This document shows, in pieces, positions 1-64,000 of a DNA stretch of 64,000 bases. The DNA comes from Candidatus Moraniibacteriota bacterium (lineage in GTDB: Bacteria; Patescibacteriota; Minisyncoccia; Moranbacterales; UBA11712): positions 607 to 64,606 of the forward strand of contig JAZDKQ010000023.1 in the NCBI GenBank assembly GCA_043802865.1, given 5' to 3'. Position numbers and translations under genes: made by a program. The notes beneath the pieces are model-generated. The model ran no database searches, was not told where the DNA came from, and worked only from the letters and a program-made list of their open reading frames with translations. How positions within the stretch are numbered: the first letter of the stretch is position 1; the number at the start of each line of letters is the position of its first letter.

Positions 1-431
1 CGAAAAAAAACGATTTACGGGTTTTGGTGATCGCGGCTGAAAACAGTTTGAGCGCGCCGGAGGAAATCAAGCGGGCAATTTGGAAAAAATATCCCGGATT
101 GTCGGCAAAATCAGAATATTTTTCAAGTAGCCAAGACTTCTTCAAAAATGGTATAATAGAGGAGGCCGAAATAATTTTTGTCAATTTCGGCGCGCCGGAA
201 CAGGAAAAATTCATATTCGAAAATCGTGAAAAATTTCCAAACGCGAAGATCCTTATCGGAGTAGGGGGTGCTTTTGATTTCCTCACGGGAAAAATCAAGC
301 GCGCGCCGAGTTTTTTGCGAGGCCTTGGCCTTGAGTGGCTCTGGAGAGTGATCCAGGAGCCGAAAAGGATCAAGCGAATTTGGAACGCAGTGGTGGTATT
401 TTCAGTGCTCTCTCTCACAAGAAAAAAATAA
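1..431 (+). CDS. WecB/TagA/CpsF-family (GT26) glycosyltransferase, C-terminal fragment; 5' end lies outside the window
   Basis: ORF track first codon is TTG at 24 and the frame stays open to position 3. C-terminal motif GLEWLWRVIQEPKRIKR is typical of the WecB/TagA family. Confidence 0.55.
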   Translation, partial: KKNDLRVLVIAAENSLSAPEEIKRAIWKKYPGLSAKSEYFSSSQDFFKNGIIEEAEIIFVNFGAPEQEKFIFENREKFPNAKILIGVGGAFDFLTGKIKRAPSFLRGLGLEWLWRVIQEPKRIKRIWNAVVVFSVLSLTRKK

Positions 432-442
432 TCAAAAAATCA

Positions 443-934
443 ATGAACAAAAGACTCATCATTTTGATAAGTTCGATTGTGATCGCTGCCGGTTCTTTTT
501 GGGGGATCACGCAAATCAGCTGGAGCTCGTCGGCGGGCAATGTCGTGTATGCTTTCTTGGCAATATTTTTTCTTGGTATGCTTGTTTCGAATCAACAATA
601 CGAAGAGGACATTTTTTCAAAAATAGAAAGAACCGTGAGCGCGTTCCTGCTTTCATATACAGTGTTTTTTTATTTCCTTTACGCGCCGTTGAGCCAATAT
701 TTTTTCGGAACACTGATCACGAAAACTTCTTTCATGGCGGATCTTTTGTCGCTGATTCTTTTTATGATATTCTTTTTTCTGTTCGGAACAATTTTCCTCG
801 TCATCAGCAGGTTTGCCCGTGTGGGATTGTTTTCAAGCTGGCGATTTTTCAATAACGCAATAGTGTTTTTTGTCTCGAGAATTTTGTTCATCCCCGCGGT
901 CGGAATTTTTGTTTTGTTTTTTCGATGGAAATAA
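443..934 (+). CDS. hypothetical polytopic membrane protein
   Basis: ATG at 443 inside ORF 335..934. Sequence is strongly hydrophobic with about 4 TM segments. No recognisable motif. Confidence 0.4.
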   Translation: MNKRLIILISSIVIAAGSFWGITQISWSSSAGNVVYAFLAIFFLGMLVSNQQYEEDIFSKIERTVSAFLLSYTVFFYFLYAPLSQYFFGTLITKTSFMADLLSLILFMIFFFLFGTIFLVISRFARVGLFSSWRFFNNAIVFFVSRILFIPAVGIFVLFFRWK

Positions 935-2427
935 TTTTATCCAAATTTATGAATTCAAAATCCCGGGTGCGGTTTGCGCCTAGTCCAACCGGATATTTGC
1001 ATATTGGAGGCCTTCGAACGGCGCTCTACAATTTTCTTTATGCCAAAAAAACAAAAGGCGAATATTTTTTGCGCATTGAGGACACGGACCAGAAAAGATT
1101 TGTTCCGGGAGCGATCGAAAAATTGCTTGAATCTTTGAAATGGGCGGGACTCATGCACGGCGAAGGTGTTTTGCTCGATAAATCGGGAAATATCGCCGAA
1201 AAAGGCGAATTTGGGCCGTATATTCAATCAAAACGGGTTGAAATATACCAAAAATACGCCTATGAATTAGTAAAAGAGGGGAAAGCCTATTATTGCTTCT
1301 GCGCGCCGGAACGGCTTGATTCTTTGCGCGCTGTTCAGGAAAAAGCCAAGCTCGCTCCGGCTTATGATAAATTATGCTTAAAAACGCTAGCATTGGAAGA
1401 CGCGAAAAAAAGAATTGCAAGCGGCGAAAAATATGTGATTCGTTTTGATGTTCCCGAAACGGGGGAAACGGAATTCGAAGACGCGGTACGCGGGAAAATG
1501 AAGTTTGTGAACAAAAATCTCGATGATTATGTCTTGCTCAAATCCGATGGTTTTCCGACGTACCATCTGGCGCACGTTATTGATGACTATCTAATGCAAA
1601 CGACACTTGTAATTAGAGGAGAGGAGTGGCTGCCAAGCACGCCCAAACATATTCTTCTTTTTGAGGCTTTTGGCTGGGAGGCGCCGCAGTATGCGCATCT
1701 CTCGACGATTCTCAACAAAGATACGAAAAAGAAATTGTCCAAGCGCGACGGGGACGCAAGCGTGGAGGATTTTAGGGCGAAGGGATATCTTCCGGAAGCA
1801 GTTGTCAATTTCATCGCGCTTCTCGGCTGGAATCCGAAAACGGAGAAAGAAATATTCACTCTTTCTGAGCTTGCGGAAGAATTTGACGTGGCGAAACTCA
1901 ACAAGGCCGGGGCGATCTTTGACCTCGAAAAGCTGGATTGGATGAACGGTCTCTATATTCGTGAAAAAGAAATAAAAGAACTCGCGGATTTGTGCCGGCC
2001 ATATCTTGAGAAATATGAAGAGAATTTGACCGATGAATATCTTGAAAAAATAGTAATCGTCGAAAGAGAAAGGATGAAGAAGCTATCGGATATTGCGGAA
2101 AATACGGAGTTTTATTTTTCTGTGCCGGTCAGCGACGCAAAAATATTGAAATGGAAAGATATGACCGACGATGATCTGCAGGAGTCGCTAAATAAATCTC
2201 TGGAAATAGTCGCAAGCGTTGCCGAGAATGACTGGGTATTGGATAATATAAAAAATAAACTGATGGCCGTGGCTGATCCAAAGAACAGGGGAGAGTTGCT
2301 TTGGCCACTCCGCGTCGCTTTGACCGGAAAAGAAAAAAGCCCGTCGCCATGGGAGGTCGCTTGGGCGATAGGCAAGGAAGAGAGTATTAAGAGAATCAAT
2401 ACAGCGATCGAATTGTCGCAATCTTAA
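925..2427 (+). CDS. gltX: glutamyl-tRNA synthetase
   Basis: Class I HIGH motif (PSPTGYLHIGG) and KMSKS-like KLSKRDG. Length about 500 aa. Alternative ATG at 949 (MNSKSRVRFAPSPTG) would remove the overlap with the upstream gene. Confidence 0.9.
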   Translation: MEIILSKFMNSKSRVRFAPSPTGYLHIGGLRTALYNFLYAKKTKGEYFLRIEDTDQKRFVPGAIEKLLESLKWAGLMHGEGVLLDKSGNIAEKGEFGPYIQSKRVEIYQKYAYELVKEGKAYYCFCAPERLDSLRAVQEKAKLAPAYDKLCLKTLALEDAKKRIASGEKYVIRFDVPETGETEFEDAVRGKMKFVNKNLDDYVLLKSDGFPTYHLAHVIDDYLMQTTLVIRGEEWLPSTPKHILLFEAFGWEAPQYAHLSTILNKDTKKKLSKRDGDASVEDFRAKGYLPEAVVNFIALLGWNPKTEKEIFTLSELAEEFDVAKLNKAGAIFDLEKLDWMNGLYIREKEIKELADLCRPYLEKYEENLTDEYLEKIVIVERERMKKLSDIAENTEFYFSVPVSDAKILKWKDMTDDDLQESLNKSLEIVASVAENDWVLDNIKNKLMAVADPKNRGELLWPLRVALTGKEKSPSPWEVAWAIGKEESIKRINTAIELSQS

Positions 2428-2432
2428 AAAAA

Positions 2433-3803
2433 ATGGAGAATACAAAATACAAAATACAAAATACAAAATACTGGCATCGTTATGCGACGACTTTTGCATA
2501 TGTTTTTTGTATCATGATTGTCGGAGGCTATCTTATAAAACAAGCTTTTGCCCAAAATATCCCAAGCAATAGTGGCGCGACCAACCCTGCGACCACAAAC
2601 GCGGCTGACCAGCAAGTGATTCAGGGCAAGCAGGAGCAAATTGAGGATCTTGAGCAGAAAGCGGAGAATTATCGCCAGATGATCGAATTGAACCAAAGCA
2701 AAGCCCAGACGCTTGGAAATCAGATAAAGCTGATGGAAGGGCAAATCTCCTCGCTTGAGCGCGATGTAGCTGATATGCAGCAGAAAATCGATTCCACCAA
2801 GCAAGACATTGACTCACTCTCAACGCAAATCGAGACAAAGAAAAAAGATATTGAGGGGCAAAAAATTGTCTTGGGGCAGCTGCTCCAGGCCTATTATGAA
2901 AATGATCAGGATACCCTTACAGAAATGCTTCTCAAAAACTCGAGCTTTTCCGAATTTATGAATCAAACGGAATATATTTCCCAAACCGGATCAAAAGTTG
3001 ATGAGGTTTTGAGCTCCATCACGGACGCGAAGAATACTCTAGAAGGCGCAAAAAAACAGCTTGAATCGAAAAACGAACAGCAAAAAGAACAAAGAGGAAA
3101 CATAACCCAGAAGAAAGTGGCGCTTGACGGAGAACAAGCATCAAAAGAGCAATTGCTGGCCGATACAAACGGAGAGGAACAAAAATACCAACAGCTTCTT
3201 CAACGGGTTGAAGAGCAAAAGCGGGGTCTTTTGGGTGATATCGATGAATTGAGCCAACAAAAAAGCTCCGATCTTGCGGCCGTTGAAGCGACACTCAAAA
3301 AACCAAAAAGCGGACTTGCTTCCACAAGTTGGTATTTCAATCAGCGTGATTCCCGCTGGGGCGATCAGAGTATCGGATTTTCAAACACTTTAATGAAAAG
3401 CTACGGTTGCGCGGTGACGGCGGTGGCAATGGTCTTTAGCTATCACGGGGAAAATATCAATCCGGGAACGCTTGCCAAACAGCCGATCTTTTCGCATGAT
3501 CTCATCGTCTGGCCGAAATCATGGAAAGGGACAACTCTTGTTTCTTCGACGGGACATGGAAACATTGATTGGAACGTTGTCAATGAAGAAATAAAAAACA
3601 AAAATCCGGTGATTGTTTTTGTGAAAGCCACAAAGAGGGGAGCGGGGCACTATGTGGTGGTTCATGCCAAAGACAAAAACGGGGATTATGTCGTCCATGA
3701 TCCATATTGGGGAGCGAATATTTTCCTCAGCTCAACAAAAGCCTATGTCGGCGCGCTATACGGCAGCGGCGTCGTGGTTGACCAGATGATAATTTATCAT
3801 TAG
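2433..3803 (+). CDS. membrane-anchored coiled-coil protein with C-terminal papain-like cysteine peptidase (C39-like/CHAP-type) domain; putative cell-wall hydrolase
   Basis: N-terminal hydrophobic segment, then about 250 aa of Q/E/K-rich heptad-like sequence. C-terminus has SYGCAVTAVAMVFSYHG and GAGHYVVVHAKDKNGDYVVHDP (Cys/His pair). Confidence 0.55.
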   Translation: MENTKYKIQNTKYWHRYATTFAYVFCIMIVGGYLIKQAFAQNIPSNSGATNPATTNAADQQVIQGKQEQIEDLEQKAENYRQMIELNQSKAQTLGNQIKLMEGQISSLERDVADMQQKIDSTKQDIDSLSTQIETKKKDIEGQKIVLGQLLQAYYENDQDTLTEMLLKNSSFSEFMNQTEYISQTGSKVDEVLSSITDAKNTLEGAKKQLESKNEQQKEQRGNITQKKVALDGEQASKEQLLADTNGEEQKYQQLLQRVEEQKRGLLGDIDELSQQKSSDLAAVEATLKKPKSGLASTSWYFNQRDSRWGDQSIGFSNTLMKSYGCAVTAVAMVFSYHGENINPGTLAKQPIFSHDLIVWPKSWKGTTLVSSTGHGNIDWNVVNEEIKNKNPVIVFVKATKRGAGHYVVVHAKDKNGDYVVHDPYWGANIFLSSTKAYVGALYGSGVVVDQMIIYH

Positions 3804-4127
3804 AAAATTATTTTTAATTTTTCTTTTTGTTGGCGACGGATCTGAAATTCGTCGGTGTGGAACAAGAGGAGACGGAATACATCGATCCGATTGAGATCGG
3901 GATCAAACAAGCATACAAGATGGTCGAGGAGAACAAAATAATCGATGGGATGACAATTGCAGCTTTATTTCCAGCAAGAGAGAAACTTCTCAAATAGGTT
4001 TATGCGATAGCGTAGCTGTCGCATAACCTACATTGTGCGACGTTGCATATCAACCTCAACCTCTACTTCCCTCCCGAAAATATTGGGGAAATTGAATAAA
4101 AGAAAAACCTATTTTTTTTATAACAAA

Positions 4128-4156
4128 AGCCCCCCGCTCTATCTTGGCGGGGGCTC
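4128..4156 (-). terminator. rho-independent terminator downstream of iscU
   Basis: GCCCCCCGC..GCGGGGGC hairpin followed by a T-run on the minus strand. Confidence 0.5.
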
Positions 4157-4189
4157 TGTTATATCTGTAAGCGTATATATAGCGATAAA

Positions 4190-4630
4190 TTATTTTTTCT
4201 TTTTCTTGGCTGAGTTCGTTTTTCTGGTCTTCTCCGGCAACATGGATCCCTTTTTGGCTTTGGACCTATAATCCTCGATTGCCCGCTTCAAGGCGCTCTC
4301 TGCGAGGTTTGAGCAGTGCATTTTCAAGGGTGGAAGCCCCTCAAGCTTGTCAGCGACATCCTGGCGCGAAATCTTGAAAGCGTCGTCCAGACTTTTTCCT
4401 TTGGCCATTTCCGTCACCATGGATGATGTCGCGATTGCCGCGGCGCAGCCCAGAGTCTCAAACTTTATATCAGAAATAATTTCCTTATCTTTTGTTTTTT
4501 TGACTTTGATATAAACCGTCATGATGTCGCCGCATCTCGGATTTCCGACCGTGCCAAAACCATCCGGGTTTTTCATCGATCCCTGATTCTTCGGCTTCAT
4601 GAAATATTTGAGAACTTTTTTTGAATACAT
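4190..4630 (-). CDS. iscU: IscU/NifU-type Fe-S cluster scaffold
   Basis: Motifs RCGD, LGCAAAIATSS and HCS (the three conserved Cys). ATG confirmed at 4630. Confidence 0.85.
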   Translation of the reverse strand: MYSKKVLKYFMKPKNQGSMKNPDGFGTVGNPRCGDIMTVYIKVKKTKDKEIISDIKFETLGCAAAIATSSMVTEMAKGKSLDDAFKISRQDVADKLEGLPPLKMHCSNLAESALKRAIEDYRSKAKKGSMLPEKTRKTNSAKKKKK

Positions 4631-4730
4631 ATGTTGGTAGCTAGCATTTAGTATCTGGTATTTAGCATATCGTTTTTAAAATAAATTTAAAAAATACTAA
4701 ATACTAAATACAAGATACCAGATACTAAAT

Positions 4731-5927
4731 TTATTTCCCTGCGATTTTGCGAAGCCTTGCAGCAACGGCTTTCAGTGTATCAACGAAAAGATCAACTTCT
4801 TGCTTGGTCGTATATTTTCCAAGTGTCACGCGTAAGCTGCCGTGACTTTCTTCTTCGCCGAGGCCAATGGCGAGCAAAACATGAGACGGGCGAAGGTCGT
4901 TTGACGAGCAGGCGCTTCCGGTCGAGACGGCAATGCCGGCAAGGTCGAGTCCCAAAAGCATCCCCTCGCCTTCCACGTCTTTGATGATGAAATTGGCGTT
5001 GTTGGGAATTCTTTTTATTTTTGATCCATTGAGACGCGCGCCTTTGATTTCTTTCAGCACGCGAACGATCATATGATCTTGCAATTTTTCGACGATCTTG
5101 TGATTCCGCGCTCTTTCATATTCTGCAAGTTCGAGAGCGGCTCCAAAGCCGACGATTCCGGGGACATTGAGCGTTCCCGCGCGCCATCCTGCTTCGTGAT
5201 CTCCGCCGTCTTGAATTCTTTTCAGGGGCGTGTTTTTCCGGATGAAAAGCAATCCAACGCCTTTCGGCCCATATATTTTGTGCGCCGAGGCGGTGAGAAG
5301 ATCCATTCCTAAATTGTTCACGTGGCAGTCGAGATAGTTCACCGCTTGCACCGCGTCGGTGTGAAAAAGAATTTTCGTCTCGCGGTTTCTGTTTTCTTTG
5401 GCGATCAGTTTTCCGATTTCCTTGATGGGTTGGATCGTGCCGATCTCGTTGTTGGCATACATAATGGAAACGAGGGCCGTGTTTTTTTGGATTGATTTTT
5501 TTACGTCGTTCATATTGACTACGCCTTTTTTTCCGATGGGCAAATAGGCCACTTCTGCCATCCCCTGCTCTTTAAGCTTTTTGCACGATGCGAGAACGCA
5601 GGAATGTTCGAATGCCGTCGTCACGATATGCGGTTTAATCTTTTTTTCGCTGAAGTGTGAAATGAGGGCGATGATCGCGCCTTTCAGGGCAAGATTGTTG
5701 CTTTCCGTCGCGCCCGAGGTGAAGACAATCTCTCCCGGTTCGCATCCGAAAAAATCCGCAGCTTGTTTCCGAGCTTTTTTCACAGCCTCAGTCGCCTCTC
5801 GCCCGAAGGAATGCAATGATGATGGATTGCCGAATTTTTGGGAGAAAAAAGGTTTCATCGCAGCAAAAACCCGCGGATCAACGGGTGTGGTGGACGCATA
5901 ATCAAGATATATTTTTCGTTTTGCCAT
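4731..5927 (-). CDS. iscS: cysteine desulfurase (IscS/NifS family)
   Basis: PLP-lysine motif SAHKIYGPKG and active-site SGSACSS. Start moved to internal ATG (MAKRKIYLDYASTTP) at 5927. Confidence 0.85.
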   Translation of the reverse strand: MAKRKIYLDYASTTPVDPRVFAAMKPFFSQKFGNPSSLHSFGREATEAVKKARKQAADFFGCEPGEIVFTSGATESNNLALKGAIIALISHFSEKKIKPHIVTTAFEHSCVLASCKKLKEQGMAEVAYLPIGKKGVVNMNDVKKSIQKNTALVSIMYANNEIGTIQPIKEIGKLIAKENRNRETKILFHTDAVQAVNYLDCHVNNLGMDLLTASAHKIYGPKGVGLLFIRKNTPLKRIQDGGDHEAGWRAGTLNVPGIVGFGAALELAEYERARNHKIVEKLQDHMIVRVLKEIKGARLNGSKIKRIPNNANFIIKDVEGEGMLLGLDLAGIAVSTGSACSSNDLRPSHVLLAIGLGEEESHGSLRVTLGKYTTKQEVDLFVDTLKAVAARLRKIAGK

Positions 5928-5979
5928 ATGGTATAATACTAGGCTCTGCCGCGCTTTCTTGCAAGTTTTGCAATGCAAT

Positions 5980-6354
5980 TCAGCCGCCGGCTTTTTGCGC
6001 TCCCTTCTCATCCGAGCCGAAATGATGGGCGATTTCATGTCGGACAGTGCTGAAAATTTGTTTTTTGAGCGCTTCTTCCGTCCGACAAAGGCTTTCTATG
6101 GGTTTTTTGAATATGGTGATTCGGTCCGGAAAAACTGGTCCGACATTAAGCCTCTTTGATTGATGGTAGCCTTCATAGAGCCCGAGAAGCAAAATGTTTT
6201 TTCTTCCCTGCAGCCGCGCTTTTTTGAGTTGCTCTCTGGTCGGCTGATCTTCAACAAAAAAGGCCAGATTGTGAATCCTTTCCCAAAAATTTTCCGGCAC
6301 GCCTTCAATGGCCTCGGCCACCCATTTTTCGAATTGTTTTTTGGAGACCCGCAT
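5980..6354 (-). CDS. zincin-like metallopeptidase-family protein (DUF1025-type)
   Basis: C-terminal HEIAHHFG motif and PDRITIFKKPIE. Start at internal ATG (MRVSKKQFEKW). Confidence 0.55.
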   Translation of the reverse strand: MRVSKKQFEKWVAEAIEGVPENFWERIHNLAFFVEDQPTREQLKKARLQGRKNILLLGLYEGYHQSKRLNVGPVFPDRITIFKKPIESLCRTEEALKKQIFSTVRHEIAHHFGSDEKGAQKAGG

Positions 6355-6479
6355 ACTTATTGAAAATTGTTTCCAATTATCTCCGCCGGAATTCAACCTT
6401 AGGAACGGTTGGAGACTTCTCTCTACACAGAATTAGGGAGTTTTGGCTTATTCCTAAAATTGAAACTATACTTCGGAAA

Positions 6480-7184
6480 TCAAAACTTGGTTTTTTCATC
6501 GGTTGAAATTTCTTTTCCGTACGCATTCTCAACTTCCCGGCTGACTTCGTCTTCAGCCCGATGAAACTTGAGAAGTGAAAAAATCACAAGTCCCCCGATT
6601 ATGATTCCGAAGCTGTTTAAAAGAAAAACAAAAAGATAAAAGCGCGTAATATCCGGATTGAGGGCGCTCAATCCGATGCCCACCAAACACAATGGAGGAA
6701 CGACGGAAACAGAAACGGCCACTCCGGGAAGAATGTCTGAGATATCTTTTTTGGTCCAGGCGAATGACGCGGCAGCGCCGGAAGCCAAAGCTACGACGAA
6801 ATAGAGCAAAGCAGTGCGGGCGGTATTTTCAAAGACAAAACCGGCCGATGGATGTCCGAAAAAAATCGCCAAAACGAGACCGCTGGCGACGATGATCAGA
6901 AAAGATTTGAGAAGAAAAAGACTGACCTGGCGAATAAGCGCTATTTTCCCGACTGCAATGCCGAGAGCGATGCAAATAAGCGGGGTGAGTACTGGAGTGA
7001 TGACCATTCCGCCGATAATAATAGCTGAATTACCAAGCAATATTCCGCTTCCGATGACTAGGGAGGAAAGGATAAGCATTAGATAATAGGAAAAACTGGC
7101 CTGGCTGCGTTCAATCAGCTCATCAACCGTGTCATACTGCTCGCTTCGAAGCAGACGGGATCCTTTGTTGTTTTTTTCGTTCAT
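6480..7184 (-). CDS. DUF389-like integral membrane protein
   Basis: Multiple TM segments and motif GGMVITPVLTPL. ATG confirmed at 7184. Confidence 0.45.
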   Translation of the reverse strand: MNEKNNKGSRLLRSEQYDTVDELIERSQASFSYYLMLILSSLVIGSGILLGNSAIIIGGMVITPVLTPLICIALGIAVGKIALIRQVSLFLLKSFLIIVASGLVLAIFFGHPSAGFVFENTARTALLYFVVALASGAAASFAWTKKDISDILPGVAVSVSVVPPLCLVGIGLSALNPDITRFYLFVFLLNSFGIIIGGLVIFSLLKFHRAEDEVSREVENAYGKEISTDEKTKF

Positions 7185-7242
7185 AATGAAATTATACTAT
7201 AAAAAATTATTTCGATAAAGCAACGCGAAAAAAAGAAAAGCA

Positions 7243-7524
7243 CTATTTTCCTGATATTGAATACTTGAAAGAATTAAGCAGCTCCATTTTTTCAGATTTC
7301 TTCAGCTTTTTGATCCGGGCTTCTTCTTTCGAGGCCGAAGACCGATTTTTGAACTTTCGCGAATATATCAGCTTGACCGGCCGGCGAGTCGAAGTATATT
7401 TCGCGCCCAGTTTCGCGCTGCCGTGCTCAGCGATCCTTCGCGTGAGGTTGGTGGTGATCCCAGTATACAAAGTTTTGTCTGCACATTCAAGGATGTAGAG
7501 ATCATACATTTTTTTGAGATGCAT
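7243..7524 (-). CDS. GIY-YIG nuclease-family small protein (UPF0213/YhbQ-like)
   Basis: YDLYILECADKTLYTGITTNLTRRIAEH matches the GIY-YIG core. About 90 aa. Confidence 0.6.
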   Translation of the reverse strand: MHLKKMYDLYILECADKTLYTGITTNLTRRIAEHGSAKLGAKYTSTRRPVKLIYSRKFKNRSSASKEEARIKKLKKSEKMELLNSFKYSISGK

Positions 7525-7682
7525 GCAACGCATGATTAAATTTCCGTATAGTCCGCGCCGAGATGTTGCAGGGAGTAGAATGTCTTCTCGCCGAACCTAT
7601 ATCCCCGCTTGAGCCTGTTCCAATTTTTCAAAGGAGATTGCATGTTGTTTTGAGGCCATGTCTTGGTAGAGATCAGTTGTTA

Positions 7683-7731
7683 CATAACACATCTATTCCT
7701 AAAGTTAAATTTTAGGAATAGATGTGTTATG
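7683..7731. repeat. perfect 21-bp inverted repeat (hairpin, 7-nt loop) in a roughly 200-nt non-coding gap
   Basis: CATAACACATCTATTCCTAAA-gttaaat-TTTAGGAATAGATGTGTTATG. No U-run on either side. Confidence 0.6.
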
Positions 7732-7735
7732 CCTG

Positions 7736-8437
7736 CTAGATATTTAAATTTTTGATCTTTTCGTACTGGTCGAACAAAAAATTAATCACTTCTTCATCTC
7801 CGGGTTGATCGAACTGTTTTTTGAGCTCTTCCTCCGCTTGGTCGCGCGGCTGTGGCGGGATATTTGACGAACCGAAGACCCTGCGGTCAAAAACGTCTAT
7901 CATCGCCAAGAGTCTCGCGTTGTCGACATCAATATCTTCTATATTCTCTATAAGCTTCAAAACAGACGCTTTCGTATCTGGATAAGGCTGTTCCTGAAAT
8001 TCGTGATGGATCAGAATCGGATTATAAACTCTGGGACTTCTTTTCTCCTGTTTCAAATGTGCATATCCTTGGATTGAGTGTTTTCTCACCACTTCAAAGT
8101 CCTTTGCGCTGAATTTTCCAAAAGGTCTGGCGAGATATTTTTGGGGAAGTTGTATTTTTCCTATGTCATGGAGAAGGCAGATTTCCACGAAGAATTTGAT
8201 TTCTTCTTCGGAAAAGTTGCGCTCTTTCGCAAGAAGATAGCCCAAATTGGTCATACGCTGTGAGTGGCGCAGCGTGTCTTTTTTGGCGCTCATTCCCGCC
8301 AGATCTTTTTCTCTTTTTTTCAAAAAATCCTTACTTTCATCATCACCTTCGTTATTAATGATCTCAATAATTGCCCGTACTTCCGGCAAATATATTTTGG
8401 GCTTTGATTTTTCGGGATTGAAATCTTCTAGAGTCAT
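7736..8437 (-). CDS. HD-domain phosphohydrolase (degenerate HD-GYP-like)
   Basis: LHDIGK motif and HHEFQEQPYPD (compare HHExxDGxGYP of HD-GYP). Start at ATG 8437; the track start at 8449 is TTG. Confidence 0.6.
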   Translation of the reverse strand: MTLEDFNPEKSKPKIYLPEVRAIIEIINNEGDDESKDFLKKREKDLAGMSAKKDTLRHSQRMTNLGYLLAKERNFSEEEIKFFVEICLLHDIGKIQLPQKYLARPFGKFSAKDFEVVRKHSIQGYAHLKQEKRSPRVYNPILIHHEFQEQPYPDTKASVLKLIENIEDIDVDNARLLAMIDVFDRRVFGSSNIPPQPRDQAEEELKKQFDQPGDEEVINFLFDQYEKIKNLNI

Positions 8438-8563
8438 AAAAAATCGCAAGTATAAAAAATTTATAATATAGCTATCTACCTTTATTCTACCAAAATATCC
8501 CCTTTTTTACAAACAAAAAAACCGCCGATTTTTTCGGAGGTCTAGCGAAGAATCATTCAACAA

Positions 8564-8603
8564 AAACCCTTCTCGCTTTTTTGGCGAGAAATAACAAGGG
8601 TTT
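8564..8603 (-). terminator. rho-independent terminator downstream of 8614..8868
   Basis: TTCTCGC-tttttt-GCGAGAA stem with flanking T-run on the minus strand. Confidence 0.5.
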
Positions 8604-8613
8604 TCCGTGCTGC

Positions 8614-8868
8614 CTATTCTGTTGCTTTGTAAATCACGGCCCCTTCTTTTGTTGGGCTTTCCAGTTTGATCGCCAACTCGTCGCCTTTCTTTCCCTTTTC
8701 CACCGGCTTGTGGTCGATCTGCATCGAGGCGATCTCCATCGTGAAGTCATTTTCACCCTTCACGATCTTTATTTTTTCCCCGACTGCAAGCTTTCCTGAA
8801 AGTCGTACCACTGCCACCATCGCTTTGTCATAGTAGTGGATTACTTTTCCCACTTCTTGATCTGCCAT
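8614..8868 (-). CDS. small EF-Tu-domain-2-like beta-barrel protein
   Basis: 84 aa; pattern VGKVIHYYDKAMVAVVRL...VGEKIKI.G...F...I.SMQIDHKPV. No overlapping ORF. Confidence 0.4.
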   Translation of the reverse strand: MADQEVGKVIHYYDKAMVAVVRLSGKLAVGEKIKIVKGENDFTMEIASMQIDHKPVEKGKKGDELAIKLESPTKEGAVIYKATE

Positions 8869-9101
8869 AGTTTTGTTGATTAAGGCTTAAATATTAATAA
8901 TTTATTCCAAATCGTACATCAGGTGCGAAGCGGAAAGCATTAGGTCGTCCACTTTCCCCTGCGAGTCGAAGTGATAGGACAAAACCATTTTGTTGTCAGC
9001 GATACCGATGGTATATTTCTTGGCTATATTGTACCAAACTTGCGGCAAAAAGGAAAGGCCGGTAAAATACGTATAGAAGATAGCGATAAAACCTGCATTT
9101 T

Positions 9102-10223
9102 ATGAACACTTCCTATTCGGCTCTCGACACTTTTCTCACCTGTCCGCTGAAATACAAATATTCCCAGATCGACCGGATCAGAACTCCCAAATCCAAGGAG
9201 ATGGTTTTTGGGACGCTGATTCACAATACCCTGAAAGTGATACATGCGCCCGGCATACTTTCCCCCACTCCCGAACAAGCGCTTGATTTTTTCTCGAAAA
9301 ACTGGAACGCGGATGTTTTCGCGGATGATTTCGAAGAGCGGGCGGCTTTTTCGCAGGGCGTGGCTATGATCCAGGACTATTACAAAAAAAACGACCCGGC
9401 GAAGATCAACATCATTGATCTTGAATCGCGTTTTCAGATCGAAGTGGAAGCGAAGGGCGAAAAACATATCGTTTCGGGGATTATTGACCGGATCGACAAA
9501 ACCGAAGACGGATATGAAATCATCGATTACAAAACCACGCGCAAATTGCCGAGTCAGGAAAAAGTGGACAATGATCTCCAGCTTTCGATCTATCTGGCGG
9601 CCTTTTTGAAGCGCTATCCGAAAGAAACTGAGAATCTCGACAAAATCAAGGTTTCGCTGTATTATCTCAAGCACGGCGTGAAATTGAGCTCCCAGAGGTC
9701 GCTCGAGCAGGTCAGACAGAGCGAAGAGTTTATGCTTGATCTCATTGATCAGGTCGGAAAATCAAAGTTCGAGCCGACGCTTTCCGGGCTTTGCGACTGG
9801 TGCGGATATCAAAACCTCTGTCCGATGTGGAAACACAAGTTCAAAAAAGAAGAGCCGGAAGATATTGACAGCGTGAAAATTATCGAAGAATATATCGCTC
9901 TCAAAGAAGAGATCAAGTCAAAAGCTGATCGCATCGGAGAGTTGCAGGAAAAATTGAGTGAATATATGGACAGAGAAGATGTGAATCAGGTTTTTGGAGA
10001 CGCTGGACGAATTTTGCGGACGATCAGAAAAACATATAAATACGACCAAGAAAAACTGCGATCAATTTTGGAACCTTTGGATAAATGGGAATCAGTATTG
10101 AAAGTCGATGGGATTGCGCTCAAAAATATTCTCGGCGTTTTGCCTCTCGGCGCCAGAAAAGAAGCCGAAAAAGCACGGGAAGTTGACAAGGAGAGCAAGA
10201 GTTTTATTGTGAAGAAAGGATGA
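9102..10223 (+). CDS. PD-(D/E)XK nuclease-family protein with Cas4/AddB-like cysteine cluster
   Basis: N-terminal Cys (LTCPLKYKY), DYKTTRK...QLSIYL nuclease core, C-terminal CDWCGYQNLC. The antisense ORF 9024..9674 is rejected. Confidence 0.65.
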   Translation: MNTSYSALDTFLTCPLKYKYSQIDRIRTPKSKEMVFGTLIHNTLKVIHAPGILSPTPEQALDFFSKNWNADVFADDFEERAAFSQGVAMIQDYYKKNDPAKINIIDLESRFQIEVEAKGEKHIVSGIIDRIDKTEDGYEIIDYKTTRKLPSQEKVDNDLQLSIYLAAFLKRYPKETENLDKIKVSLYYLKHGVKLSSQRSLEQVRQSEEFMLDLIDQVGKSKFEPTLSGLCDWCGYQNLCPMWKHKFKKEEPEDIDSVKIIEEYIALKEEIKSKADRIGELQEKLSEYMDREDVNQVFGDAGRILRTIRKTYKYDQEKLRSILEPLDKWESVLKVDGIALKNILGVLPLGARKEAEKAREVDKESKSFIVKKG

Positions 10224-10693
10224 AAAAAAGAATAAGAGATTATATAAAGCAATTTTTTTTGATCGACGATACGCCGCACAAAGTTGTCGGCGGGGCGGCT
10301 TTGGGGGCTTTTTTGGGGATTATACCGGGCGAGGGCGTTTTGGCAACGCTTTTTTTCGCGTATATTTTCCGGCTCAATCGCTTGGCGGCTCTTGCGGGAG
10401 TTTTGGCCTTCAATATGTGGACAACTTTCATCGCGTTGCCTGTCGCGGCCGCTATTGGCGGATTGATATTTCGCATTGATCCGCGGACGCTTTCGAATGA
10501 TTTCCATGAGACATTGAGTCTTGGGTGGCAATATCTTTTCAGCTGGAATGTGCTTCGCGAAACCGCCATCCCTCTTTTGACCGGCTATATTGTTCTCGCC
10601 GGATCTGTCGCGGCAATAATATATTTTTCTCTTTTCTATCTTCTGATCAAACGAAAAAAGCTCAAAGAAAAAGAACATTTATTGCTGAAATAG
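10220..10693 (+). CDS. DUF2062-family membrane protein
   Basis: GAALGAFLGIIPGEGV...LAALAGVLAFNMWT pattern. ATG at 10220. Confidence 0.5.
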   Translation: MKKRIRDYIKQFFLIDDTPHKVVGGAALGAFLGIIPGEGVLATLFFAYIFRLNRLAALAGVLAFNMWTTFIALPVAAAIGGLIFRIDPRTLSNDFHETLSLGWQYLFSWNVLRETAIPLLTGYIVLAGSVAAIIYFSLFYLLIKRKKLKEKEHLLLK

Positions 10694-10721
10694 AGACGCG
10701 ATTAATCGCGTCTCTACGGGG
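10691..10721. repeat. family-C palindromic element, copy 1 (intergenic)
   Basis: TAGAGACGCGATTAATCGCGTCTCTA is a perfect 26-nt palindrome followed by CGGGG. Same element at 28641 and 54371. Confidence 0.8.
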
Positions 10722-11408
10722 TTATTTTATCACTGTTCCCAGAAACTTTTTGCGGGTGAGATATCCTTCGAAATTTTTTAGTTTCTTTCCGTTCATGATC
10801 AAGACTTCCATTTTGAGCTCTTCAGCCATCTTTGAAGCGACGGGATCAAAAGGGGCGTTGAGTCCCGGATCCCACTTGTTGCCGACAATTTTTCGGAAAT
10901 CTTTCCATGAAATTTCTTTTATTTTTTTCGCGTCCGCAAACTTTTTGGGGTCCTTGGTATAGACATAGTCGATATTGGAAAGGTTTATCAGCGTTTTCGC
11001 GCCGTATTCTTTGGCGAGGATCACGGCGTCAAGGTCGGTGGAAAAACCGGGTTTCCAGCCGGCGCCGATCAGGATTTTTTCGCGGAAGTCGAATTTTTGA
11101 TAGGGATTTTTGTTGATGCGCGGGTGCGCGTATTTTCGGAATATCGTCCGCAAAAGATGACCATTGAGTCTCGTGGAATGGATTCCGATCCAGTCTCTAT
11201 CATCTTTCTCAATGACGCCGATCTTGAGAACGGCGTTTTGATATTGCCGGCAGATGGATCCTCCGCCGGAAATAATTATAAAGCGATTATTTTGTTTGAT
11301 AAATTTCAAAATAAGATCTTTGAAATTTTTCAAGAATTTCCAGTCTATTCCCTCCGGCGGGAAAATAAGAGACCCGCCAAGAGAAATGACAATAATTTTG
11401 TTTTTCAT
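10722..11408 (-). CDS. pyrH: UMP kinase-like (archaeal-type PyrH / amino-acid kinase fold)
   Basis: IIVISLGGSLI and ISGGGSICRQY motifs; about 228 aa. Confidence 0.5.
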   Translation of the reverse strand: MKNKIIVISLGGSLIFPPEGIDWKFLKNFKDLILKFIKQNNRFIIISGGGSICRQYQNAVLKIGVIEKDDRDWIGIHSTRLNGHLLRTIFRKYAHPRINKNPYQKFDFREKILIGAGWKPGFSTDLDAVILAKEYGAKTLINLSNIDYVYTKDPKKFADAKKIKEISWKDFRKIVGNKWDPGLNAPFDPVASKMAEELKMEVLIMNGKKLKNFEGYLTRKKFLGTVIK

Positions 11409-11418
11409 GATTTTTGAA

Positions 11419-11868
11419 TTATTTTATACAACACTTTGCTCCTTGAAACCCCCGGCCCTCGGCTTCTTCTTTGGAAGAAAAGCAAACCCTGTTTTCTGGT
11501 TTGATATTTTGGGCGTATCGGCACGTCGGGAGATGATATTTGTTTGAATTTTTGCTGGCAACGAAAGCGCATTTTTGGTTGTTGGCCGTCGCAACACTTT
11601 CTGTTGAAGCAGGTTTGCTGTTTGCGGATGCGGTTTTTGTGTCGCTTGCATCAGTTTGGCTTTGACCAGTATTCGCGCTTGCGACTTCAGCAGGCGCGAC
11701 TTTGTTCACAACGATCGGTTCTTGCTTGTTTTTTTGTCCTTTCAAAAATCCGGCCTCAAAAGAGATGGCGGCGATGAGGATTATGCCGATCGCCAATACG
11801 ATTTTTTGCTCATACTTAAGCCAAAATTGACCGATTCGGGATTCCTTGAAACGGGAGATGATTGACAT
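11419..11868 (-). CDS. membrane-anchored protein with C-terminal Ada-like Zn-binding domain
   Basis: N-terminal TM. C-terminus YHLPTCRYAQNIKPENRVCFSSKEEAEGRGFQGAKCC resembles the Ada metal-binding domain (CRPSC...ENV.FF.T.EEA..AGFRPCKRC). Confidence 0.45.
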   Translation of the reverse strand: MSIISRFKESRIGQFWLKYEQKIVLAIGIILIAAISFEAGFLKGQKNKQEPIVVNKVAPAEVASANTGQSQTDASDTKTASANSKPASTESVATANNQKCAFVASKNSNKYHLPTCRYAQNIKPENRVCFSSKEEAEGRGFQGAKCCIK

Positions 11869-11924
11869 CTGGGGGAAAATAAACTATTATTCTATAGTAA
11901 ATTCAATATCTTTGATTCAACTAT

Positions 11925-12197
11925 ATGGCACACAGAAAAGCAGGTGGCTCTACACAGCTTGGCCGAGATTCGCAATCCAAACGGCTCGGTGTCAAAAAAC
12001 ACGGCGGTGAAACGGTGAAAACCGGAAATATAATCGTTCGCCAGCGCGGGACAAAATTCCGCCCGGGTGAAAACGTGAAACGCGGCGGCGATGATACTCT
12101 TTTCGCAATGAAAGACGGAGCAGTCAAATTCGCTTCCAAAAAAATTCGCAAATTTACCGGCAGATTGGCCCGCGCGAAATTCGTGAGCGTGGAATAA
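11925..12197 (+). CDS. rpmA: 50S ribosomal protein L27
   Basis: [42 protein letters not shown] is canonical L27. Confidence 0.9.
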
Positions 12198-12220
12198 GCT
12201 ATCAGGAAACATATTAAAAA

Positions 12221-12250
12221 ATAGAAGCAACAAAGCTTCTATTTTTTTAT
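12221..12250. terminator. bidirectional terminator between rpmA and pyrG
   Basis: ATAGAAGC-aacaa-GCTTCTAT followed by TTTTTTT; A-run upstream. Confidence 0.55.
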
Positions 12251-13872
12251 TTTATCGCGTTCTTAATGAACTCTCTGAAAAGAGGATGCGGGCTCAAGGG
12301 TGAGGATTTGAATTCGGGATGGAATTGAGTTCCCAAATGAAAGGGGTGGGATTTTTTTGGCAGTTCGGCGATTTCCATCAAGCGTCCGTCCGGCGAGGTG
12401 CCGGAAAAGACGAGCCCCACTTTTTCCAGTTGTTCGATGTATTCCGTGTTCACTTCCCATCGGTGGCGGTGGCGTTCGGAAATATTCGGCGTTTTGTAGG
12501 CGCCAAAAGCGATTGTGTTCCTTTTGAGCGTCGCGGGATAGGTGCCGAGCCGCATCGTTGCTCCATAATTCTTGTCAGCGAGATTCTTTTTTTGCTCGGG
12601 CATAATGTCGATCACTGGATATTTGGTGTTGCGATTGATCTCGGTTGTGTTCGCGCCTTTCAATTTCAACACGTTTCTTGCGTATTCGATGACGAGAAGT
12701 TGCATACCATAGCAAAGTCCGAAATACGGAATTTTGTTTTTCCGGCAGAATTCGATCGCTTTCAATTTTCCTTCCACTCCCCGTTCTCCAAATCCGCCCG
12801 GAACAAGAATTCCCGCGTATTTTTTGAGTTCGCGAACCTTGGCGGGATTTTTTTCATATTCTTCGGCGTTCAGCCACTCGATTTGCGGTTTTCTTTTGAA
12901 GGAATAGCAAGCATGTTTCACAGCTTCAATGACGGAAATATAGGCATCAGACAAAACAAAATCACCCGTCCCGAAATATTTGCCGACTATGCCTATTTTA
13001 AGCGGTTTTTTGGAGTTTTTAATATTTTTCACCATAGCTTTCCAGCGCGCCATGTCGTTTTTTTTCGGCTTCAGATTGAGTTTCTCGAGAAGGATGCCGC
13101 TCATATTGTCTTTTTCGAAATTGACTGGCACTTCATAGACCGATTCGATGTCGGGGGCGCTGATAACATCTTTTTCTTGAAGATTGCAATGGTCGGCCAA
13201 TTTTTCTTTCCTTTTTTTGTCGAGGGTGACGGCGCTGCGAGCAATGATGATGTCAGGCTGGATTCCGGCGGCATTGAGCGATCGAACCGCGTATTGGGTC
13301 GGTTTTGTTTTCATTTCTCCGACTGTTGAGGGGACGGGCAAATAGCTCACAAGTGCGAAAAGAACATCGCCCCGGCTTGCGAGACGCATCATTCTTCCGG
13401 CTTCAAGAAACAAGAGTCCCTGATATTCTCCGAGTGTTCCCCCGACCTCAATGAGCATAATTTCAGCCTTCGAGTTCTTCTGGGCTTTTTGAATGCGGCG
13501 GATGATCTCTTTTGGGACATCCGGAACAACATCGACGCATCGTCCGCCATATCCCATCGCCCGCTCGCGGTCGATGATCGTTTTGTACACCATTCCGTTC
13601 GTCATATAATTTTCCGCCGGCAATGTGAAATTCATGAAACGTTCATAATTTCCCATATCCTGATCCGTTTCCATTCCACTGTCCAAAACGAAAACTTCCC
13701 CGTGCTCGGTCGGGTTCATTGTTCCCGCGTCAACATTGAGATATGGGTCGATTTTCATCACCGAGACGCGAAAACCCTTTGATTGAAGGATGTTTCCAAT
13801 CGAAGCGGTGGCAATTCCCTTTCCGACCCCGCTCATCACTCCCCCGACGATAAAAATGTATTTTGGACGCAT
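12247..13872 (-). CDS. pyrG: CTP synthase
   Basis: N-terminal KYIFIVGGVMSGVGKGI and GATase motif GLCYGMQL. Start at internal ATG 13872. The 336-aa antisense ORF is rejected. Confidence 0.9.
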   Translation of the reverse strand: MRPKYIFIVGGVMSGVGKGIATASIGNILQSKGFRVSVMKIDPYLNVDAGTMNPTEHGEVFVLDSGMETDQDMGNYERFMNFTLPAENYMTNGMVYKTIIDRERAMGYGGRCVDVVPDVPKEIIRRIQKAQKNSKAEIMLIEVGGTLGEYQGLLFLEAGRMMRLASRGDVLFALVSYLPVPSTVGEMKTKPTQYAVRSLNAAGIQPDIIIARSAVTLDKKRKEKLADHCNLQEKDVISAPDIESVYEVPVNFEKDNMSGILLEKLNLKPKKNDMARWKAMVKNIKNSKKPLKIGIVGKYFGTGDFVLSDAYISVIEAVKHACYSFKRKPQIEWLNAEEYEKNPAKVRELKKYAGILVPGGFGERGVEGKLKAIEFCRKNKIPYFGLCYGMQLLVIEYARNVLKLKGANTTEINRNTKYPVIDIMPEQKKNLADKNYGATMRLGTYPATLKRNTIAFGAYKTPNISERHRHRWEVNTEYIEQLEKVGLVFSGTSPDGRLMEIAELPKKSHPFHLGTQFHPEFKSSPLSPHPLFREFIKNAIK

Positions 13873-13940
13873 GCTAATTTCAAGAAAATAGAGGTGAAAA
13901 GATATCACCCCTATTTTTAAATTTTTAATAATCTTATATT

Positions 13941-14387
13941 CTAGCCTTCTTCGGGAACCAAAATCACTTTTATATTCGCTTCCAGTCCGTGGTCAAGTTC
14001 CAGTTTTACATCATAATCGCCGACTTCTTTGATTGGCTCCTCGAGCTTCACGCTTTCCGGTTCGATCTTGAGTCCCTCATCCGCAAATGTCTTGGCGATT
14101 GTTTTTTCGTTGACGGATCCAAACAACGTTCCATCTTTTTCTTTGACCTTGATGAATAATTCTCTTCCGTCCAGTTGCTCGGCCAGTTTTTGAACCTCTT
14201 CCAAGTCTGTCTGATCAACCTTTGATTTTTTGGCCGCGTTCAATTCGGCTTCCCGAAGCGCTTGCTCGGTCGCTGGTTTGGCAAGATCTTGTGGAATCAA
14301 AAAATTGCGGGCGTAGCCGTCGGCCACCTCTTTGACTTCTCCCTCCTTGCCGAGCTTGTCGACATTTTTCAGTAGGATTACTTTCAC
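13941..14387 (-). CDS. rplI: 50S ribosomal protein L9
   Basis: MKVILLKNVDKLGKEGEVKEVADGYARNFLIP. GTG start at 14387. Confidence 0.85.
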   Translation of the reverse strand: MKVILLKNVDKLGKEGEVKEVADGYARNFLIPQDLAKPATEQALREAELNAAKKSKVDQTDLEEVQKLAEQLDGRELFIKVKEKDGTLFGSVNEKTIAKTFADEGLKIEPESVKLEEPIKEVGDYDVKLELDHGLEANIKVILVPEEG

Positions 14388-14492
14388 CCCGTTAGAAAAT
14401 TAATTATTATACCCTCGCTAGAAAATGCTTTTGTTTTCTAACGGGGTTCATTGGTTTTATTATAATTCAAAAAAATATTTTAGCAAACCCCC

Positions 14493-15776
14493 CTATTTTA
14501 TCTTCTCCTTGATGATCTCGAGAGCCTTGTCCATCTGAGGATCGCGATTGTTGTTGTAATCAGCGTCGGACAGGTCAACATCGATGGTCGGGTCAATCCC
14601 CCTTTCCATTATATAGTCTCCATTCGGTGTTAGCCAGCGGGCGATTGTCACGCGGAGTGTTGATCCGCCGACCAATTTCTCCAGCTCTTGCACAGAACCT
14701 TTTCCGAATGTTTTTTTGCCGATGAGCGGCGCTCCGAGGTCGTCCCGGAGCGCGCCGGCTGTGATCTCAGAAGCACTTGCACTTCCGCCATTAACAAGCA
14801 CAACAACGGGCAAGTTCCCCAAAATATCGCCGCCTCGCGCCGGAAAATCTTTTTTCCCGCCGTTTGTTGATCCTCTTTCTTCTTCAGAGACGACCACTTT
14901 CCCTTCGGGAATGAATTTTGATGAAATATCAATGGCGGATTCAAGGTATCCGCCTGGATTGTTTCGGAGATCAAGAATGACCCCTTTTGCGTTTTGGGAT
15001 ACGATTTGACTGGCTACCTGATTCATTCCGGAAGTAGTATCGTCTCCAAATTTGGATATTTTTACGACAGCAATTCCGTTGTCTTTGAACTCAAGTTTCA
15101 CGCTTTTGACATTGATTTGATCGCGGATGATCTTCACCTCGATTGGGTTTGTGCTTTTTTCATGCAGAATCATAAGAGATATTTCCGTTCCTTTCGGTCC
15201 GCGGATCAAAGAGACAGCTTCGTCGACTGTCATGTCTGAAGTGAGTTTGTCTCCTATTTTCAGGACTTTGTCGCCTGCCCTAAGTCCGGCTTTTTCGCCG
15301 GGCGACTCGTCAAGGGGAGAAATGACCGTCAAAATATCATTTTTCATCCCAATTTCCACGCCGATTCCCTCAAATGTCCCTTCAAGGTCCTTGGAAAACT
15401 GCTGGCTTTCATCCGGATTCATGAAGCTTGAAAACGGATCGCCGACCGCTTTCACCATGCCGGAGATCGCGCCGTATATCATCTTCTGCCGGTCAAGCTT
15501 TGTTGTGTCGACGTACTTGTCATTCAGGATGTTCCAAGCTTCCCAAAAAAGGTCAAAATCGACATCACTCGGCTGGCTCTTGTCGTGGCTTTTTACAAGG
15601 AGATTTTCGATCGCAATAGGACTCTTGCTTTTGGAGGACGTATATTTGTTGAAAAGGGAACCGGCAAAAAAGCTCACGGAGATGAGAATCACAATACCGA
15701 ATATTTTGAAATTCCGGCGATTTTTCTTTGGTTTGTCGCTTTTTTCTTCTATTTCGCTTTTTTCTTCTATTTCCAT
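14493..15776 (-). CDS. ctpA: S41 C-terminal processing peptidase
   Basis: PDZ segment (GLRAGDKVLKIGDK), GVILDLRNNPGGYL, and catalytic-Ser region GGSASASEITAGAL. Confidence 0.8.
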   Translation of the reverse strand: MEIEEKSEIEEKSDKPKKNRRNFKIFGIVILISVSFFAGSLFNKYTSSKSKSPIAIENLLVKSHDKSQPSDVDFDLFWEAWNILNDKYVDTTKLDRQKMIYGAISGMVKAVGDPFSSFMNPDESQQFSKDLEGTFEGIGVEIGMKNDILTVISPLDESPGEKAGLRAGDKVLKIGDKLTSDMTVDEAVSLIRGPKGTEISLMILHEKSTNPIEVKIIRDQINVKSVKLEFKDNGIAVVKISKFGDDTTSGMNQVASQIVSQNAKGVILDLRNNPGGYLESAIDISSKFIPEGKVVVSEEERGSTNGGKKDFPARGGDILGNLPVVVLVNGGSASASEITAGALRDDLGAPLIGKKTFGKGSVQELEKLVGGSTLRVTIARWLTPNGDYIMERGIDPTIDVDLSDADYNNNRDPQMDKALEIIKEKIK

Positions 15777-15782
15777 GATTTT

Positions 15783-16613
15783 TTATTGATGCGGATTGGG
15801 TTTGCCTTTGTATTTCCAGAAATATTTTATTACACTTTGTATATGGCTTCTCGTGAGTTTGTTGAATGCGGCCTTCAGAATACTTTCGCTGGCAGATCCT
15901 TTTCGATGATAATGAAACATCTGGGAAAAAGGATAATACATGACCCGGTATTTGTTTTCCCAAAATCGCCTGCACCAGTCCACGTCTTCAAAATACATAA
16001 AGAAAGTTCTGTCCATCAGTCCAACTTTTTCAACCGCTTTTTTCGAAGTCATCATTGCGGATCCCATTACCCAGTCCACATCCATCGGCTTATCGTGATC
16101 TCTGTCTTTATACAAAAAATAACTGATCTTTTTTTGAGCAAACTTCAGTTTCCCCAAAAATGTTCTTCGATACAAAATTATCAACGGAGTATAAAATCTA
16201 AAACAGGAAAATTGGAATTTCCCATCAAAATTCAGCAGTTTTGGCCCGGCTATTCCGACCGCCGGGTTGTTTTTCAGATATTCAAGCAGAATATCCGCGG
16301 ATTTGTTCTTTATTACAATATCATCATTCAGAATAAGGTAATAATCCCCCCGTGCATTTTCAATTCCTTCGTTCACGAGTCCCAAGAAACCCAGATTTTC
16401 CGAATGAGAAAAAAATTTTATTTCCGGAAATTCCTCTCGCATCATCATTTCCAAGTCTTCCTCCGTGGAACTGTCGAGAACCAAAATTTCATAATTCTCA
16501 CAAAGAACATTTTTTTTCAGCGATTCAAGGCAAAGACGAAGAACCGCGGGGTTTTTGTAGCTGGTGATTATTACGGATAGTTCAGGATTTCTAGATTTTT
16601 GTTCAGTGTTCAT
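15783..16613 (-). CDS. family 2 glycosyltransferase
   Basis: LSVIITSYKNPAVLRLCLESL plus an LNDD acidic motif. Start at ATG 16613; the track start at 16631 is TTG. Confidence 0.7.
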   Translation of the reverse strand: MNTEQKSRNPELSVIITSYKNPAVLRLCLESLKKNVLCENYEILVLDSSTEEDLEMMMREEFPEIKFFSHSENLGFLGLVNEGIENARGDYYLILNDDIVIKNKSADILLEYLKNNPAVGIAGPKLLNFDGKFQFSCFRFYTPLIILYRRTFLGKLKFAQKKISYFLYKDRDHDKPMDVDWVMGSAMMTSKKAVEKVGLMDRTFFMYFEDVDWCRRFWENKYRVMYYPFSQMFHYHRKGSASESILKAAFNKLTRSHIQSVIKYFWKYKGKPNPHQ

Positions 16614-17617
16614 TGAAATATATTTCGGCAAGCTTCGTGTATTTTGTCATAGTTTCCTCCCGCGGGCAGCAGAATGTATGTTTTTCCTTCCGGAGTGTCG
16701 GCTTTTGACGCATAGAGCAATCCTTCAGGCGAAGTGTCAAAAACTCTCTGTTTCATCTTGGGATCTTGGATTTTGTTGGCGAGATCGAAAAACTTTTTCA
16801 TTTCGGAAATGTCCATATCGGCGCGGACATCGTCTCCCAAAATATTCAAAATATTGTTGACTTTCGTGAAATCAGAAAGCGTTCCAAGGCTCAACATCTT
16901 GTCTTTGAGGGCGATCAGAACCTGTTGCTGGCGCTTGGCTCTCTCGAAATCAGATGAGGCATAGCGCGCCCGGACGAAGAAAAGAGCTTTTGTGCCGTCA
17001 AGGTGGTTTTTCCCGGCGGGAAGAGTGAAATTTGAGGCCGCTTCGCCCTCGAACTGGGTCGGTTCGGAAAAGGGATTGTCGAGATACACATCAACGCCTC
17101 CCACCTTGTCGACAAGCTCCGTGAAGCCCCTGAAGTCGATGCGGACGACATAGTGGATGGGAAGGCCGGTGACGTCGCCTACGACTTGTTTCATCATCTC
17201 CATTCCTTTGCCCTCGCTCTTGTCCTCATATATCGCGTTGACGGCATTTATTTTGCTCTGGCTGGATGTTCCCGGGTCTTGGACATAGAGGTCGCGGGGA
17301 ATTGAAATGAGGGCAATTTTGTTTTCTTGCGGTCGGATCGAGGCGACCATAATTGAATCAGCCAAGAGTCCCCCTCCGGCCATATTGTTTCCGCGCATTC
17401 CAAGGAGAAGGATGTTGATCTGGCCTTCAGCTTGCCCCTGCAATTGGTCTGACCCGACTCCGGGTAGGCTTTTCCAGAGACTTGTCAAAAACCCGCCCTT
17501 GGTCGAAATTTTGCTCAAGGTTGATCCGGCCTTATACATTGCCCATCCACCGGTCACGCAGGTAAGCAAAATGATCACAAGCAAAACCTTGAACCATCTT
17601 TTTCTGAAAATCCCCAT
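16610..17617 (-). CDS. LytR-CpsA-Psr (LCP) family protein
   Basis: N-terminal TM; INILLLGMRGNN...ADSIMVASIRPQENKIALISIPRDLYV. Confidence 0.75.
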   Translation of the reverse strand: MGIFRKRWFKVLLVIILLTCVTGGWAMYKAGSTLSKISTKGGFLTSLWKSLPGVGSDQLQGQAEGQINILLLGMRGNNMAGGGLLADSIMVASIRPQENKIALISIPRDLYVQDPGTSSQSKINAVNAIYEDKSEGKGMEMMKQVVGDVTGLPIHYVVRIDFRGFTELVDKVGGVDVYLDNPFSEPTQFEGEAASNFTLPAGKNHLDGTKALFFVRARYASSDFERAKRQQQVLIALKDKMLSLGTLSDFTKVNNILNILGDDVRADMDISEMKKFFDLANKIQDPKMKQRVFDTSPEGLLYASKADTPEGKTYILLPAGGNYDKIHEACRNIFQ

Positions 17618-17703
17618 GAACTTTGATTGAAAATAAAAAAGAGACTATCCGAAATCCTTTATGAGTATATTATACCACCTGGGAATTGGCAATACAATGC
17701 GGA

Positions 17704-18837
17704 TCACTTTGTGAAACTCTCGTATATTCCCAGCGTTTTCTCTGCGGTTTTTTGCCAAGTATATTTTTTGGCGATTTCAATCCCCTTTCCAATCAGGCTG
17801 TTTCGCAAATTCTCGTCCGACAAAACTGCGTTTATTTTTTCGGCAAAGTCTTTGGGATTTTTTGGGTCGCCAAACAGCGCCGCGTCCTTGCCGATCTCGC
17901 GAAGAACCGGAATGTCAGAGCAGACAACCGGCGTACCGGCAGCCATCGCTTCAATGATCGGAATACCAAAACCTTCGTATAGTGACGGAAAAACAAAGCA
18001 AGCGGCCATTTGCAGCAATGCGGGCTTGTCCTCTTCGTCGATCCATCCGGGGAATATTATTTTATCAGCAAGATTATTTTTCTCGATTGTTTCGTCAATT
18101 TTTGGATCAAAATTGTGTGCTTTCCGGTTTCCGGCGAGGATCAATGGCATATCCAAGTCTTTCAGCGCTTCAATTACAACCGTAATATTTTTTCTTGGCT
18201 GAAGCGTGCCGATATATAGTATGTATTTTGTATTTGGTATTTTGTATTTGGTATTAATTTTTTTGATTTCATCGGGAGAGTATTTTTTGTTAAATCGGCT
18301 AAAATCCACCCCATTGTATACGCAATCAACTTTTTTCGGTGGAATTTTGTAAAAATCAATGATATTTTTTTTCTCGCCTTTCGAAATGGTGATTATTTTG
18401 TTGGCCCGGCGAATACTTCTCGGAATAAGAGTCTTCAAAAAAAACAAATCGGATTTTTTGATATATTCGGGAAAATAGTTGAATGAAATGTCGTGAATTG
18501 TCAGAGCCAATTTCACTTTTTTTGGCTGCCAAAAAGGAGCAATGTATTGCGTGTGAAAAACATCCACCGAATTTTTTTTGAGATAATTCGGCAAGTACCA
18601 AAAATTCCAGCAAAAGCGGTTGGTTTTTTTGATGAAAATAACTTTGAAGTTTTGGCCAAGATCCAGTTTTTTTATTTCTTCGGACAAATCGGCGTCTTCT
18701 TTCGGATCGCGGTCAGTGAAAAGAAAATATTGATTATTTTTATCAATATCTGCCAAATTTTTCACCAAATTGAAAAACACCGCCTCATCGCCGGTTCTTT
18801 TCTTGCCGATCATCCTTATGTCGATGCCAATTTTCAT
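17704..18837 (-). CDS. family 4 glycosyltransferase (GT-B)
   Basis: MKIGIDIR start and EGFGIPIIEAMAAGTPVV motif. Contains AAATAC-type hexamer repeats encoding NTKYKIPNTKY. Confidence 0.7.
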   Translation of the reverse strand: MKIGIDIRMIGKKRTGDEAVFFNLVKNLADIDKNNQYFLFTDRDPKEDADLSEEIKKLDLGQNFKVIFIKKTNRFCWNFWYLPNYLKKNSVDVFHTQYIAPFWQPKKVKLALTIHDISFNYFPEYIKKSDLFFLKTLIPRSIRRANKIITISKGEKKNIIDFYKIPPKKVDCVYNGVDFSRFNKKYSPDEIKKINTKYKIPNTKYILYIGTLQPRKNITVVIEALKDLDMPLILAGNRKAHNFDPKIDETIEKNNLADKIIFPGWIDEEDKPALLQMAACFVFPSLYEGFGIPIIEAMAAGTPVVCSDIPVLREIGKDAALFGDPKNPKDFAEKINAVLSDENLRNSLIGKGIEIAKKYTWQKTAEKTLGIYESFTK

Positions 18838-18878
18838 AATCTTATCATATCTCAAATCCTAGTTTTTCTCAAATAAAG

Positions 18879-18906
18879 AAGCCCCGAGCGTGCGTGCCCA
18901 GGGCTT
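18879..18906 (-). terminator. terminator downstream of the PhoH-like gene
   Basis: AAGCCCTGGGCACGCACGCTCGGGGCTT hairpin (minus-strand sense) followed by a T-rich tract. Confidence 0.5.
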
Positions 18907-18922
18907 GGAAGTGGATCATGGC

Positions 18923-20314
18923 CTAAAGAACTCTCTCGCCAAATTTGGCAAGGGGTGATCTCACGGTTTCTTTGAAGTTAGTGGCGGCCACCATTTTGCA
19001 CTCCTCTTCGTGGCCGACCATGCGACTTATGGCATAGGCGAGACCGCTTGACCTGCGATCCAGCCGGCGGCGAAGGTCAATTTGGCCGAGATCTCCGGTA
19101 AAAATTATTTTAGTTTGCTCCCCGGCGCGCGTGATGATGGTTTTCATCTGATGGGGCGTGAGATTTTGTGCCTCATCGACGATCAATATGCAGCGGTAGT
19201 AGGACATACCCCGTATGTAGTCCAGTGGTTCAGTCACGAACTTCTTCTGCTCACTCATAGATTCGATGAGCTTTCTATTATTGCCCCCCGCATTTTCCTT
19301 GAGAAAATCAAGCGCCTCTGATATTGGGCGCATCCATGGACCAGTTTTTTCTTCAATTCCGCCTGGAAGAAAGCCCATCTTGTCCTGATCCTCAAGATGA
19401 ACCATCGGTCGGGTGATAAGGATTTTTCTGTAGCGAGACCGCAATTCAATCGCAGCCGCCATCGCCATCAACGTTTTGCCCGAACCGGCACCGCCTTGGA
19501 GGAAAATCAAGGAGATGTTGGGGTCGAGCAATTGGGAGAAAGCGATGTATTGGTGCCAGTTTGGACCGTTTCCATTCAAGGAATAGGGTTTCAGTCCCAT
19601 TACTTGAATATTGTTTTGGATGATTTTGTACTTGTCGTTTTTCCGAATAGCTGTGAATGCTGCTCCCCATTTTTGGTCGCTGGCGCCGAGTGTTCCCGGG
19701 TCTCCTGACCAATCACTGAAGCAGATCACGCCCTCGTTTTGAGGCAGGTCAATGCCATCTCCCGGAGGTTGATAGGGGAAAGAGAAATCAGACGAAATAT
19801 CCTGCGATTGAATGTTGAACGTCGGAAGTACAGTCGAAGTGTCGGATATTTCGGTTGCATCGCGAGTATAATCCTCCGCTGTGAAACCGAATTCTCTTGC
19901 CAAAATCCTCACTGGACGATCCCGGGAAACCAAAAATACTTTGGCAAATTCAGCCTTCATTCCTCTGGTTATGGTGTTTGCCGCTGCTATGATTTGATGA
20001 TCGGGACGCTTTTTGTCCATGTCGTCCATGCCCCTGAAGCTCGGTTTTCTGATGATCCTTAGCGAACTCTCACCGTTGAGTGTCAATTCCTCGATGCGCC
20101 TCAAAGCATCGCGGGCATCAATACCGATATCCGGTTTGTCTTTCAGGGCATCCAGTTCATGGATCACAACCAAGGGAATAAACAGCGTGCGGCCGTTTTC
20201 GCGTAGCACGTCAATCGATTCCGGATCATGAATAGCCACGTTGGTGTCGATCACGATGGCTTCAGCGCTTGGTTTTTCGCTGGTTGTCCCTCGTTTTTTG
20301 GCCAAGGCTCCCAT
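18923..20314 (-). CDS. PhoH-like ATPase with N-terminal PIN domain (YlaK-like)
   Basis: PIN acidic residues (IVIDTNV..IHELD), Walker A GGAGSGKT, Walker B ILIVDEAQN. Confidence 0.8.
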   Translation of the reverse strand: MGALAKKRGTTSEKPSAEAIVIDTNVAIHDPESIDVLRENGRTLFIPLVVIHELDALKDKPDIGIDARDALRRIEELTLNGESSLRIIRKPSFRGMDDMDKKRPDHQIIAAANTITRGMKAEFAKVFLVSRDRPVRILAREFGFTAEDYTRDATEISDTSTVLPTFNIQSQDISSDFSFPYQPPGDGIDLPQNEGVICFSDWSGDPGTLGASDQKWGAAFTAIRKNDKYKIIQNNIQVMGLKPYSLNGNGPNWHQYIAFSQLLDPNISLIFLQGGAGSGKTLMAMAAAIELRSRYRKILITRPMVHLEDQDKMGFLPGGIEEKTGPWMRPISEALDFLKENAGGNNRKLIESMSEQKKFVTEPLDYIRGMSYYRCILIVDEAQNLTPHQMKTIITRAGEQTKIIFTGDLGQIDLRRRLDRRSSGLAYAISRMVGHEEECKMVAATNFKETVRSPLAKFGERVL

Positions 20315-20403
20315 AGAAGTCTCCTTTCCCCATTATTGTAGGGATAAATAGATATGGTTTGTGCGCCTAATTTTTAAAGATCCGTTTCTCCCTTCTGAAT
20401 TCA

Positions 20404-22065
20404 CTATAAATCTATTCTCCTCGAGTACGCAAGTGCTTGAAAGATAGAAGAGAAAGTTGCCAATCCCAGCCAAAACAATCCCATCAAGAGTCCCGCGTTG
20501 AAAAAATTTGGTATCAGGAGAGCCAGAAGGCTCAAAAACATAAATATATTCAAATTCTTTTCGAAATCATTCCGGATGATTGGACAGCCGATTATTTTAT
20601 TGAGCGGGCAAATGGGCGAAATTCGGCGGAAAGAATATATGAATAAATATCCGAAAATTATTGCAAAAGCAATCAGTCCCAAAATTCCGCTGCTTGCCCA
20701 AACCTGAAGAAAGATATTGCTCTCGTTCAGTCCCGCCCCTCTTTCGTCGGCTCCGAGCGCCTCGGTGATCGTTCCAAAACCGACTCCGAGGATTGGATGC
20801 TCGCGGATGATTTCGAAACTTTTTCGATAAATTTGGCTGCGAGTCATCACATTGGGGTCTTTCCGAAAAATTTCGGTGACGAATTTTCCTTGTGATTTAT
20901 AAGAATAAATTTCTTCGAGATTGATATGTCGGCAATTGAATTTGGCCAGTTCATCGGTGCTTGCAATCAATTGCGGGATATTCGCGCTGTTCTCGCACGC
21001 GATCGTGATTTTTTGTTCATTTGTCGCAGTTGATCGGGCGCGGTCGAAGATGTCGAACTTGGAAAGTTTTCCAAAATGGATCGCGATTACTGAAATTAGG
21101 GTGATTGCAAATATGATTGCTAATTGATTCAAAAACAAACGAGGGGCAAATTCAATTCGTTCTTTATTTTTTTTGTATAGATTAAAAAGCAAATAGAAAG
21201 CAATAACTGCCGCCGCACTAATCCACGCCGAGCGGGACAAAGTGAGGATGAGGAGAGTGATGTTGAGAAAGATTAATGCATAGGTTCCAGTTCGGGTGGC
21301 GCCCCCTCTCCTTGATAAGGAGAGGGCTAGGGTGAGGTTGATTGCCAGAGAAAAACACAAGAAAATCCCCAGCCAGTCGGGTTCTGTGAAGGTGGAATTC
21401 GGTCGGCCAAACATCACTTCAAATGACCGCGCGCCGAATTTGTCCGCAAAAACTTGCCAAAATCCATAGAACATAACAACCAAACTTGATCCAACAAAGA
21501 AAAAAGCAGTCTTAATAAAGTCGTTTTTATTCCGCAAAAAATTCCTGGCCAAATAATATAAAATAACAAAAGAAAACAATACCAAGCTGTTTTTGAGACT
21601 AATATTTTTAACTGGTGAGTTTATGACCGACAAGAAACTTAGCGGCACGAGCGAAAAAACCAGCCAGTCGATCCATGTGGGTTTCAGCAATTTGAAACTT
21701 AATCGTTTGGATAAATATAAAATAATCACCGCGACGGCGAGCTCCGCTCCCAGAAATTGATATGGCCGCAGTTGAAGCGGCAAAAATCCGGAAGCCAGAA
21801 TCACATTTTCCAGCGGCAAAAGCGAAACGAAAAGAAAAAATACCCATCGCGGGCGGTATAGCGCGACAAGAAGCGCCAAAATCGCGAAAAAAACAAAATC
21901 ACCCGCTCCCAGAGGTAATTTGTTCTTGCCGACAAAGACAATCAGCGCAAACCCCAACGCCACGCTGAAGATCCAGAGAAGAACAAGTTCTTTTTTTAAT
22001 AAATTTTTTATTTTCTGAAAATAATGATTAATCTCCATTACATTATTTGCCTGTAGTTTCTTCAA
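20404..22065 (-). CDS. O-antigen ligase/polymerase-like (Wzy_C) polytopic membrane protein
   Basis: Ten or more TM helices; TLSRSAWISAAAVIAF resembles the Wzy_C SRgaWla motif; sits in a glycan locus. Confidence 0.45.
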   Translation of the reverse strand: MKKLQANNVMEINHYFQKIKNLLKKELVLLWIFSVALGFALIVFVGKNKLPLGAGDFVFFAILALLVALYRPRWVFFLFVSLLPLENVILASGFLPLQLRPYQFLGAELAVAVIILYLSKRLSFKLLKPTWIDWLVFSLVPLSFLSVINSPVKNISLKNSLVLFSFVILYYLARNFLRNKNDFIKTAFFFVGSSLVVMFYGFWQVFADKFGARSFEVMFGRPNSTFTEPDWLGIFLCFSLAINLTLALSLSRRGGATRTGTYALIFLNITLLILTLSRSAWISAAAVIAFYLLFNLYKKNKERIEFAPRLFLNQLAIIFAITLISVIAIHFGKLSKFDIFDRARSTATNEQKITIACENSANIPQLIASTDELAKFNCRHINLEEIYSYKSQGKFVTEIFRKDPNVMTRSQIYRKSFEIIREHPILGVGFGTITEALGADERGAGLNESNIFLQVWASSGILGLIAFAIIFGYLFIYSFRRISPICPLNKIIGCPIIRNDFEKNLNIFMFLSLLALLIPNFFNAGLLMGLFWLGLATFSSIFQALAYSRRIDL

Positions 22066-22372
22066 GAATTATTCTTTTTTCGAATCCTCCTCGATTTTTT
22101 GCTTTTTGTGCTCGGATTTCTTCGATTTGTTCTCTGCTTACACCCTTTACATCGCAAATAGCATATAAAACCTCTAGAATATCAGCGACTTCTTCGATTT
22201 TATGTCCTTCATCGCTACTTAAAAATTCTCTTACTTCTTCTTCGAGTTTTTCCTGTAATTTCTGAAAATATTCTTCATCTTCAGCAATATGTGTAGTTGA
22301 TTCCTTACCATCTCCCTGGATAATTTCAGGAATTTTATCTCTTATGAGTTTGTCGTATTTTATTTTTTTCAT
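22043..22372 (-). CDS. MazG-like all-alpha NTP pyrophosphohydrolase
   Basis: KLIRDKIPEII...EE...EL.DILEVLYAI pattern. ATG at 22372; track start is TTG. Confidence 0.55.
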   Translation of the reverse strand: MKKIKYDKLIRDKIPEIIQGDGKESTTHIAEDEEYFQKLQEKLEEEVREFLSSDEGHKIEEVADILEVLYAICDVKGVSREQIEEIRAQKAKNRGGFEKRIILEETTGK

Positions 22373-22376
22373 AAAT

Positions 22377-23504
22377 TTATTTCTCAAAAAAAACTTTCAC
22401 AAAGCTTTCCCAGCTGAATTTTTTGGCTCGCTCTCTTCCCTTTTCGGCGAGTCGGAGTTTCAATTTGTTGTTTCGCAAGACTTTTCCCATCACTCTGGCC
22501 ATTTCGTCTGTATCATACGGATTGAAATACAGCACCGCGTCGCCGCCGACTTTGGGAAGTGAGGAGGTCTTCGAAACGGCCGTTGGCGTTCCGCTGGCCA
22601 TCGCTTCAAGCGGCATCAGCCCAAAGCCTTCATAAAACGAAGGCAGGATATATAATTCGCAATTCCGATATAGCGCCGGCAAGTCTTTTTGTTTCACAAA
22701 ACCGATCAATTTCACCTTGTCCGCTAGGCCGAATTTTTCAATTTCCGCTTTCACGTCGGTGAACAGATGACTGAAGTGAGATTTGTCCTCTCCTCCAAGC
22801 ACCAAGTTTATGTCATTGACCTCATAATTTCCCGAAAGTTTCGCAAAAGCCTCAAGAAGACCCGGAATATTTTTTCGCGCGTCAAATCCGCCGATATAGA
22901 AAATATATCGCCCAAAAACGCCGTACTTATCGAGAACCTTGTTGTCCTTGTCGCTCGTCGATTTTTCAAAAAACTCTTCTCCGACGCTTGGATAAGCCGT
23001 CTTTATCTTAACGCTTGAAATTTTCAAATACTTGTGGATGTCTTTTTTTGACCACTCGGAAACAGTGACGATCTCATCGGCGTGTTGAATGGCCTTGCAA
23101 GAAATATGGAAGTATAATTTTTTTCTCCAGTTGTCGAGATACTCCGGGAAAATTTTCGGAATGAGATCATGAACGAGCATTTTGTGATTGACGCTTTCAG
23201 GCAAAAAAGTCGGGCATTGATAGAGGGAAATGAATATTTCGCATTTGTCATGACGCGCTTTTTTGGGAAGCAGAAATTTTTCCCACCAGATTTTCCGGAT
23301 CAGATCGTCGCGCTTCCAAGGGGGCAAAAATATTCTTTTGTGAAAATTTTTCGGCAACTTGAGGTCGATATCCTTTTCCAAATACAAAAAATACTCATTT
23401 TCACTTGAATGAGATTTGATGATTTCATTGACAAATCCGCGCGAAACTTGCCCAATTCCGGTGTCAGGCTTTCGCAAAAAAGAAGCATTTATACCGATTT
23501 TCAT
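22377..23504 (-). CDS. family 4 glycosyltransferase
   Basis: MKIGINASFL start and YILPSFYEGFGLMPLEAMASGTP motif. Confidence 0.7.
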   Translation of the reverse strand: MKIGINASFLRKPDTGIGQVSRGFVNEIIKSHSSENEYFLYLEKDIDLKLPKNFHKRIFLPPWKRDDLIRKIWWEKFLLPKKARHDKCEIFISLYQCPTFLPESVNHKMLVHDLIPKIFPEYLDNWRKKLYFHISCKAIQHADEIVTVSEWSKKDIHKYLKISSVKIKTAYPSVGEEFFEKSTSDKDNKVLDKYGVFGRYIFYIGGFDARKNIPGLLEAFAKLSGNYEVNDINLVLGGEDKSHFSHLFTDVKAEIEKFGLADKVKLIGFVKQKDLPALYRNCELYILPSFYEGFGLMPLEAMASGTPTAVSKTSSLPKVGGDAVLYFNPYDTDEMARVMGKVLRNNKLKLRLAEKGRERAKKFSWESFVKVFFEK

Positions 23505-23607
23505 ATAGTTATAAGGTACAACAAAAAAGGCAATTTTGCAATACTTGAAGCTGGATTTATTTCGGCATATATGCTATGCTAATGTTCAGTTGGAGCTTAA
23601 CTTTTTT

Positions 23608-23641
23608 CAGCCCGAGGCTGATCCGCCTTGGGCGGAAGACC
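23608..23641. repeat. family-A-like GC-rich palindromic element (intergenic, variant)
   Basis: CAGCCCGAGGCTGATCCGCCTTGGGCGGAAGACC. Same subtype as the insert at 43171. Confidence 0.6.
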
Positions 23642-23660
23642 TAACTTTTTAAAATATATT

Positions 23661-24611
23661 ATGCGTTTAATTGTCAACATTCCGGCCTATAACGAAGAAA
23701 AAACAATCGCCGGAGTCATCCAAAACATTCCCCGTCAGATTGCGGGAATTGACGAGGTGAAAGTACAGGTCATTGACGACGGGTCGTCCGACAAGACGGT
23801 CGAAGTGTCAAAAAATGCCGGTGCGGATTTCATCGTGAGCCATCCAAGAAATATGGGTCTCGGGGTCGGGTTCAGAACGGCGATTGAGTCGGCTCTTGAA
23901 AACGGCGCGGATATCATGGTGAATATTGATGCTGATGGCCAATTTCCGGCCGGCGATATTCCAAAATTCACGGAGCTGATCGTTGAGGGCAAAGCGGATA
24001 TGGTCGTGGCTTCCCGTTTTGGGATCAAATCGGCCAAGAATATGCCGTGGATAAAAAGTTTCCTCAATCGCTTCGCAGCCAACATCATCGGAAAGTTTTT
24101 GCGCCATCCGATCGACGATCTCACTTGCGGTTTTCGGGCGCTTTCCCGCGAAACGATGCTGCGGCTCAATTTGGCCTATCGCTTCACCTATACCCAGGAA
24201 ACGATCATTGATGCTATTTCCAAAAATCTTGTCGTCAAGTGGATTCCGGTTGAAGTGACATATTTCGACGATCGAAAATCAAAAGTCGTGAAAAGCATAT
24301 CGAAATTTGTCTATCAATCATTTCTCATCATCATTCGTACTGTCCGGGACGCGCGACCGATGGTTTTTTTCGGGATTCCGGGCGTTGTTTTTATTACAAG
24401 CGCCGGTGCCATCGGAATTGCGTTTCTGGGCTACTATTTCTCCCATTTCAAAGTTTCTCCCTTCCGCACGTGGCTTTCTTTGGCCGTGATATTGCTTTTG
24501 GTCGGCGTCCAGCTTCTTGTTTTCGCGCTCATTGCCGATATGATCCGCAACAACCGGAAACTCACTGAAGAACAGATGTATTTCTTGAAAAAAGAAAAGT
24601 ACAAGAAATGA
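23661..24611 (+). CDS. GT2 polyprenyl-phosphate glycosyltransferase (DPM1/GtrB-like) with C-terminal TM helices
   Basis: MRLIVNIPAYNEE, VIDDGSSD, DADGQF motifs; two C-terminal TM segments. Confidence 0.7.
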   Translation: MRLIVNIPAYNEEKTIAGVIQNIPRQIAGIDEVKVQVIDDGSSDKTVEVSKNAGADFIVSHPRNMGLGVGFRTAIESALENGADIMVNIDADGQFPAGDIPKFTELIVEGKADMVVASRFGIKSAKNMPWIKSFLNRFAANIIGKFLRHPIDDLTCGFRALSRETMLRLNLAYRFTYTQETIIDAISKNLVVKWIPVEVTYFDDRKSKVVKSISKFVYQSFLIIIRTVRDARPMVFFGIPGVVFITSAGAIGIAFLGYYFSHFKVSPFRTWLSLAVILLLVGVQLLVFALIADMIRNNRKLTEEQMYFLKKEKYKK

Positions 24612-25714
24612 AAATTCTTTTTATATCTCATTCCTATCCTCCGATTTGGGGCGGAGTGGAAAGCCAGAACTTCAATCTTGCCGAAAATCTCAAGAAGGTC
24701 GCGGAAGTGAAAGTGATCGCCAACGGCAAGGGCAAAAAATATTTGCCGATTTTTTTGCCGATGACGCTTTTGCGAATGCTTTTTTTGATGCCGAAATTCG
24801 ATGTGTGTCTTCTGGGAAACGGCGTGCTTGCTCCTTGGGGCGTCATTGCGAAATTGTTTCATCCGTGGAAGAAACAATTTTGCGTCGTTCATGGGTTGGA
24901 TATCACTTTTGCAAACAAGAAGGGTTTTTTGTCAAAAGTTTATAAAAGTATCAACATTCCATCACTCAAAAAGCTCGACAAGCTGCTGATGGTTGGCAAT
25001 ACGACCATCGAAGAGGCGGTCAAAGCCGGAATAAGGCGGGAACATTGCGTTTTTGTGCCAAATGGGATAAACCCCAATGAATTTGCCGAGAAACACAGCC
25101 GCGGAGAGATGGCGAAAGTGCTGGACGCCGATATCGAAAACAAAAAAATAATTTTTCGACTGGGAAGATTTGTTTCGCACAAAGGAACGAGTTGGTTTAT
25201 TGATAATGTAATGCCAAAACTTCCGGAAAATGTCATAATGGTTGCGGCAGGTGGAAGAATCGGAAAGCGCGTCGCCGGCGACAAAGATGATTTTCTGGTT
25301 TGCGAAAAGATCATCAAAGAAAAAAATCTCGGCAGCCGTGTCCGTCTTTTTCCGAACATTGCCGAAAAACAAAAGAAAATTTTGCTGGGTACGGCTGATC
25401 TTGTGGTTTCGCCAAACATAAAAGTTCCGGGAACAATGGAAGGTTTCGGCATAAACGTGATCGAGGCAAGTGCTTGCGAAAGAATGGTCGTCGCTTCTGC
25501 GCTTGAAGGTCTCAAGGACGCAGTGAAAGACGGCGAGAACGGATTTTTGGTCGAGAGTGGGAATTCGGAAGCTTGGATTCAAAAAATCAAAGAACTATTG
25601 CTTTTGAGTGATGAAACGCGAAAAAAATTTGGTGAAAAAGCAAGAAAATATACGATTGAAAATTTCAGCTGGGACAAAGTAGCAAAAAGATATTTGGAGG
25701 AAATGAAAAAATAA
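24608..25714 (+). CDS. family 4 glycosyltransferase
   Basis: EGFGINVIEASACERMVVAS motif. The 4-nt overlap with the upstream gene suggests translational coupling. Confidence 0.7.
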   Translation: MKILFISHSYPPIWGGVESQNFNLAENLKKVAEVKVIANGKGKKYLPIFLPMTLLRMLFLMPKFDVCLLGNGVLAPWGVIAKLFHPWKKQFCVVHGLDITFANKKGFLSKVYKSINIPSLKKLDKLLMVGNTTIEEAVKAGIRREHCVFVPNGINPNEFAEKHSRGEMAKVLDADIENKKIIFRLGRFVSHKGTSWFIDNVMPKLPENVIMVAAGGRIGKRVAGDKDDFLVCEKIIKEKNLGSRVRLFPNIAEKQKKILLGTADLVVSPNIKVPGTMEGFGINVIEASACERMVVASALEGLKDAVKDGENGFLVESGNSEAWIQKIKELLLLSDETRKKFGEKARKYTIENFSWDKVAKRYLEEMKK

Positions 25715-25717
25715 TTT

Positions 25718-27643
25718 ATGGTCATCGATCTCCTAAAATTGATTCTCACAATCCCCTTTCTCCTTGTTTTGCCGGGGTTCTTTTTCCAATTGGCTGTTTT
25801 CGGCATGAAAAGCAGAAAAATATCTTTTTTTGAAAAAGCGGTCTTGACCGTTCCATTCAGCCTGATTGCCGTCAACTTGATCATTTTGCTTCTGGACAAG
25901 TTGAATATTCTGCTGAAAGGCCCGGTGATCGTCGGGGCTGTGCTGATATTTTGTGCTGTGTGTTTCGCGGTTTTTCAATTTCGATTCGGAAAGAAAAAAA
26001 ACAAAGAGGATGGCGTGGAGCCTGAAAAAATATTTAATTTTTCCACTTGGCAGACGATTTTCATTCTTCTTGCAATCGTTCTGGCGATTTTCATCCGCAC
26101 AGCCTATCTCTCCGATACGATCGTCCCCTCTTCAACCGATCTGGGACATCATATGTATTGGTCCCAGATGATCATCAATTCTGGACATCTTCCCGAATAT
26201 GGAATGCCGGACTTCATCATCGGTGAACATATCGTTTTTTCCGCGGTGAATCTTGTGAGCGGGGCGGGATTGATGTCGGCGATGCCGGCGCTTCTCCTTT
26301 TTCTTTTCAACATCACAGGAATTTTCACCATCGCGATCCTGCTTGGTCGGATATTTGAAAACAAAAAGATCGTCGCTGTTTCTTTTTTCGTCGCCGGATC
26401 TTTGTACGCAATAAACGCGCCGCAAGGGCGATATGTGAGCGGCGGAGTCATTGGAAATATCATTGGCGATATGCTGATTCCCGTGGCGCTATATTTTCTC
26501 TATCGTGCTCTCACCGAAAAAGATCAAATTTTTGCCGGCCTATTCCTCTTTTCATTCGCGGGACTGCTTTATACCCATCATTTGAGTGCGTTTATTTTTA
26601 TTTTTTCAATTGTTGCTATCATAGCTCTGTATCTGATATTGAACTTCAGAAATATCTTCAAGATTGCCGGAGATTGGCTGAAAGTGTTTTTGAAGCCGTT
26701 TCCTCTCGCGATTTTGCTGCTGGTCGCCTTCTTTTTTCTGTTTGTTTTCACACCGTCATATTTCAATTCAGCTGCGGTGAGTCAAGCCACGGGTACGCCC
26801 ACGAAGATCACGCGAGTTGGCTTGAGTTTGAGTCAAATTGAGAGAGGCATCGGAAGCGCCCAATTGTTTTTGGCCGGACTCGGGTTTCTTTTGGTCCTTC
26901 TTGAACTGTTTAGAGAAAAAGAATGGTCCGCCCGAGGCGGATCTCAGCCAAAGGCTGACCAGCCTCTGGCCGGCGCCGAAAAATTTGGCGGAAAATATTC
27001 CGTCGCACTTAGCTGGATTTTGATCCTTTTTGTCATGACATGGAAGCCGGCACTTCTGGATGTGAATATTCCCAGCGACCGGATAAGTAATTATTTGTTT
27101 TTGCCGATCGCTCTTCTCTCCGCCTACGGCTTGGTGCGATATTTTGAAATTTTTGGCGCGGCAGCCTCCCGCTTCTCTTCGGCTGTTTTGCTTTTCACGC
27201 TCCTGTTTTTCGTCATCACGAACGGACTTTCGGACAGCGCGGACGCCTTCAAGACAAAAAACCAATTTCAGCAAGCGGTGCAAACTTTTCACTCGGCCGA
27301 GTATCTGGCGTCAACAGTGGACACAAACAAAGATATAATTTTGAAAGACCATGTGAACATATACGGAGATTCGTGGTACAAATTGTTTTTTATGAAAGAT
27401 TATAAATATCCCCTCTCTCGAGGAGTTCTCACGCGATATGTTGATCCGACAAAAACGCGCGAAACTTGTACGCGGGACATGATCTCTTTTCCGGAAAGCG
27501 ATACCGCGAAGGAATGTTTTGCCGATACGGGCGTGAACTACGTCGCCGTGAATTCCCAGATCGAAGGCAATAGTTTTGAAAAATACCCGGATTTCTCAAA
27601 AGTCTACGGCTCGGATTATATTTCTATTTTTAGAAGAGATTAA
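25718..27643 (+). CDS. large polytopic membrane protein (possible GT-C-type glycosyltransferase/polymerase)
   Basis: At least 12 predicted TM helices plus a C-terminal soluble domain. No firm motif. Carries a family-A element in-frame at 26928. Confidence 0.4.
   Translation: MVIDLLKLILTIPFLLVLPGFFFQLAVFGMKSRKISFFEKAVLTVPFSLIAVNLIILLLDKLNILLKGPVIVGAVLIFCAVCFAVFQFRFGKKKNKEDGVEPEKIFNFSTWQTIFILLAIVLAIFIRTAYLSDTIVPSSTDLGHHMYWSQMIINSGHLPEYGMPDFIIGEHIVFSAVNLVSGAGLMSAMPALLLFLFNITGIFTIAILLGRIFENKKIVAVSFFVAGSLYAINAPQGRYVSGGVIGNIIGDMLIPVALYFLYRALTEKDQIFAGLFLFSFAGLLYTHHLSAFIFIFSIVAIIALYLILNFRNIFKIAGDWLKVFLKPFPLAILLLVAFFFLFVFTPSYFNSAAVSQATGTPTKITRVGLSLSQIERGIGSAQLFLAGLGFLLVLLELFREKEWSARGGSQPKADQPLAGAEKFGGKYSVALSWILILFVMTWKPALLDVNIPSDRISNYLFLPIALLSAYGLVRYFEIFGAAASRFSSAVLLFTLLFFVITNGLSDSADAFKTKNQFQQAVQTFHSAEYLASTVDTNKDIILKDHVNIYGDSWYKLFFMKDYKYPLSRGVLTRYVDPTKTRETCTRDMISFPESDTAKECFADTGVNYVAVNSQIEGNSFEKYPDFSKVYGSDYISIFRRD
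26928..26978. repeat. family-A element (extended variant) in-frame in membrane protein gene
   Basis: TCCGCCCGAGGCGGATCTCAGCCAAAGGCTGACCAGCCTCTGGCCGGCGCC encodes SARGGSQPKADQPLAGA. Confidence 0.6.
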
Positions 27644-27648
27644 AAACT

Positions 27649-28020
27649 ATGTCATCAAAAATAATCATCATCGCTACGGTCGTGCTTCTCATCGTGAGCT
27701 TCTCGGTGCTTTTTGTCATTGAAGCCAAAAATCACGATTACGATTACAAAAAAGCATGGAGCGTCGTGTATTTTGAAAATCCGCGGAACAATTCGCTCGA
27801 TTTCGCGGTTGAAAACCATGAAGGCGAAAAATCAGAATACGGCTACAAAATTTTTGTTGGTGACGACAAAGTGATCGATGAAAAGGTTGAGATTGAAGCC
27901 GGCGCCAAACAAAAAATCTTACCGGTGATCCCGAGCGAGAAATTGAAAGGAAACAAGATTTTGATTGACGTCAGCTACAAAGATACGGATTATAAGATAT
28001 ATAAAAGTTTGGGGAAATGA
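27649..28020 (+). CDS. small membrane-anchored hypothetical protein
   Basis: N-terminal TM (IIIIATVVLLIVSFSVLFVI); 123 aa. Confidence 0.35.
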   Translation: MSSKIIIIATVVLLIVSFSVLFVIEAKNHDYDYKKAWSVVYFENPRNNSLDFAVENHEGEKSEYGYKIFVGDDKVIDEKVEIEAGAKQKILPVIPSEKLKGNKILIDVSYKDTDYKIYKSLGK

Positions 28021-29153
28021 AAAAGATATTATTATTGACTCGGCCGATTTGTTCCCCGTGGGATGAAGGGTCGAAAAATTTTGCCTATACCCTTGCCAAA
28101 TACGCGAGTGATTTTGAAATTCATATATTAACATGCGGATCTTTAGCGGATTTGGCGGATAATATTGTTCAACATCAGATTTATACATCGCCGAAACTGG
28201 ATTTTTCTCAAAAATTCAGATTATTTAAGTTTCTTAAAAAGGCTAATGATTTTGATATCATTCATTCCCTTTTTACTCCGACAAAACTAAATTCTTTTTT
28301 TATCAAGTTTGCGTTGAAGAGTAAAAAAGCAAAATTTATTCAAACTGTTGCTACTTTGCGCGAAGATTTGTATAGCGAGGGAGATTTCAAGAAAATATTA
28401 TTCGGTGATCAGATCATCACCTATTCCGATTATGCCAAAGAAAAACTGGAGAAAATGGGTTTTGATAAAATAAAAAGAATTTATCCTGGGATTGACATTG
28501 AAAAATACTCTCCTTCTCCAAAAAATCAGGAACTCATGAAAAAACTCGAAACGAGTGAGGATGATTTTGTCATCAATTATGCCGGCGAGTATGTGCGGCT
28601 TGGGGATATGGATGATATTATCGAGACGTTTATCGGACTCGTAGAAACGCGATTAATCGCGTCTCTACAGGGAGAAATTAAAAAGAATTTCAAACTACAT
28701 CTCGCCGTGCGGGTGAAGAATGAAAAAGACGCAAATAAGAAAAAAGAAATTATTAAAAAATTAGAAAGAGAAAATATCCTGGACAGGGTGGCTTTTATTG
28801 ACGACGGCAGTTATGAGATGCAAGATATCTTTAATCTCTGTGATATTTCCATTTTCCCCGCGCGCACAATGGCCGGGAAATTTGATATTCCCCTGGCTGT
28901 CATCGAGGCGATGGCTTGCGGAAAGCCGGTGGTCGCGAGCAATCTTGAAAGGATTAAATATTTTCTCAGCAATGAAAATAGCATCCTGATCGCGCCCGGA
29001 AACCGTGAAGTCCTCAAAGAGAATATTTTGTATCTATATAATAATCCAGAAAAACGATACGATTTGGCAAAAAAAGCGATAAGGTTCGTTCGGGAAAACT
29101 TTGATATAATGAAAGTGGTGAAGGAGTATGAAGAAGTTTATGAAAAACTATGA
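28017..29153 (+). CDS. family 4 glycosyltransferase carrying an in-frame family-C palindromic element
   Basis: C-terminal FPARTMAGKFDIPLAVIEAMACGKPVVASN. Element at 28641-28671 reads VETRLIASLQG. Confidence 0.7.
   Translation: MKKILLLTRPICSPWDEGSKNFAYTLAKYASDFEIHILTCGSLADLADNIVQHQIYTSPKLDFSQKFRLFKFLKKANDFDIIHSLFTPTKLNSFFIKFALKSKKAKFIQTVATLREDLYSEGDFKKILFGDQIITYSDYAKEKLEKMGFDKIKRIYPGIDIEKYSPSPKNQELMKKLETSEDDFVINYAGEYVRLGDMDDIIETFIGLVETRLIASLQGEIKKNFKLHLAVRVKNEKDANKKKEIIKKLERENILDRVAFIDDGSYEMQDIFNLCDISIFPARTMAGKFDIPLAVIEAMACGKPVVASNLERIKYFLSNENSILIAPGNREVLKENILYLYNNPEKRYDLAKKAIRFVRENFDIMKVVKEYEEVYEKL
28641..28671. repeat. family-C palindromic element, copy 2 (in-frame inside GT4 gene)
   Basis: GTAGAAACGCGATTAATCGCGTCTCTACAGGG. 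Offset from the ATG is 624 nt, which is a multiple of 3. Confidence 0.8.
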
Positions 29154-30625
29154 ACATTGAATCTCTATTCGCTCACAAAAAGAAATTTCAAACGGACAAA
29201 ATGAAAGTCCCGGCGATTTTGCATTGCTCGGACAATCTTTTGCCGAACGAAAAAACTCTCGCGCAGCTTGAAAATACCGCTTCGCAAGAACATGTTTTTC
29301 ACCACATTGCGGCGCTTTCGGATGTTCACGACAAAAAAGGCCGCAAAAATCCGACCGGGACAGTTGTCGCGAGCGAAAATTTTCTTTTGCCGCAGATCAA
29401 CGACACGGCGCCAAACTGCGGAATGCGGTTTTTGAAAACGAATCTAACAGACGCTGATTTGGCTCCGGAAAATATCAACAAATTATTCAACGCCCTTTTG
29501 AAGCCGGTTCCGACAAAAGCCTACGTCGGATCGAAAATTCCATATTCTCTTGTCGTGGATATATGCCGGCACGGACTTAAGCCGGTGACGGAATATTTCA
29601 AGACGCGAACAAAAAATGAGATCAAAAATACTTTCAAGGGCGGAAATTTTTTTTCCGCCGAAGGCGGATCCGCCTCTGGCGGAGACATACCCAGCAAACA
29701 AGATATCACTGACGCTATTCCCCAGTTGTTTTTGTGGATTGGAAAATTTCGTCTCGGAATTCTTGGAGCGGCAGGAAATCATTTTTTGGATCTCATGAAG
29801 ATATCCGAAATAAAAGATCCTGAAATGGCAGAAAAATTTGGGATCAAAAAAGGACAATATATTTTTATGATGCACACTGGATCAGGACTTTTGGGACAGT
29901 ATGCATCGTACCTGTATACTCCAAAGAAAAAAGAACATACAAGCCAGCGCATTGTGCTTGAACTTGGGAAACTGACATGGCGATCCGGAAAGAAAGATAC
30001 CTACAAGAAAATTGCGAAGAAAATCGCCGAGTATAAAGATAAAGACGAATTTTTCGCCTATGACGCGGAATCCCCCGAAGGAAAAATGTTTTTGACGGCG
30101 CATCAAGCAGCGGGCAATCAAGGATTTGCCAATCGCTGCATTCTCACTCACAATCTTGATCAGACAATTGAAAAAGTTTTGGGAAAAAATCCCGAGCTAG
30201 AACTCCTTTATGACGCGCCGCATATTTTTGTGAATCGCGAAAACCATTTTGGAAAGGATGTTTGGGTGCATCGCAACGGCGCTGTCCGGGCGATTGCCGG
30301 AGAACCCGTTTTCATTCCGTCTTCTATGTCAACTCCTGCCTATCTGGCTGTTGGCACTGATCAGAATGAATCAACATTTTTTTCTGCCGCTCACGGCACC
30401 GGACGACGAAAAAATCCCGAAAGCAACAAAGCCGGGACAAAGGACGAATTGTTCGCGAAAATGCAGCAGCGAAAAGTAAAATTGTTCAACGCCAAATCAA
30501 AAGGTGTGGTTTTTCAGGATTCAGGATATTATAAGGATGTTGAAGAAGTGATCGCCGGAATGGAAGAAAACAAAATCGTGAAACCGGTGGCGAAAATGGA
30601 ACCAATTGCCGTTTTAATGTACTAA
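29150..30625 (+). CDS. rtcB: RtcB-family RNA ligase (divergent), carrying an in-frame family-A element
   Basis: LSDVHDKKGRKNPTGTVVAS (compare MPDVHxGxG), APNCGMRF (compare DINCGVRL), HTGSGLLGQ, HRNGAVRA, PSSMSTPAYLAVGT, AAHGTGRR. Confidence 0.65.
   Translation: MNIESLFAHKKKFQTDKMKVPAILHCSDNLLPNEKTLAQLENTASQEHVFHHIAALSDVHDKKGRKNPTGTVVASENFLLPQINDTAPNCGMRFLKTNLTDADLAPENINKLFNALLKPVPTKAYVGSKIPYSLVVDICRHGLKPVTEYFKTRTKNEIKNTFKGGNFFSAEGGSASGGDIPSKQDITDAIPQLFLWIGKFRLGILGAAGNHFLDLMKISEIKDPEMAEKFGIKKGQYIFMMHTGSGLLGQYASYLYTPKKKEHTSQRIVLELGKLTWRSGKKDTYKKIAKKIAEYKDKDEFFAYDAESPEGKMFLTAHQAAGNQGFANRCILTHNLDQTIEKVLGKNPELELLYDAPHIFVNRENHFGKDVWVHRNGAVRAIAGEPVFIPSSMSTPAYLAVGTDQNESTFFSAAHGTGRRKNPESNKAGTKDELFAKMQQRKVKLFNAKSKGVVFQDSGYYKDVEEVIAGMEENKIVKPVAKMEPIAVLMY
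29653..29684. repeat. family-A element in-frame in rtcB
   Basis: TTCCGCCGAAGGCGGATCCGCCTCTGGCGGAG encodes SAEGGSASGGD. Confidence 0.7.
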
Positions 30626-30629
30626 AAAA

Positions 30630-31238
30630 TTGAAACTAATCACCCTTTCCGGGCTTGACGGTTCCGGGAAGTCGACGCAAATTGAATTGTTGAAAGAATT
30701 TCTTGAAAAACAAGGGAAAAGTTTTTTCTATTTCCATGGCGCGGGCTTTTCTGTGTCTTCGTTGTACAAAATATTCCCTATATTTTCGTGGAAGAAAACC
30801 AAAGAAAAAAATCGAAGCGACAAGGGTGTCACAAAAGCGAACTGGATTGAGATTCAACTTCGAAAAATTGCTTTGTTTATCGATATATTAAGATTTCGTA
30901 GATTAGCAACAAAGCTAAAAGTCGATTGCATTATCTCCGATCGGTATTTTTATGACAGTGTGGTTAATATGAATTTCCTTTCCGGAAAAAATAGCAAATT
31001 ATGCGCTGAAAAATACATTCCAAAACCCGATTTTGCCTTTTATATAAATGCAAAACCGGAAATTATCATGCAGCGCGAACGAAAGCCGGATCAAGGAGTG
31101 AAATATTTGGTGGCGAAAGAAAAAATATTTGCTGATAAAATCAAGAAATGGAATATGATTGTGGTTGATGGAGAGAAAATAAAAGAAGAAATATTTACTG
31201 AAATAAAGTCAAAAATAAAATGTCTAAATTCCTCGTAA
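30630..31238 (+). CDS. P-loop kinase, thymidylate-kinase-like fold
   Basis: ITLSGLDGSGKSTQ P-loop and DRYFYDS (compare DRY..S of Tmk). TTG start. Confidence 0.45.
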   Translation: MKLITLSGLDGSGKSTQIELLKEFLEKQGKSFFYFHGAGFSVSSLYKIFPIFSWKKTKEKNRSDKGVTKANWIEIQLRKIALFIDILRFRRLATKLKVDCIISDRYFYDSVVNMNFLSGKNSKLCAEKYIPKPDFAFYINAKPEIIMQRERKPDQGVKYLVAKEKIFADKIKKWNMIVVDGEKIKEEIFTEIKSKIKCLNSS

Positions 31239-32719
31239 AATCATTTTTCTGGGTTACTCTTTCGGAGATTATATACAACCTCTCGGCTTATGTCATCCAT
31301 TCCGGAATGGGGCGGATTTTGGGTCCGGCGGAATACGGAAGATACGGAATCGTTGTCACGCTCACGACGATGATCGTCGTTCTCATCGGGCAAGGCGTTC
31401 CGACGGCCATGGCGAAATATCTTGGGGAGATATATGATACGAAACCGGGACTCATTCCAATCATCAAAAAACAAACTGCAAAAATACAGTTTTATTTGAT
31501 CGGCGCGGTAACCATTATTTTCTTTTTTCTCGCTCCAGTGATCTCCCTTGTTCTTCATGACAAGACGCTCACGCCCCTTTTCCAGATTTCAACTCTGGTT
31601 ATTCCCGCTTTTGCTCTGGCTTCATTCTACTTCTACTATTACACCGGCCTGCACGAATTCAAGACGCAAGCATGGCTCAAAACATCGCGAGCTTTTTTCC
31701 GCATTCTTTTCATTCTGGGACTGGCGCTTCTTTTGAAATCAAAAGGTTACGCGCTCGAAGGGGCAATTGTGGGCTATATCCTAGCGCCCCTTTCCATTTT
31801 TTTCGAGGCCAATCTCCTCGACAAATTCAAAAAAATAAAGCCGGAAGGATTTTTTGACTGGCGAAAGCTTGTGCAATATGCCTGGCCGATGACGCTTTTT
31901 CTCATCGCCTATGAATTTTTGATCACGATCGATCTCTATCTCGTGAAAGGAATTTTGCAAAACGACTATTTGACCGGAATATACAACGGCGCCATCACGG
32001 TCGGGCGTATTCCCTATTTTTTGTTTTATGCGCTGACGATCATTATTCTTCCCGTGGTATCAAAATCAACCTCGAGCAACAATCATGCCGAGACCAAAAA
32101 ATTGATCGGACAATCTTTGCGCCTCATGGTGATGTTTCTCTTGCCGATCGCGATCTTGATGGCCGTATATTCTCGGCCGGTTTTGCAAATATTTTATGGA
32201 AATAAATTTCTGGCTGCGGCTGGTCCGATGTCGATCTTGATGGGCGGGGTCGCGTTTCTCACGATCTTCTATGTCATGGCCTTTGTTTTGAACGGCGCCG
32301 GAAAAGTGAAAGCGCCTATGTATATCGCCTTTGCCGGTCTTGCGACGAACATAATCTTGAGCTATTTTCTCATCCAAAAATATGCTCTTGTGGGCGCGGC
32401 AGTCGCCACCTCAATCACTTCTTTTGTTGCAATGGTGTTGATTCTCGCCTATTCCTACAGATTTTTCGGCTATTTGTTCAAATTTTCCAGTTTCGTGAAA
32501 ATTTTGCTCGCTTCGGCAATCATGTACTTCGCCTCAATATTTTTTCCGGAAGGGAAATATATTTTCCTTCTCTGGTCAGCTATTTTATTCGCTATTTATA
32601 TCTTTCTTTTATATATTTTCCGCGAATTCGGCGCATCTGATCTTGAGCTTGTGAAACAACTTCTCGCAAAAAAGAAACTGAAAACCGCCGCCGCCGACGT
32701 GGGAGAAGAGGCTTTGTAG
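31220..32719 (+). CDS. polysaccharide flippase (Wzx/MOP superfamily)
   Basis: About 14 TM helices; 499 aa; sits in the glycan locus. Confidence 0.5.
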   Translation: MSKFLVKSFFWVTLSEIIYNLSAYVIHSGMGRILGPAEYGRYGIVVTLTTMIVVLIGQGVPTAMAKYLGEIYDTKPGLIPIIKKQTAKIQFYLIGAVTIIFFFLAPVISLVLHDKTLTPLFQISTLVIPAFALASFYFYYYTGLHEFKTQAWLKTSRAFFRILFILGLALLLKSKGYALEGAIVGYILAPLSIFFEANLLDKFKKIKPEGFFDWRKLVQYAWPMTLFLIAYEFLITIDLYLVKGILQNDYLTGIYNGAITVGRIPYFLFYALTIIILPVVSKSTSSNNHAETKKLIGQSLRLMVMFLLPIAILMAVYSRPVLQIFYGNKFLAAAGPMSILMGGVAFLTIFYVMAFVLNGAGKVKAPMYIAFAGLATNIILSYFLIQKYALVGAAVATSITSFVAMVLILAYSYRFFGYLFKFSSFVKILLASAIMYFASIFFPEGKYIFLLWSAILFAIYIFLLYIFREFGASDLELVKQLLAKKKLKTAAADVGEEAL

Positions 32720-32768
32720 AAATAAAAAAGCTCCTCTATGCAGAGAAGTTTTTATAAAATATTCGTGC

Positions 32769-33602
32769 TTATTTTTTTGCCAGCTTCACTGTATTCCAAA
32801 GCAGCATCGCAATCGTCACCGGGCCCACTCCGCCGGGGATGGGGGTGATGAAAGATGCTTTTTTGGAGACTGATGCGAAATCTACATCGCCAAAAAGTTT
32901 TTTGCCGACGCGGTTCACGCCGACGTCAATCACGACAACGCCTCTCTTCACCATACTCGCTTTAATAAATTTCGGCTTTCCAACGGCCACGACAAGAATG
33001 TCGGCTTTTTGAGTATAGCTTTTCAAGTTTTTGGTGTGATGATGACAGATCGTGACAGTCGCGTTTCGGTTCAACAGAAATTGCGCCATCGGTTTTCCGA
33101 CGATGTTCGAGCGTCCGACAACAACCGCGTTCTTGCCTTCGATCTTGATTTTATATTCTTCCAATAATTTGACAATTCCCAGCGGTGTGGCCGGTGCGAC
33201 AACCGAATATTGCTCGCCTTCTTGCGCGAATTTTCCAAAATTGAGCGGATGAAGACAATCGGCGTCTTTTCGCGGGTCGATACTCTCAATAATTTTCTTT
33301 TTATCAATATGTTTCGGGAGCGGCAGTTGAACCATAATGGCTGAAACATTTTTGTCTTTATTTAATTTTCCAACAACTGACAGGAGCTTCGCTTCGGAAA
33401 TTTTTGCGGGAAAAATCAGAGTTTGCGAGCCTATCCCCGCTTTTTCGCAAAATATGCCTTTTCGCCGGACATAAATGGCTGAAGCCGGATCATCGCCGAC
33501 CAAGACCATCGCCAAAACAGGTTTGCGCTTCATAGTGGCAACTCTTTTCTTCAGTTGAAGTATGATCTTGTTGGCAAGTTTTGTGCCGTCGAGAATTTTC
33601 AT
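32769..33602 (-). CDS. folD: bifunctional methylene-THF dehydrogenase/cyclohydrolase
   Basis: MKILDGTKLA...VLVGDDPASAIYVRRK and VVVGRSNIVGKPMAQFL. Confidence 0.85.
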   Translation of the reverse strand: MKILDGTKLANKIILQLKKRVATMKRKPVLAMVLVGDDPASAIYVRRKGIFCEKAGIGSQTLIFPAKISEAKLLSVVGKLNKDKNVSAIMVQLPLPKHIDKKKIIESIDPRKDADCLHPLNFGKFAQEGEQYSVVAPATPLGIVKLLEEYKIKIEGKNAVVVGRSNIVGKPMAQFLLNRNATVTICHHHTKNLKSYTQKADILVVAVGKPKFIKASMVKRGVVVIDVGVNRVGKKLFGDVDFASVSKKASFITPIPGGVGPVTIAMLLWNTVKLAKK

Positions 33603-33608
33603 AATAAA

Positions 33609-34034
33609 CTATCTTAGAGGCAATTTTGGCAGACTATTTTTTATTTCCCCTCGTTCATTTTCAAGAGAGGCAATGCGAATGTTCCACGCCTTAGTGTTTT
33701 TGGCAAGCTCTTGTCCGTAAAAAACAAAATTGCTTGAAAGCTGCAATTTGGAGCCAGGTGCCATTGAATGTTCTCCGGCATAGTGATCAAATGCCATTTT
33801 ATCTTCGATGTCTATTTCAACAAGAAATCCATTTCCTTCGGCGAAATCACGAGCGATCTTTTTATTGTCAGTGAAAAATTGTCCCACAGCTATCTCGCGC
33901 AGTTCCTTGAAGCGTTTGATTTGATCCTTTGGGAGATCATCTTCATCGAATTTGGATTGCAAATCCCGGAATTCTTTTTCCAGTTCTTCGGTCAAAAAAA
34001 CCGGTTGTGTTTTATAGCCGCGATATAGCTTCAT
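33609..34034 (-). CDS. hypothetical protein
   Basis: No clear motif. First ATG at 34034 (MKLYRGYK); the track start at 34097 is TTG. Confidence 0.35.
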   Translation of the reverse strand: MKLYRGYKTQPVFLTEELEKEFRDLQSKFDEDDLPKDQIKRFKELREIAVGQFFTDNKKIARDFAEGNGFLVEIDIEDKMAFDHYAGEHSMAPGSKLQLSSNFVFYGQELAKNTKAWNIRIASLENERGEIKNSLPKLPLR

Positions 34035-34158
34035 AACAAAAATATTACAACCCCTTAATACAGTGAAGATTCTTTGCACAATTATTTCACGAACCAAGCA
34101 GATCCTTTGATATTTTCTTGCTTTTTGAGATTTTTGTACATACTTTCCGATCTATTCA

Positions 34159-34344
34159 TTATTTTACAAGTTTTAAATAACTCGGATCATCTTTTTCGAT
34201 GGCCTGCAATATTTCTTCAACGTCTGGTTCTTTCTCCTTACTAAGCGATTTTTGAATTCTCTTGAACATTTCCTTTTCCGCTCGCCTTTTTTGCAGATCA
34301 GCCACTTCAGATGCCTTTTCCCCCTTTTCCATTGTATTGACCAT
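34159..34344 (-). CDS. small charged hypothetical protein (61 aa)
   Basis: ATG start and no overlapping ORFs; K/E-rich. Confidence 0.3.
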   Translation of the reverse strand: MVNTMEKGEKASEVADLQKRRAEKEMFKRIQKSLSKEKEPDVEEILQAIEKDDPSYLKLVK

Positions 34345-34421
34345 ATATTTTCTTTATAAAGTATCCATTCTATGTTAAAATTCTATCAAAGATTCAAACT
34401 TTAGGCAATCATTTTAAACCC

Positions 34422-35219
34422 ATGATCCGATTCGCGGCCATCACTCCTCATCCCACGCTGATCATTCCCTCTATTGGGAAAAGCAATTTGAATTTGGTGC
34501 GAAAAACTGTGAACGCGATGAAGCAGATCGGGGAAAAATTCCGGGCGGTGAAGGCGGATACAATCGTGATTATTTCTCCGCACGGTCCGGTGCAATATGA
34601 CAAATTCATGATTAACTATTCTCCGATGCTCCGCGGCGGCTTGGGGTCGTTCGGCGATCAGCGAAGATTTGTTTTTGAAAACGATCGCGAACTTGTTGAT
34701 GAGATCGTGAAGTTTTCCCGAGAGTCGCATTTACCGGTCGGACTGGTACGCGAGCTCGAGCTTGACCGCGGGGCGCTTGTTCCGCTTCACTATCTGATCA
34801 GTGAAAAAGACGCGGCGTACAATCCACGCTTGATCCATATGTCCTTTTCAATGCTCCCGCTCGAATATCATCTTCGTTTTGGAGAAGTTCTCGGAAAAGT
34901 TCTGCAAGGTTCTTCGAAGATCGTATCCCTTGTGGCGAGCAGTGATCTGTCTCACCGTGTTTCTCAAGGAGCGCCGGCTGGATATTCTCCGCAAGGAAGA
35001 ATTTTTGATCGAAAAGTCGTCGAAATTATTCAGCGAAAAAATATCAAAGGTCTTTTGGATATGGATCCGATTCTCATTGAAGAAGCCGGCGAATGTGGGC
35101 TTCGTTCGATCACTATGTTGCTCGGCGCGATTTCCGGTCTGCGCTGGGAAGCGAAATCTTTGAGCTATGAAGCGCCGTACGGAGTCGGATATCTGACGGC
35201 GAATATCAATATCAAGTAA
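34422..35219 (+). CDS. class III extradiol dioxygenase-like / AmmeMemoRadiSam-B-like protein
   Basis: AITPHPTLIIPSIG and VIISPHGP motifs; about 265 aa. Confidence 0.45.
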   Translation: MIRFAAITPHPTLIIPSIGKSNLNLVRKTVNAMKQIGEKFRAVKADTIVIISPHGPVQYDKFMINYSPMLRGGLGSFGDQRRFVFENDRELVDEIVKFSRESHLPVGLVRELELDRGALVPLHYLISEKDAAYNPRLIHMSFSMLPLEYHLRFGEVLGKVLQGSSKIVSLVASSDLSHRVSQGAPAGYSPQGRIFDRKVVEIIQRKNIKGLLDMDPILIEEAGECGLRSITMLLGAISGLRWEAKSLSYEAPYGVGYLTANINIK

Positions 35220-35225
35220 TTCCAA

Positions 35226-35366
35226 ATCCTCCCCTCCTCAGTTTCCGCCAAAGGCGGATCTGCCCCTGGTTGAGAGGAGGGGGCAGGGGGAGGTGTTGCA
35301 AGAGCGCAGAAAACTCTCAACACCCCTCTGTCCTTCGGACATCTCCCCCCATCTAAGAGGAGAAGG
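35226..35366. repeat. family-B structured element, copy 1, with a nested family-A copy (35242-35268); supplies the priA SD
   Basis: Matches 47317-47430 except for the 27-nt insert TTTCCGCCAAAGGCGGATCTGCCCCTGGT. TIRs are ATCCTCCCCTCCTCA / TGAGGGGAGAAGGAT. The 3' end reads AGAGGAGAAGG 5 nt before the priA ATG. Confidence 0.8.
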
Positions 35367-35370
35367 TTTA

Positions 35371-37326
35371 ATGAAAATTATCTCCGTGAATAAGTATCTT
35401 ATCCAAGTTGCTCCTATCATTCCTCTTCCTGTTAGCCGCACGCAGGTTTTTTCATATTGGCATAGTGAAAATATTTCGCCGGGGACGCTGGTTTCGGCGC
35501 CTTTCTATTTTCGTGATATTCAGGGCATAGTTGTTGGTTCAAGTGAGAAATCTTCAAGGCGAGAATCGCTTGAATTGAAAAATATCAGGTCGGTCATAGA
35601 AGAAAAATTTTTGAACGAAAATCAAATTAAGCTCGCTCGAAAAATCGCCGAATACTATTTCGCGCCACTCGGGTCAGTGCTTAAGCTGATGGTTCCGAAA
35701 GTAGTGAAGCAGAGGGTGAAAAAAACAGGGAAAATCGGCCTGCCCGCAGTGCTTCGCGTAGCGAGGCGGGCGGGCGAGGAAGCGTTGAAAATAATAAATA
35801 GCAAAAAAAATAAATTTCTGTTGATCGGGGGTGGAAAGAAGAGAGAAAAAATAAATGCCGATTTGATCCAAGAATGTCTGAAAAGCGGCAAGCAGTGCCT
35901 CATACTTGCGCCAGAAATATTTTTTTCGCATAATGTTTATGAAAAGCTAAATGCGGAATTTTCCGAAGAGATCGCACTTATCCACAGCCGAATAACAAAA
36001 GGACAATACTATAGTTGGTGGGAAAAAATAAAAACGGGGAAAATAAGAATAATAATTGCCTCAAAACAAGGAATATTTTTGCCTTTTTCCGATTTGGGTC
36101 TCATCATTATTCAAGACGAGCAGGATATTTCATTCAAGCAGTGGGAGTCGATGCCTCGCTACAGCGGAGTGCGGGGGGCGGAATTTTTGGCCGATATCGC
36201 GGGCGCGAAATTGGTTTTGGAAAGCTTCGCGCCGTCGGCCGAGACTTTATATAGGGCGAAAAACCGTGAAATAGAAATAGTTGAAACAAAAATCGATAAA
36301 AGTGACTTTCCGAAGTTTGAGATTGTTTCATTGGAGAAAGAAAAGAAAAATCCGGACTTTCCCATTTCAAACATGCTGTACAGCCGTTTGGCTGAAATCG
36401 TGAACAGCAAAAAACAAGCCGTTGTTTTTGTGAACAGGCGTGGGTTTTCCACCCGCACGACATGCGAAAATTGCAAAAAATTTTTGAAATGTCCAAAATG
36501 CGACCGGGCGCTCATATATTCGGAAGAACAATCGCAATATCGCTGTTTGCACTGCGCCTACAAAATGGAACTCTTCAGCGCCTGCCCGTCTTGCGGCGGA
36601 TTTCAATTTTCGCATCGCGGAATCGGAACGCAAACGGTTGAAAAAAAGATCAAACGGCTTTTCTCTTCGGCGCGGGTTGTTCGTCTCGACGCGGACGCAG
36701 CGAAAAGTTTGGAGAAATACCGAAGCATACTGCAAGATTTTTCGGCGGGCAAAATCGATATTCTTGTCGGCACGCAGTCGGCGATCAAGGGGATATATTC
36801 GGACGGCGTCGAATTGGCCGCTTCGATCTCGGGGCGTGATTTCACGGATGGAATTGAATTCAATTCTCGCGCTCTCGCGCTCTCGCGGTTATTTTATATG
36901 GCGAACTTGCTAAACAAAAATGGAATTTTGACAATCCAATCCTTTTTCGGCGGCAATCCCCTTTTTGACTATTTGGAAAAAAATGAATTGAAAAAATATT
37001 TTGTACGCGAACTTGCAATGCGAAAAAAATTGTCCTATCCTCCGTTTCGCAAATTTGTGAAGCTTGGCTTTCGCGATAAATCCGAAAGAAAGGCCGTGAA
37101 CGAAACGAAAAAAACATTTGACTTGCTGCGAGCGACGAGCAATAATGAGATTGAAATAATCGGCCCGTACGCGGCATTATCACTCCAAAAAAGAGGCTTG
37201 TATCAGCGAAATATTCTTCTGAAATTCGATCCCGAAAAAAACATTGGCGACTTGCCCGTTCGATCTGCGATCGGAGCTCTGCGCAAAGGCTGGTCGGTCG
37301 ATGTTGATCCAGTTTCAATATTTTAG
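35371..37326 (+). CDS. priA: primosomal protein N' (PriA helicase), Walker A apparently degenerate
   Basis: N-terminal 3'-DNA-binding-like domain, Cys-rich zinc region (CENCKKF..CPKCD..CLHCAY..CPSCGG), Walker B-like IIIQDEQD. The Walker A position reads LIGGGKKREK rather than GxxGxGKT. Confidence 0.7.
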   Translation: MKIISVNKYLIQVAPIIPLPVSRTQVFSYWHSENISPGTLVSAPFYFRDIQGIVVGSSEKSSRRESLELKNIRSVIEEKFLNENQIKLARKIAEYYFAPLGSVLKLMVPKVVKQRVKKTGKIGLPAVLRVARRAGEEALKIINSKKNKFLLIGGGKKREKINADLIQECLKSGKQCLILAPEIFFSHNVYEKLNAEFSEEIALIHSRITKGQYYSWWEKIKTGKIRIIIASKQGIFLPFSDLGLIIIQDEQDISFKQWESMPRYSGVRGAEFLADIAGAKLVLESFAPSAETLYRAKNREIEIVETKIDKSDFPKFEIVSLEKEKKNPDFPISNMLYSRLAEIVNSKKQAVVFVNRRGFSTRTTCENCKKFLKCPKCDRALIYSEEQSQYRCLHCAYKMELFSACPSCGGFQFSHRGIGTQTVEKKIKRLFSSARVVRLDADAAKSLEKYRSILQDFSAGKIDILVGTQSAIKGIYSDGVELAASISGRDFTDGIEFNSRALALSRLFYMANLLNKNGILTIQSFFGGNPLFDYLEKNELKKYFVRELAMRKKLSYPPFRKFVKLGFRDKSERKAVNETKKTFDLLRATSNNEIEIIGPYAALSLQKRGLYQRNILLKFDPEKNIGDLPVRSAIGALRKGWSVDVDPVSIF

Positions 37327-37335
37327 GCAAAAAAT

Positions 37336-37794
37336 ATGTTGAAAATAATAAAATATCCAAATAATCTCTTGCGCCGAAAGACGCGGGAAGTCAAAGTTGA
37401 CGAGTTGAAAGACCCAAAAGTCCAGCGGTTGATTTTTGACATGTCGAAAATAATGGAGGTTGAAGAAGGAGTTGGTCTTGCAGCGCCGCAAGTCGGATCA
37501 GATCTCCGGATCTGTGCTATACGAATCGGTGAGGAAGCTTATGTCTTGATCAATCCGAAAATAAAAACTTACTCGCGAAAAAAAGATATTTTCGAAGAAG
37601 GCTGTTTGAGCTTTCCGGGAAAATTTTTTCCGGTCGAGCGGCCGCTCAAAGTGAAAGTTCAAGCGCGAGATGTAGAAGGAAAAAAATTCAAAATCAAGGC
37701 CGACGGTCTTCTTGCCCGCGTGCTTCAGCATGAGATCGATCATCTCGAAGGAATTTTAGTGATCGACCGAGCGATAAAAGGTAAATTGGGGTAA
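37336..37794 (+). CDS. def: peptide deformylase
   Basis: GVGLAAPQVG, EGCLSFPG, HEIDHLEG motifs. Confidence 0.85.
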   Translation: MLKIIKYPNNLLRRKTREVKVDELKDPKVQRLIFDMSKIMEVEEGVGLAAPQVGSDLRICAIRIGEEAYVLINPKIKTYSRKKDIFEEGCLSFPGKFFPVERPLKVKVQARDVEGKKFKIKADGLLARVLQHEIDHLEGILVIDRAIKGKLG

Positions 37795-37828
37795 AATCCT
37801 AACATCCAATGTTAGGAAAATTACGAAA

Positions 37829-38812
37829 TTGATTAATAAACCAAAAATTGTATTCTTCGGCACGCCGGAATTTGCGGCGGGGGTTTTGAAATCGCTTGTT
37901 GGCAACAAATACAATATTGCTTTTGTCTTCACTCAGCCGGACAAAAAAATTGGGAGAAGACAAGAAGTTGTTTTTTCTCCGGTGAAAGATTTGGCGCTGA
38001 AAAACAAAATTGAAATATTTCAGCCGGAAAGTTTGCGAGACAGTGAATTGGCCGAAAAGATTAAAAAAATTGGCGCTGATCTTTTTGTTGTCGCCGCGTA
38101 TGGGAAAATATTACCCAAAGATATATTGGAAATTCCAAAATATGGAGCGATAAACATTCACGCATCTCTCCTTCCAAAATATCGCGGAGCGTCGCCGGTG
38201 CAATGTGCTATCCTCTCTGGAGAAAAAGAAACAGGGATCACAGTGATGAAAATGAACGAAAAGATGGATGAGGGTGATATTTTGGCGCAGAAAAAGATAG
38301 AGATCGGCGAAAATGAAACGGCGGATTTATTGTTAAATAGGCTGTCAAAAATTGGAGCGGACATGATTGGCGAATTTATTCCCGACTGGATTTCCGGAAA
38401 AATAAAGTCGATTCCTCAAGATCAAAATATGGCGACTTATTGCAAGCCGGTCAAGCGCGAAGACGGGAGAATAGATTGGAATTGTCCCGCCGAAGAAATA
38501 AGCTGCAAATGGCGAGCCTATTATCCCTGGCCGGGAATATATTCAATAATAAATATCTCCGCCAGAGGCGGATCCGCCTTTGACGGAAAAAATCAGCCCA
38601 AAAGGCTGAAATTGTTGGAGATAGAGATTATTCCCAATATAAAGACTGGCGAAAAAACCGGGAAAATTATAGAATATGATCAGAAAGTTGCCGTTCAAAC
38701 GGAAATTGGATTGATAATTTTGAAAAAAGTTCAACTTGAAGGGAAGAAGGAAATAGATATCGATGAATTTTTGAGAGGCAATGTCGGATTCATTGGAAGT
38801 ATTTTGGAATAA
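37829..38812 (+). CDS. fmt: methionyl-tRNA formyltransferase, carrying an in-frame family-A element
   Basis: MINKPKIVFFGTPEFA; SLLPKYRGASPVQ; C-terminal domain present. TTG start. Confidence 0.85.
   Translation: MINKPKIVFFGTPEFAAGVLKSLVGNKYNIAFVFTQPDKKIGRRQEVVFSPVKDLALKNKIEIFQPESLRDSELAEKIKKIGADLFVVAAYGKILPKDILEIPKYGAINIHASLLPKYRGASPVQCAILSGEKETGITVMKMNEKMDEGDILAQKKIEIGENETADLLLNRLSKIGADMIGEFIPDWISGKIKSIPQDQNMATYCKPVKREDGRIDWNCPAEEISCKWRAYYPWPGIYSIINISARGGSAFDGKNQPKRLKLLEIEIIPNIKTGEKTGKIIEYDQKVAVQTEIGLIILKKVQLEGKKEIDIDEFLRGNVGFIGSILE
38557..38587. repeat. family-A element in-frame in fmt
   Basis: CTCCGCCAGAGGCGGATCCGCCTTTGACGGA encodes SARGGSAFDG in the C-terminal domain. Confidence 0.7.
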
Positions 38813-38816
38813 GCAT

Positions 38817-39638
38817 ATGCAAAACGAAAAAAATCAACACAAAGTTTTCGTAGTCGGATTTTCATTGATTGTCTTGCTTCTTCTTTGGTTTCTCCTGAAG
38901 CCTCTTGTTTCAAGCTGGAAAAATGGACAGCCGAGCAGAGACGAACAAAAAGCCAATGAAGAGATATTGAAGGCTCCTTCAGTGATGCCGGAAGATCTTT
39001 TCAAAAAAATTCAGAGCAAGTCGAAAATAGTTTTGGCGGACACAAGCAGTCCGAATGAATTCAGCCGCGGGCATATTGCGACGGCGGTGAATATTCAGGC
39101 GGACAAATTGGACAAAGATTTTTTTACGGCTCTTGGAGCGGATCAGACAGCGGATATATTCATTGTGAATCAAGGCGACAAATTGGCTGATCTGGCGACG
39201 GTTGTGAATAAAATAATTTCTCAAGGCTTCGTGAATGCCAAATATCTGCGGGGCGGCATTCCGGGCTGGCGGGAAAAGGGCTTTCCCCTCGTTTCTTTCG
39301 GCGGATCGGATCAAGACAGCGCGAAAGTCAAAAAAATAACGATCGACGAGATCAAAAAAGACGTTGAAATAACTGCCGATATTCTTCAGTTTTTGGATGT
39401 GCGAGGCAAGAATGATTTTGCGAAAGAGCGCGTTGTCGGAGCGATCAATGTGCCTCTTTCAGAACTTGAAACAAGGAAAAACGAAATTCCAGCCTTGAAG
39501 AAGATCATCGTATATGGATCAAATGAAAATGAAAGTTTTCAAGCGGCAGTGATTTTGTTTGATCTAAATTTTTTCAATATATATCAGATGGAAGGCGGAA
39601 TTGATCAGTGGAGAGCGGCGGGAGGAAACACCGAATAG
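38817..39638 (+). CDS. tandem rhodanese-like domain protein (both domains lack the catalytic Cys); N-terminal TM
   Basis: Two D..S..EF..GHI..A.NI-type rhodanese folds. NQGDK and YGSNENES replace the Cys loops. ATG at 38817. Confidence 0.55.
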   Translation: MQNEKNQHKVFVVGFSLIVLLLLWFLLKPLVSSWKNGQPSRDEQKANEEILKAPSVMPEDLFKKIQSKSKIVLADTSSPNEFSRGHIATAVNIQADKLDKDFFTALGADQTADIFIVNQGDKLADLATVVNKIISQGFVNAKYLRGGIPGWREKGFPLVSFGGSDQDSAKVKKITIDEIKKDVEITADILQFLDVRGKNDFAKERVVGAINVPLSELETRKNEIPALKKIIVYGSNENESFQAAVILFDLNFFNIYQMEGGIDQWRAAGGNTE

Positions 39639-39675
39639 TGATCAGTGAACAACGAACAATAATTTAGATAAAAAA

Positions 39676-39710
39676 AGAAACGAGATTATTCCCGTTTCTT
39701 TTTATTTTTC
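39676..39710. terminator. bidirectional terminator between the rhodanese gene and groES
   Basis: GAAACG-agattattcc-CGTTTC with an A-run before and a T-run after. Confidence 0.55.
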
Positions 39711-39718
39711 ACGAGTAA

Positions 39719-39991
39719 TTACTTCACGATCGCCAGTATATCTTCATTTTTCACCAGCAAATATTCTTTGTTTTTCACTTTGATCTCGTTTCCGGAATAT
39801 TTGGAATAGATCACTTTCTGCCCGGGCTTGACCTTGATCTTCTTGTCTTCACCTGTGGCGATCACTTTCCCTTCTTGCGGCTTTTCTCCGCTTGCGTCAG
39901 GAAGGACGATGCCGGAAGCGGTTTTTGTATCAACCTCCATAGGCTCGATAAGCACATTTTCGCCCAACGGCTGTATATTCGGCTTTGACAT
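39719..39991 (-). CDS. groES: co-chaperonin GroES
   Basis: IQPLGENVLIEP...GIVLPDASGEKPQEGKVIATG is canonical GroES. No groEL is adjacent. Confidence 0.85.
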   Translation of the reverse strand: MSKPNIQPLGENVLIEPMEVDTKTASGIVLPDASGEKPQEGKVIATGEDKKIKVKPGQKVIYSKYSGNEIKVKNKEYLLVKNEDILAIVK

Positions 39992-40041
39992 ATGTTTTTC
40001 TTGATCTAAATTATTATTGAAATTGCTCCCAGATATGTATT

Positions 40042-40356
40042 CTAGCTTTTTGGGGCTTGTTCGTCAAGTTCAGTTTTTGCATCTTCTGCTTTGACATTCA
40101 AAACCATTTTCTTGGTTTTTTGCGCGCTCTGTGTTTCAATCGGCTGCGGCGCGTCTGATTTTTTGGAAAAAGCGAAAATATAGATGATATCAAGAATTCC
40201 AAGAGTATTCACAATTAATAAAATAACAAACCAAGCAACGCTCCGGTTTCCGGCTGCGCGCCAAAGTGCCACGCCTTTCCATGGAATGATCCAAGCCGCG
40301 GCAAGGATGAAAATCCACTGATGAGCTGCGAGAAATGTCATGAAATTTTCAGGCAT
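40042..40356 (-). CDS. small two-TM membrane protein (DUF5652-like)
   Basis: AAHQWIFILAAAWIIPWKGVALWRAAGN..WFVILLIVNTLGILDIIY. ATG at 40356. Confidence 0.45.
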   Translation of the reverse strand: MPENFMTFLAAHQWIFILAAAWIIPWKGVALWRAAGNRSVAWFVILLIVNTLGILDIIYIFAFSKKSDAPQPIETQSAQKTKKMVLNVKAEDAKTELDEQAPKS

Positions 40357-40405
40357 AGTTTTATAGAAAATTATTTGGCAAGTCAGGATACATCGTGGAA
40401 CAATT

Positions 40406-40490
40406 TTAGTATAACATACGCGGGAATATTGGAGAATTGGGAAAGCGTTGAAGTGAAAATGGAACAAGTGAAAGTTTTGTTAAAATAAAA
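40406..40490 (-). promoter_or_regulatory. 85-nt leader/promoter module, copy 1 (paralogous to 41168-41252)
   Basis: About 80% identity to 41168-41252. Contains a TG-extended -10 (TGTTATACT) roughly 55 nt upstream of the ATG at 40356 and is preceded by a terminator hairpin. Confidence 0.5.
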
Positions 40491-40558
40491 AAACCGCCTC
40501 AACCGTTGGGTATCAGCGGGAGCAAGTAGGATTGCTCATGCCGTTTGTCTTACCAATC

Positions 40559-41014
40559 CTACCGGAGCATCACCACCGGCCAGATCCAAATTCCGATTCC
40601 GAGGATGTAGAGGAACCAGTAGTTCGTCCACAGCCAGCCGAGAGCGGGGTTGTGAAGTTCCCGCACGGTGCCGCGGAGATCGTTGAGCGCAACCTGGTAA
40701 GCGGTTTCATTTTTGGGAATATTTTTGATGCTGTCCAGGCGCTCGATGATACGGTTCAGCGCTTTGTAGTGAAGCGTCAGGTCATTGGCCGGTGTCTTGA
40801 AGACGAGGGCAAAATGGCCGCGGGTCATACCCCATTCCTCCATATTCTTTTTGAGGGTCTGGAGATACTCGACCATATCCTCCCGGTCTGCGGCCACCTG
40901 CGCCCGGTCAATCACGGCGTCGATATTACGTACTGCGCCGTAGCCAGTAATGACGAGGAAGCCTGTACAGGCCGCGGTCAAAATACAAGCGAAGATCAAA
41001 GCAACTTTCATCAT
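40559..41014 (-). CDS. hypothetical lipoprotein-like membrane protein (GC-rich island gene 1)
   Basis: Signal peptide with LTAAC lipobox-like motif, C-terminal TM. About 55% GC against a roughly 40% background. Strong SD AAGGAGA 8 nt upstream of the ATG. The plus-strand antisense ORF is rejected. Confidence 0.45.
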   Translation of the reverse strand: MMKVALIFACILTAACTGFLVITGYGAVRNIDAVIDRAQVAADREDMVEYLQTLKKNMEEWGMTRGHFALVFKTPANDLTLHYKALNRIIERLDSIKNIPKNETAYQVALNDLRGTVRELHNPALGWLWTNYWFLYILGIGIWIWPVVMLR

Positions 41015-41073
41015 GTCCAGATTCTCCTTTGAAAGGACTAGATTTTATAAAATTTTGTCCATTTGGACTTATC

Positions 41074-41102
41074 ATACTAGCACTTCTATTATTCTTTGTC
41101 AA
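41074..41102 (-). promoter_or_regulatory. sigma70-like promoter for 40559..41014
   Basis: Minus strand reads TTGACA-17 nt-TAGTAT about 55 nt upstream of the ATG. Confidence 0.45.
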
Positions 41103-41167
41103 TATCTAAAATAGGCTTATAAAAGCCCATTTGCTGGCACTCAAGGATATATTTGCGATTGATTTTA

Positions 41168-41252
41168 GTTTAACATATGCAGGGATTTTGGAAAATTGGG
41201 AGAGCGTCGAGGTGAGGTTGGAGAGAGTGAAAGTTTTGCTAAAAAAATAAGC
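41168..41252 (-). promoter_or_regulatory. 85-nt leader/promoter module, copy 2
   Basis: Paralogous to 40406-40490. Followed by terminator hairpin AAGCGGACATCACAGAAGTTCTGTGTGGTGTCCGCTT and a T-run on the minus strand. Confidence 0.5.
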
Positions 41253-41307
41253 GGACACCACACAGAACTTCTGTGATGTCCGCTTCTTGCAGGCGTTCGC
41301 GCTATGC

Positions 41308-41922
41308 TTAGCGCGCGCTGTTGGCCCGGGCTCGGGCGTAGCTTTGGGTATGGCCGGCTTTGACGATGTCGCCGGTCTGGTTGCATTTGAACTTGCCTCC
41401 GGTGAGCGGCTTGAAGGTCGTCTTCGGGGGCATCTTGACGGTGATGGCCATCGGTTTGTTCAACCCTTTCTTGGCCTTCTTGATCGCCGGACGGAGATGA
41501 TGAGCCATGTCGCTGAATCCCAGCGTCATGATATGCATACCGCGCCCGGCCCGTGTGGTGGTCTCTTCGTTAAGGTGCGCCATCACTTCAGCCGCGGCAA
41601 CCCTCGTGTTCGCCTTGTGAGTCGCCTCTATCGCAGGCGTAATCACTTGGCTGGACTTTCTGAGCTCGGCAACGGCATTTTCCGCCGCCTCGGGCCCGTT
41701 GTCCCGATTGTAGCCCCAGGTGTTGACCTCGTCTTTGGAAAGGTCGATTTTCATGACGCGCCCCTTGAGATAGTCGAAATTGGCGCCCATGCTCAGAATC
41801 TCTTTGGCCTCTGCCTCGGTCATCGGTTTGGGGTCATAGTGTATGAAACCCATACTCTGCGGCTTTGAGGCGTTGTACAACGCGGCGAGAACAGCTGCTC
41901 TATTGAGTCCCTTAACGTCCAT
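41308..41922 (-). CDS. hypothetical basic protein (GC-rich island gene 2)
   Basis: About 58% GC. Strong SD AGGAGGA 6 nt upstream of the ATG at 41922. No recognised domain. Alternative upstream ATG at 41982. Confidence 0.45.
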   Translation of the reverse strand: MDVKGLNRAAVLAALYNASKPQSMGFIHYDPKPMTEAEAKEILSMGANFDYLKGRVMKIDLSKDEVNTWGYNRDNGPEAAENAVAELRKSSQVITPAIEATHKANTRVAAAEVMAHLNEETTTRAGRGMHIMTLGFSDMAHHLRPAIKKAKKGLNKPMAITVKMPPKTTFKPLTGGKFKCNQTGDIVKAGHTQSYARARANSAR

Positions 41923-42038
41923 TCTATTCTCCTCCTGTATGCTCTTTAAAGTCTCGCGACTATTTATTTGTAAAATAACCATTCATAACTGACTGGGTAT
42001 CTTAGCACAAATAAAACAAGGAGTCAAGTGAAACAAAT

Positions 42039-42063
42039 AAAAAAGGCTTTTATAAGCCTTTTT
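42039..42063 (-). terminator. terminator (GGCTTTTATAAGCC core) downstream of 42095..42790
   Basis: AAAAAGGCTT-ttat-AAGCCTTTTT. Related hairpin GGCTTATAAAAGCC at 41121-41140. Confidence 0.5.
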
Positions 42064-42094
42064 GCTGGGATTGTGGGACGATGTTCGAACCTTT

Positions 42095-42790
42095 TTACTG
42101 GATTTTTGAGCTATTTAGTTCCTTTAACTTTTGATCCCACCATTTTTTTATAGTATCTGCATGAGTTTTCGGCCCAGCTTTACGGAAATACTCAAATTTC
42201 TCTTCGAACATTTTATGATGTTTTTTCAAATTCTCCTGACTTTTCAATGCCCATAAAGAATGTTTTAGCTCTGCATTTTCCTTTTTGGCTAGATATTCAG
42301 TCGGTAAATATCGGTTCGCCGATACGTCAAAATCGATTGGCTCTATTTGAAGATTATAATTTTTATCAAATATTTTTCTAGCCAACGCCTTTATTCGGTT
42401 CTCTCGGGTCTGTTCGCAAAAAATGAAAATATTTGCTTTTTTGATATTACTTTTACTTAAAATCTTTTTACTGTTAATTAAATTTTCAAGAGTTGATAGC
42501 GACTTGTTTTCTGAAATTAGAGTCCAATTCTTAGTGATTGATTTCAAAGATGGACTATCCTTGATCAATTTGGAAAAAAATTTGATCATCTCATCAGCCT
42601 CGGTTCTTTTATATGGTTTAAATCCGTCGGTATTTCCACCGCAAAAGATGATAATAGGTCTCGATATATCATTTTTTAGGACAGTACTATATATCTTATT
42701 GAAAACTATTTTCAAATAAAAATTATATTTTTCGTCTTTAAGGATATTCTTCGGCACTCCGTATCCGAAAACTATAAAAACATTGTTCAT
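42095..42790 (-). CDS. DUF218/YdcF-like protein (very AT-rich gene)
   Basis: IIIFCGGNTDG...EADEM pattern resembles DUF218. About 30% GC, clearly below the background. Confidence 0.4.
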   Translation of the reverse strand: MNNVFIVFGYGVPKNILKDEKYNFYLKIVFNKIYSTVLKNDISRPIIIFCGGNTDGFKPYKRTEADEMIKFFSKLIKDSPSLKSITKNWTLISENKSLSTLENLINSKKILSKSNIKKANIFIFCEQTRENRIKALARKIFDKNYNLQIEPIDFDVSANRYLPTEYLAKKENAELKHSLWALKSQENLKKHHKMFEEKFEYFRKAGPKTHADTIKKWWDQKLKELNSSKIQ

Positions 42791-42828
42791 AATATTTGTT
42801 TCAAAAAAATCAAAGAGTCTTAAATATC

Positions 42829-42901
42829 GGCTGGGGTGCTAGGATTCGAACCTAGGATCATGGGACCAGAACCCATTGCCTTACCACTTGGCTACACCCC
42901 A
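42829..42901 (-). tRNA. tRNA-Gln (anticodon CUG)
   Basis: TGGGGTGTAGCCAAGTGGTAAGGCAATGGGTTCTGGTCCCATGATCCTAGGTTCGAATCCTAGCACCCCAG. U1-A72 and G73 as in bacterial tRNA-Gln; anticodon loop TTCTGGT. Confidence 0.85.
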
Positions 42902-43155
42902 ATGTTATTATATTTTTCTATAATATCTCTTTTTTCTCCCACCCCACTATAACTTTTCAAATATTTTTCCCTTAATCTGGCTTCGGGCATCGATGTATGC
43001 TGTTCTGTGTATATTAGGGCAAATGGTCTTCTTGAACGAGTAGATTTAACTTTGCCTGAATTGTGATTAGATAACCTTTTCCTGACATCAGCAGTAATGC
43101 CGACGTAACAATTATCGTCTTGTAGGCTTTTAAGAATATAGAGGTAATATTTCAT
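42892..43155 (-). CDS. GIY-YIG nuclease-family small protein; stop codon lies inside tRNA-Gln (positions 8-10)
   Basis: MKYYLYILKSLQDDNCYVGITADVRKRLSNHNSG...RPFALIY matches the GIY-YIG core. ATG at 43155; the track extension to 43221 reads through the tRNA fragment. Confidence 0.6.
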   Translation of the reverse strand: MKYYLYILKSLQDDNCYVGITADVRKRLSNHNSGKVKSTRSRRPFALIYTEQHTSMPEARLREKYLKSYSGVGEKRDIIEKYNNIGV

Positions 43156-43157
43156 TG

Positions 43158-43214
43158 TTTTACCACTTGCCTGCCCGCGGCTGAGCCTTGGGCGCGGCCA
43201 GGGGCTACACCCCA
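43158..43214 (-). repeat. duplicated 5' end of tRNA-Gln (positions 1 to about 20) interrupted by a 33-nt GC-rich family-A-like insert
   Basis: Minus strand reads TGGGGTGTAGCC-[CCTGGCCGCGCCCAAGGCTCAGCCGCGGGCAGG]-CAAGTGGTAA, immediately upstream of the GIY-YIG ATG. Confidence 0.7.
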
Positions 43215-43254
43215 ATAACATCCCAGATTCTATAATATTTTGGGAAAAATATCA

Positions 43255-43283
43255 AGAAAAAAGCCGGAAGTCGGCTTTTTTGA
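43255..43283 (-). terminator. terminator downstream of ftsX
   Basis: AAAAAAGCCG-acttc-CGGCTTTTTT on the minus strand. Confidence 0.55.
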
Positions 43284-43322
43284 AATCCCCCCTTATCCCC
43301 CATTAGAAAGGAAAAAATTTTT

Positions 43323-44234
43323 TTATACTTTCAGATATCTTCGAATGGCGATGAAACTGCTGACGGTTCCCAAAGCAACGCCGGTGACGAGTTGGACGAG
43401 GAAAATGAGCCACAAATAGTGGATAAAGCTGTCTTGCACTTCTTTGATGGAAACTGCTCCGGCTATATAGGGCGCGGCAACCTTGACGAGTGGGAAAAGA
43501 ATGAGCATCACGGCGATTGCTGAAACAGTGCCATAGATTATCCCTTCAAAAATGAACGGCATCCGGATGTAGTGGTTCGACGCTCCGACAAGGCGCATGA
43601 TCTCGATTTCCTGCCGATGGGCGTATATCGTGATCCGGACCGCGTTGAAAGTGATTAGGACGGCGATCAAAGAGAATATAGTGGCCAGCATGATGCCGAC
43701 TTTTTTGGTTGTCGAAAGAACATTATTGAGCCGTTCAATGACGATTTTGTTTTTCGCATAGTTGATCCGGCTGATGTTGCTGGCGAAAGACGAATTTTGT
43801 ATCGCGGTTGCGATGATGTCGTATTTGTCCGGCGTGACGGCCTTTATGTTTATTGAAGCGTTCAGGGGGTTGTCTCCGATCGCCTCGATTGATTGCAAAA
43901 TCAGCGGATTGTCAGCGTTTTTGGATTTGAATTCGTCGAGAGCCCTGTCTTTTGAAATATAGTCGGCCGTTTTCACTTCTTTGTATTGCAAAACGGTTGA
44001 CCGGAATTCGAGTATTTTTGATTCCTCAACATCTCCCTTGAAATATACGCTGATATCCACCTTGTCCTGAACGGATCGGATCACAAGACTTGCGGCGATG
44101 GAAAGAACGATCAGCGTGCTGATGATGAGAAGCGTGAGGGAGATAATGCTGATCACGGCAAAGCTCAGCCATTCGTTGCGGCGAAAGTGGGTGAAACCGG
44201 ACTTGAACGTACGCGAGAGTGTGAGTAGCAGCAT
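43323..44234 (-). CDS. ftsX: cell-division permease FtsX
   Basis: N-terminal TM, large extracellular loop, three C-terminal TM segments; adjacent to ftsE. Confidence 0.75.
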   Translation of the reverse strand: MLLLTLSRTFKSGFTHFRRNEWLSFAVISIISLTLLIISTLIVLSIAASLVIRSVQDKVDISVYFKGDVEESKILEFRSTVLQYKEVKTADYISKDRALDEFKSKNADNPLILQSIEAIGDNPLNASINIKAVTPDKYDIIATAIQNSSFASNISRINYAKNKIVIERLNNVLSTTKKVGIMLATIFSLIAVLITFNAVRITIYAHRQEIEIMRLVGASNHYIRMPFIFEGIIYGTVSAIAVMLILFPLVKVAAPYIAGAVSIKEVQDSFIHYLWLIFLVQLVTGVALGTVSSFIAIRRYLKV

Positions 44235-44252
44235 TATTTTTGATTCGTGAAA

Positions 44253-44939
44253 TTAGATCGCATAACGGCCCTTGCTATGATCTCGGATTATTTTTCCTTG
44301 ATCAAGGGTGATGACGCGTTTTTTCAGGCGATTGACGATATCCTTGTTGTGCGTTGCCAGGAGAACGGTTGTGCCGAGTTTGTTGATCTTTAGAAGCAAT
44401 TGGATGATCCCCCAACTGCTGATTGGGTCGAGATTTCCGGTCGGCTCGTCGGCAATGATGAGCGGCGGACGGTGAACAAGCGCCCGGGCAATCGCCACTC
44501 TCTGCTGTTCTCCTCCCGAAATTTCACGGGGATAGCTGTCTGTTTTGTGCGCGAGTCCCACGATCTCAAGAATTTGCGGAACCAATTCGCAGATTTCCTG
44601 TTCGCTGTGGTCGGATACTTCAAGCGCAAATGCCACATTTTCGAAAAGAGTTTTTTTGGGGAGCAATTTGAAATCCTGAAAAACTGTTCCGATCCGCCGG
44701 CGATAAAAAGGCAATTGCTTGGGAGTCAGGTGGGAAATGTCCTCTTCATTGAAAAAGATTTCGCCTGTTGTCGGTTTTTCTTCGGCATAAAGAAGTTTGA
44801 GGAGCGTCGATTTTCCTGCTCCGCTGTGCCCGACAAGAGAAACAAATTCTTCTTTTTGGATGATGAAATTGATGTCGTCAAGAGCGACGGTATGTATTCC
44901 TCCGGTATATATTTTTTTGACGTTTCGGAACTCGATCAT
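44253..44939 (-). CDS. ftsE: cell-division ABC ATPase FtsE
   Basis: Walker A GHSGAGKST and ABC signature LSGGEQQRVAIARAL. Confidence 0.85.
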   Translation of the reverse strand: MIEFRNVKKIYTGGIHTVALDDINFIIQKEEFVSLVGHSGAGKSTLLKLLYAEEKPTTGEIFFNEEDISHLTPKQLPFYRRRIGTVFQDFKLLPKKTLFENVAFALEVSDHSEQEICELVPQILEIVGLAHKTDSYPREISGGEQQRVAIARALVHRPPLIIADEPTGNLDPISSWGIIQLLLKINKLGTTVLLATHNKDIVNRLKKRVITLDQGKIIRDHSKGRYAI

Positions 44940-44942
44940 TTT

Positions 44943-46026
44943 TTATTTTTTACTGAGATACGACTCAATGAACCCGTTCAAATTTCCATCCAGCACTTCT
45001 TCCGGGTTTTTGGATTCAAATTTTGTTCGGTGGTCTTTGACGAGCTTGTATGGATGCAAGATATACGATCGGATCTGGCTTCCCCACTGGACTTCGGTGT
45101 GCTCGCCTTTGATTTCTTTCTTTTCTTTTTCTTTGTTTTCCAGATATTTTTGGTGCAATTTCGCTTTCAGAATTTTCATCGCCTGATCCTTGTTTTGAAG
45201 CTGGCTCCTTTCGTTTTGGGAGCTTATGACAATACCCGATGGGATGTGCGTCACGCGAACGGCGCTGTCGGTCTTGTTGACAGATTGGCCGCCGGCTCCC
45301 GAGGATCGGAAAGTGTCGATCTTCAATTCGCTCGGGTCAATTTCAACTCCTTCTATTTTATCAATTTCTGGCAAAACTTCAACCAGCGCGAAAGAAGTCT
45401 GGCGAAGATTTTTGGCGTTGAACGGGGAAAGGCGCACCAAACGATGCACTCCCGCTTCTGCCCGGAGATATCCGTAGGCGAGTTTTCCAACAATTTCTAT
45501 TGTCGCACTTTTGATTCCGGCTTCCTGTCCGCGCGATTCGGAAATCAGTTTCGCTTTCCATTTTTTTCGCTCAGCGAATCGGAGAAACATTTTGAGGAGC
45601 ATTTCGGCCCAATCCTGCGCGTCCGTTCCTCCGGTTCCACTATGGATCGAAAGAATGGCGTTGCTTTGGTCATAAACTCCGCGGAAAAGCGTTTCGAACT
45701 CGATATTTTCAATATCTTTTTCAATGTTTCGGTTTTTTTCTTCGATCTCCTGCTTGATCTCCGGGTCATTCGCGGCAAGACCAGCCATTTCTTTCAAATT
45801 GTCAACTTCTGTCTCGAGTTCGCTCAATTTCTTGATATCGCCTCTCAATCCCTCCAGTTCTTGCATCGTTTTCTGCGCTGATTCCTGATTTTGCCAAAAA
45901 TTTTCGCTGTTTGATATTTTTTCAAGTTTGTCAATTTTTGTTTTCTTTTGAGGCAAGTCAAAGACGGTCGCTTACGGAAGCGATTCGATCTCGGAGCTCG
46001 TCAAGTTTTGTGATGATTTCTTGCAT
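44943..46026 (-). CDS. prfB: peptide chain release factor 2 with programmed +1 frameshift
   Basis: SPF and GGQ motifs. ORF0 from ATG 46026 reads MQEIITKLDELRDRIASVSDRL then UGA at the canonical CTT-TGA-C context (minus strand, about 45957-45963). The +1 frame continues DLPQKK... for about 360 aa in total. Confidence 0.8.
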
Positions 46027-46054
46027 TGATTTTATTATATCATATATTTCGCCA

Positions 46055-46083
46055 TTGCCAAAACCAAAAAAGTCGCCTATAAT
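46055..46083 (+). promoter_or_regulatory. sigma70-type promoter for the tRNA-Gly/tRNA-Thr pair
   Basis: TTGCCA-17 nt-TATAAT, ending 18 nt before tRNA-Gly. Confidence 0.55.
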
Positions 46084-46101
46084 TCCTTTGTAAATACAGC
46101 A

Positions 46102-46172
46102 GGCGGGATTAGTTCAGTGGCAGAACACGACCTTCCCAAGGTTGAAATACGGGTCCGATTCCCGTATCCCGC
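46102..46172 (+). tRNA. tRNA-Gly (anticodon CCC)
   Basis: GCGGGATTAGTTCAGTGGCAGAACACGACCTTCCCAAGGTTGAAATACGGGTCCGATTCCCGTATCCCGCT; anticodon loop TTCCCAA. Confidence 0.8.
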
Positions 46173-46179
46173 TCTGAAA

Positions 46180-46252
46180 AGCCGATGTAGCTCAGTTGGC
46201 AGAGCGACACACTCGTAACGTGTAGGTCCGCGGTTCGATCCCGCGCATCGGC
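46180..46252 (+). tRNA. tRNA-Thr (anticodon CGU)
   Basis: GCCGATGTAGCTCAGTTGGCAGAGCGACACACTCGTAACGTGTAGGTCCGCGGTTCGATCCCGCGCATCGGCT; anticodon loop CTCGTAA. Confidence 0.8.
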
Positions 46253-47305
46253 TCAGAACACCGAAGGATCCCCTTCGGAATTGGCGGGAAGGTTTTGCTC
46301 GAAAGTTCGCATTCCGCCGTCGCGGAACTCGATTTGAGTATTGCTTGAATTCCACTGGTAGTCTTTCAAGAATATTGTAACCGAGTAAACCTTCGTTTTT
46401 TCTTTCAACCAGTCGGCAAAAGTGGTTTTTTTCACGAAAATCTGGCGAAGATGCACCAAATCAAATCCGTTGTCCATCTTTTTCTCTTCCAATTTCAGAA
46501 CATGGAACCCAAGCGGGCTTTCGATCGGTTCACTGATCTCCCCCGTTTTCATCGAAAACGCTTTGTCTGCGACAGTTTGGATCAGCTGATCTTTCGTCGA
46601 CCAGCCGAGATCGCCTCCGTTTTCCGCGCTTTGTCCGTCTGAATTTTCTTTCGCCACTTTTGCGAAATCCTCTTTTTTGCTTGTCGCTTTTTCATAGAGC
46701 GATTTTATTTTTGCTTGCTGAGTGCTTGTGTCCATTTCATTCACATAAACTTCCGCCAATTTTTCGCTGTACATTCCGGGCTTCACAACTTTTTGTTCGA
46801 AGTCATTGATGGTCCAGCCGTATAGTCTTGCAAGGTCGCTCATCAAATTGTCCTTGTTTCCGAATTGTTGGATAGTGCTCTCAAGTTCCGTGGAGACAGC
46901 ACTGTTAGTGAGTGTGATACCGCGCTTTTGAGCAAGATTTTCGATCACCTTGTTTTCGATCATTTTATTTATGATCTCTTTTTCCTTGACTTGGAGTCTT
47001 TTTACTCCTTGATCGGTTGAAAAATCAACTCGCATGCCGATTTTTTCGAAGTCCTGCGATTCATAGAATTTTTTGACGGAAGCTACATTGACTTTGATCT
47101 CATTGACACTGATGGATCCCGCTCCGCGGACATATACGGCCGGAAACGGAATGACTTTGGTCGCGCCAACAAAAAAACGGTTGTTCCAATTGAATTTATA
47201 GACGCCAAGAACCAAAAACAGCAAAAATACAAAAATCGCGCCGGCGGCAACGCCGACAATTATCCAAATTTTGTGTTTTTTGAGATTTCCTTTTTTGTTG
47301 GGCAT
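46253..47305 (-). CDS. membrane-anchored parvulin-type peptidyl-prolyl isomerase (PpiC/PrsA-like)
   Basis: N-terminal TM; parvulin segment GGDLGWSTKDQ...ISEPIESPLGFHVLKL. Confidence 0.55.
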   Translation of the reverse strand: MPNKKGNLKKHKIWIIVGVAAGAIFVFLLFLVLGVYKFNWNNRFFVGATKVIPFPAVYVRGAGSISVNEIKVNVASVKKFYESQDFEKIGMRVDFSTDQGVKRLQVKEKEIINKMIENKVIENLAQKRGITLTNSAVSTELESTIQQFGNKDNLMSDLARLYGWTINDFEQKVVKPGMYSEKLAEVYVNEMDTSTQQAKIKSLYEKATSKKEDFAKVAKENSDGQSAENGGDLGWSTKDQLIQTVADKAFSMKTGEISEPIESPLGFHVLKLEEKKMDNGFDLVHLRQIFVKKTTFADWLKEKTKVYSVTIFLKDYQWNSSNTQIEFRDGGMRTFEQNLPANSEGDPSVF

Positions 47306-47316
47306 AATAATTATGG

Positions 47317-47430
47317 AATCCTCCCCTCCTCAACTGAGGAGGGGGCAGGGGGAGGTGTTGTGATAATGCAGAAAACTTATCAACACCCCTCTGTCCTTCG
47401 GACATCTCCCCTCATCTGAGGGGAGAAGGA
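47317..47430. repeat. family-B structured element, copy 2 (intergenic, directly upstream of 46253..47305)
   Basis: 114 nt: ATCCTCCCCTCCTCAACTGAGGAGGGGGCAGGGGGAGGTGTTG...CAACACCCCTCTGTCCTTCGGACATCTCCCCTCATCTGAGGGGAGAAGGAT. On the minus strand its end provides a GGAGG motif upstream of the PPIase ATG. Confidence 0.8.
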
Positions 47431-47449
47431 TTCTAAGATTAATAAAAAA

Positions 47450-47953
47450 TCAGTTTTTTGTTGCAAAGAAAGTTCGCCACCATTTTTGCCAGTTTGAAGA
47501 TGTATCTTCCGGCATTGCAGTCGTGCTTTCAGTTTTTTCCGGTTGATTGCTTGTTTCCTGAAGGGGATCTTTTCGAAGAACGATCATCTTCTCGTCGCCT
47601 TTTTGAAGATTCAATTTTTCGCGGGCTTCTTTTTCTTGAAAATCCGTTGAAGAAAGATAGTCGATCAGGTTTTCCATATTGCTATTTTCCTGTCCCATCT
47701 GGCTTATCTGGGTTTGGAGGCCGTCAATTTCTTTCTGGATCTGCCTTTTGCGATAGGCTTCTTTTCCGAGGGATATTCCGATCAAGACGAGGACGGTCAA
47801 ACCGGCGAGAAAAAATATTCCCGAAAAAATTCTGGTCGACAATTTTGAATTTTGACTGTTTCGCTTGGCCACTTTTTGTTTTAGGAACTTAGCATTGGGG
47901 CAATAGTAAAAGCAATCATCGAGAGAACGGCAAGGATAGTGATTATCAGCCAA
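47450..47953 (-). CDS. FtsB/DivIC-like septum-formation initiator
   Basis: Single TM, coiled coil, then FQEKEAREKLNLQKGDEKMIVL (DivIC/FtsB signature). TTG start, so the start is uncertain. Confidence 0.45.
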   Translation of the reverse strand: MADNHYPCRSLDDCFYYCPNAKFLKQKVAKRNSQNSKLSTRIFSGIFFLAGLTVLVLIGISLGKEAYRKRQIQKEIDGLQTQISQMGQENSNMENLIDYLSSTDFQEKEAREKLNLQKGDEKMIVLRKDPLQETSNQPEKTESTTAMPEDTSSNWQKWWRTFFATKN

Positions 47954-48006
47954 ACTATACGCACTTTTTTCTTGTGTCTCGATTTCATAGTACTTTCATT
48001 ATACCA

Positions 48007-49881
48007 CTATTTTCGCAAAACCGCCAAAAAGGCGCTGCTCGGGATTTCAACCCGTCCGAGATTGGTCATCTTTTTCTTTCCTTTTTTCTGCTTTTCAAGC
48101 AATTTTCTCTTGCGGGTGATGTCCCCGCCATACAACTTGGCCGTCACGTCTTTTCGGAAGGCTTTGACTGATTCGCGAGCGAGGATTTTTCCGCCAACGG
48201 CTGCTTGAAGGGCAATCACGAAGTTTTGGCGCGGAATGACATCCTTCAACTTTTCCACGGTGGCTTTGCCATCCGAAAAAACTTTTTCTTCCGGAACTAT
48301 TCTTGAGAAAGCGTCAATCCTGTCGCCCCCAACAAGAATATCGAGTTTCACGAGCTTGTTCGGCCGGTACCCAAGAAACGCATAGTTCATCGAAGCATAT
48401 CCACTCGAAGCGCTTTTCAGCTGGTCATGCAAATTGATGATGACGTCCGTGAGAGGAGATTCAAAGGTGAGGATCAGTCTTTCCGCGTCTATATATTCCG
48501 TGTTCTTGTATTCCGCTCGCGTGCTCCGCATCAGATCCATAATCGAGCCGAGATATTTTGAAGGAGAAATGAGATCGAGTTTCACATAGGGCTCTTCAAT
48601 GGATTCAATGATCGAAGGATCCGGCATTTCAAGGGGAGAATATATTTTAATTTTTTTTACTTTTCCGCCCGAGGCGGATCCGCCTTTGGCGGATATTTCA
48701 TATACCACGCTTGGAGTGGTAATGACTGGGTCTATTTCAAATTCCCTTTTGAGTCTTTCCTGGACAATTTCTATATGAAGGAGTCCTAAAAATCCGCAGC
48801 GAAATCCCCGTCCTAGCGCCAGATTGGCTTCCGGTTCAAACGCGAACGCGGCATCGTTGAGTTTCAATTTTCCCAGCGCGTCTCGCATGAAGTTGTAATC
48901 GTCTCCTTCTTTCGGATAGAAACTGGCATAAACAACCGGCCGGATCTCTTTGTATCCGGGAAGCGCCTGCATTTCGCCTGGGTTTTTTTCCAAAACGATC
49001 GTATCGCCGACGCGGCAGTCTTCGACGGTTTTGAATCCGGTCGCGATGTATCCGATATCGCCCGCGGACAATTCATTTGTTTTTTCCAAATTCGGCTTGA
49101 AATGGCCGACTTCGATCACGGAACTTCCCTGCTTGGTCGCCATAGCGAGAATTTTTTCTTCGGCATGGATCTTTCCGTCGACAATTCGGACATAGGCGAG
49201 AACTCCTCTGTAGGTATCATATTTTGAATCAAAAATGAGAGCGCGAAGAGATTTTTCCTGTTTTCCTTTGGGAGAAGAAATTTTTTCGACGATCGTTTCA
49301 AGAATTTTTTCAACGCCTTCCCCTGTTTTCCCACTGGCCTCGAGAATTTCTTCTTCCTTGCAGCCGAGAAGATGAACGATTTCTTTTTTCGTTTTTTCTA
49401 TCTCGGCGTTCGGAAGATCTATTTTGTTGATCACGGGAATGATTTCCAGCCCCTGTTCGATGGCATAATAGAGATTGGCGACTGTCTGCGCTTGTACGCC
49501 TTTTGACGCGTCCACAAGCAAAACCGCGCCCTCCACAGCGGCCAGGGAGCGAGAAACTTCATATTGAAAGTCCACATGCCCGGGAGTGTCTATGAGATTC
49601 AAGATAAAAAAGTCCGGCTTTGAGGAATTGGAGGCGTCAGCCGACAAGGGAAAAGCCGGACTTTGATTTGAAATCCGAGGACTATAAATCATCCTTACGG
49701 GTTGTAATTTTATAGTAATGCCACGCTCGCGCTCAAGATCCATCGTGTCCAGAAGCTGTTCTTTCATCTTTCGATCTTCGACCGTATGCGTAATCTCAAG
49801 CATCCGATCGGCCAGAGTGGATTTCCCATGATCGATATGCGCGATTATACAAAAATTCCGGATGTTTTGCTGGTTATTCAT
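48007..49881 (-). CDS. lepA: elongation factor 4 (LepA) carrying two in-frame palindromic insertions
   Basis: IIAHIDHGKSTLADR, NLIDTPGHVDF, conserved C-terminal domain. Extra segments GGSASGG and SPRISNQSPAFPLSADASNSSKPD. Confidence 0.9.
   Translation of the reverse strand: MNNQQNIRNFCIIAHIDHGKSTLADRMLEITHTVEDRKMKEQLLDTMDLERERGITIKLQPVRMIYSPRISNQSPAFPLSADASNSSKPDFFILNLIDTPGHVDFQYEVSRSLAAVEGAVLLVDASKGVQAQTVANLYYAIEQGLEIIPVINKIDLPNAEIEKTKKEIVHLLGCKEEEILEASGKTGEGVEKILETIVEKISSPKGKQEKSLRALIFDSKYDTYRGVLAYVRIVDGKIHAEEKILAMATKQGSSVIEVGHFKPNLEKTNELSAGDIGYIATGFKTVEDCRVGDTIVLEKNPGEMQALPGYKEIRPVVYASFYPKEGDDYNFMRDALGKLKLNDAAFAFEPEANLALGRGFRCGFLGLLHIEIVQERLKREFEIDPVITTPSVVYEISAKGGSASGGKVKKIKIYSPLEMPDPSIIESIEEPYVKLDLISPSKYLGSIMDLMRSTRAEYKNTEYIDAERLILTFESPLTDVIINLHDQLKSASSGYASMNYAFLGYRPNKLVKLDILVGGDRIDAFSRIVPEEKVFSDGKATVEKLKDVIPRQNFVIALQAAVGGKILARESVKAFRKDVTAKLYGGDITRKRKLLEKQKKGKKKMTNLGRVEIPSSAFLAVLRK
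48664..48695. repeat. family-A element in-frame in lepA
   Basis: TTCCGCCCGAGGCGGATCCGCCTTTGGCGGAT encodes SAKGGSASGGK (minus-strand reading). Confidence 0.7.
49609..49664. repeat. family-D palindromic insertion in the lepA G-domain region
   Basis: AAAGTCCGGCTTT...31 nt...AAAGCCGGACTTT (13-bp inverted repeat). Coincides with about 18 extra residues before NLIDTPGHVDF. Confidence 0.55.
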
Positions 49882-49920
49882 ATTCTTTAATCTACCTCAT
49901 TTTCGTCTTTTTGCAAATAA

Positions 49921-49960
49921 AAAAGCCGCCTCAATCAATTTCTTGATATATTAGCGGCTA
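49921..49960 (-). terminator. terminator downstream of 49987..50331
   Basis: AGCCGCC...GGCGGCT hairpin with a T-run on the minus strand. Confidence 0.45.
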
Positions 49961-49986
49961 GCATCTTCTGCTGAGTCGTTGGTCGA

Positions 49987-50331
49987 TTATTCGCATGTGA
50001 TGCCCGAAGTGTAGTTTTTAACTCTTTTAATAATGGCGTTTTTATGAAGGTACGCTCTCGATTTAAAGTGTATTGCAACTTCATCTCCCTTTTTTATGCA
50101 CCTCGCAATGCGTCGTTCATCATCCGTGGCCCCTAAACTCACAAGGGTTTCTTTTCCTCCTGATTCGTTAGTGAGTCTTATGATGATTGTAGTTCCGCCT
50201 ATTAAGGGTTGCGTGGTGATCTCAATATCCTCTACAGTCTGTGGCTTGTCCAGATCGTAATTCGTGCCACATCCGAACGCTGGAAGAGTTATGAGAACTA
50301 AAGCAGTGACAATATAAAGAACTCTTTTCAT
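49987..50331 (-). CDS. small secreted/lipoprotein-like hypothetical
   Basis: Signal peptide with AFGCG lipobox-like motif; 114 aa. Confidence 0.4.
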   Translation of the reverse strand: MKRVLYIVTALVLITLPAFGCGTNYDLDKPQTVEDIEITTQPLIGGTTIIIRLTNESGGKETLVSLGATDDERRIARCIKKGDEVAIHFKSRAYLHKNAIIKRVKNYTSGITCE

Positions 50332-50452
50332 TTTTCCAACCCCCTTTTTGTGTGATTTCTAGCGATTTAGCTAGATGTTAAATCATAGTGAAGAAAAAGT
50401 AATACGTCAAATAGAATTTACCTAAAATCTATAATATTGCTTTATACAAGTC

Positions 50453-52087
50453 TTATATTCCACTGGCCTCCGTTGGGTCTTCGGGGAGGGGCGGGCGGAG
50501 GCGGAAAATCTGTCCTGAAAATAATTTTTTGAGATAATGGAATTCTTCAAGATCGAAAATGCGTGCGAGGGCGAAATAAGTTGCGAGGCCGAGGCCTCCC
50601 GCGAAAAGCATTTGCCAGAAAACGCCGAGGAATGTGTCGAGATTGATGTATGGGCTGATCAGATATTTCGCGACTTGGGCGACAAGTCCGGCGGCGAGCG
50701 CGGAAACGGAAATTTTGAGGATCACGTAAACTATTTTTTTGTCATCGAGATTCTCAAGCTTGTTGCGGAGAATGAAAACAAGAAGAAACATATTGACGAC
50801 GCTTGCAAGCGAAAACGCCCAGACAAGACCAAGAATTCCATAATAGTGCGAAAGAATCAAAGCGGCTGCCAAATTGAAAACTTCGCTGATGATCCCGGTC
50901 AGAAACGGAACTCTTGTGTTGTGAAGGGCATAGAATGACCGCGCCAGAAGCGGAATCGTGCTTTGGGCAAAAAGGCTCACGGCGAAAATTCCCAGTGCCT
51001 GAAAGGTGAAAATCGTGTCCTGCCAGTCGAAATTCCCCGTACCGAGGATGATGCGCACAATCTGGGCGCGAAGAACGAGGATCAGGATGCTCGCCGGAAT
51101 AATGAAAAACAAAATCTGTCGGAAAGTTTTGGAAAAATTCTGAATGAAAATGTCCCGCTCGTCTCGCGCGGCGTGATGGGAAAGGATCGGAAAAACGGCA
51201 AGAGCGAAAGGAATCGCGAAAATTCCCAGTGGAAAACTCTGAAGATTGTTCGCAAAGTTGAAAATCGCGAGGCTTCCCGCGGTGAGGGTTGAAGCAATGA
51301 TCGTGACGACGAGCAAATTGATCTGCGTGACGGCAAGACCCATCGTGCGCGGAATCATGAGAGTGATCACTTTTCGAAGATTCTTATTTTTGAAATTCAA
51401 ATGCGGAAAATATTTTAGTCCGATCATTTTCACATTCGGATATTGAATTGCCATGTGAAGAAACGCGCCAATAACCACTCCCCAAGCAAGGCCCGCGATT
51501 CCAAACGGCTTTACCAAGAAAACCGCGCCGAAAATTATGCCGAGATTATACATGATCGGCGCGAGAGAATAGATCAAAAATCGTTTGAAGGAGTTCAGTA
51601 TACCGCCGAAAATGCCGCTGATGCCAAGAAAAATCGGGCTCAAAAACATGATCCGGGTGAGAGTCACGACTCCCTGCATTTTTTCCCCCGAAAACCCGGG
51701 AGTGATTATTTTCATGAGTTGCGGCGCAAAAATTGCAAGTATTCCGGCCAAAACGATCAAAAACAAGAGTGCTGTCGTGAGAAAAACATTCACGAGCTCC
51801 CATGCTTCGCTCTTTTCATCTTTTGCAATGAGGCCGGTAAAAACAGGAATGAACGCGGCGCTCAAAGCTCCGAGAATGAGGAGGTTATAGATCAAATCCG
51901 GCACGCGAAACGCGGCATAATATATATCGAGCGTGTCCCCCGCTCCGAAATGTGAAGCAAGGATGCGGTCGCGCAGAAGCCCCAAAACACGGCTCATGAT
52001 CCCAGCCATCGCGATCACAAACGCCGCCGAAGCCACGGAGCTCGACGGAGTTGAATTAATGAATTTTTGGTGAAGAGATTTTATCAT
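50453..52087 (-). CDS. murJ: lipid II flippase MurJ (MviN)
   Basis: N-terminal GLLRDRILASHFGAGDTLDIYYAAFRVPD is the MurJ signature; 14 TM helices. Confidence 0.8.
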   Translation of the reverse strand: MIKSLHQKFINSTPSSSVASAAFVIAMAGIMSRVLGLLRDRILASHFGAGDTLDIYYAAFRVPDLIYNLLILGALSAAFIPVFTGLIAKDEKSEAWELVNVFLTTALLFLIVLAGILAIFAPQLMKIITPGFSGEKMQGVVTLTRIMFLSPIFLGISGIFGGILNSFKRFLIYSLAPIMYNLGIIFGAVFLVKPFGIAGLAWGVVIGAFLHMAIQYPNVKMIGLKYFPHLNFKNKNLRKVITLMIPRTMGLAVTQINLLVVTIIASTLTAGSLAIFNFANNLQSFPLGIFAIPFALAVFPILSHHAARDERDIFIQNFSKTFRQILFFIIPASILILVLRAQIVRIILGTGNFDWQDTIFTFQALGIFAVSLFAQSTIPLLARSFYALHNTRVPFLTGIISEVFNLAAALILSHYYGILGLVWAFSLASVVNMFLLVFILRNKLENLDDKKIVYVILKISVSALAAGLVAQVAKYLISPYINLDTFLGVFWQMLFAGGLGLATYFALARIFDLEEFHYLKKLFSGQIFRLRPPLPEDPTEASGI

Positions 52088-54616
52088 CTATTTTTCTACT
52101 GCCAGTCCCACAAACTTGTCCGTATTCAAAACAGTTTCCATTTTGAGTGAGTTGTCATTTTGTTTCGCGTTGTCCGGCCAGCGCCAGATTGTTTTCAGAT
52201 TGTCCGGCAAATTCACCTCAGAAAAAAGTTTGCTACCAACGCTTCCAGATTGTTTTTGATAGAGGACGGAAAAAGAATCAGCGGGATGTTGCAGTGAATC
52301 GAAACTCAATTTGAAAGGTAGCGCGTATTTGTATGTGATCGTTGTTGATTCGCCCGGACTGACGTATACCCAGTTCGCAAAAACGGTTTTGTTGTTTTCG
52401 TCATATATTTTCGTTCCTGATTCTTCGTCGATTCGGGCGGAATCGTCTTCGGCCTGGACTTGAGGATCTTTTTTGAATCCAAGTGATTGATAGTCGAGCG
52501 CCGGCGGTACGAATTCACGTGTTTGGCCGGAAACTTCAAGAAGTTTCGCGCCATCGGGAACATATACTCGCATCCAGTCTCCATTCACCTTGTTCCACCA
52601 GTCATAATTCTCATTGCCTCCGTTATGTTTGCGCGTTATGGAAACCGTGTCAACAATACTCCCATCAGATGCAATTTCGCTTTTGTGATCAATTGTTTCG
52701 TCGATCACACCGTCGGTCTTGAAGCCATTGATATTGGTGTTGATCACCGACAAAAAATCTTTGTCAGTATTCAAAATTTCTCCCGACCATTTTTGGTCAG
52801 AGATCAATTTTTGAATATTGAAGTTTCTTGAATAAAGAAGCAGATGTTTTTCCGAGAGGGCGGTGTTGAAAGCCTTGAGCGTTTTGAGCACCGAGACAAG
52901 TCCTTTTTCGCTCATCACTTTGTCAAGAATTTTCGGCGTGAGGTCGGCGACGAATTTCTTCGGCTGATTCAATTCTTTGTCATAATCAAGTTCGACTTCC
53001 TGCTGGGTTTCCTCAATGAAGTTGTCTGCGTCGATAGTTTTGTTGTATTCCGGCATATCGATCGGTCCGGTGATTGCAAGAAGGTCGCGAAGTAGTTCAG
53101 GAGTGATCGCGATCACTCCGTCCACGGTCGGTCCTCCTGTTTTTTCATAGAACCAGGAAACTTTTTCGGCCGAAGTTGGAAAATTCGGGAACCAGTTGGC
53201 GTCATGCATGGTCCAAACGGCGCTCATTTTCTGGATCGGAGCGGGTGGGATGACGCGGGCTTTGAGCTGGCCGTCCGGATTGTATATATCGTCCACGAAA
53301 AGTTTCTTCACCCGACCGTTCCCGATGTCAAGAATCCCATAGCTTCCGATGAAACCGCCCGTTGCCCGCATTTCCTGATTGTTTTCAAAGAGAAACAAAT
53401 ATTTTCGCGGACCGTTGTATCCGAGAACATCAAGGAATATCTGGGAATAGTCAAGAAAATTTTTGAGGCTCTCATTGACAAGAGGCAATTTGCTCTTAAG
53501 CTGGGCAAATTGTTCCCGCATTTCAAGAGGCAGATCATCAATATTGACTTTGTCGAGGTCATCTTGGGCCACCGAAAGTTCTCCGCTTGATTTTTGGATC
53601 CCGTCTCGTAAATTCAAAAATAGGTCCGTGAGTGAAGGCTGATCGGCTTGATTTGCACCGTCAAGAGGATTGCCAATCAAATTGAGCGATTTTGCCGATT
53701 CGGCGAGACTTTTTCCGGCCAGCGAAAAATGCTCTCCGGCGGAAACGACATAGTTGGCGCTTGCAATTTTGGAAATTCCGGGCACAAAACGCAAAATCTC
53801 GCTGAAATTGCCTCCAATATGCGCGATATCACTATTGGCATCGGAAAGAATTTGATAAGACTCGGAAAAATCAACCGCGGCCTTATCAAACTGGCTGTTT
53901 GAAAGATTGTCCTTTGCTTCGGCAAATTGTCCGAGAGCTCTTTCGCCTGTTGCGACAAGTTTTTTTTTCATATCAAGTGCTTTTTGGACATAGGAAAGAG
54001 CGGGAATTGAAAAAGAGAATAGAAGCAGAATGCAGGCAAACGAAACTGCATAACTGAAACTCGGAACCGAAGAAAAATCTTGCGAAAAAATATTTTTTTG
54101 AATTTTCAATTTGCTTAAATTTGGAATAAGCTTTCCGGAAAGTTTTTTGATCGACTCGATTTGCTTTTTCAGTGATAATTTTCTGGATCTTTTTTTGAAT
54201 ATTACTTTTTTCGGCTCAGGCTTGGTTATCCTTTCCGAAAAAGTTTCTAGTTTTGGCTGATATAGTTCGTCAGAAATATTAAAATATTTATTGAACAACT
54301 CTGGTTTTTTTGGCTGAAAATTGATTTCCTCTTGCAGAGACGCAAAATCTTGCTTCTCAACTGCGTTTTCGCCCGTAGAAACGCGATTAATCGCGTCTCT
54401 ACTTTCGCAAACAATTTTTGGCCCAACGACATCAGCCATGCGCAAACCATGCCTATTTGCTGAAATATTTTTTTTGTATATTTTTTTGTCCGGAAGAGTG
54501 ACCATTCGCCTCAATTTTTTTATTTTCGCCAAATTCAAAGAACCGTCCGAATTTACCGGCTTCACATCGAACATCTGGGGCAGAATGTTTTTTCGTTTTG
54601 ACATTTTTATCCGCAA
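52088..54616 (-). CDS. DUF4012-domain protein (TM-anchored, large extracytoplasmic domain); family-C element near the 5' end
   Basis: GPRKYLFLFENNQEMRATGGFIGSYGILDIGNG matches the DUF4012 core. Single TM about 180 aa from the N-terminus. Confidence 0.55.
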   Translation of the reverse strand: MRIKMSKRKNILPQMFDVKPVNSDGSLNLAKIKKLRRMVTLPDKKIYKKNISANRHGLRMADVVGPKIVCESRDAINRVSTGENAVEKQDFASLQEEINFQPKKPELFNKYFNISDELYQPKLETFSERITKPEPKKVIFKKRSRKLSLKKQIESIKKLSGKLIPNLSKLKIQKNIFSQDFSSVPSFSYAVSFACILLLFSFSIPALSYVQKALDMKKKLVATGERALGQFAEAKDNLSNSQFDKAAVDFSESYQILSDANSDIAHIGGNFSEILRFVPGISKIASANYVVSAGEHFSLAGKSLAESAKSLNLIGNPLDGANQADQPSLTDLFLNLRDGIQKSSGELSVAQDDLDKVNIDDLPLEMREQFAQLKSKLPLVNESLKNFLDYSQIFLDVLGYNGPRKYLFLFENNQEMRATGGFIGSYGILDIGNGRVKKLFVDDIYNPDGQLKARVIPPAPIQKMSAVWTMHDANWFPNFPTSAEKVSWFYEKTGGPTVDGVIAITPELLRDLLAITGPIDMPEYNKTIDADNFIEETQQEVELDYDKELNQPKKFVADLTPKILDKVMSEKGLVSVLKTLKAFNTALSEKHLLLYSRNFNIQKLISDQKWSGEILNTDKDFLSVINTNINGFKTDGVIDETIDHKSEIASDGSIVDTVSITRKHNGGNENYDWWNKVNGDWMRVYVPDGAKLLEVSGQTREFVPPALDYQSLGFKKDPQVQAEDDSARIDEESGTKIYDENNKTVFANWVYVSPGESTTITYKYALPFKLSFDSLQHPADSFSVLYQKQSGSVGSKLFSEVNLPDNLKTIWRWPDNAKQNDNSLKMETVLNTDKFVGLAVEK
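54371..54402. repeat. family-C palindromic element, copy 3 (reverse orientation; inside the 5' part of the DUF4012 ORF)
   Basis: CCCGTAGAAACGCGATTAATCGCGTCTCTAC encodes ESRDAINRVSTG on the minus strand. Confidence 0.8.
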
Positions 54617-55758
54617 CTTTTATATATTTCAAGCGTTTCTTTCGCCATTTTTTTCCAGCTGTATTTTTGAATTTGTTTTTTCCCGGCTTCAATCAATTTT
54701 TTTCGCAAATCATTGTCCGTCAAAACTTTTTCAATCACTTCGGAAGCTTCAGAAACACCTCGCGGATCAAAGAAAAGGGCGGCATTCCCCAATATTTCCG
54801 GCAGACAGGACGCATTGGAACTTGCGACTGGAATATTTCTTGCCATCGCTTCAAGCGGCGGGAGACCGAATCCCTCATAAAGCGAAGGAAAAACATACAG
54901 CCTTGCTTCGCGATATATTGTTGGCAGATGATCTTCATCTATATGGTCGGGAAAAACAACGTTTGAAACTTCATTGTCCGCCACGAATTTTTTCAGCCGT
55001 TTGTAAAAATAATCTTCCTTTCCCGCGAGAACCAAGCTCAAACCGGGATGCTTTTTGGCAACTCCCTTGAAAGCCGAAATGAGCCGTTCGAGATTTTTGT
55101 GCGGGTAGGCATTTCCGACATACAAAATGTACGGTCTCATTATACCATACTTTTTGAGAACAGTTTCCGAATTTTCCAGCAGTGGTTTTTCAATCGTGTC
55201 CACCCCCTCATAGGTGACGATAATTTTTTTCGAATCTATATCGAAATTTTCCAGTATATCTTTTTTCGTGTGCTCCGAAACGGCGATTATTTTTTCCGAT
55301 TTCTTGATGGCTCGGTTGATCACTCGATGATACGCTTTTTTCTTGAAAAAATATGCCGGAGCCGACAAAGTTGACGCCTTACGGGTGGAATATCGAAAAA
55401 GAATAAGGTCGTGAATCGTGACGATGAATTTTCCTTTGTATGAAACAGGAACATTGAAGTGGGGAAAATGGACAAGATCAAGTCCGCAGCTCGCAAAGAT
55501 TTTCGGCATTTGGATCTGTTCCCGCAGTGTGTACCAAGGGACATCCGCCAAAACTTTCGTGAAATGTTTGCTTTGAGGCTGGTATTCATCCCAATTTTCT
55601 TTTCGGAGAAATATAAAAAACTGGTAGGAATTGTCCCAGCCGGAGGCTGGTCCGTCTTGGGCGGAGATATTTTCCAGATTTTCTATCAGTTTTTGAGTAT
55701 ACCGCCCGAGTCCCTTTCCTATCGACCCGAAAAAGCGGGCATCGATTCCAATGCGCAT
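54607..55758 (-). CDS. family 4 glycosyltransferase
   Basis: MRIGIDARFF start and YEGFGLPPLEAMA motif. Confidence 0.7.
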   Translation of the reverse strand: MRIGIDARFFGSIGKGLGRYTQKLIENLENISAQDGPASGWDNSYQFFIFLRKENWDEYQPQSKHFTKVLADVPWYTLREQIQMPKIFASCGLDLVHFPHFNVPVSYKGKFIVTIHDLILFRYSTRKASTLSAPAYFFKKKAYHRVINRAIKKSEKIIAVSEHTKKDILENFDIDSKKIIVTYEGVDTIEKPLLENSETVLKKYGIMRPYILYVGNAYPHKNLERLISAFKGVAKKHPGLSLVLAGKEDYFYKRLKKFVADNEVSNVVFPDHIDEDHLPTIYREARLYVFPSLYEGFGLPPLEAMARNIPVASSNASCLPEILGNAALFFDPRGVSEASEVIEKVLTDNDLRKKLIEAGKKQIQKYSWKKMAKETLEIYKSCG

Positions 55759-56852
55759 TTTCTCCAGCTGAATTTTTGAGATTGTGTCAGTCCCCTTTCT
55801 TTTATTTTAGCATACAACTTTTCATCAGTCAGAACAGTTCTCATCGCCATGGCAAGTTCGTCCGGTCGGTTTGGATCAATCAGAATCGCAGCTTTCCCGG
55901 CGACTTCGGGAATTGAAGAATTGTTCGAGGCGATCACCGGAGCTCCGCAGGCCATCGCTTCAAGAATCGGCAGGCCAAAACCTTCAAAAAAAGAGGGATA
56001 GATGAAAAGCGAAGCGAGATTGTATACATATGGCCGGTCCTCCCTTTCGATGTAGCCGCATGTTTTCAGATTTTCTTTCTCGACCATTTCGCGGCAAAGC
56101 GGGCTGATGTTTCCCGCCAAAACCAGTTTGAATTTGCCAAGTTCCGGATTTTTTGAAATAAAAATTTTGTAGGCGGAAGCGATCGATGAGATATTTTTTC
56201 TTGGCTCTATATTTCCCAAATAGAGAACAAATTTGTAGGGCAAGTCATATTTTTTTTGGATTTCAAGAAGTTTCGGGTCATTTCTGTCAATAATTTTGAA
56301 ACTGTCGCTGATTCCGTGGTGAACAACGTCGATCTTTTCGGGATCTGTTTTATAGATTGTTTCCAGATCTTTTTTCGTTGATTCCGAAACGGCAATCAAT
56401 TTTTCGGCTGATCGAGCTATTCTCCGGGGATTCACGAAATATTCATGCCACAATCTGGTTTTGAAGGGAAAGAAGTTGGGATATCTCTCAAAAGAAAGGT
56501 CGTGAAATGTGGCAACGAGACGGCATTTTTTGCTCACGGAGAGAAAATTTATGTTCGGGGCGAAAAAAACATCCGCGCCTCCGATCATTTTATCGATTTT
56601 CGGCCAATTGAGATACCAGAAACAAAAATTGAGGATCCTATTCGGGAAAGAAAATCTCTTCATTTTCGCGTGCGGGTATTTTTTGATCCACTCGAAATTT
56701 CGGTTGGCTCTTTGCTTGAAAGAATTTGAAAAAACAATATATTCGTTTTTCGTGTCTGCCTCCAAAAGATTTCTCAAAAGCTTCAGGGCGTATTCCCCCA
56801 CTCCGGATATTTTTTCCTCCTCAAGACATCTGGCATCGAATCCGATTTTCAT
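55719..56852 (-). CDS. family 4 glycosyltransferase
   Basis: MKIGFDARCL start and FEGFGLPILEAMACGAPVIASN motif. Overlaps the next GT4 by 40 nt. Confidence 0.7.
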   Translation of the reverse strand: MKIGFDARCLEEEKISGVGEYALKLLRNLLEADTKNEYIVFSNSFKQRANRNFEWIKKYPHAKMKRFSFPNRILNFCFWYLNWPKIDKMIGGADVFFAPNINFLSVSKKCRLVATFHDLSFERYPNFFPFKTRLWHEYFVNPRRIARSAEKLIAVSESTKKDLETIYKTDPEKIDVVHHGISDSFKIIDRNDPKLLEIQKKYDLPYKFVLYLGNIEPRKNISSIASAYKIFISKNPELGKFKLVLAGNISPLCREMVEKENLKTCGYIEREDRPYVYNLASLFIYPSFFEGFGLPILEAMACGAPVIASNNSSIPEVAGKAAILIDPNRPDELAMAMRTVLTDEKLYAKIKERGLTQSQKFSWRKCALESMPAFSGR

Positions 56853-57464
56853 TTATTCTTCCGAAATATAATGTTTTCCGAATGCGAGCAGTGTTCCAAG
56901 AAACAATCCGGCAAGCATTGCAATTCCCAAATTGACCCGCAAATCCTGCGTATCTTTTAAAATGATCAGATCACTCGCGTTGATCTGAAACCAATTTGGA
57001 TCGCGGGCATCGGTGTTGAGGGCTTTTGTTTTTTCGGAAACAACAGAAGAGATAGCCGGAGCAATTTTGCCCGATTCTTCGCTCGCTTCAGTGGAATATC
57101 GCACGCTGACGAGATTTGAAGACAATTTTTCTGCCTGGAAACTTTTTGAAAGATTGCGCATCGTCTTTTGGTCGCTACTCACACCCGCCTTGTCAAAAAT
57201 ACTCTTTGCCGTGCCCGGGGATTTCAGCCATTCAACAACTGTTTCAGAGAACTTATCATCCGCTTGCAAGCGATAAAATTGGTCATAGCGATAGTCGGCG
57301 GTTGATTGCGTTTCGGTCTGGCCTATATTCAAAAGAAGAGAGGCGGAATATGTTTGCGACTGCCTCACTGACCAGGCATAGACGGCAACAACGGCGATAA
57401 TCACTGTATAAATCACGACGGAGATGTTTAGTTTCAAGATTTTGTAGTATTCTTTTAGTTCCAT
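56853..57464 (-). CDS. Wzz-like polysaccharide chain-length determinant (two TM)
   Basis: N-terminal and C-terminal TM helices flank a periplasmic domain. Confidence 0.5.
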   Translation of the reverse strand: MELKEYYKILKLNISVVIYTVIIAVVAVYAWSVRQSQTYSASLLLNIGQTETQSTADYRYDQFYRLQADDKFSETVVEWLKSPGTAKSIFDKAGVSSDQKTMRNLSKSFQAEKLSSNLVSVRYSTEASEESGKIAPAISSVVSEKTKALNTDARDPNWFQINASDLIILKDTQDLRVNLGIAMLAGLFLGTLLAFGKHYISEE

Positions 57465-57466
57465 AA

Positions 57467-58576
57467 TTATATTTTATTCAAATTAAATTCGCTCAAACTT
57501 TTTTCGATATGGTTCTTTATTTTATTTTTGAATATCTCCCTGTCAAACGGCAGGGCTCTTTCGCGGATCTTTTGGGAATCGAAATCATCAGAATTGAATT
57601 TTTGCAGAATTTCTGTGAGCGCTTCGGAAGTTTGTTCGTCAAAAAACAAGCCTTCCTGTCCTTCCCTGACATGTTCCACGATATCTCCCCCGCGGAAAGC
57701 GATGATCGGCTTTCCGGAGGCCAATGCCTCGATCGCAACTATGCCGAAATCTTCTTCTTGCGGAAAAATGAAGGCTTTGGCGCGGGCATAAGTCCGGGAA
57801 AGCTGTTCATCACTCAATCTGCCCGTGAATTCAATGTTGGAATGAGCCATTTTCATGAGCCTTTTTTTGTCCGGGCCTTGACCCCCGATTATTTTGAGTG
57901 GCCAGCCCAATTTGTTGAACGCTTCAATCACAATATCAAATCGTTTGTAAGTCATCAAACGGCCAACCATCAAAAAATAATTTTCTTTTTTTTCATCAAG
58001 ATGAAATTTGTTGACATCCACCGGCGGATTGATCACTGTCGAATTTTTTCTGTAGTATTTTTTTATCCGACTTGCCACGAATTTTGAGTTGGCGATATAT
58101 TCATCTGGCCGGTCGGCGCTCATCCGATCCCAGATCCGGATATAGTTCATGAAAAAAGGCGTAATTTTTTTGACGAATCTCGGAAAACCGAATTCTTCGA
58201 TATACTTTTGGCAGTCATCCCAGGCATATCTCATCGGCGTATGACAATAGCAAATGTGGAGTGTCTCAAGCGGAGTTATCACGCCTTTTGCATAGCTCGA
58301 AGAATCAGAAAGAACAATGTCGTATTTTGAAAGATCGAATTGCTCGATCGCCGGCGGCATCAAAGGCGGGAAAATGCGATGATTTTTGCGGGTATAGGGA
58401 AATTTTTGGAGAAATGAGGTGTATATTCTCTTCCCTTTGAAAATTCCGTGCGTTTTCTCCTCGTCGTATATCAGCGTATAAATAGGCGCATGTGGCCAAA
58501 TCTCAGTGAAACATTCAAGGACTCTCTCCGCGCCTCCATATTGCACCAAATAATCGTGAACCAAGGCTATTTTCAT
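57467..58576 (-). CDS. family 4-like glycosyltransferase
   Basis: MKIALVHDYLVQYGGAERV start and EDFGIVAIEALASGKPIIAF motif. Confidence 0.65.
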   Translation of the reverse strand: MKIALVHDYLVQYGGAERVLECFTEIWPHAPIYTLIYDEEKTHGIFKGKRIYTSFLQKFPYTRKNHRIFPPLMPPAIEQFDLSKYDIVLSDSSSYAKGVITPLETLHICYCHTPMRYAWDDCQKYIEEFGFPRFVKKITPFFMNYIRIWDRMSADRPDEYIANSKFVASRIKKYYRKNSTVINPPVDVNKFHLDEKKENYFLMVGRLMTYKRFDIVIEAFNKLGWPLKIIGGQGPDKKRLMKMAHSNIEFTGRLSDEQLSRTYARAKAFIFPQEEDFGIVAIEALASGKPIIAFRGGDIVEHVREGQEGLFFDEQTSEALTEILQKFNSDDFDSQKIRERALPFDREIFKNKIKNHIEKSLSEFNLNKI

Positions 58577-58909
58577 ATATAAATACTAGCTCTTTTCCGC
58601 AATTTTGGCAATAAAAAAGGTTTATGGTTTTCCATAAGCCTGGCTTACGATTTCTTTATCCTGCTTCTCTAAGCAGTTATATAGGCGACGAAGGAAATTG
58701 CCGTGCATGCAATTCCATATAATCCCCAGACAACTGCTTCCTGTGGGTTAGACTTTGCCTTCCATACGGAGATTACAGGTGCTGGCAATGCCATACCCAA
58801 AAATAAGATATGAATACCTAACTTTAAAAGATGCGTAGAGCGCCTCCTATTTCTGGATTTTATTCAATTTTTCGGGAACATTGTAGTTTGGAGCAAAACG
58901 TGGAATTTG

Positions 58910-59506
58910 TCAAGTTTTTTTGCCATTTCCCAAGATTTCCGCTGATTCGCGTTTTTTGATGAGACTAATCACGATAAGCGCGAGGATGGCGCAGGCAAAA
59001 ATCACCACGCCGGCATATTTGATATATTGGCTGATTTGGGCGGCGGCGTAGCCGAAGAAATATCCGAGAATGACGAGAAGCGAACTCCAGACAAGCCCGC
59101 CGAGGATGGAATATTTGATGAATTTCAAAAGTTTCATTCGGAGTGCTCCTGCGAGAGTGAAAGTGATATAGCTCAAGCCGGTTGTTGATTTGACATAAAA
59201 TATAAGCTTTCCGCTGTTCTGATGAAATTTGTCTTCGAGCTTATTGACTGTCGCGTCTTTTATTTTCAAGAATTTTTGCGCTTTTTCAATAATTTTCGGC
59301 CCGCCAAAATATCCGATGAAATACAAGCCGATATCTCCCAGAACATCTCCGACGACGCTCAAAAGAAAAACAATCCCCACGTTGAAATATCCCTGCGAGG
59401 CGAGAAAAGCAGCGATCATAGTCGCGAAAGGCCCCTCGAAAAACATCAAAACAAACATCAGTGGATATCCCCAGTATGGAAGAAGGTGGAGAAAATCTTG
59501 ATTCAT
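58910..59506 (-). CDS. DedA/TVP38-family membrane protein
   Basis: FFEGPFATMIAAFLASQGYFN...GDVLGDIGLYFIGYFGG is the DedA core. Confidence 0.75.
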   Translation of the reverse strand: MNQDFLHLLPYWGYPLMFVLMFFEGPFATMIAAFLASQGYFNVGIVFLLSVVGDVLGDIGLYFIGYFGGPKIIEKAQKFLKIKDATVNKLEDKFHQNSGKLIFYVKSTTGLSYITFTLAGALRMKLLKFIKYSILGGLVWSSLLVILGYFFGYAAAQISQYIKYAGVVIFACAILALIVISLIKKRESAEILGNGKKT

Positions 59507-60921
59507 AAGTTCTTTCTTTTCTTTAATAACACAAAAAAAGTCTTGAATAGTATTTCAATATCCATCCACATGGACCAATTTTCGATATAATAAATATCGA
59601 GGCGCGCTTCGTCGGTGAAGCTCAAGTCGGATCGGCCGGATATTTGAGCGAGTCCCGTCACGCCGGGTTTAATGGAAAGAGTTCTTTTTTGCCAAGTTTC
59701 ATATTTTTCCACTTCGCGCGGTTGATGCGGACGCGGACCAACAAGACCCATATCGCCTTTTAATACATTGAACAATTGCGGAAGTTCATCAATTGAAAGA
59801 GCTTCGATGATTCTGCCGACGCGAGTTTTTCGAGGATCATTTCTGATCTTGTAAAGCGGTCCCTTGCGGACGCTTTGAGTCTCAATCAATTTCTTTTCAA
59901 GTTTCATGGCTTCTTCTTGATTTGGATTTTGCGCTCCGACACACTGATCAATCTTCATATAGCGAAACTTGAATACATTGAAGTTTCCGTTGTGTCCCAC
60001 TCGTTCGTTTTTGAAAATGATCGGACCTCGAGAATCAAGCCTGATGGCAATCGCGATGAGAATCAATATTGGAGAAGTGATTATGATCCCAAAAAAAGAG
60101 CCGATTATGTCAAAAATTCTTTTGGCGATCTTCCCCCATCCGTCGAGGGGGGTGTTTTTGATCGCGATCACCGGTTCGTCAAAAAGGGTTCTGATCTCGA
60201 AATTTGTGCTCACAGACTGGAGAATCGCCGGAACGAATTTGAGTTCGATGCGATTGCGATGGGAAAAATCACTCAATAGGCGAAGCTCGTTCATTTGCAC
60301 GTTTGGATCGCAAACCAAAATTTCATCAATGCCTCTTTCTTTGTGGATTTGTCGCAAAGAGTCTATGTCAATTGAAGACTCTTGAGAGATTATTTTGTAT
60401 CCGTGTCCCGGATTTCCCTTGAACTCATGGCAAACCGTGTCGCAATATCCGCTTTTTCCGATGAGAGCGAGGCGATGCATGCCAATCCCTTTGTAGATCA
60501 AAAGAATTTTTTGCGTGAGGTTCACGGCATAGCGTGACAAGCTGATGAATACAATGGACAGCGCCCAAGCGGAAAGAATGATGAATCGTGAAGAAAACCA
60601 TTCTCGCTGGAGAAATATAGCGAGGATGACAAGCGTCATTCCAACTGAAATTGAAAAAGATATTTGTAAAAATTCCCGCCAAAAAGTGCGGGTTGTTTTC
60701 AACGCGTATAGTCCTTCAAGCGCAAAAATGATCAGAAAAACAGGCGCAACGAGAAGGATAATTTTGATATAGGATAAGAAAGAGAATTGAAACAAGACCG
60801 GTTTGATCTCGATGATGCCGGGAGTGAAACGCAACCAATATGCGACTGCTCCCGCAAGAACGATCATCAAAAAATCGGCGGGAACAAGAAGCGCGGCGAA
60901 AAATAATTCAGACTTTTTCAT
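59503..60921 (-). CDS. polyprenyl glycosylphosphotransferase (WbaP/CpsE-type initiating sugar transferase)
   Basis: KRIFDIIGSFFGIIITSPILILIAIAIRLDSRGPIIFKNERVG...LPQLFNVLKGDMGLVGPRP. Confidence 0.8.
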   Translation of the reverse strand: MKKSELFFAALLVPADFLMIVLAGAVAYWLRFTPGIIEIKPVLFQFSFLSYIKIILLVAPVFLIIFALEGLYALKTTRTFWREFLQISFSISVGMTLVILAIFLQREWFSSRFIILSAWALSIVFISLSRYAVNLTQKILLIYKGIGMHRLALIGKSGYCDTVCHEFKGNPGHGYKIISQESSIDIDSLRQIHKERGIDEILVCDPNVQMNELRLLSDFSHRNRIELKFVPAILQSVSTNFEIRTLFDEPVIAIKNTPLDGWGKIAKRIFDIIGSFFGIIITSPILILIAIAIRLDSRGPIIFKNERVGHNGNFNVFKFRYMKIDQCVGAQNPNQEEAMKLEKKLIETQSVRKGPLYKIRNDPRKTRVGRIIEALSIDELPQLFNVLKGDMGLVGPRPHQPREVEKYETWQKRTLSIKPGVTGLAQISGRSDLSFTDEARLDIYYIENWSMWMDIEILFKTFFVLLKKRKNL

Positions 60922-60933
60922 ACTATAAATTGA

Positions 60934-61338
60934 GATTAGTCGGGGCCTATAAGCCGGATTCTGTATCCCGCCAAAGCGGGACGATAATCATTTATCTAGC
61001 CCAGACATTGCTGTCGGGGTCGAGCGTTTTCTCTATTTTAAAAAATAGAGTACAAACTTGCACCAAGCAGGGTTTACCAAATTCCAATTATTGCTAATTG
61101 GTTCCGACCGCAGCTGGATACTTTGCGCGAGCTCAATATCCAACACCAGTCGGCTTTTCACCTTTGTCCGCCGAAGAGGCGGATAGTATTGTCTCTGTGG
61201 CACTTTCCCTAAATATATTTTTCAATATACCCGATGGGGGTTACCCATTGCTCTTTTTGTCCCGCTAAGCGGGACAGGTGTCCGGACTTTCCTCCTCGCC
61301 CATAAAGGGTGAGGCGATTATCCAGCCCTGACTAACTT
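60934..61338 (-). ncRNA. rnpB: RNase P RNA (bacterial type)
   Basis: Minus strand contains GAGGAGGAAAGTCCGGACAC (P4 5' strand), AGGGAAAGTGCCACAGAGAC, ACAGAATCCGGCTTATAGG (P4 3' strand). P1 pairs TTAGTCAGGGC with GCCCCGACTAA. About 490-nt gap with no credible ORF. Confidence 0.85.
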
Positions 61339-61410
61339 AATACTATAATATCTTTGAAAAAATTTGTCAAGCCCTCAAAATAGAAAAATATTGCTTTATA
61401 TAAAGCAATA

Positions 61411-61848
61411 TTAGAACATTCGGCTTTGAGCCCGAGTGGCTTCATCAAGGGCGAGATTGGCAAGTCGGTCGGCTTCAGTGTTTTTTCCGCGCGGAATATG
61501 AGTATATTTCACATCTCCAAAGTCGATGGAAAGATTCCAGATCTGGAGAAAAAATTTCTGGATATTTTCATCATTGAGCTTGTACTCGTGATTCATTTGC
61601 TTGACAACCAATTCGCTGTCAAGAAAACATTCAACGGACAACGATTTCGTCTTTGTTTTTCCATAGAGCAACTTCACTTTTTGAAGCGCAAAAAGCAAAG
61701 CCTTGTATTCCGCTTCGTTGTTTGTCGCGTATCCGATGAATTCGCGATAAGTTTTTTTCGAACCGGCAGACTCGATCACAACCCCGATTCCGGACGGACC
61801 AGGGTTCCCTCGCGCCCCGCCATCGGTGAAAATTTTGATTTTGTTCAT
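61411..61848 (-). CDS. rnhA: ribonuclease HI
   Basis: IFTDGGARGNPGPSGIGVV...NNEAEYKALLFAL...ADRLANLA. Confidence 0.85.
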   Translation of the reverse strand: MNKIKIFTDGGARGNPGPSGIGVVIESAGSKKTYREFIGYATNNEAEYKALLFALQKVKLLYGKTKTKSLSVECFLDSELVVKQMNHEYKLNDENIQKFFLQIWNLSIDFGDVKYTHIPRGKNTEADRLANLALDEATRAQSRMF

Positions 61849-63569
61849 TGTTTTTTGATATCAATTATATTCAGTTCCAATTTTCGACTGCCATTCCATT
61901 CGTTCGAACGCAGACAGAAAACAGCTTCGATCTTGTCTCCGGGTTTGAATTCCGGGAATCTTTCCCCGCTTTTCCAAAATATGCCTTCAATGATCTTAGA
62001 CTTTCCAGCTGCAAATGAAAATTTGAGATGTTTTTGGCTGTTGCCGACCATTTTTATTTCCCGGACGATCAAGCCCTTCGAAAGAAAGACTGGTTCGCAG
62101 TTTCCTTGTCCAAAGGGCTCAAATTTTTTTATTTCCGCGTGCAGATCCCAGTCGATTTCTTCCGATTTCACTTCGGTGTCTATGAGCAATTTTTTGCCCC
62201 ATTTTTCCGCGTCGTACTCTTTTTCGATCATCTTCAGCAACTCTTTTTCAAATATTTTGATATTTTTCGGCTTTATCTTGAGTCCCATCGCCTGTTTGTG
62301 TCCACCATATTTTTCGGTGTGTCGGTCAAGCGCCGAGACGGCGGAAACAATATCAAAAGATTCAATGCTTCTACCTGATCCTTCAAAAAGATTTTCGCCT
62401 TCTTTGAAAAGAAAAACGGGGCAATGATATTCGTCGCAAATTTTTCCCGCGACAACCCCGACAATTCCGAGCGGCCAATGCTCTCCGCTTCTCACGATCA
62501 GTTTATGAATCTTTTTGTCGTCGATTGTGCTCTTCACTTCTTTGTATACTTGCTGGGATACTTTTTGTCGCTGGGTATTCATGCTTTCCACTTCAAGCGC
62601 TAAAATACGGGCTTTCACGGGGTCGTTTTCGAGAAGCAAGTTGAGTGCGAGGTCGGCATGATCCATCCGGCCGCTTGCGTTGAGGCGCGGACCTATCTGA
62701 AAAGCGACATTTTCGGCGGTTGGGGGATTTTTCTCTCCAATAGGAAGCCGGGCGGATTGGATGATCTCCACAAGTCCCGTTCGCTTGGTTTTTTGGAGAA
62801 CAATGAGACCGAACTTCGCAAAAATCCTGTTTTCCGAGGTGAGGGGTACGCAATCGGCAATAGTTCCAATCGCAACGATGTCCAAAAACCATTTCAACTG
62901 GTCAATTTTTTTGGGAAGAAACTTTTCAAAAATTGCTTGAGCCAGCTTAAACGCAACTCCTGCTCCCGCAAGATCCGGAAAGGGGTATTTTTGGCCGGGA
63001 AGTTTCGGGTTTATTATCGTGCAGTTTGTTGGCAATTTTTTCGGAACGGAATGGTGATCAGTGACGATCACTCCAATTCCCTGTTTCTGGGCATATTTGA
63101 TCTCCTCCCAATTCGACATTCCGCAATCAACGGTGATGATCAGCGCGGGATCGTATCTTGATTTTATGAGATCAATCGCCGCGATATTCAGTCCATAGCC
63201 TTCTTTGTTGCGATCGGGGATATAGACGGCCGGCGCGAAGCCGATTTTTTCCAAAACTTCCTTGAGAAGCACTGAGGATGTGAGGCCGTCAGCGTCATAA
63301 TCTCCAAATATTGTTATTGCTTCATTTTTTTTTTGCGCTTTTCCAATTCTTTCAATTGCCTCATTTATTCCGGACAGACCAAATGGAGAAAGCAGGTCTT
63401 CGTATTTGCTTTGAAAAAATTTCTCAATTTCTTGAGGTTTTTTGATATTTCTGGCGAGAAGCAATTGAATGGTCGTTGAATTCAGGCGAAGCTTCTCGAG
63501 CTCTTCCGGAATTTTTTGAACGGGCCGCAATGTCCATTTTTTCATAGATTCAAATCGCACTTTGGACAC
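61845..63569 (-). CDS. recJ: single-stranded-DNA-specific exonuclease RecJ
   Basis: DHH motifs: GDYDADGLTS, VIVTDHH, and DHH-associated GGHKQAMG. Confidence 0.85.
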   Translation of the reverse strand: MSKVRFESMKKWTLRPVQKIPEELEKLRLNSTTIQLLLARNIKKPQEIEKFFQSKYEDLLSPFGLSGINEAIERIGKAQKKNEAITIFGDYDADGLTSSVLLKEVLEKIGFAPAVYIPDRNKEGYGLNIAAIDLIKSRYDPALIITVDCGMSNWEEIKYAQKQGIGVIVTDHHSVPKKLPTNCTIINPKLPGQKYPFPDLAGAGVAFKLAQAIFEKFLPKKIDQLKWFLDIVAIGTIADCVPLTSENRIFAKFGLIVLQKTKRTGLVEIIQSARLPIGEKNPPTAENVAFQIGPRLNASGRMDHADLALNLLLENDPVKARILALEVESMNTQRQKVSQQVYKEVKSTIDDKKIHKLIVRSGEHWPLGIVGVVAGKICDEYHCPVFLFKEGENLFEGSGRSIESFDIVSAVSALDRHTEKYGGHKQAMGLKIKPKNIKIFEKELLKMIEKEYDAEKWGKKLLIDTEVKSEEIDWDLHAEIKKFEPFGQGNCEPVFLSKGLIVREIKMVGNSQKHLKFSFAAGKSKIIEGIFWKSGERFPEFKPGDKIEAVFCLRSNEWNGSRKLELNIIDIKKQ

Positions 63570-64000
63570 CTGAATGATGCGTCCAAGCCTTTCCCTTCGA
63601 TTTTCGGAGTGAGCTCAAGAATTATCTTGCTGTGACAATTCGGGCATTCAAAGCCGGGCAACCCCATCTTTTTGGCAAGTGCCGGCGCGCTCCAGCCAAA
63701 ATAATCAAAACCGATCTGAAATGAACTGCTTGCTGAAATCAGGTTTTTCACCCTGTTGACGACTTCACGCGGAGTCATCGATCCTTGCACAATGAAAGCA
63801 TCGATGTCCAATTCTTTGGCGCGCTTGCGATCTTCTTCTCGTCCAAGGTGACTGATGATTGCTATGGGAACATCTTTTGTGTCGATGTTTTCGCGGAGAG
63901 CGGAGATGAGCTGAAAGCCATCCATTCGGGGCATGATAATCCCGGTCATGATCACATCGAAACTTCCCTTGGAAATAAGGTCTATGCCTTCAACTCCATC
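63542..64000 (-). CDS. response-regulator receiver-domain protein with C-terminal Zn-ribbon; partial (5' end beyond the window)
   Basis: The frame continues past 64000 (DGVEGIDLISKGSFDVIMTGIIMPRMDGF is a receiver motif). C-terminal CPNC...CPKC. Confidence 0.55.
   Translation of the reverse strand, partial: DGVEGIDLISKGSFDVIMTGIIMPRMDGFQLISALRENIDTKDVPIAIISHLGREEDRKRAKELDIDAFIVQGSMTPREVVNRVKNLISASSSFQIGFDYFGWSAPALAKKMGLPGFECPNCHSKIILELTPKIEGKGLDASFRCPKCDLNL

Follow-up and report, generated by a model that had tools for sequence, protein, structure and literature searches.

Among bacterial annotations of the 'nuclease family protein' kind, some of the commonest are the small stand-alone GIY-YIG proteins known as UPF0213, YhbQ or prokaryotic Slx1-like. 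To our knowledge, no function has been established for them, and they are regarded as vertically inherited repair factors. In fungal mitochondria, mobile endonuclease ORFs (in Allomyces atp6, rps3 and similar cases) bring along a replacement gene end, and the displaced end persists as a pseudogene. Palindromic elements that invite comparison are those of the REP/RAYT type, the ends of IS200/IS605, the Rickettsia palindromic elements and the GC clusters of yeast mitochondria. The bacterial UPF0213/YhbQ/YazA proteins are prokaryotic Slx1-like, minimal GIY-YIG proteins (PDB 1zg2 and 1ywl), and the family has been described as vertically inherited and related to repair, with no link to tRNA genes reported (PMC1564403). 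Free-standing GIY-YIG homing endonuclease genes are also known, e.g. SegB of phage T4, which is located in a tRNA gene cluster (PMC2330249; PMC13096335).

The locus described here resides on the minus strand of a 64-kb stretch of DNA, the whole of which was analysed and is referred to as the window. The order is FtsX terminator, tRNA promoter, a split copy of tRNA-Gln, a GIY-YIG ORF and an intact tRNA-Gln(CUG), with the following features:

43257..43281, minus strand: intrinsic terminator of FtsX (terminator scan), the left border of the tRNA transcription unit
43227..43255, minus strand: native tRNA-Gln promoter, TTGATA-17-TAGAAT (promoter scan, 10/12 matches)
43203..43216, minus strand: displaced tRNA relic, part A, leader AT plus tRNA-Gln positions 1-12 (exact 14-mer duplicate of 42890-42903)
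43170..43202, minus strand: GC-rich palindromic insert of the long Gln type, CCTGGCCGCGCCCAAGGCTCAGCCGCGGGCAGG, with the termini CCTGGCC and AGCCGCGGGCAGG
43153..43169, minus strand: displaced tRNA relic, part B, tRNA positions 12/13-29 with GG to AA at 23-24 (pattern search)
42892..43155, minus strand: GIY-YIG ORF of 87 aa, ATG at 43155, TAG at 42894-42892
42829..42901, minus strand: intact tRNA-Gln(CUG) (ARAGORN; Rfam tRNA, 65 bits)

An earlier note on this DNA had placed a GIY-YIG ORF between an intact tRNA-Gln and a split duplicate of its 5' end, and ARAGORN, Rfam, Pfam and the exact repeats confirmed this layout. The stop codon of the ORF does coincide with tRNA positions 8-10, and the 33-nt GC-rich palindromic insert was found as claimed, its length being 34 nt if one ambiguous C is counted; the insert is unique in the window. 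The duplication is likewise real, but it is longer than the 20 nt that had been assigned to it, since ATTGGGGTGTAGCC (43203-43216 and 42890-42903) and CAAGTGGTAARRCAATG (43153-43169 and 42874-42890) each occur exactly twice in the 64 kb, with 0 matches in 100 shuffles for either. The repeated segment extends from -2 to +29, deviates by GG to AA at 23-24 and includes the ATG of the ORF; relic part B supplies the start codon and would also form the 5' UTR. The two copies are 313 bp apart, start to start, the displaced one being split after position 12 by the palindrome, and the size of the cassette is about 320 bp. A 109-aa ORF starting at 43221 runs through relic and insert and was rejected as a spurious extension. 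The relic RNA does not fold better than shuffled sequences (z = -1.0). That the arrangement reflects a chance repeat or an assembly artefact is extremely improbable: metagenome assemblies carry a general risk of chimeric joins at repeats, which is the sole point in favour, but the repeats are absent from 100 shuffles, and the structure recurs in an independent JGI contig (L001) and in assemblies from ENA, Logan and NCBI, some of them complete genomes of strains in culture.

Related genomes provide the state of the locus without the ORF. A census of FtsX loci comprised 71 loci, 67 of which were FtsX–tRNA-Gln loci, and the GIY-YIG ORF was missing from 65 of these 67, which have the promoter of the window immediately ahead of the tRNA; the only carriers are L014, which is on the same contig as L001, and L070. 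At the empty sites L003, L005, L015, L004, L006, L007 and L009 the same promoter and leader directly abut the tRNA, as the comparison suggested in the earlier note was meant to reveal, and the tRNA itself is identical in sequence between the window and empty-site relatives such as L003. The promoter at 43227..43255, which directly precedes the intact tRNA in L003, L005 and L015, now precedes the displaced fragment, and the distance from promoter to relic part A equals that to the tRNA 5' end in the empty sites. At the place equivalent to the FtsX terminator, relatives have a hairpin of other sequence. Relatives with the gene conserved at this position and no repeats would have meant plain synteny, but 65 of the 67 loci lack the gene. 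A conserved gene had first been hinted at by P0002 (82% identical) and P0003 (72%), which follow FtsX in another sample; the 71-locus census led us to reject it. Comparison of these sites shows the reconstructed ancestral locus to be FtsX, terminator, promoter and tRNA-Gln, and at present the nuclease ORF parts the first 29 nt of the tRNA, behind their native promoter, from an intact copy of the gene.

Three further relatives have decayed scars. L002 retains tRNA positions 1-12, the first 8 nt of the palindrome and the last codons of the ORF (..DKNYNNFGV*), and L010 and L011 retain ..NNIGV*. When the window is compared with L001, identity is 99.2% for the ORF, whose 88 codons contain 1 synonymous difference, versus 87.4% for FtsX, whose 214 codons contain 57 (Fisher p = 1e-8 for ORF against FtsX). 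The GC3 of the ORF is 0.32, compared to 0.62 for FtsX and 0.52-0.62 for the neighbours. The vertical inheritance described for UPF0213 is not what is found here, with two carriers among 67 loci, a 99% identical cassette in an 87% background and foreign GC3; empty sites, scars and an occupied site at 99% identity match the sporadic presence and degenerate copies typical of homing-type genes. As reconstructed from these alignments, the cassette is shown to be sporadic among relatives, to have moved recently between lineages, to decay to scars and, as described below, to form arrays. Thus, the locus very probably represents a mobile insertion that belongs to a family of tRNA-nested GIY-YIG cassettes.

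The earlier note had considered an att-like junction or a homing-type insertion. The empty sites support insertion together with the tRNA repeat; of the two types, homing fits better, given the lack of an integrase, a cassette length of no more than about 320 bp and a near-identical copy in a diverged background. An island or prophage that an integrase has directed to a tRNA gene classically shows foreign DNA of low GC flanked by a direct repeat of part of the tRNA; had this happened at tRNA-Gln, the ORF would be leftover cargo. The gene just downstream of the tRNA is indeed variable and low in GC (DUF218 in the window, CYTH in L001). As in tRNA-targeting integrative elements, foreign DNA lies beside a tRNA, part of which forms a direct repeat, and the tRNA stays intact. 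Unlike in such elements, no integrase is present, it is usually the 5' part that is duplicated (here -2 to 29, rather than a 3' repeat bounding a kilobase island), only about 320 bp have been added, and a family-specific palindrome splits the repeat, which is not a property of att sites. Between FtsX and the next terminator the only ORFs are the GIY-YIG gene and that of the DUF218 protein, and a recombinase is absent from the cassette and its neighbourhood. Moreover, the same minimal, ORF-only architecture recurs in more than 50 unrelated loci, and we regard an integrase-derived junction as highly unlikely. Introns in tRNA genes of the same phylum resemble the cassette in being mobile DNA that occupies tRNA genes, and in L070, L092 and L162 a palindrome or ORF junction is located in the anticodon loop. 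In contrast to introns, the cassette has no ribozyme, the tRNA is uninterrupted and splicing is not needed; the paper on these introns does not mention GIY-YIG genes. ARAGORN finds the tRNA-Gln at 42829..42901 contiguous, with no ribozyme core of a group I intron interrupting it, and a gathering-threshold Rfam scan of the window and a scan of the relic at E<=10 returned only tRNAs and RNase P, with no match to an intron family.

The 87-aa protein matches Pfam GIY-YIG (PF01541) with an E value of 7.7e-16 and 58.6 bits (cutoff 22.6). Among 24 homologues the catalytic residues Y6, Y17, R27 and H31 are invariant and E63 is nearly so, and an AlphaFold2 model (pLDDT 94) has the beta-beta-alpha-alpha-beta-alpha-alpha order of a GIY-YIG fold. 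The best PDB sequence matches are 1zg2 (3e-16, 38% identity) and 1ywl (7e-14), followed by Slx1 (4e-5); Foldseek likewise retrieved 1zg2 and Slx1 (TM 0.65-0.67), and I-TevI at 0.55 (E 0.23). The protein stands alone as a domain (87 aa, homologues about 84 aa), with no auxiliary domain and no invariant Asn after E63. A C-terminal DNA-binding domain as in homing endonucleases is missing, since only the catalytic domain is there, and TIGR01453 reaches 16.8 bits against a cutoff of 56. No NCBIfam family scored above its cutoff, and the libraries of defence-system and phage protein models gave nothing significant. By sequence and modelled structure the protein is a minimal GIY-YIG protein of the UPF0213/Slx1-like type, nearer to UPF0213/Slx1 than to the UvrC or I-TevI branch, and a predicted nuclease. 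On the question raised earlier of whether it belongs to UPF0213/YhbQ or to the homing endonucleases, family and fold point to the former and not to the I-TevI type, yet the gene behaves like a mobile one. With UPF0213/YhbQ/YazA it shares the minimal domain without auxiliary domains, the lack of a conserved C-terminal Asn, and the best match in sequence and fold, but unlike these the cassette subfamily is nested in tRNA genes, sporadic and recently transferred. Proteins of the Seg/I-TevI type, in turn, have at least 200 aa, a C-terminal DNA-binding domain and an affiliation with the UvrC/homing endonuclease branch, whereas the cassette protein is an 87-aa domain of the Slx1/UPF0213 type alone. 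The cassette resembles SegB in that a GIY-YIG gene lies among or beside tRNA genes with no surrounding intron, is sporadic, is co-transferred with flanking sequence and is amplified locally; it differs in lying inside the transcription unit of a chromosomal tRNA, where a signature palindrome and a duplicated piece of the tRNA flank it.

A second GIY-YIG gene of the window, given before as 7243..7524, is real (7243-7512 on the minus strand, or to 7533 as the longest ORF; Pfam 1.9e-16). It belongs to another subfamily, though, and does not share the arrangement: its product is 38% identical to the cassette protein, its codon composition is native, and no tRNA or relic lies alongside. This gene and B. 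subtilis yazA (36% identity) look like the ordinary UPF0213 kind.

The earlier note had proposed looking for the arrangement at other tRNA genes, and it was found there. The family was surveyed as 83 loci encoding homologues, taken from the best 80 of 498 hits, and the fractions may therefore not hold for the family as a whole; genome contigs were scanned with a profile built on a 9-sequence alignment. Within this sample from the best 80 of 498 hits, a co-oriented tRNA lies at the ORF stop in 58 of 83 loci (binomial p = 1e-55 against an assumed 5% background), the tRNA being Gln, Glu, Arg, Lys, Met, Cys, Pro, Val, Ser, Asn or Trp; a displaced 5' tRNA relic is present in 54 of the 58 tRNA-linked loci, and in 52 of these 54 it is split by a GC-rich palindrome. 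Homologous cassettes carry GGTAAGG or GGTAGGA, derived from the D-arm, 5-9 nt ahead of the ATG. The repeat of the 5' end, which had been pointed out as an oddity, is the usual form in this family, and mirror forms with a 3' relic and the palindrome in or beside the T-loop also exist (L147, L133, L078). Arrays occur in L135 and in L162, which comprises four intact copies in a complete Cyclobacterium genome; an array in L131 was left out, its degenerate copies stemming from a long-read assembly with homopolymer errors. Solo relics without an ORF were observed in L017 and as second units in L083 and L119. The family is found at many tRNA genes in several bacterial phyla. Viral contigs yielded no relatives, and in phage and plasmid records matches occurred only at <=43% identity, the two phage loci checked having no adjacent tRNA. 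In literature on GIY-YIG and tRNA, Patescibacteria, UPF0213/YhbQ, palindromes and partial duplication, of which our coverage is incomplete, the arrangement was not found described. Taken together, these loci point to a widespread family of tRNA-nested minimal GIY-YIG genes of the Slx1/UPF0213 type of which we found no description.

The palindrome of the window and the inserts of L087, L095 and L109, cassettes of unrelated genomes, agree at 32 of 33 nt. Nine variants have invariant termini, CCTGGCC and AGCCGCGGGCAGG, around an interior of 0 to about 50 nt. The type of palindrome tracks the protein cluster and not the identity of the tRNA; thus, L094 carries a Gln-type palindrome at a tRNA-Glu. 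It is also retained where the ORF has changed: 32 of 33 nt are kept in cassettes in which the synonymous sites of the ORF are saturated (pS 0.69-0.98). Judged by these alignments, the palindrome is better conserved than the ORF, and the GC-rich insert is a conserved signature of the cassette family. Its previously noted likeness to the repeat at 23608 is partial (CGCCCAAGGC and TCAGCC.CGGGC are common to both), and the insert is far closer to those of the cassettes named above. That it had been copied incidentally from the double-hairpin repeat dispersed in the window was considered and rejected, only 13 alignment columns being invariant and cassettes of other genomes carrying a near-identical insert. 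Palindromes with the conserved termini occur once in the 64-kb window and, in 920 kb of fetched loci, only beside GIY-YIG ORFs. The inverted conserved termini and variable interior typical of REP and MITE sequences are therefore present, while many dispersed copies were found neither in the window nor in the 920 kb. As in REP/RAYT-type elements, a small nuclease gene in an AT-richer genome is accompanied by short, imperfect, GC-rich palindromes whose ends are conserved and whose interior varies; unlike there, the protein is a GIY-YIG nuclease and not an HUH/Y1 transposase, and the window has a single copy of this palindrome type, which goes with tRNA relics.

These properties bear on whether the element might move by transposition, with the palindrome acting as a recognition element, similar to a pair of terminal inverted repeats or a single-strand hairpin, and the Slx1-like nuclease acting on palindrome and cloverleaf junctions. 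A unit of palindrome, tRNA(k+1..m), ORF and tRNA(1..k) would be excised or copied and then inserted at a junction within a tRNA gene, by a transposon-like process and not by homology-driven homing. The palindrome as the most conserved part of the cassette, with its invariant termini and variable interior, is indeed reminiscent of a miniature inverted-repeat element; it is inverted in L122 and double in some relics (L142, L143, L162), and the arrays look like repeats of exactly the above unit. In a sister subfamily (L136, L157), the ORF is bracketed by 22-nt inverted repeats with no tRNA, and the closest solved folds include the structure-specific nuclease Slx1. On the tRNA map, palindromes are positioned at loops or helix junctions (9/10, 12/13, 21-26, anticodon loop, T-loop), but this placement is common within clades, so that probably only about ten independent events are represented. 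Furthermore, GIY-YIG enzymes are hydrolytic nucleases for which strand-transfer chemistry is not known, and the palindrome is located at only one end of the unit. The relic segments on either side of it agree with the local tRNA, also where the tRNA identity has changed (L094), which a carried unit would not predict, and the tract transferred between the window and L001 takes in leader and tRNA, as plain homologous recombination would give. We therefore consider hairpin-guided transposition unlikely.

A role in the service of the host appears about equally unlikely. The gene might act in connection with the tRNA operon, e.g. in processing or quality control of pre-tRNA or other RNA, in repair of DNA at highly transcribed tRNA genes, or in defence, and relic and palindrome would then be parts of a regulatory leader. 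The ORF is under strong purifying selection, with a dN/dS of 0.08-0.21 (a range that leaves out L117/L125 because of a frame error), it always points the same way as the tRNA, into whose transcription unit it is fused, and relic and palindrome are conserved rather than freely decaying. Divergence of the cassette is about equal to that of the flanking sequence in L090/L091 and L082/L083, and the cassette can therefore persist vertically in the long term under purifying selection, which also fits a benefit to the host. In the literature, moreover, prokaryotic Slx1-like proteins count as repair factors that are inherited vertically, and TrmH, a D-loop methyltransferase, is mentioned as a fusion partner (PMC1564403). 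This is opposed by the restriction of the gene to two of 67 orthologous loci, with scars that record past loss, by a near-identical cassette of foreign codon composition in a diverged background, by tandem arrays of up to four copies, by association with many different tRNAs without consistent identity, and by the lack of significant matches to defence-system models.

We favour, at a probability of roughly 60%, the reading that a selfish, homing-like cassette of about 320 bp has invaded tRNA-Gln(CUG) and left the tRNA intact. From the anatomy we infer that the tRNA promoter at 43227..43255 would drive both ORF and tRNA-Gln, the former being a leader ORF within the pre-tRNA transcript, with the relic serving as 5' UTR and start codon. 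Because the stop codon is located within the tRNA, processing by RNase P would sever the message from it and thereby limit expression of the ORF. The duplicated tRNA segment would keep the tRNA intact, so that insertion would be tolerated. In this respect the cassette resembles the fungal mitochondrial endonuclease ORFs, whose insertion into an essential gene is harmless, an intact copy being reconstituted beside the ORF while the displaced fragment remains; it differs in that the host gene is a bacterial tRNA, of which the 5' part is usually the one affected, and in that the relic corresponds to the local tRNA and is split by a conserved GC-rich palindrome; the protein, too, belongs to another GIY-YIG branch. 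Spread into unoccupied tRNA genes may proceed by nuclease-stimulated recombinational repair, i.e. homing-like gene conversion. The crossover might lie at the palindrome (12/13) or at the ORF junction (about 29); L090/L091 and the arrays are compatible with both.

For this nuclease-driven, homing-like spread in particular we see even odds. An 87-aa domain without a separate DNA-binding module, unlike sequence-specific GIY-YIG homing endonucleases, counts against it, as does the failure to find relatives on phage contigs or plasmids as vectors. A nuclease that read only tRNA-internal sequence would cut its own host copy, since the tRNA of the occupied allele equals that of the empty allele, and simple carry-over of donor tRNA segments does not explain relics which, as in L094, match the local tRNA. 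The palindrome may be a functional cis-element which most likely hides the relic from the nuclease, makes the relic non-recombinogenic or is a binding site of the nuclease, although any specific role that we assign to it is tentative. Still more speculative is a putative new class of mobile element, in which the Slx1-like nuclease would read DNA structure, namely its own palindrome and, in the cloverleaf of tRNA genes, loops and helix junctions, and the palindromes would be cis-acting ends or immunity marks deposited at cut sites. If this were true, an 85-aa protein could invade tRNA genes of many identities in several phyla, always regenerating the tRNA, and the same machinery might seed the GC-rich hairpin repeats found dispersed in these genomes, including in-frame ones within proteins.

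Since the locus has empty, scarred and occupied relatives, one large UPF0213/Slx1-like subfamily is very probably a mobile cassette built around tRNA genes, with a fixed three-part anatomy of displaced tRNA fragment, signature palindrome and ORF, followed by the intact tRNA. This offers a testable explanation for the function of small stand-alone GIY-YIG proteins and would add a class of tRNA-gene parasites alongside introns and integrases. It also accounts for recurrent annotation artefacts, such as ORFs called through tRNA fragments and overlaps between CDS and tRNA. The cultured carriers Cyclobacterium xiamenense ac3, with four tandem copies, and Algoriphagus halophilus SOCE003 are suited to experiments. 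If the nuclease is guided by structure, the family would show how a minimal nuclease gains target specificity.

In the window, a GIY-YIG ORF lies on the minus strand ahead of an intact tRNA-Gln(CUG) and behind a displaced fragment ("relic") of the 5' part of this tRNA, which is split by a GC-rich palindrome. The features of the locus are:

43323, minus: stop of FtsX
43281-43257, minus: intrinsic terminator after FtsX
43255-43227, minus: promoter-like site TTGATA-17-TAGAAT
43216-43203, minus: relic part A, ATTGGGGTGTAGCC
43202-43170, minus: GC-rich 33-mer insert (the palindrome)
43169-43153, minus: relic part B, CAAGTGGTAAAACAATG, ending in the ATG of the ORF
ATG of CAAGTGGTAAAACAATG to TAG at 42894-42892, minus: GIY-YIG ORF, 87 aa
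42829-42901, minus: intact tRNA-Gln(CUG) (ARAGORN and Rfam)

Both ATTGGGGTGTAGCC and CAAGTGGTAAAACAATG are found exactly two times in the window, once upstream of the ORF and once in the tRNA, and neither was matched in 100 shuffles. Thus, the duplicate runs from tRNA position -2 to 29, differs from the tRNA at two nucleotides and includes the start codon of the ORF; an earlier note on this DNA had correctly described a split tRNA 5' duplicate, but had put it at only 20 nt. As that note had also read, the TAG stop coincides with positions 8-10 of the tRNA, which starts at 42901. The product has 87 aa and a Pfam GIY-YIG match (7.7e-16), and a 109-aa version of the ORF was rejected as an artefact of a reading frame run through the relic.

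A search with FtsX yielded 80 related metagenome loci, 71 of them with enough downstream sequence. A tRNA-Gln directly follows FtsX in 67/71, and a GIY-YIG ORF separates the two only in L014, which is the contig of L001, and in L070, so that the relatives do not display a gene conserved at this position without repeats. At the empty sites L003, L005 and L015, whose FtsX is 85-93% identical, tRNA position 1 is immediately preceded by this promoter and this leader (TATAGAATCGAGGGTGTTA or ...GTCC); the partial copy in the window therefore occupies the exact place of the original tRNA 5' end. The cassette of relic, palindrome and ORF is an insertion, as the earlier note had suggested, and the original 5' end still stands behind its native promoter. 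The tRNA downstream of the cassette is identical to that of the empty sites. Three relatives carry scars: L002 (FtsX 95%) has tRNA 1-12, 8 nt from the start of the insert and about 26 nt encoding ..DKNYNNFGV* before the intact tRNA, and L010 and L011 retain ..NNIGV*. The entire structure is present in L001, whose GIY-YIG ORF is 99.2% identical to that of the window (one synonymous and one non-synonymous difference in 88 codons), compared to 87.4% for the 3' part of FtsX (57 and 13, respectively, in 214 codons; Fisher p = 1e-8); the promoter-relic-insert segment is 97% and the tRNA 98.6% identical. GC3 of the OR​F is 0.32 versus 0.62 for FtsX and 0.52 for FtsE. Empty sites, scars, the identity to L001 and GC3 together mark the cassette as foreign and of sporadic occurrence, with losses in some lineages and a recent exchange between lineages. 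Two homologous proteins, P0002 (82% identical) and P0003 (72%), are both encoded after FtsX in another sample, so the same site elsewhere holds more diverged cassettes. An assembly artefact is ruled out by independent assemblies. In the pairs L090/L091 and L082/L083, divergence of the cassette keeps pace with that of its flanks; thus, long vertical persistence occurs, and a host function of the GIY-YIG gene is possible.

Just downstream of the tRNA, a low-GC ORF (42095-42790, minus; GC 0.31, GC3 0.33) weakly matches DUF218. In L001 a CYTH-domain gene stands there instead, and the following terminator (42060-42090) is common to both; thus, the tRNA is also followed on its 3' side by a slot that varies and is probably foreign. 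A short repeat, CTCCCTCTCC..GGAGAGGGCAGGGGTGAGG or GGAGGGGGCAGGGGG, occurs at 43285-43322, 35260-35293 and 47323-47352 and just past the FtsX stop in L001, L002, L004 and L005, and may represent a separate terminator-like repeat family.

The earlier note had proposed to place the protein with either UPF0213/YhbQ or the homing endonucleases, and it falls on the UPF0213/Slx1 side. A PDB-sequence profile search returned the UPF0213 proteins 1zg2 (3e-16) and 1ywl (7e-14), then Slx1, and the AlphaFold2 model (pLDDT 94) is fitted better by 1zg2 and Slx1 (TM 0.65-0.67, rmsd ~2 Å) than by the I-TevI catalytic domain; a group I intron endonuclease model scored the 87-aa protein far under its cutoff. 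The homologue alignment shows no variation at Y6, Y17, R27, H31, N32 and K67 and almost none at E63, and dN/dS of the ORF is 0.08-0.21. Judged from these matches, the model, the invariant residues and dN/dS, the protein is a functional, minimal Slx1/UPF0213-type domain, predicted to be a nuclease, and has no DNA-binding module. A 2006 survey of the GIY-YIG superfamily described the Slx1/UPF0213 branch as vertically inherited and probably repair-related and noted a fusion to the D-loop methyltransferase TrmH, with no tRNA-gene link reported (PMC1564403). The second paralogue that the earlier note had placed near 7243 is a real gene (7243-7512, minus; GC3 0.54, native codon composition), but it shares only 38% identity with the tRNA-linked paralogue, lies next to no tRNA, relic or palindrome, and is probably of the ordinary UPF0213/YazA type. 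A sister subfamily (..RRPFELRYYEAY..) is not tRNA-adjacent (L136 2460-2780, L157 2460-2775, L166 2470-2780; also L158 and L164). In L136 and L157 its ORF is enclosed by ~22-nt inverted repeats (ACCTCCACACCAAACAACCTTA and ATCCCCACACCAACTTAGCTTA), and in L166 by direct repeats (AGGTGTGGGGG); the unit looks like a tiny element bounded by inverted repeats.

The homologous proteins, of about 84 aa and mostly from Patescibacteria, frequently end in ..NIGV* or ..NIGE*, i.e. ATT GGG GTG/GAA TAG, the tRNA-Gln 5' end, and the N-terminal extensions of some gene calls are translated tRNA fragments plus insert. In the automatic calls P0001, P0004, P0006 and P0014 and the window ORF 42892-43221, small ORFs run on into tRNA fragments, palindromes or entire tRNAs (P0004 through all of tRNA-Gln), with artefact peptides such as N-terminal MLLGCSPWPRPRLSRGQASGKT and C-terminal SPSGKAAVSG... 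The same anatomy was found in L082, L083 and L086, at tRNA-Gln(UUG) after dnaX and at tRNA-Pro. From a scan of one genome per GTDB species, the best 80 of 498 confirmed loci were kept, which by record titles belong to Patescibacteria, Bacteroidota, Ignavibacteriota, Chlorobiota, Elusimicrobia, Omnitrophota and Cloacimonadota. With L082, L083 and L086 added, 58 of these 83 loci have a co-oriented tRNA that starts -100 to +107 nt from the ORF stop, in most cases with an overlap of 9, 14 or 22 nt or at 2-8 nt past the stop; the tRNAs are Gln, Glu, Arg(ACG, CCU, UCU), Lys, Met, Cys, Pro, Val, Ser, Asn and Trp. Among the 58, the window and L070, the tRNA 5' part is recognisably copied upstream of the ORF in 54 loci, and in 52 of the 54 the copy is interrupted by a GC-rich insert (15-66 nt, GC 0.62-0.93). 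The arrangement thus recurs at other tRNA genes, where the earlier note had advised looking for it. For 155 tRNAs from loci not picked for GIY-YIG, a duplicate 11-mer of the 5' part was present in the 700 nt upstream only in cases described here. Mirror-image forms (intact tRNA, ORF, then a 3' relic with a palindrome in or beside the T-loop) are L147, L133 and L078. In L078 (4700-4790), fetched for its FtsX, an ORF-less tRNA-Gln 3' fragment with a T-loop palindrome lies about 200 nt downstream of the intact tRNA. Solo relics with no ORF occur as second units of L083 and L119 and in L017 (625-690; also fetched for FtsX), where a tRNA-Thr 5' fragment with a nested palindrome lies just upstream of the intact tRNA-Thr. 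L135 is a tandem array of two identical units. The complete genome of Cyclobacterium xiamenense ac3 (NZ_CP159481.1; L162, 2440-3830), a cultured Bacteroidota strain, has an array of four 337-nt units ahead of tRNA-Arg(CCU), with near-identical intact ORFs and with two palindromes in each relic, after positions 9 and 26. In Algoriphagus halophilus SOCE003 (NZ_CP146486.1; L159) two palindromes about 310 nt apart flank the ORF upstream of tRNA-Arg(CCU).

In the tRNA-Gln clade the insert, CCTGGCCGGGCAGG or the longer CCTGGCC...AGCCGCGGGCAGG, follows tRNA position 12 and has the orientation of the ORF in every case but L122; the long forms matched end 10-32 nt before the ATG. Nine distinct long variants have invariant termini and a variable interior that keeps a small hairpin (GCGCC/GGCGC vs GAAGCC/GGCTTC). 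The palindrome of the window is identical in 32/33 nt to those of L087, L095 and L109, whose ORFs share only 58-63% nucleotide identity with that of the window and are saturated at synonymous sites (pS 0.69-0.98); the palindrome is therefore the most conserved part of the cassette. Other clades have CCTGCCTGCCGGCAGGCAGG, CCCGCCCG...CGGGCGGG or GCACCCGCC...GGCGGG, and the type goes with the protein cluster, not with tRNA identity: L094, at tRNA-Glu, has the Gln type, and the CCTGCC type is shared by Arg, Lys, Met and Gln loci. On the tRNA map the inserts lie at loops or helix junctions (9/10, 12/13, 21-26, anticodon loop, T-loop). These junctions, the conserved termini, the inverted copy in L122, relics bearing two palindromes, the sister-subfamily ORF between 22-nt inverted repeats and the Slx1-like fold would all suit a structure-guided, transposon-like mechanism centred on the palindrome, the most interesting alternative to the homing-like spread proposed below. 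The likeness of the insert to the repeat at 23608 seen in the earlier note is partial: both contain CGCCCAAGGC and TCAGCC.CGGGC, but membership of the cassette explains the insert better. This GC-rich double-hairpin repeat (CCGCC-NGA-GGCGG-AT-CCGCC-TYTG-GCGG) has an intergenic copy at 23608-23641 and copies within long ORFs at 26947-26978, 29653-29686, 48663-48694 and 55633-55666; the latter read in frame as ..SAEGGSASGG.., ..SAKGGSASGG.., ..SAQDGPASGW.. and ..SARGGSQPKADQPLAG.. and resemble in-frame palindromic insertions of the Rickettsia RPE kind. In L165 a tRNA-Glu relic is split by a hairpin of this type.

We infer three steps, concerning expression, spread and the role of the palindrome. 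A promoter scan gave no convincing second promoter upstream of the intact tRNA, and ORF and tRNA are thus most likely co-transcribed from 43255-43227. The relic would serve as 5' UTR of the ORF; most relatives have the D-arm sequence GGTAAGG or GGTAGGA at a distance of 5-9 nt ahead of the ATG, and in the window it is mutated to GGTAAAA. Cleavage by RNase P, whose RNA gene is at 60934-61333, at tRNA position 1 would strip the stop codon, and nuclease expression would thereby be coupled and limited. Spread may be homing-like: the nuclease would break an unoccupied tRNA gene, and repair would be templated by the occupied allele. This scheme agrees with the occurrence of empty sites and scars, with the recent transfer and with the shift from tRNA-Gln to tRNA-Glu, whose D-arms are similar. 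Weak points of the three steps are that the presumed target is identical to the intact tRNA in the occupied allele, that relics always match the local tRNA, that the nuclease activity is predicted and that the cassette can persist vertically, as in L090/L091 and L082/L083. The att-type junction also considered in the earlier note is unlikely, as no recombinase is present and the minimal anatomy recurs. Arrays may have arisen by repeated self-insertion or by unequal crossing-over. The palindrome is clearly under selection; preferably, it would hide the relic from the nuclease and break a direct repeat of 30-50 bp that would otherwise delete the ORF, or, alternatively, it might be a putative binding site of the nuclease itself.

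Our literature search turned up no account of small GIY-YIG genes that are nested at tRNAs and accompanied by split relics, and a recent survey of Patescibacteria tRNA introns is silent on them. The principle has precedents, namely a free-standing endonuclease gene, a host gene left intact and a displaced fragment remaining; there is a real chance that the mechanism of the tRNA-nested GIY-YIG cassette is new. Cyclobacterium xiamenense ac3 and Algoriphagus halophilus SOCE003 could be experimental systems.

Follow-up and report, generated by a model that had tools for sequence, protein, structure and literature searches.

Two unrelated families of very small palindromic repeats as the probable origin of in-frame loop insertions in lepA of a Candidatus Moranbacteria genome

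The stretch of DNA analyzed here (64 kb, hereafter the window) belongs to a Candidatus Moranbacteria genome, a bacterium of the candidate phyla radiation (CPR), and contains an intact lepA open reading frame (ORF) that encodes elongation factor 4 (LepA/EF4) of 624 amino acids (aa). The predicted protein aligns with the Thermus thermophilus EF4 structure (PDB entry 4W2E; E = 1e-197) with every G-motif intact, and its best homologues are Candidatus Moranbacteria proteins of no more than 90% identity. Among Moranbacteria, LepA length spans 591 to 752 aa, and nearly all of this variation falls at two or three loops. Aligned with the query, the solved EF4 has gaps of 18 residues at a first site, that of the element called family D below, and 7 residues at a second, that of family A. 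With the 595-aa Moranbacteria form taken as the baseline, the first site carries 23 extra residues, while the second shows 10 residues inserted and 4 deleted. The features in and around the two sites are as follows.

48007-49881, minus strand: lepA (elongation factor 4), from the ORF list, homologues, and PDB; hosts both elements
48664-48693, minus strand: family A element; coding strand TCCGCC-AAA-GGCGGA followed by TCCGCC-TCG-GGCGGA, read as SAKGGSASGG (residues 397 to 406)
49609-49665, minus strand: family D element of 57 nt, or 19 codons (QSPAFPLSADASNSSKPDF); covariance-model match of 70.3 bits (E = 2e-18)
49666-49680, minus strand: extra codons CCT CGG ATT TCA AAT (PRISN), upstream of the family D element and not in the 595-aa baseline

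Family A is a 30-nt double hairpin, (TCCGCC-NNN-GGCGGA)x2, built from two abutting 15-nt units, each with a 6-bp stem and a 3-nt loop. The copy in lepA reads TCCGCC-CGA-GGCGGA and then TCCGCC-TTT-GGCGGA on the plus strand; a preliminary description of this locus had recognized it but set its end at 48695, which is 2 nt too far and gives 32 rather than 30 nt. As single-stranded DNA the doublet is predicted to fold at -12.5 kcal/mol (z = -3.5). Because the element is a near-perfect 30-nt palindrome, one frame yields the same peptide pattern, S-A-x-G-G-S-A-x-G-G, from either strand; the orientation of a doublet is likewise undefined, since its two loops are roughly complementary, and a common orientation of the copies in the window was dropped for this reason. 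The unit pattern matches the window 10 times, whereas shuffled sequences lead one to expect 0.21 matches, and not one of 100 shuffles gave as many as 10. The family has seven loci there, about one per 9 kb, of which five lie in genes and two are intergenic, and all five in-gene copies are in the S-A-x-G-G frame. The six loci outside lepA are as follows.

23607-23636, no strand assigned: intergenic doublet, TCAGCC-CGA-GGCTGA and TCCGCC-TTG-GGCGGA, between divergent glycosyltransferase genes
26927-26973, plus strand: three-unit array within an ORF for a 641-aa membrane protein; unit 1 reads SARGG
29654-29683, plus strand: doublet in rtcB, in frame, SAEGGSASGG
35244-35273, no strand assigned: intergenic doublet with a decayed second unit, nested in the middle of the palindrome CCTCCCCTCCTC...GAGGAGGGGG
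38558-38587, plus strand: doublet in fmt, in frame, SARGGSAFDG; an exact 30-nt insert relative to fmt of one related Moranbacteria genome
55636-55665, minus strand: doublet in a GT4 glycosyltransferase gene, in frame near the N terminus, SAQDGPASGW; stems CCAGCC/GGCTGG and TCCGTC/GGCGGA

The second lepA element was correctly described as containing a different 13-bp inverted repeat. Its arms, AAAGTCCGGCTTT (49609 to 49621) and AAAGCCGGACTTT (49652 to 49664), pair at 13 of 13 positions across a 30-nt spacer, a configuration estimated to arise by chance within 100 nt in a 1.9-kb gene with a probability of about 0.003, and its predicted single-stranded fold has an energy of -15.8 kcal/mol (z = -5.3). 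Family D as a whole is a three-tier hairpin of 57 to 66 nt, in which a 13-bp outer stem encloses the unpaired motifs TTTCCCTT and AATTCCTC together with an inner hairpin that varies; the element carries 16 nt of conserved unpaired sequence, although conservation of the two loop motifs is partly imposed by the search pattern, and all three sense frames are open. Covariation across the family is strong, with 90.8% of cells paired; compensatory cells of the double-sided type number 299, where shuffles give 112. The extra segment previously noted at this site is present and is composite, joining the 57-nt element to a further run of extra codons (SPRISN). The PRISN codons look like the start of an (AAAATTC)n heptamer-repeat insert found at the same site in P0002 and other homologues, which suggests that they are probably an older insert into which family D landed.

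Comparison of orthologues identifies both segments as insertions, as the preliminary description had proposed. At 85 to 90% identity, family A is missing from LepA of P0001, P0002, P0004, and P0006, and family D from P0003 and P0002. The filled family A site in lepA reads GAA ATA[30 nt]AAA GTA, and the empty site in the four orthologues without it reads GAA ATA|AAA GTA AAA. Similarly, the filled fmt site ATC[30 nt]AAA corresponds to ATA AAG in a related Moranbacteria genome (JAPLXD01), which has a family A copy at another place (L019). At the family A junctions in lepA and fmt the element boundaries are exact and leave room for a target duplication of at most 1 nt; the family D junctions are highly diverged. 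The GT4 orthologue in L004 was considered as a third empty site and set aside, its 5' part not being comparable. Insertion at these loops has also recurred, in line with the earlier suggestion: P0080 LepA has the same 30-mer two codons downstream, P0066 has it in a domain II loop, and the G-domain loop that holds the family D insert is filled by elements of the family D type in other lineages as well, in at least two reading frames (0 and 1). Fitch parsimony on a neighbor-joining tree of LepA requires 6 changes for family A and 12 for family D.

One alternative is that the segments are ordinary lineage-specific loop extensions of LepA, produced by local indels or low-complexity expansion, with coincidental palindromes. 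The Moranbacteria LepA G-domain loop is indeed very variable in both length and sequence. However, the distribution among close orthologues is patchy, the family A unit exceeds its expectation in the window many times over, and the conservation of the elements is not that of the gene around them. Between orthologues the elements are 96 to 97% identical (29/30 positions for family A and 55/57 for family D), while the 60-nt flanks are 72 to 80% identical and third codon positions only 37 to 53%, so that near-identical copies are shared by orthologues with saturated synonymous sites. The case that the preliminary description had named as decisive against it, lineage-wide features lacking conservation of the palindromes at the nucleotide level, is thus not what the alignments show. 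The near-identity of the copies could reflect recent insertion, or it may instead come from DNA-level selection or gene conversion. The loop-extension explanation is already refuted because the same nucleotide sequences occur at many loci in unrelated genes, family A even in unrelated phyla, and we regard it as extremely improbable.

The exact 30-mer pattern of family A (24 fixed bases) was found in more than 120 genome contigs of a 596-Gb collection, against a calculated chance expectation of about 0.004. Sixty-three of these contigs are from CPR and 57 from other phyla, the lineages including Omnitrophota, the PVC group, Ignavibacteria, Chloroflexota, and others; the conservation of the stems across phyla owes something to the exact pattern used in the search. 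Copies lie within ORFs of at least 150 codons in 83 of 128 cases, and 72 of these 83 are read as S-A-x-G-G (p = 9e-24). Flanking sequences follow the consensus TTT|element|AAA, with T at position -2 in 85% of copies and A at position +2 in 77%. In 15 of 124 copies the palindrome continues for 3 nt or more beyond the element (p = 1e-9), and period-7 repeats flank 7 of 124, about ten times the frequency at control positions (0.55%). On one Kiritimatiellae contig, two copies standing 1.8 kb apart flank ordinary genes and are parts of a 185-nt composite repeat. A search of 2.9 million viral contigs returned only 2 matches (0 for a control pattern), and phage was rejected as a vector of family A.

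Family D is likewise dispersed. The preliminary description had asked whether its palindrome occurs elsewhere; the covariance model finds the lepA copy alone in the 64-kb window, the next match (7680 to 7734) being an unrelated palindrome, while the family is multicopy in related metagenome contigs. More than 120 loci were found in metagenomes, several contigs holding two or three copies, and the host genes include tsaD, tatD, metG, ligA, trmD, murB, xseA, and lepA. Most copies are 57 or 60 nt long and in frame in housekeeping genes; the length is divisible by three in 88 of 91 copies, a figure that rests mainly on these two size classes. Long ORFs contain 75 of the 91 copies, with 64 of the 75 in sense orientation, and at one TatD site the element is found in three frames. 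One copy is nested in a family D element of a different arm subfamily. Solo right halves outnumber solo left halves (11 versus 5), too weak a signature of 5' truncation to be retained. The two lepA elements, already held to be distinct, are thus copies of unrelated families that each occur in many other genes. The families are distributed separately, since among the genome loci bearing family A only the LepA relatives carry family D; conversely, family A is rare in contigs bearing family D (9 units in 824 kb).

The hairpins could also have been made locally, by template switching or hairpin-primed repair of quasi-palindromes, with a sequence-specific factor converging the stems. By the fmt copy, TCAGCC-CAAAA-GGCTGA replaces non-palindromic codons of the orthologue with no change in length, and the stems retain complementarity through double changes. 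A local process does not explain why independent insertions in LepA share the structurally unconstrained loops as well (AAA and TCN), or why a filled site exceeds its empty counterpart by precisely one complete unit of 30 nt. The conserved unpaired sequence of family D could not be recreated by a local process, and the nesting of one arm subfamily within another also speaks against it. We therefore consider a local origin improbable. The pattern is better explained by dispersed elements in which the hairpin matters for propagation, as we infer from the covariation in family D and from the complementary stem variants of family A (TCCGCC/GGCGGA, TCAGCC/GGCTGA, and CCAGCC/GGCTGG).

The AlphaFold model and the PDB alignment agree with the surface-loop placement that had been suggested for both segments. 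Family A maps to the turn between strands E394-398 and E410-413 (pLDDT below 50 at residues 401 to 407), and family D to the G-domain loop between strands E62-66 and E92-98 (pLDDT below 50 at residues 71 to 86); in the predicted structure, both inserts are placed in low-confidence beta-hairpin turns. Surviving copies of both families are strongly enriched for a benign frame and for lengths divisible by three. The frame bias of family A and the three-fold lengths of family D argue, on statistical grounds, that ribosomes translate the copies, which would thus not be excised.

These frame statistics bear on a further alternative, that the elements are kept as nucleic acid signals, whether ribosome-pausing or transcript-stabilizing mRNA hairpins, protein-binding sites, or excised RNA intervening sequences. 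The elements are far better conserved than adjacent synonymous sites, family D resembles a structured RNA in its covariation and in having two unpaired motifs that are conserved, and it lies mostly on the sense strand of its hosts. Against a signal, the host genes and the positions within them are unrelated, orthologues manage without the elements, and older family A copies decay through uncompensated stem mutations, namely GACGGA (fmt), TCCGCT (P0028), and TCCACC (P0066). Neither family matches any Rfam family, at gathering thresholds or at E values up to 10. A signal function is, in our judgment, unlikely. Sequencing or assembly artifacts are to be given almost no credence: although all matches in the genome collection come from metagenome-assembled genomes, assemblies that come from different projects and were built with different assemblers (ENA, JGI, and NCBI) share the insert at the orthologous codon, with single-base differences, copies lie on contigs of 0.7 to 1.6 Mb (L017, L034, L077, and L081), and the reading frame is preserved in the copies.

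Weighed against these alternatives, the evidence makes it likely that each lepA segment is a copy of a different, unrelated family of very small interspersed repeats able to form hairpins, and that both landed in loop-coding parts of the gene with the frame kept. The best reading of families A and D is that they are non-autonomous, translated, selfish palindromic repeats resembling the Rickettsia palindromic elements (RPEs); their mobility is suggested by comparative patterns. Searches of the literature by topic or exact element sequence returned only primers with GGCGGATCCGCC and the known comparators, and neither family was found described.

Peptides derived from RPEs reportedly lie on protein surfaces (Ogata and colleagues, in Science in 2000, and Claverie and Ogata in 2003, are said to have noted this), and these elements are not known to have a dedicated transposase. 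RPEs are interspersed palindromic repeats of 100 to 150 bp, confined to Rickettsiales, that occur in intergenic and protein-coding DNA, including in frame in housekeeping genes (PMC1779305). Families A and D are also in frame, in loops, and in many genes, and family A is both coding and intergenic; judged by description, they are set apart by their size (30 nt and 57 to 66 nt), by their CPR host, and by the occurrence of family A in many phyla. The small dispersed repeats (SDRs) of Nostoc and related cyanobacteria offer a second comparison. Elhai et al. (2008, Genome Res 18:1484) are said to have described them as mobile hairpin repeats of 21 to 27 nt, backed by compensatory changes, that insert into copies of their own kind and into other palindromes, frequently lie within tandem heptamers, and are reportedly confined to one cyanobacterial subgroup. 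Family A is similar in length (about 30 nt), in its stems with compensatory variants, and in its occurrence within heptamer flanks and at the centers of palindromes, and family D nests in family D. The hosts differ, being CPR and other phyla, the sequences of A and D would differ as well, and the SDR work is not known to have emphasized translated in-frame copies.

REPs are GC-rich palindromes of 20 to 40 bp with high copy number, some of them in genes, and in REPINs the replicating unit is a doublet able to fold into a longer hairpin, non-autonomous and mobilized in trans (PMC3733652; PMC3116915). The 15-nt units, the 30-nt doublets with roughly complementary loops, and the high copy number of family A recall this organization. 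However, one end of a REP bears an unpaired tag, GTAG or CGTC, and most REPs lie outside genes (PMC3733652), whereas family A has TTT and AAA flanks with neither tag and, with most copies in ORFs, is not predominantly extragenic. Among 50 window ORFs searched with Pfam, none was a transposase, a RAYT, or a reverse transcriptase. When the 2452 ORFs surrounding 120 family A loci were clustered, no neighbor family recurred, and neither a transposase nor a RAYT gene appeared. MITEs, typically 150 to 400 bp with direct-repeat target duplications, are exemplified by QMITE1 and QMITE2 of Coxiella, of which QMITE1 overlaps ORFs (PMC5896051). Family D resembles them in its terminal inverted repeats (the perfect 13-bp arms), its presumed non-autonomy, and its overlap with ORFs; family A differs in that its junctions show no visible target duplication, and the DNA examined contained no parent insertion sequence sharing the ends of the elements.

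We propose that families A and D would be selfish DNA, copied by an enzyme encoded elsewhere that acts on the hairpin form. Copying might proceed by single-stranded DNA transposition of the HUH/RAYT kind or through an RNA intermediate, as proposed for the cyanobacterial SDRs. Insertion would favor A/T-rich TTT|AAA sites and the centers of other palindromes, and purifying selection would then spare only copies translated as short, flexible, surface-exposed peptides, which in lepA may be disordered extensions of two beta-hairpin turns. A broader version of this scenario is possible but held tentatively, as somewhat less likely than its negation: that family A is a hitherto undescribed, ultra-small mobile element spread horizontally across many phyla, smaller than any other mobile DNA known to be maintained in translated form; that, together with family D and further families in the same loops, it is a main source of loop-length variation in the otherwise streamlined housekeeping proteins of CPR bacteria; and that its mobility depends on a class of enzyme so far not associated with repeats of this sort.

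The prevailing view of CPR genomes is that they are streamlined and contain little mobile DNA. In the window, a tiny palindromic repeat occurs roughly every 9 kb, usually within an essential gene. Families A and D appear to be of the same kind as the Rickettsia elements but far smaller, and the identity of the 30-nt family A across phyla raises the question of what copies it and how it crosses between them. For alignments, phylogenies, and structure predictions, the results are a warning that peptides such as SAKGGSASGGK and QSSAFPF...NSSKPSF would be DNA parasites and not functional motifs. The element families could be used as markers to track strains and to bin CPR genomes, and the insertions would chart, as a natural experiment, which loops of conserved proteins tolerate added sequence. 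If the pattern is general, it would account for a large part of the puzzling variation in length among conserved CPR proteins.

The lepA gene of the window contains both of the palindromes that a preliminary description had reported within it, one of family A and one of family D. RNA genes of the window are listed with them.

48007-49881, minus strand: lepA, encoding LepA/EF4 of 624 aa (from the ORF and homologues)
48664-48693: family A copy in lepA, a pair of adjoining 15-nt hairpins (stem of 6 bp, TCCGCC/GGCGGA; loop of 3 nt)
49609-49621 and 49652-49664: family D arms in lepA, 13 bp each and perfectly inverted (AAAGTCCGGCTTT / AAAGCCGGACTTT), separated by 30 nt
46103-46173 and 46181-46253: tRNA genes
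60934-61333, minus strand: RNase P RNA, bacterial class A (178.6 bits)

On the coding strand the A copy reads TCC GCC AAA GGC GGA TCC GCC TCG GGC GGA (SAKGGSASGG). Single-strand folding gives -12.5 kcal/mol (z = -3.5) for A and -15.8 kcal/mol (z = -5.3) for D. The closest LepA relatives belong to Candidatus Moranbacteria of the candidate phyla radiation (CPR), at no more than 90% identity, and the protein matches solved EF4 structures over its full length (4W2E, E = 1e-197).

An alignment of 120 Moranbacteria LepA sequences has a modal length of 595 aa, a form in which both the G-domain turn (PVRM-KFKEYT-LNLIDTPG) and the second turn (VVYEI-KVKSKKEKL-KIFSP) are short. Relative to this commonest form, the window's LepA has extra residues at both places: 23 more in the G-domain loop that holds D (site 1), and a 10-residue insert next to a 4-residue deletion in the later turn that holds A (site 2). 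Junctions were compared codon by codon with five orthologues. The A copy is a clean 30-nt insertion with a possible target duplication of at most 1 nt, the filled site reading GAA ATA [30 nt] AAA GTA AAA and the empty site of the relative P0001 GAA ATA AAA GTA AAA. All four combinations occur among LepA sequences 85-90% identical to the window's, which itself carries D and A; P0003 has A only, P0006 D only, and P0002 neither. These orthologues without A, D, or both support reading the two palindromes as insertions. Both were also expected to lie in loops, and an AlphaFold2 model built from 57 aligned sequences (mean pLDDT, 68.9) places site 1 in the connection between predicted strands 62-66 and 92-98 (pLDDT below 50 at residues 71-86) and site 2 in the turn that joins strand 394-398 to strand 410-413 (residues 401-407 likewise below 50). 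Alignment with Thermus thermophilus EF4 agrees, with gaps precisely at the two sites.

The A element is 29/30 identical between the window's lepA and each of P0003, P0028, P0080, and P0066, pairs that agree at 68-82% of nucleotides gene-wide and, in conserved codons, at 37-53% of third positions; the structurally free loops AAA and TCN are also common to these copies. Similarly, the D element is 55/57 identical to that of P0006, against 76% gene-wide. Its flanks (60 nt on each side) are only 72-80% identical, so the identity of D does not come from a recombination tract. The rival view, that these segments are ordinary lineage-wide LepA features whose palindromes are not conserved as nucleotides, is the opposite of what was found. 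The comparisons show that the elements are either younger than their host genes or constrained at the DNA level.

The suggestion that such elements recur was borne out within LepA. At the DNA level, the A 30-mer shares its codon position with the window's copy in P0028 (78% identical), lies two codons downstream in P0080 (72%), and occupies another loop, in domain II, in P0066. P0001 and P0004 carry D in the G-domain loop, where it is read in another frame and has different but compensated arms. On a neighbor-joining tree of 122 LepA sequences, with insert columns left out, parsimony puts the number of changes at 6 for A, at 12 for the presence of D, and at 37 for the state of the G-domain loop, which also houses heptamer tandem repeats and an HPNPLLEKERE-type palindrome. 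Protein loops are targeted repeatedly by both families.

Other material also occupies these loops. The site 1 insert of P0002 (L001:3160-3230) consists of heptamers in tandem, (AAAATTC)n, which read KISNSKIQNSKF; in other lineages, ISNFKFQISN-like peptides occupy the domain II hairpin. P0062 (752 aa) has an in-frame insert of ∼160 aa in the G-domain loop, bordered by the low-complexity peptides TRINADCTRIDAD... and ...NQRVSASNPRESV; its precomputed Pfam label is PF13366 (PD-(D/E)XK nuclease family), a whole domain of this type, and it resembles a nuclease gene fused into lepA. At site 2, P0013, P0029, P0042, P0051, and P0119 carry other insert types, such as KACPPGNAKRCGR and NTAEKINPAPSFKALNSSRQATGLSGRCG, the latter including a D-like fragment (PSFKALNSS), and this turn is probably targeted by several further repeat families.

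Both A and D are dispersed families. The 15-nt A unit (TCCGCC-NNN-GGCGGA) matches the window 10 times (0.21 expected). The family has seven loci there; two are intergenic, and five lie in genes (membrane protein, rtcB, fmt, lepA, and GT4 glycosyltransferase), every one of the five in the frame TCC GCC NNN GGC GGA. Against fmt of a related Moranbacteria genome, JAPLXD01, the copy in fmt adds exactly 30 nt, or 10 aa (filled, ATC|...|AAA; empty, ATA AAG). JAPLXD01 has an A doublet in another gene (L019). Five nucleotides past the fmt copy lies a hairpin, TCAGCC-CAAAA-GGCTGA (38593-38609), that may have formed in place; the orthologue has equal-length, non-palindromic codons.

Scanning one genome per species (596 Gb) with the doublet pattern (24 fixed bases) found it in at least 120 genome contigs, against ∼0.004 calculated chance matches. 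Among the matches listed, record titles assign 63 contigs to CPR classes and 57 to other groups, including genomes labeled Gammaproteobacteria (11), Omnitrophota (10), Planctomycetes (4), Ignavibacteria (4), Kiritimatiellae (3), and Lentisphaerae (3), as well as Verrucomicrobiota, Chloroflexota, and others; contigs of 0.7-1.6 Mb hold some of the copies. Also among the matches listed, 83/128 copies fall in open frames at least 150 codons long, 72 of these 83 in the S-A-x-G-G frame (p = 9e-24), the remaining frames (PPxADPPxAE or RRRRIRLWRK) being rare. In these matches the two loops read NRA and then TYN, which makes the 30-mer an almost perfect palindrome centered on GGATCC. Flanks in the same set favor TTT|element|AAA (T at -2 in 85%, A at +2 in 77%), a larger palindrome extends the element by at least 3 nt in 15/124 copies, and period-7 flanks occur in 7/124 (∼6%), versus 0.55% of control positions. 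Doublets outnumber single units (133 versus 40).

Some A copies have composite settings. At 35228-35293, one of the intergenic copies is centered in a second GC-rich palindrome (CCTCCCCTCCTC ... GAGGAGGGGG), and those of four other loci (L079, L080, L119, and L125) are likewise nested in CCCCCTT|AAGGGGG-type palindromes. In a Kiritimatiellae locus (L010), the doublet lies within a composite intergenic repeat of ∼185 nt that also holds a GTCATTCCGAGCG-type palindrome; its two direct copies (4569-4752 and 6390-6572) are 1.8 kb apart, with ordinary genes between. Two Ignavibacteria loci (L034 and L047) have A at one common point in different proteins (...F|SAxGGSAxGG|D/N..LASGVYFY), within an apparent C-terminal sorting domain of type IX secretion.

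Whether D occurs elsewhere received a divided answer: the lepA copy (70 bits against the family covariance model) is the only one in the window, but scanning related metagenome contigs for the two unpaired motifs of D found at least 120 loci, several with 2-3 copies. D-bearing contigs totaling 503 kb hold 59 strong copies. The element is a three-tier hairpin of 57-66 nt with the consensus c-AARGYTCGRCY-TTTCCCTT-[inner hairpin]-AATTCCTC-AARGYCRARCYTT. In 82 distinct copies among the matches listed, 90.8% of cells pair and 299 are changed on both sides, versus 112 in shuffles; pairing falls to 20-55% when the partner columns are slid. At least three versions of the arms occur (AAAGCTCGGCT, AAGGTTCGACC, and AAAGTCCGGCT), mutually compensated, and A/D hairpins are kept via compensated variants. 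Among the matches listed, 91 full copies are non-redundant; the length of 88 is a multiple of three, chiefly 60 nt (n = 57) or 57 nt (n = 26), and long open frames hold 75, with 64 in sense orientation (frame 0, 40; frame 1, 16; frame 2, 8). Hosts, called from insert-flanking sequence motifs, include TsaD, TatD, MetRS, LigA, TrmD, CCA-adding enzyme, MurB, XseA, LepA, and glycosyltransferases. One protein loop, e.g., in TatD, can hold D in three frames across different contigs, D is found nested within D of another arm type, and the inner core of the window's copy (…PLSADASNSS…) is common to copies in TsaD and MetRS genes. Surviving A and D copies are enriched in benign frames and lengths divisible by three.

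Extra right halves (AATTCCTC and right arm), one or two in number, often trail a complete D (e.g., L224:1380-1440, L189, and L130); solo right halves number 11 and left halves 5, counts too small to interpret. A long AT-rich intergenic palindrome at 7680-7734, built of 16-nt outer arms around an inner hairpin, matches the D model weakly (19.6 bits) and is not related to D.

We infer that A and D are non-autonomous selfish DNA. The hairpin form would be the substrate of a trans-acting enzyme, through either of two candidate routes, single-stranded-DNA (HUH-type) or RNA-mediated, and selection would purge badly translating copies after insertion. Older A copies (fmt, P0028, and P0066) have uncompensated stem mutations, which argues against a function of the hairpin after insertion. 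Pfam scans of 50 window ORFs turned up no transposase, RAYT, or reverse transcriptase, and none recurs near A copies. Small GIY-YIG ORFs are present in three family A loci, and in the window a GIY-YIG nuclease domain occurs in an ORF of 109 aa (42892-43221, minus strand) that overlaps the 5' side of a tRNA (42831-42901) by 10 nt.

Cyanobacterial small dispersed repeats, which Elhai et al. in 2008 reportedly found nested in palindromes and heptamer repeats, are, on that description, closest in size and behavior, A likewise tending to period-7 flanks. The closest functional match is the Rickettsia palindromic elements, 100- to 150-bp repeats in intergenic and coding DNA (PMC1779305). Family A departs from REP/REPIN sequences in lacking the GTAG/CGTC tag and in not being mainly extragenic, and from MITEs in lacking a target duplication. 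No Rfam family matches A or D, and literature searches, including by exact element sequences, found neither described, although their coverage was incomplete and an earlier description is possible. Overall, the palindromes are confirmed and their reading as insertions is supported, with findings that reach far past lepA. A and D are best filed with in-frame palindromic selfish repeats, a known class, in which they stand out for tiny size, for occurring in a CPR host, and, in the case of family A, for cross-phylum spread.
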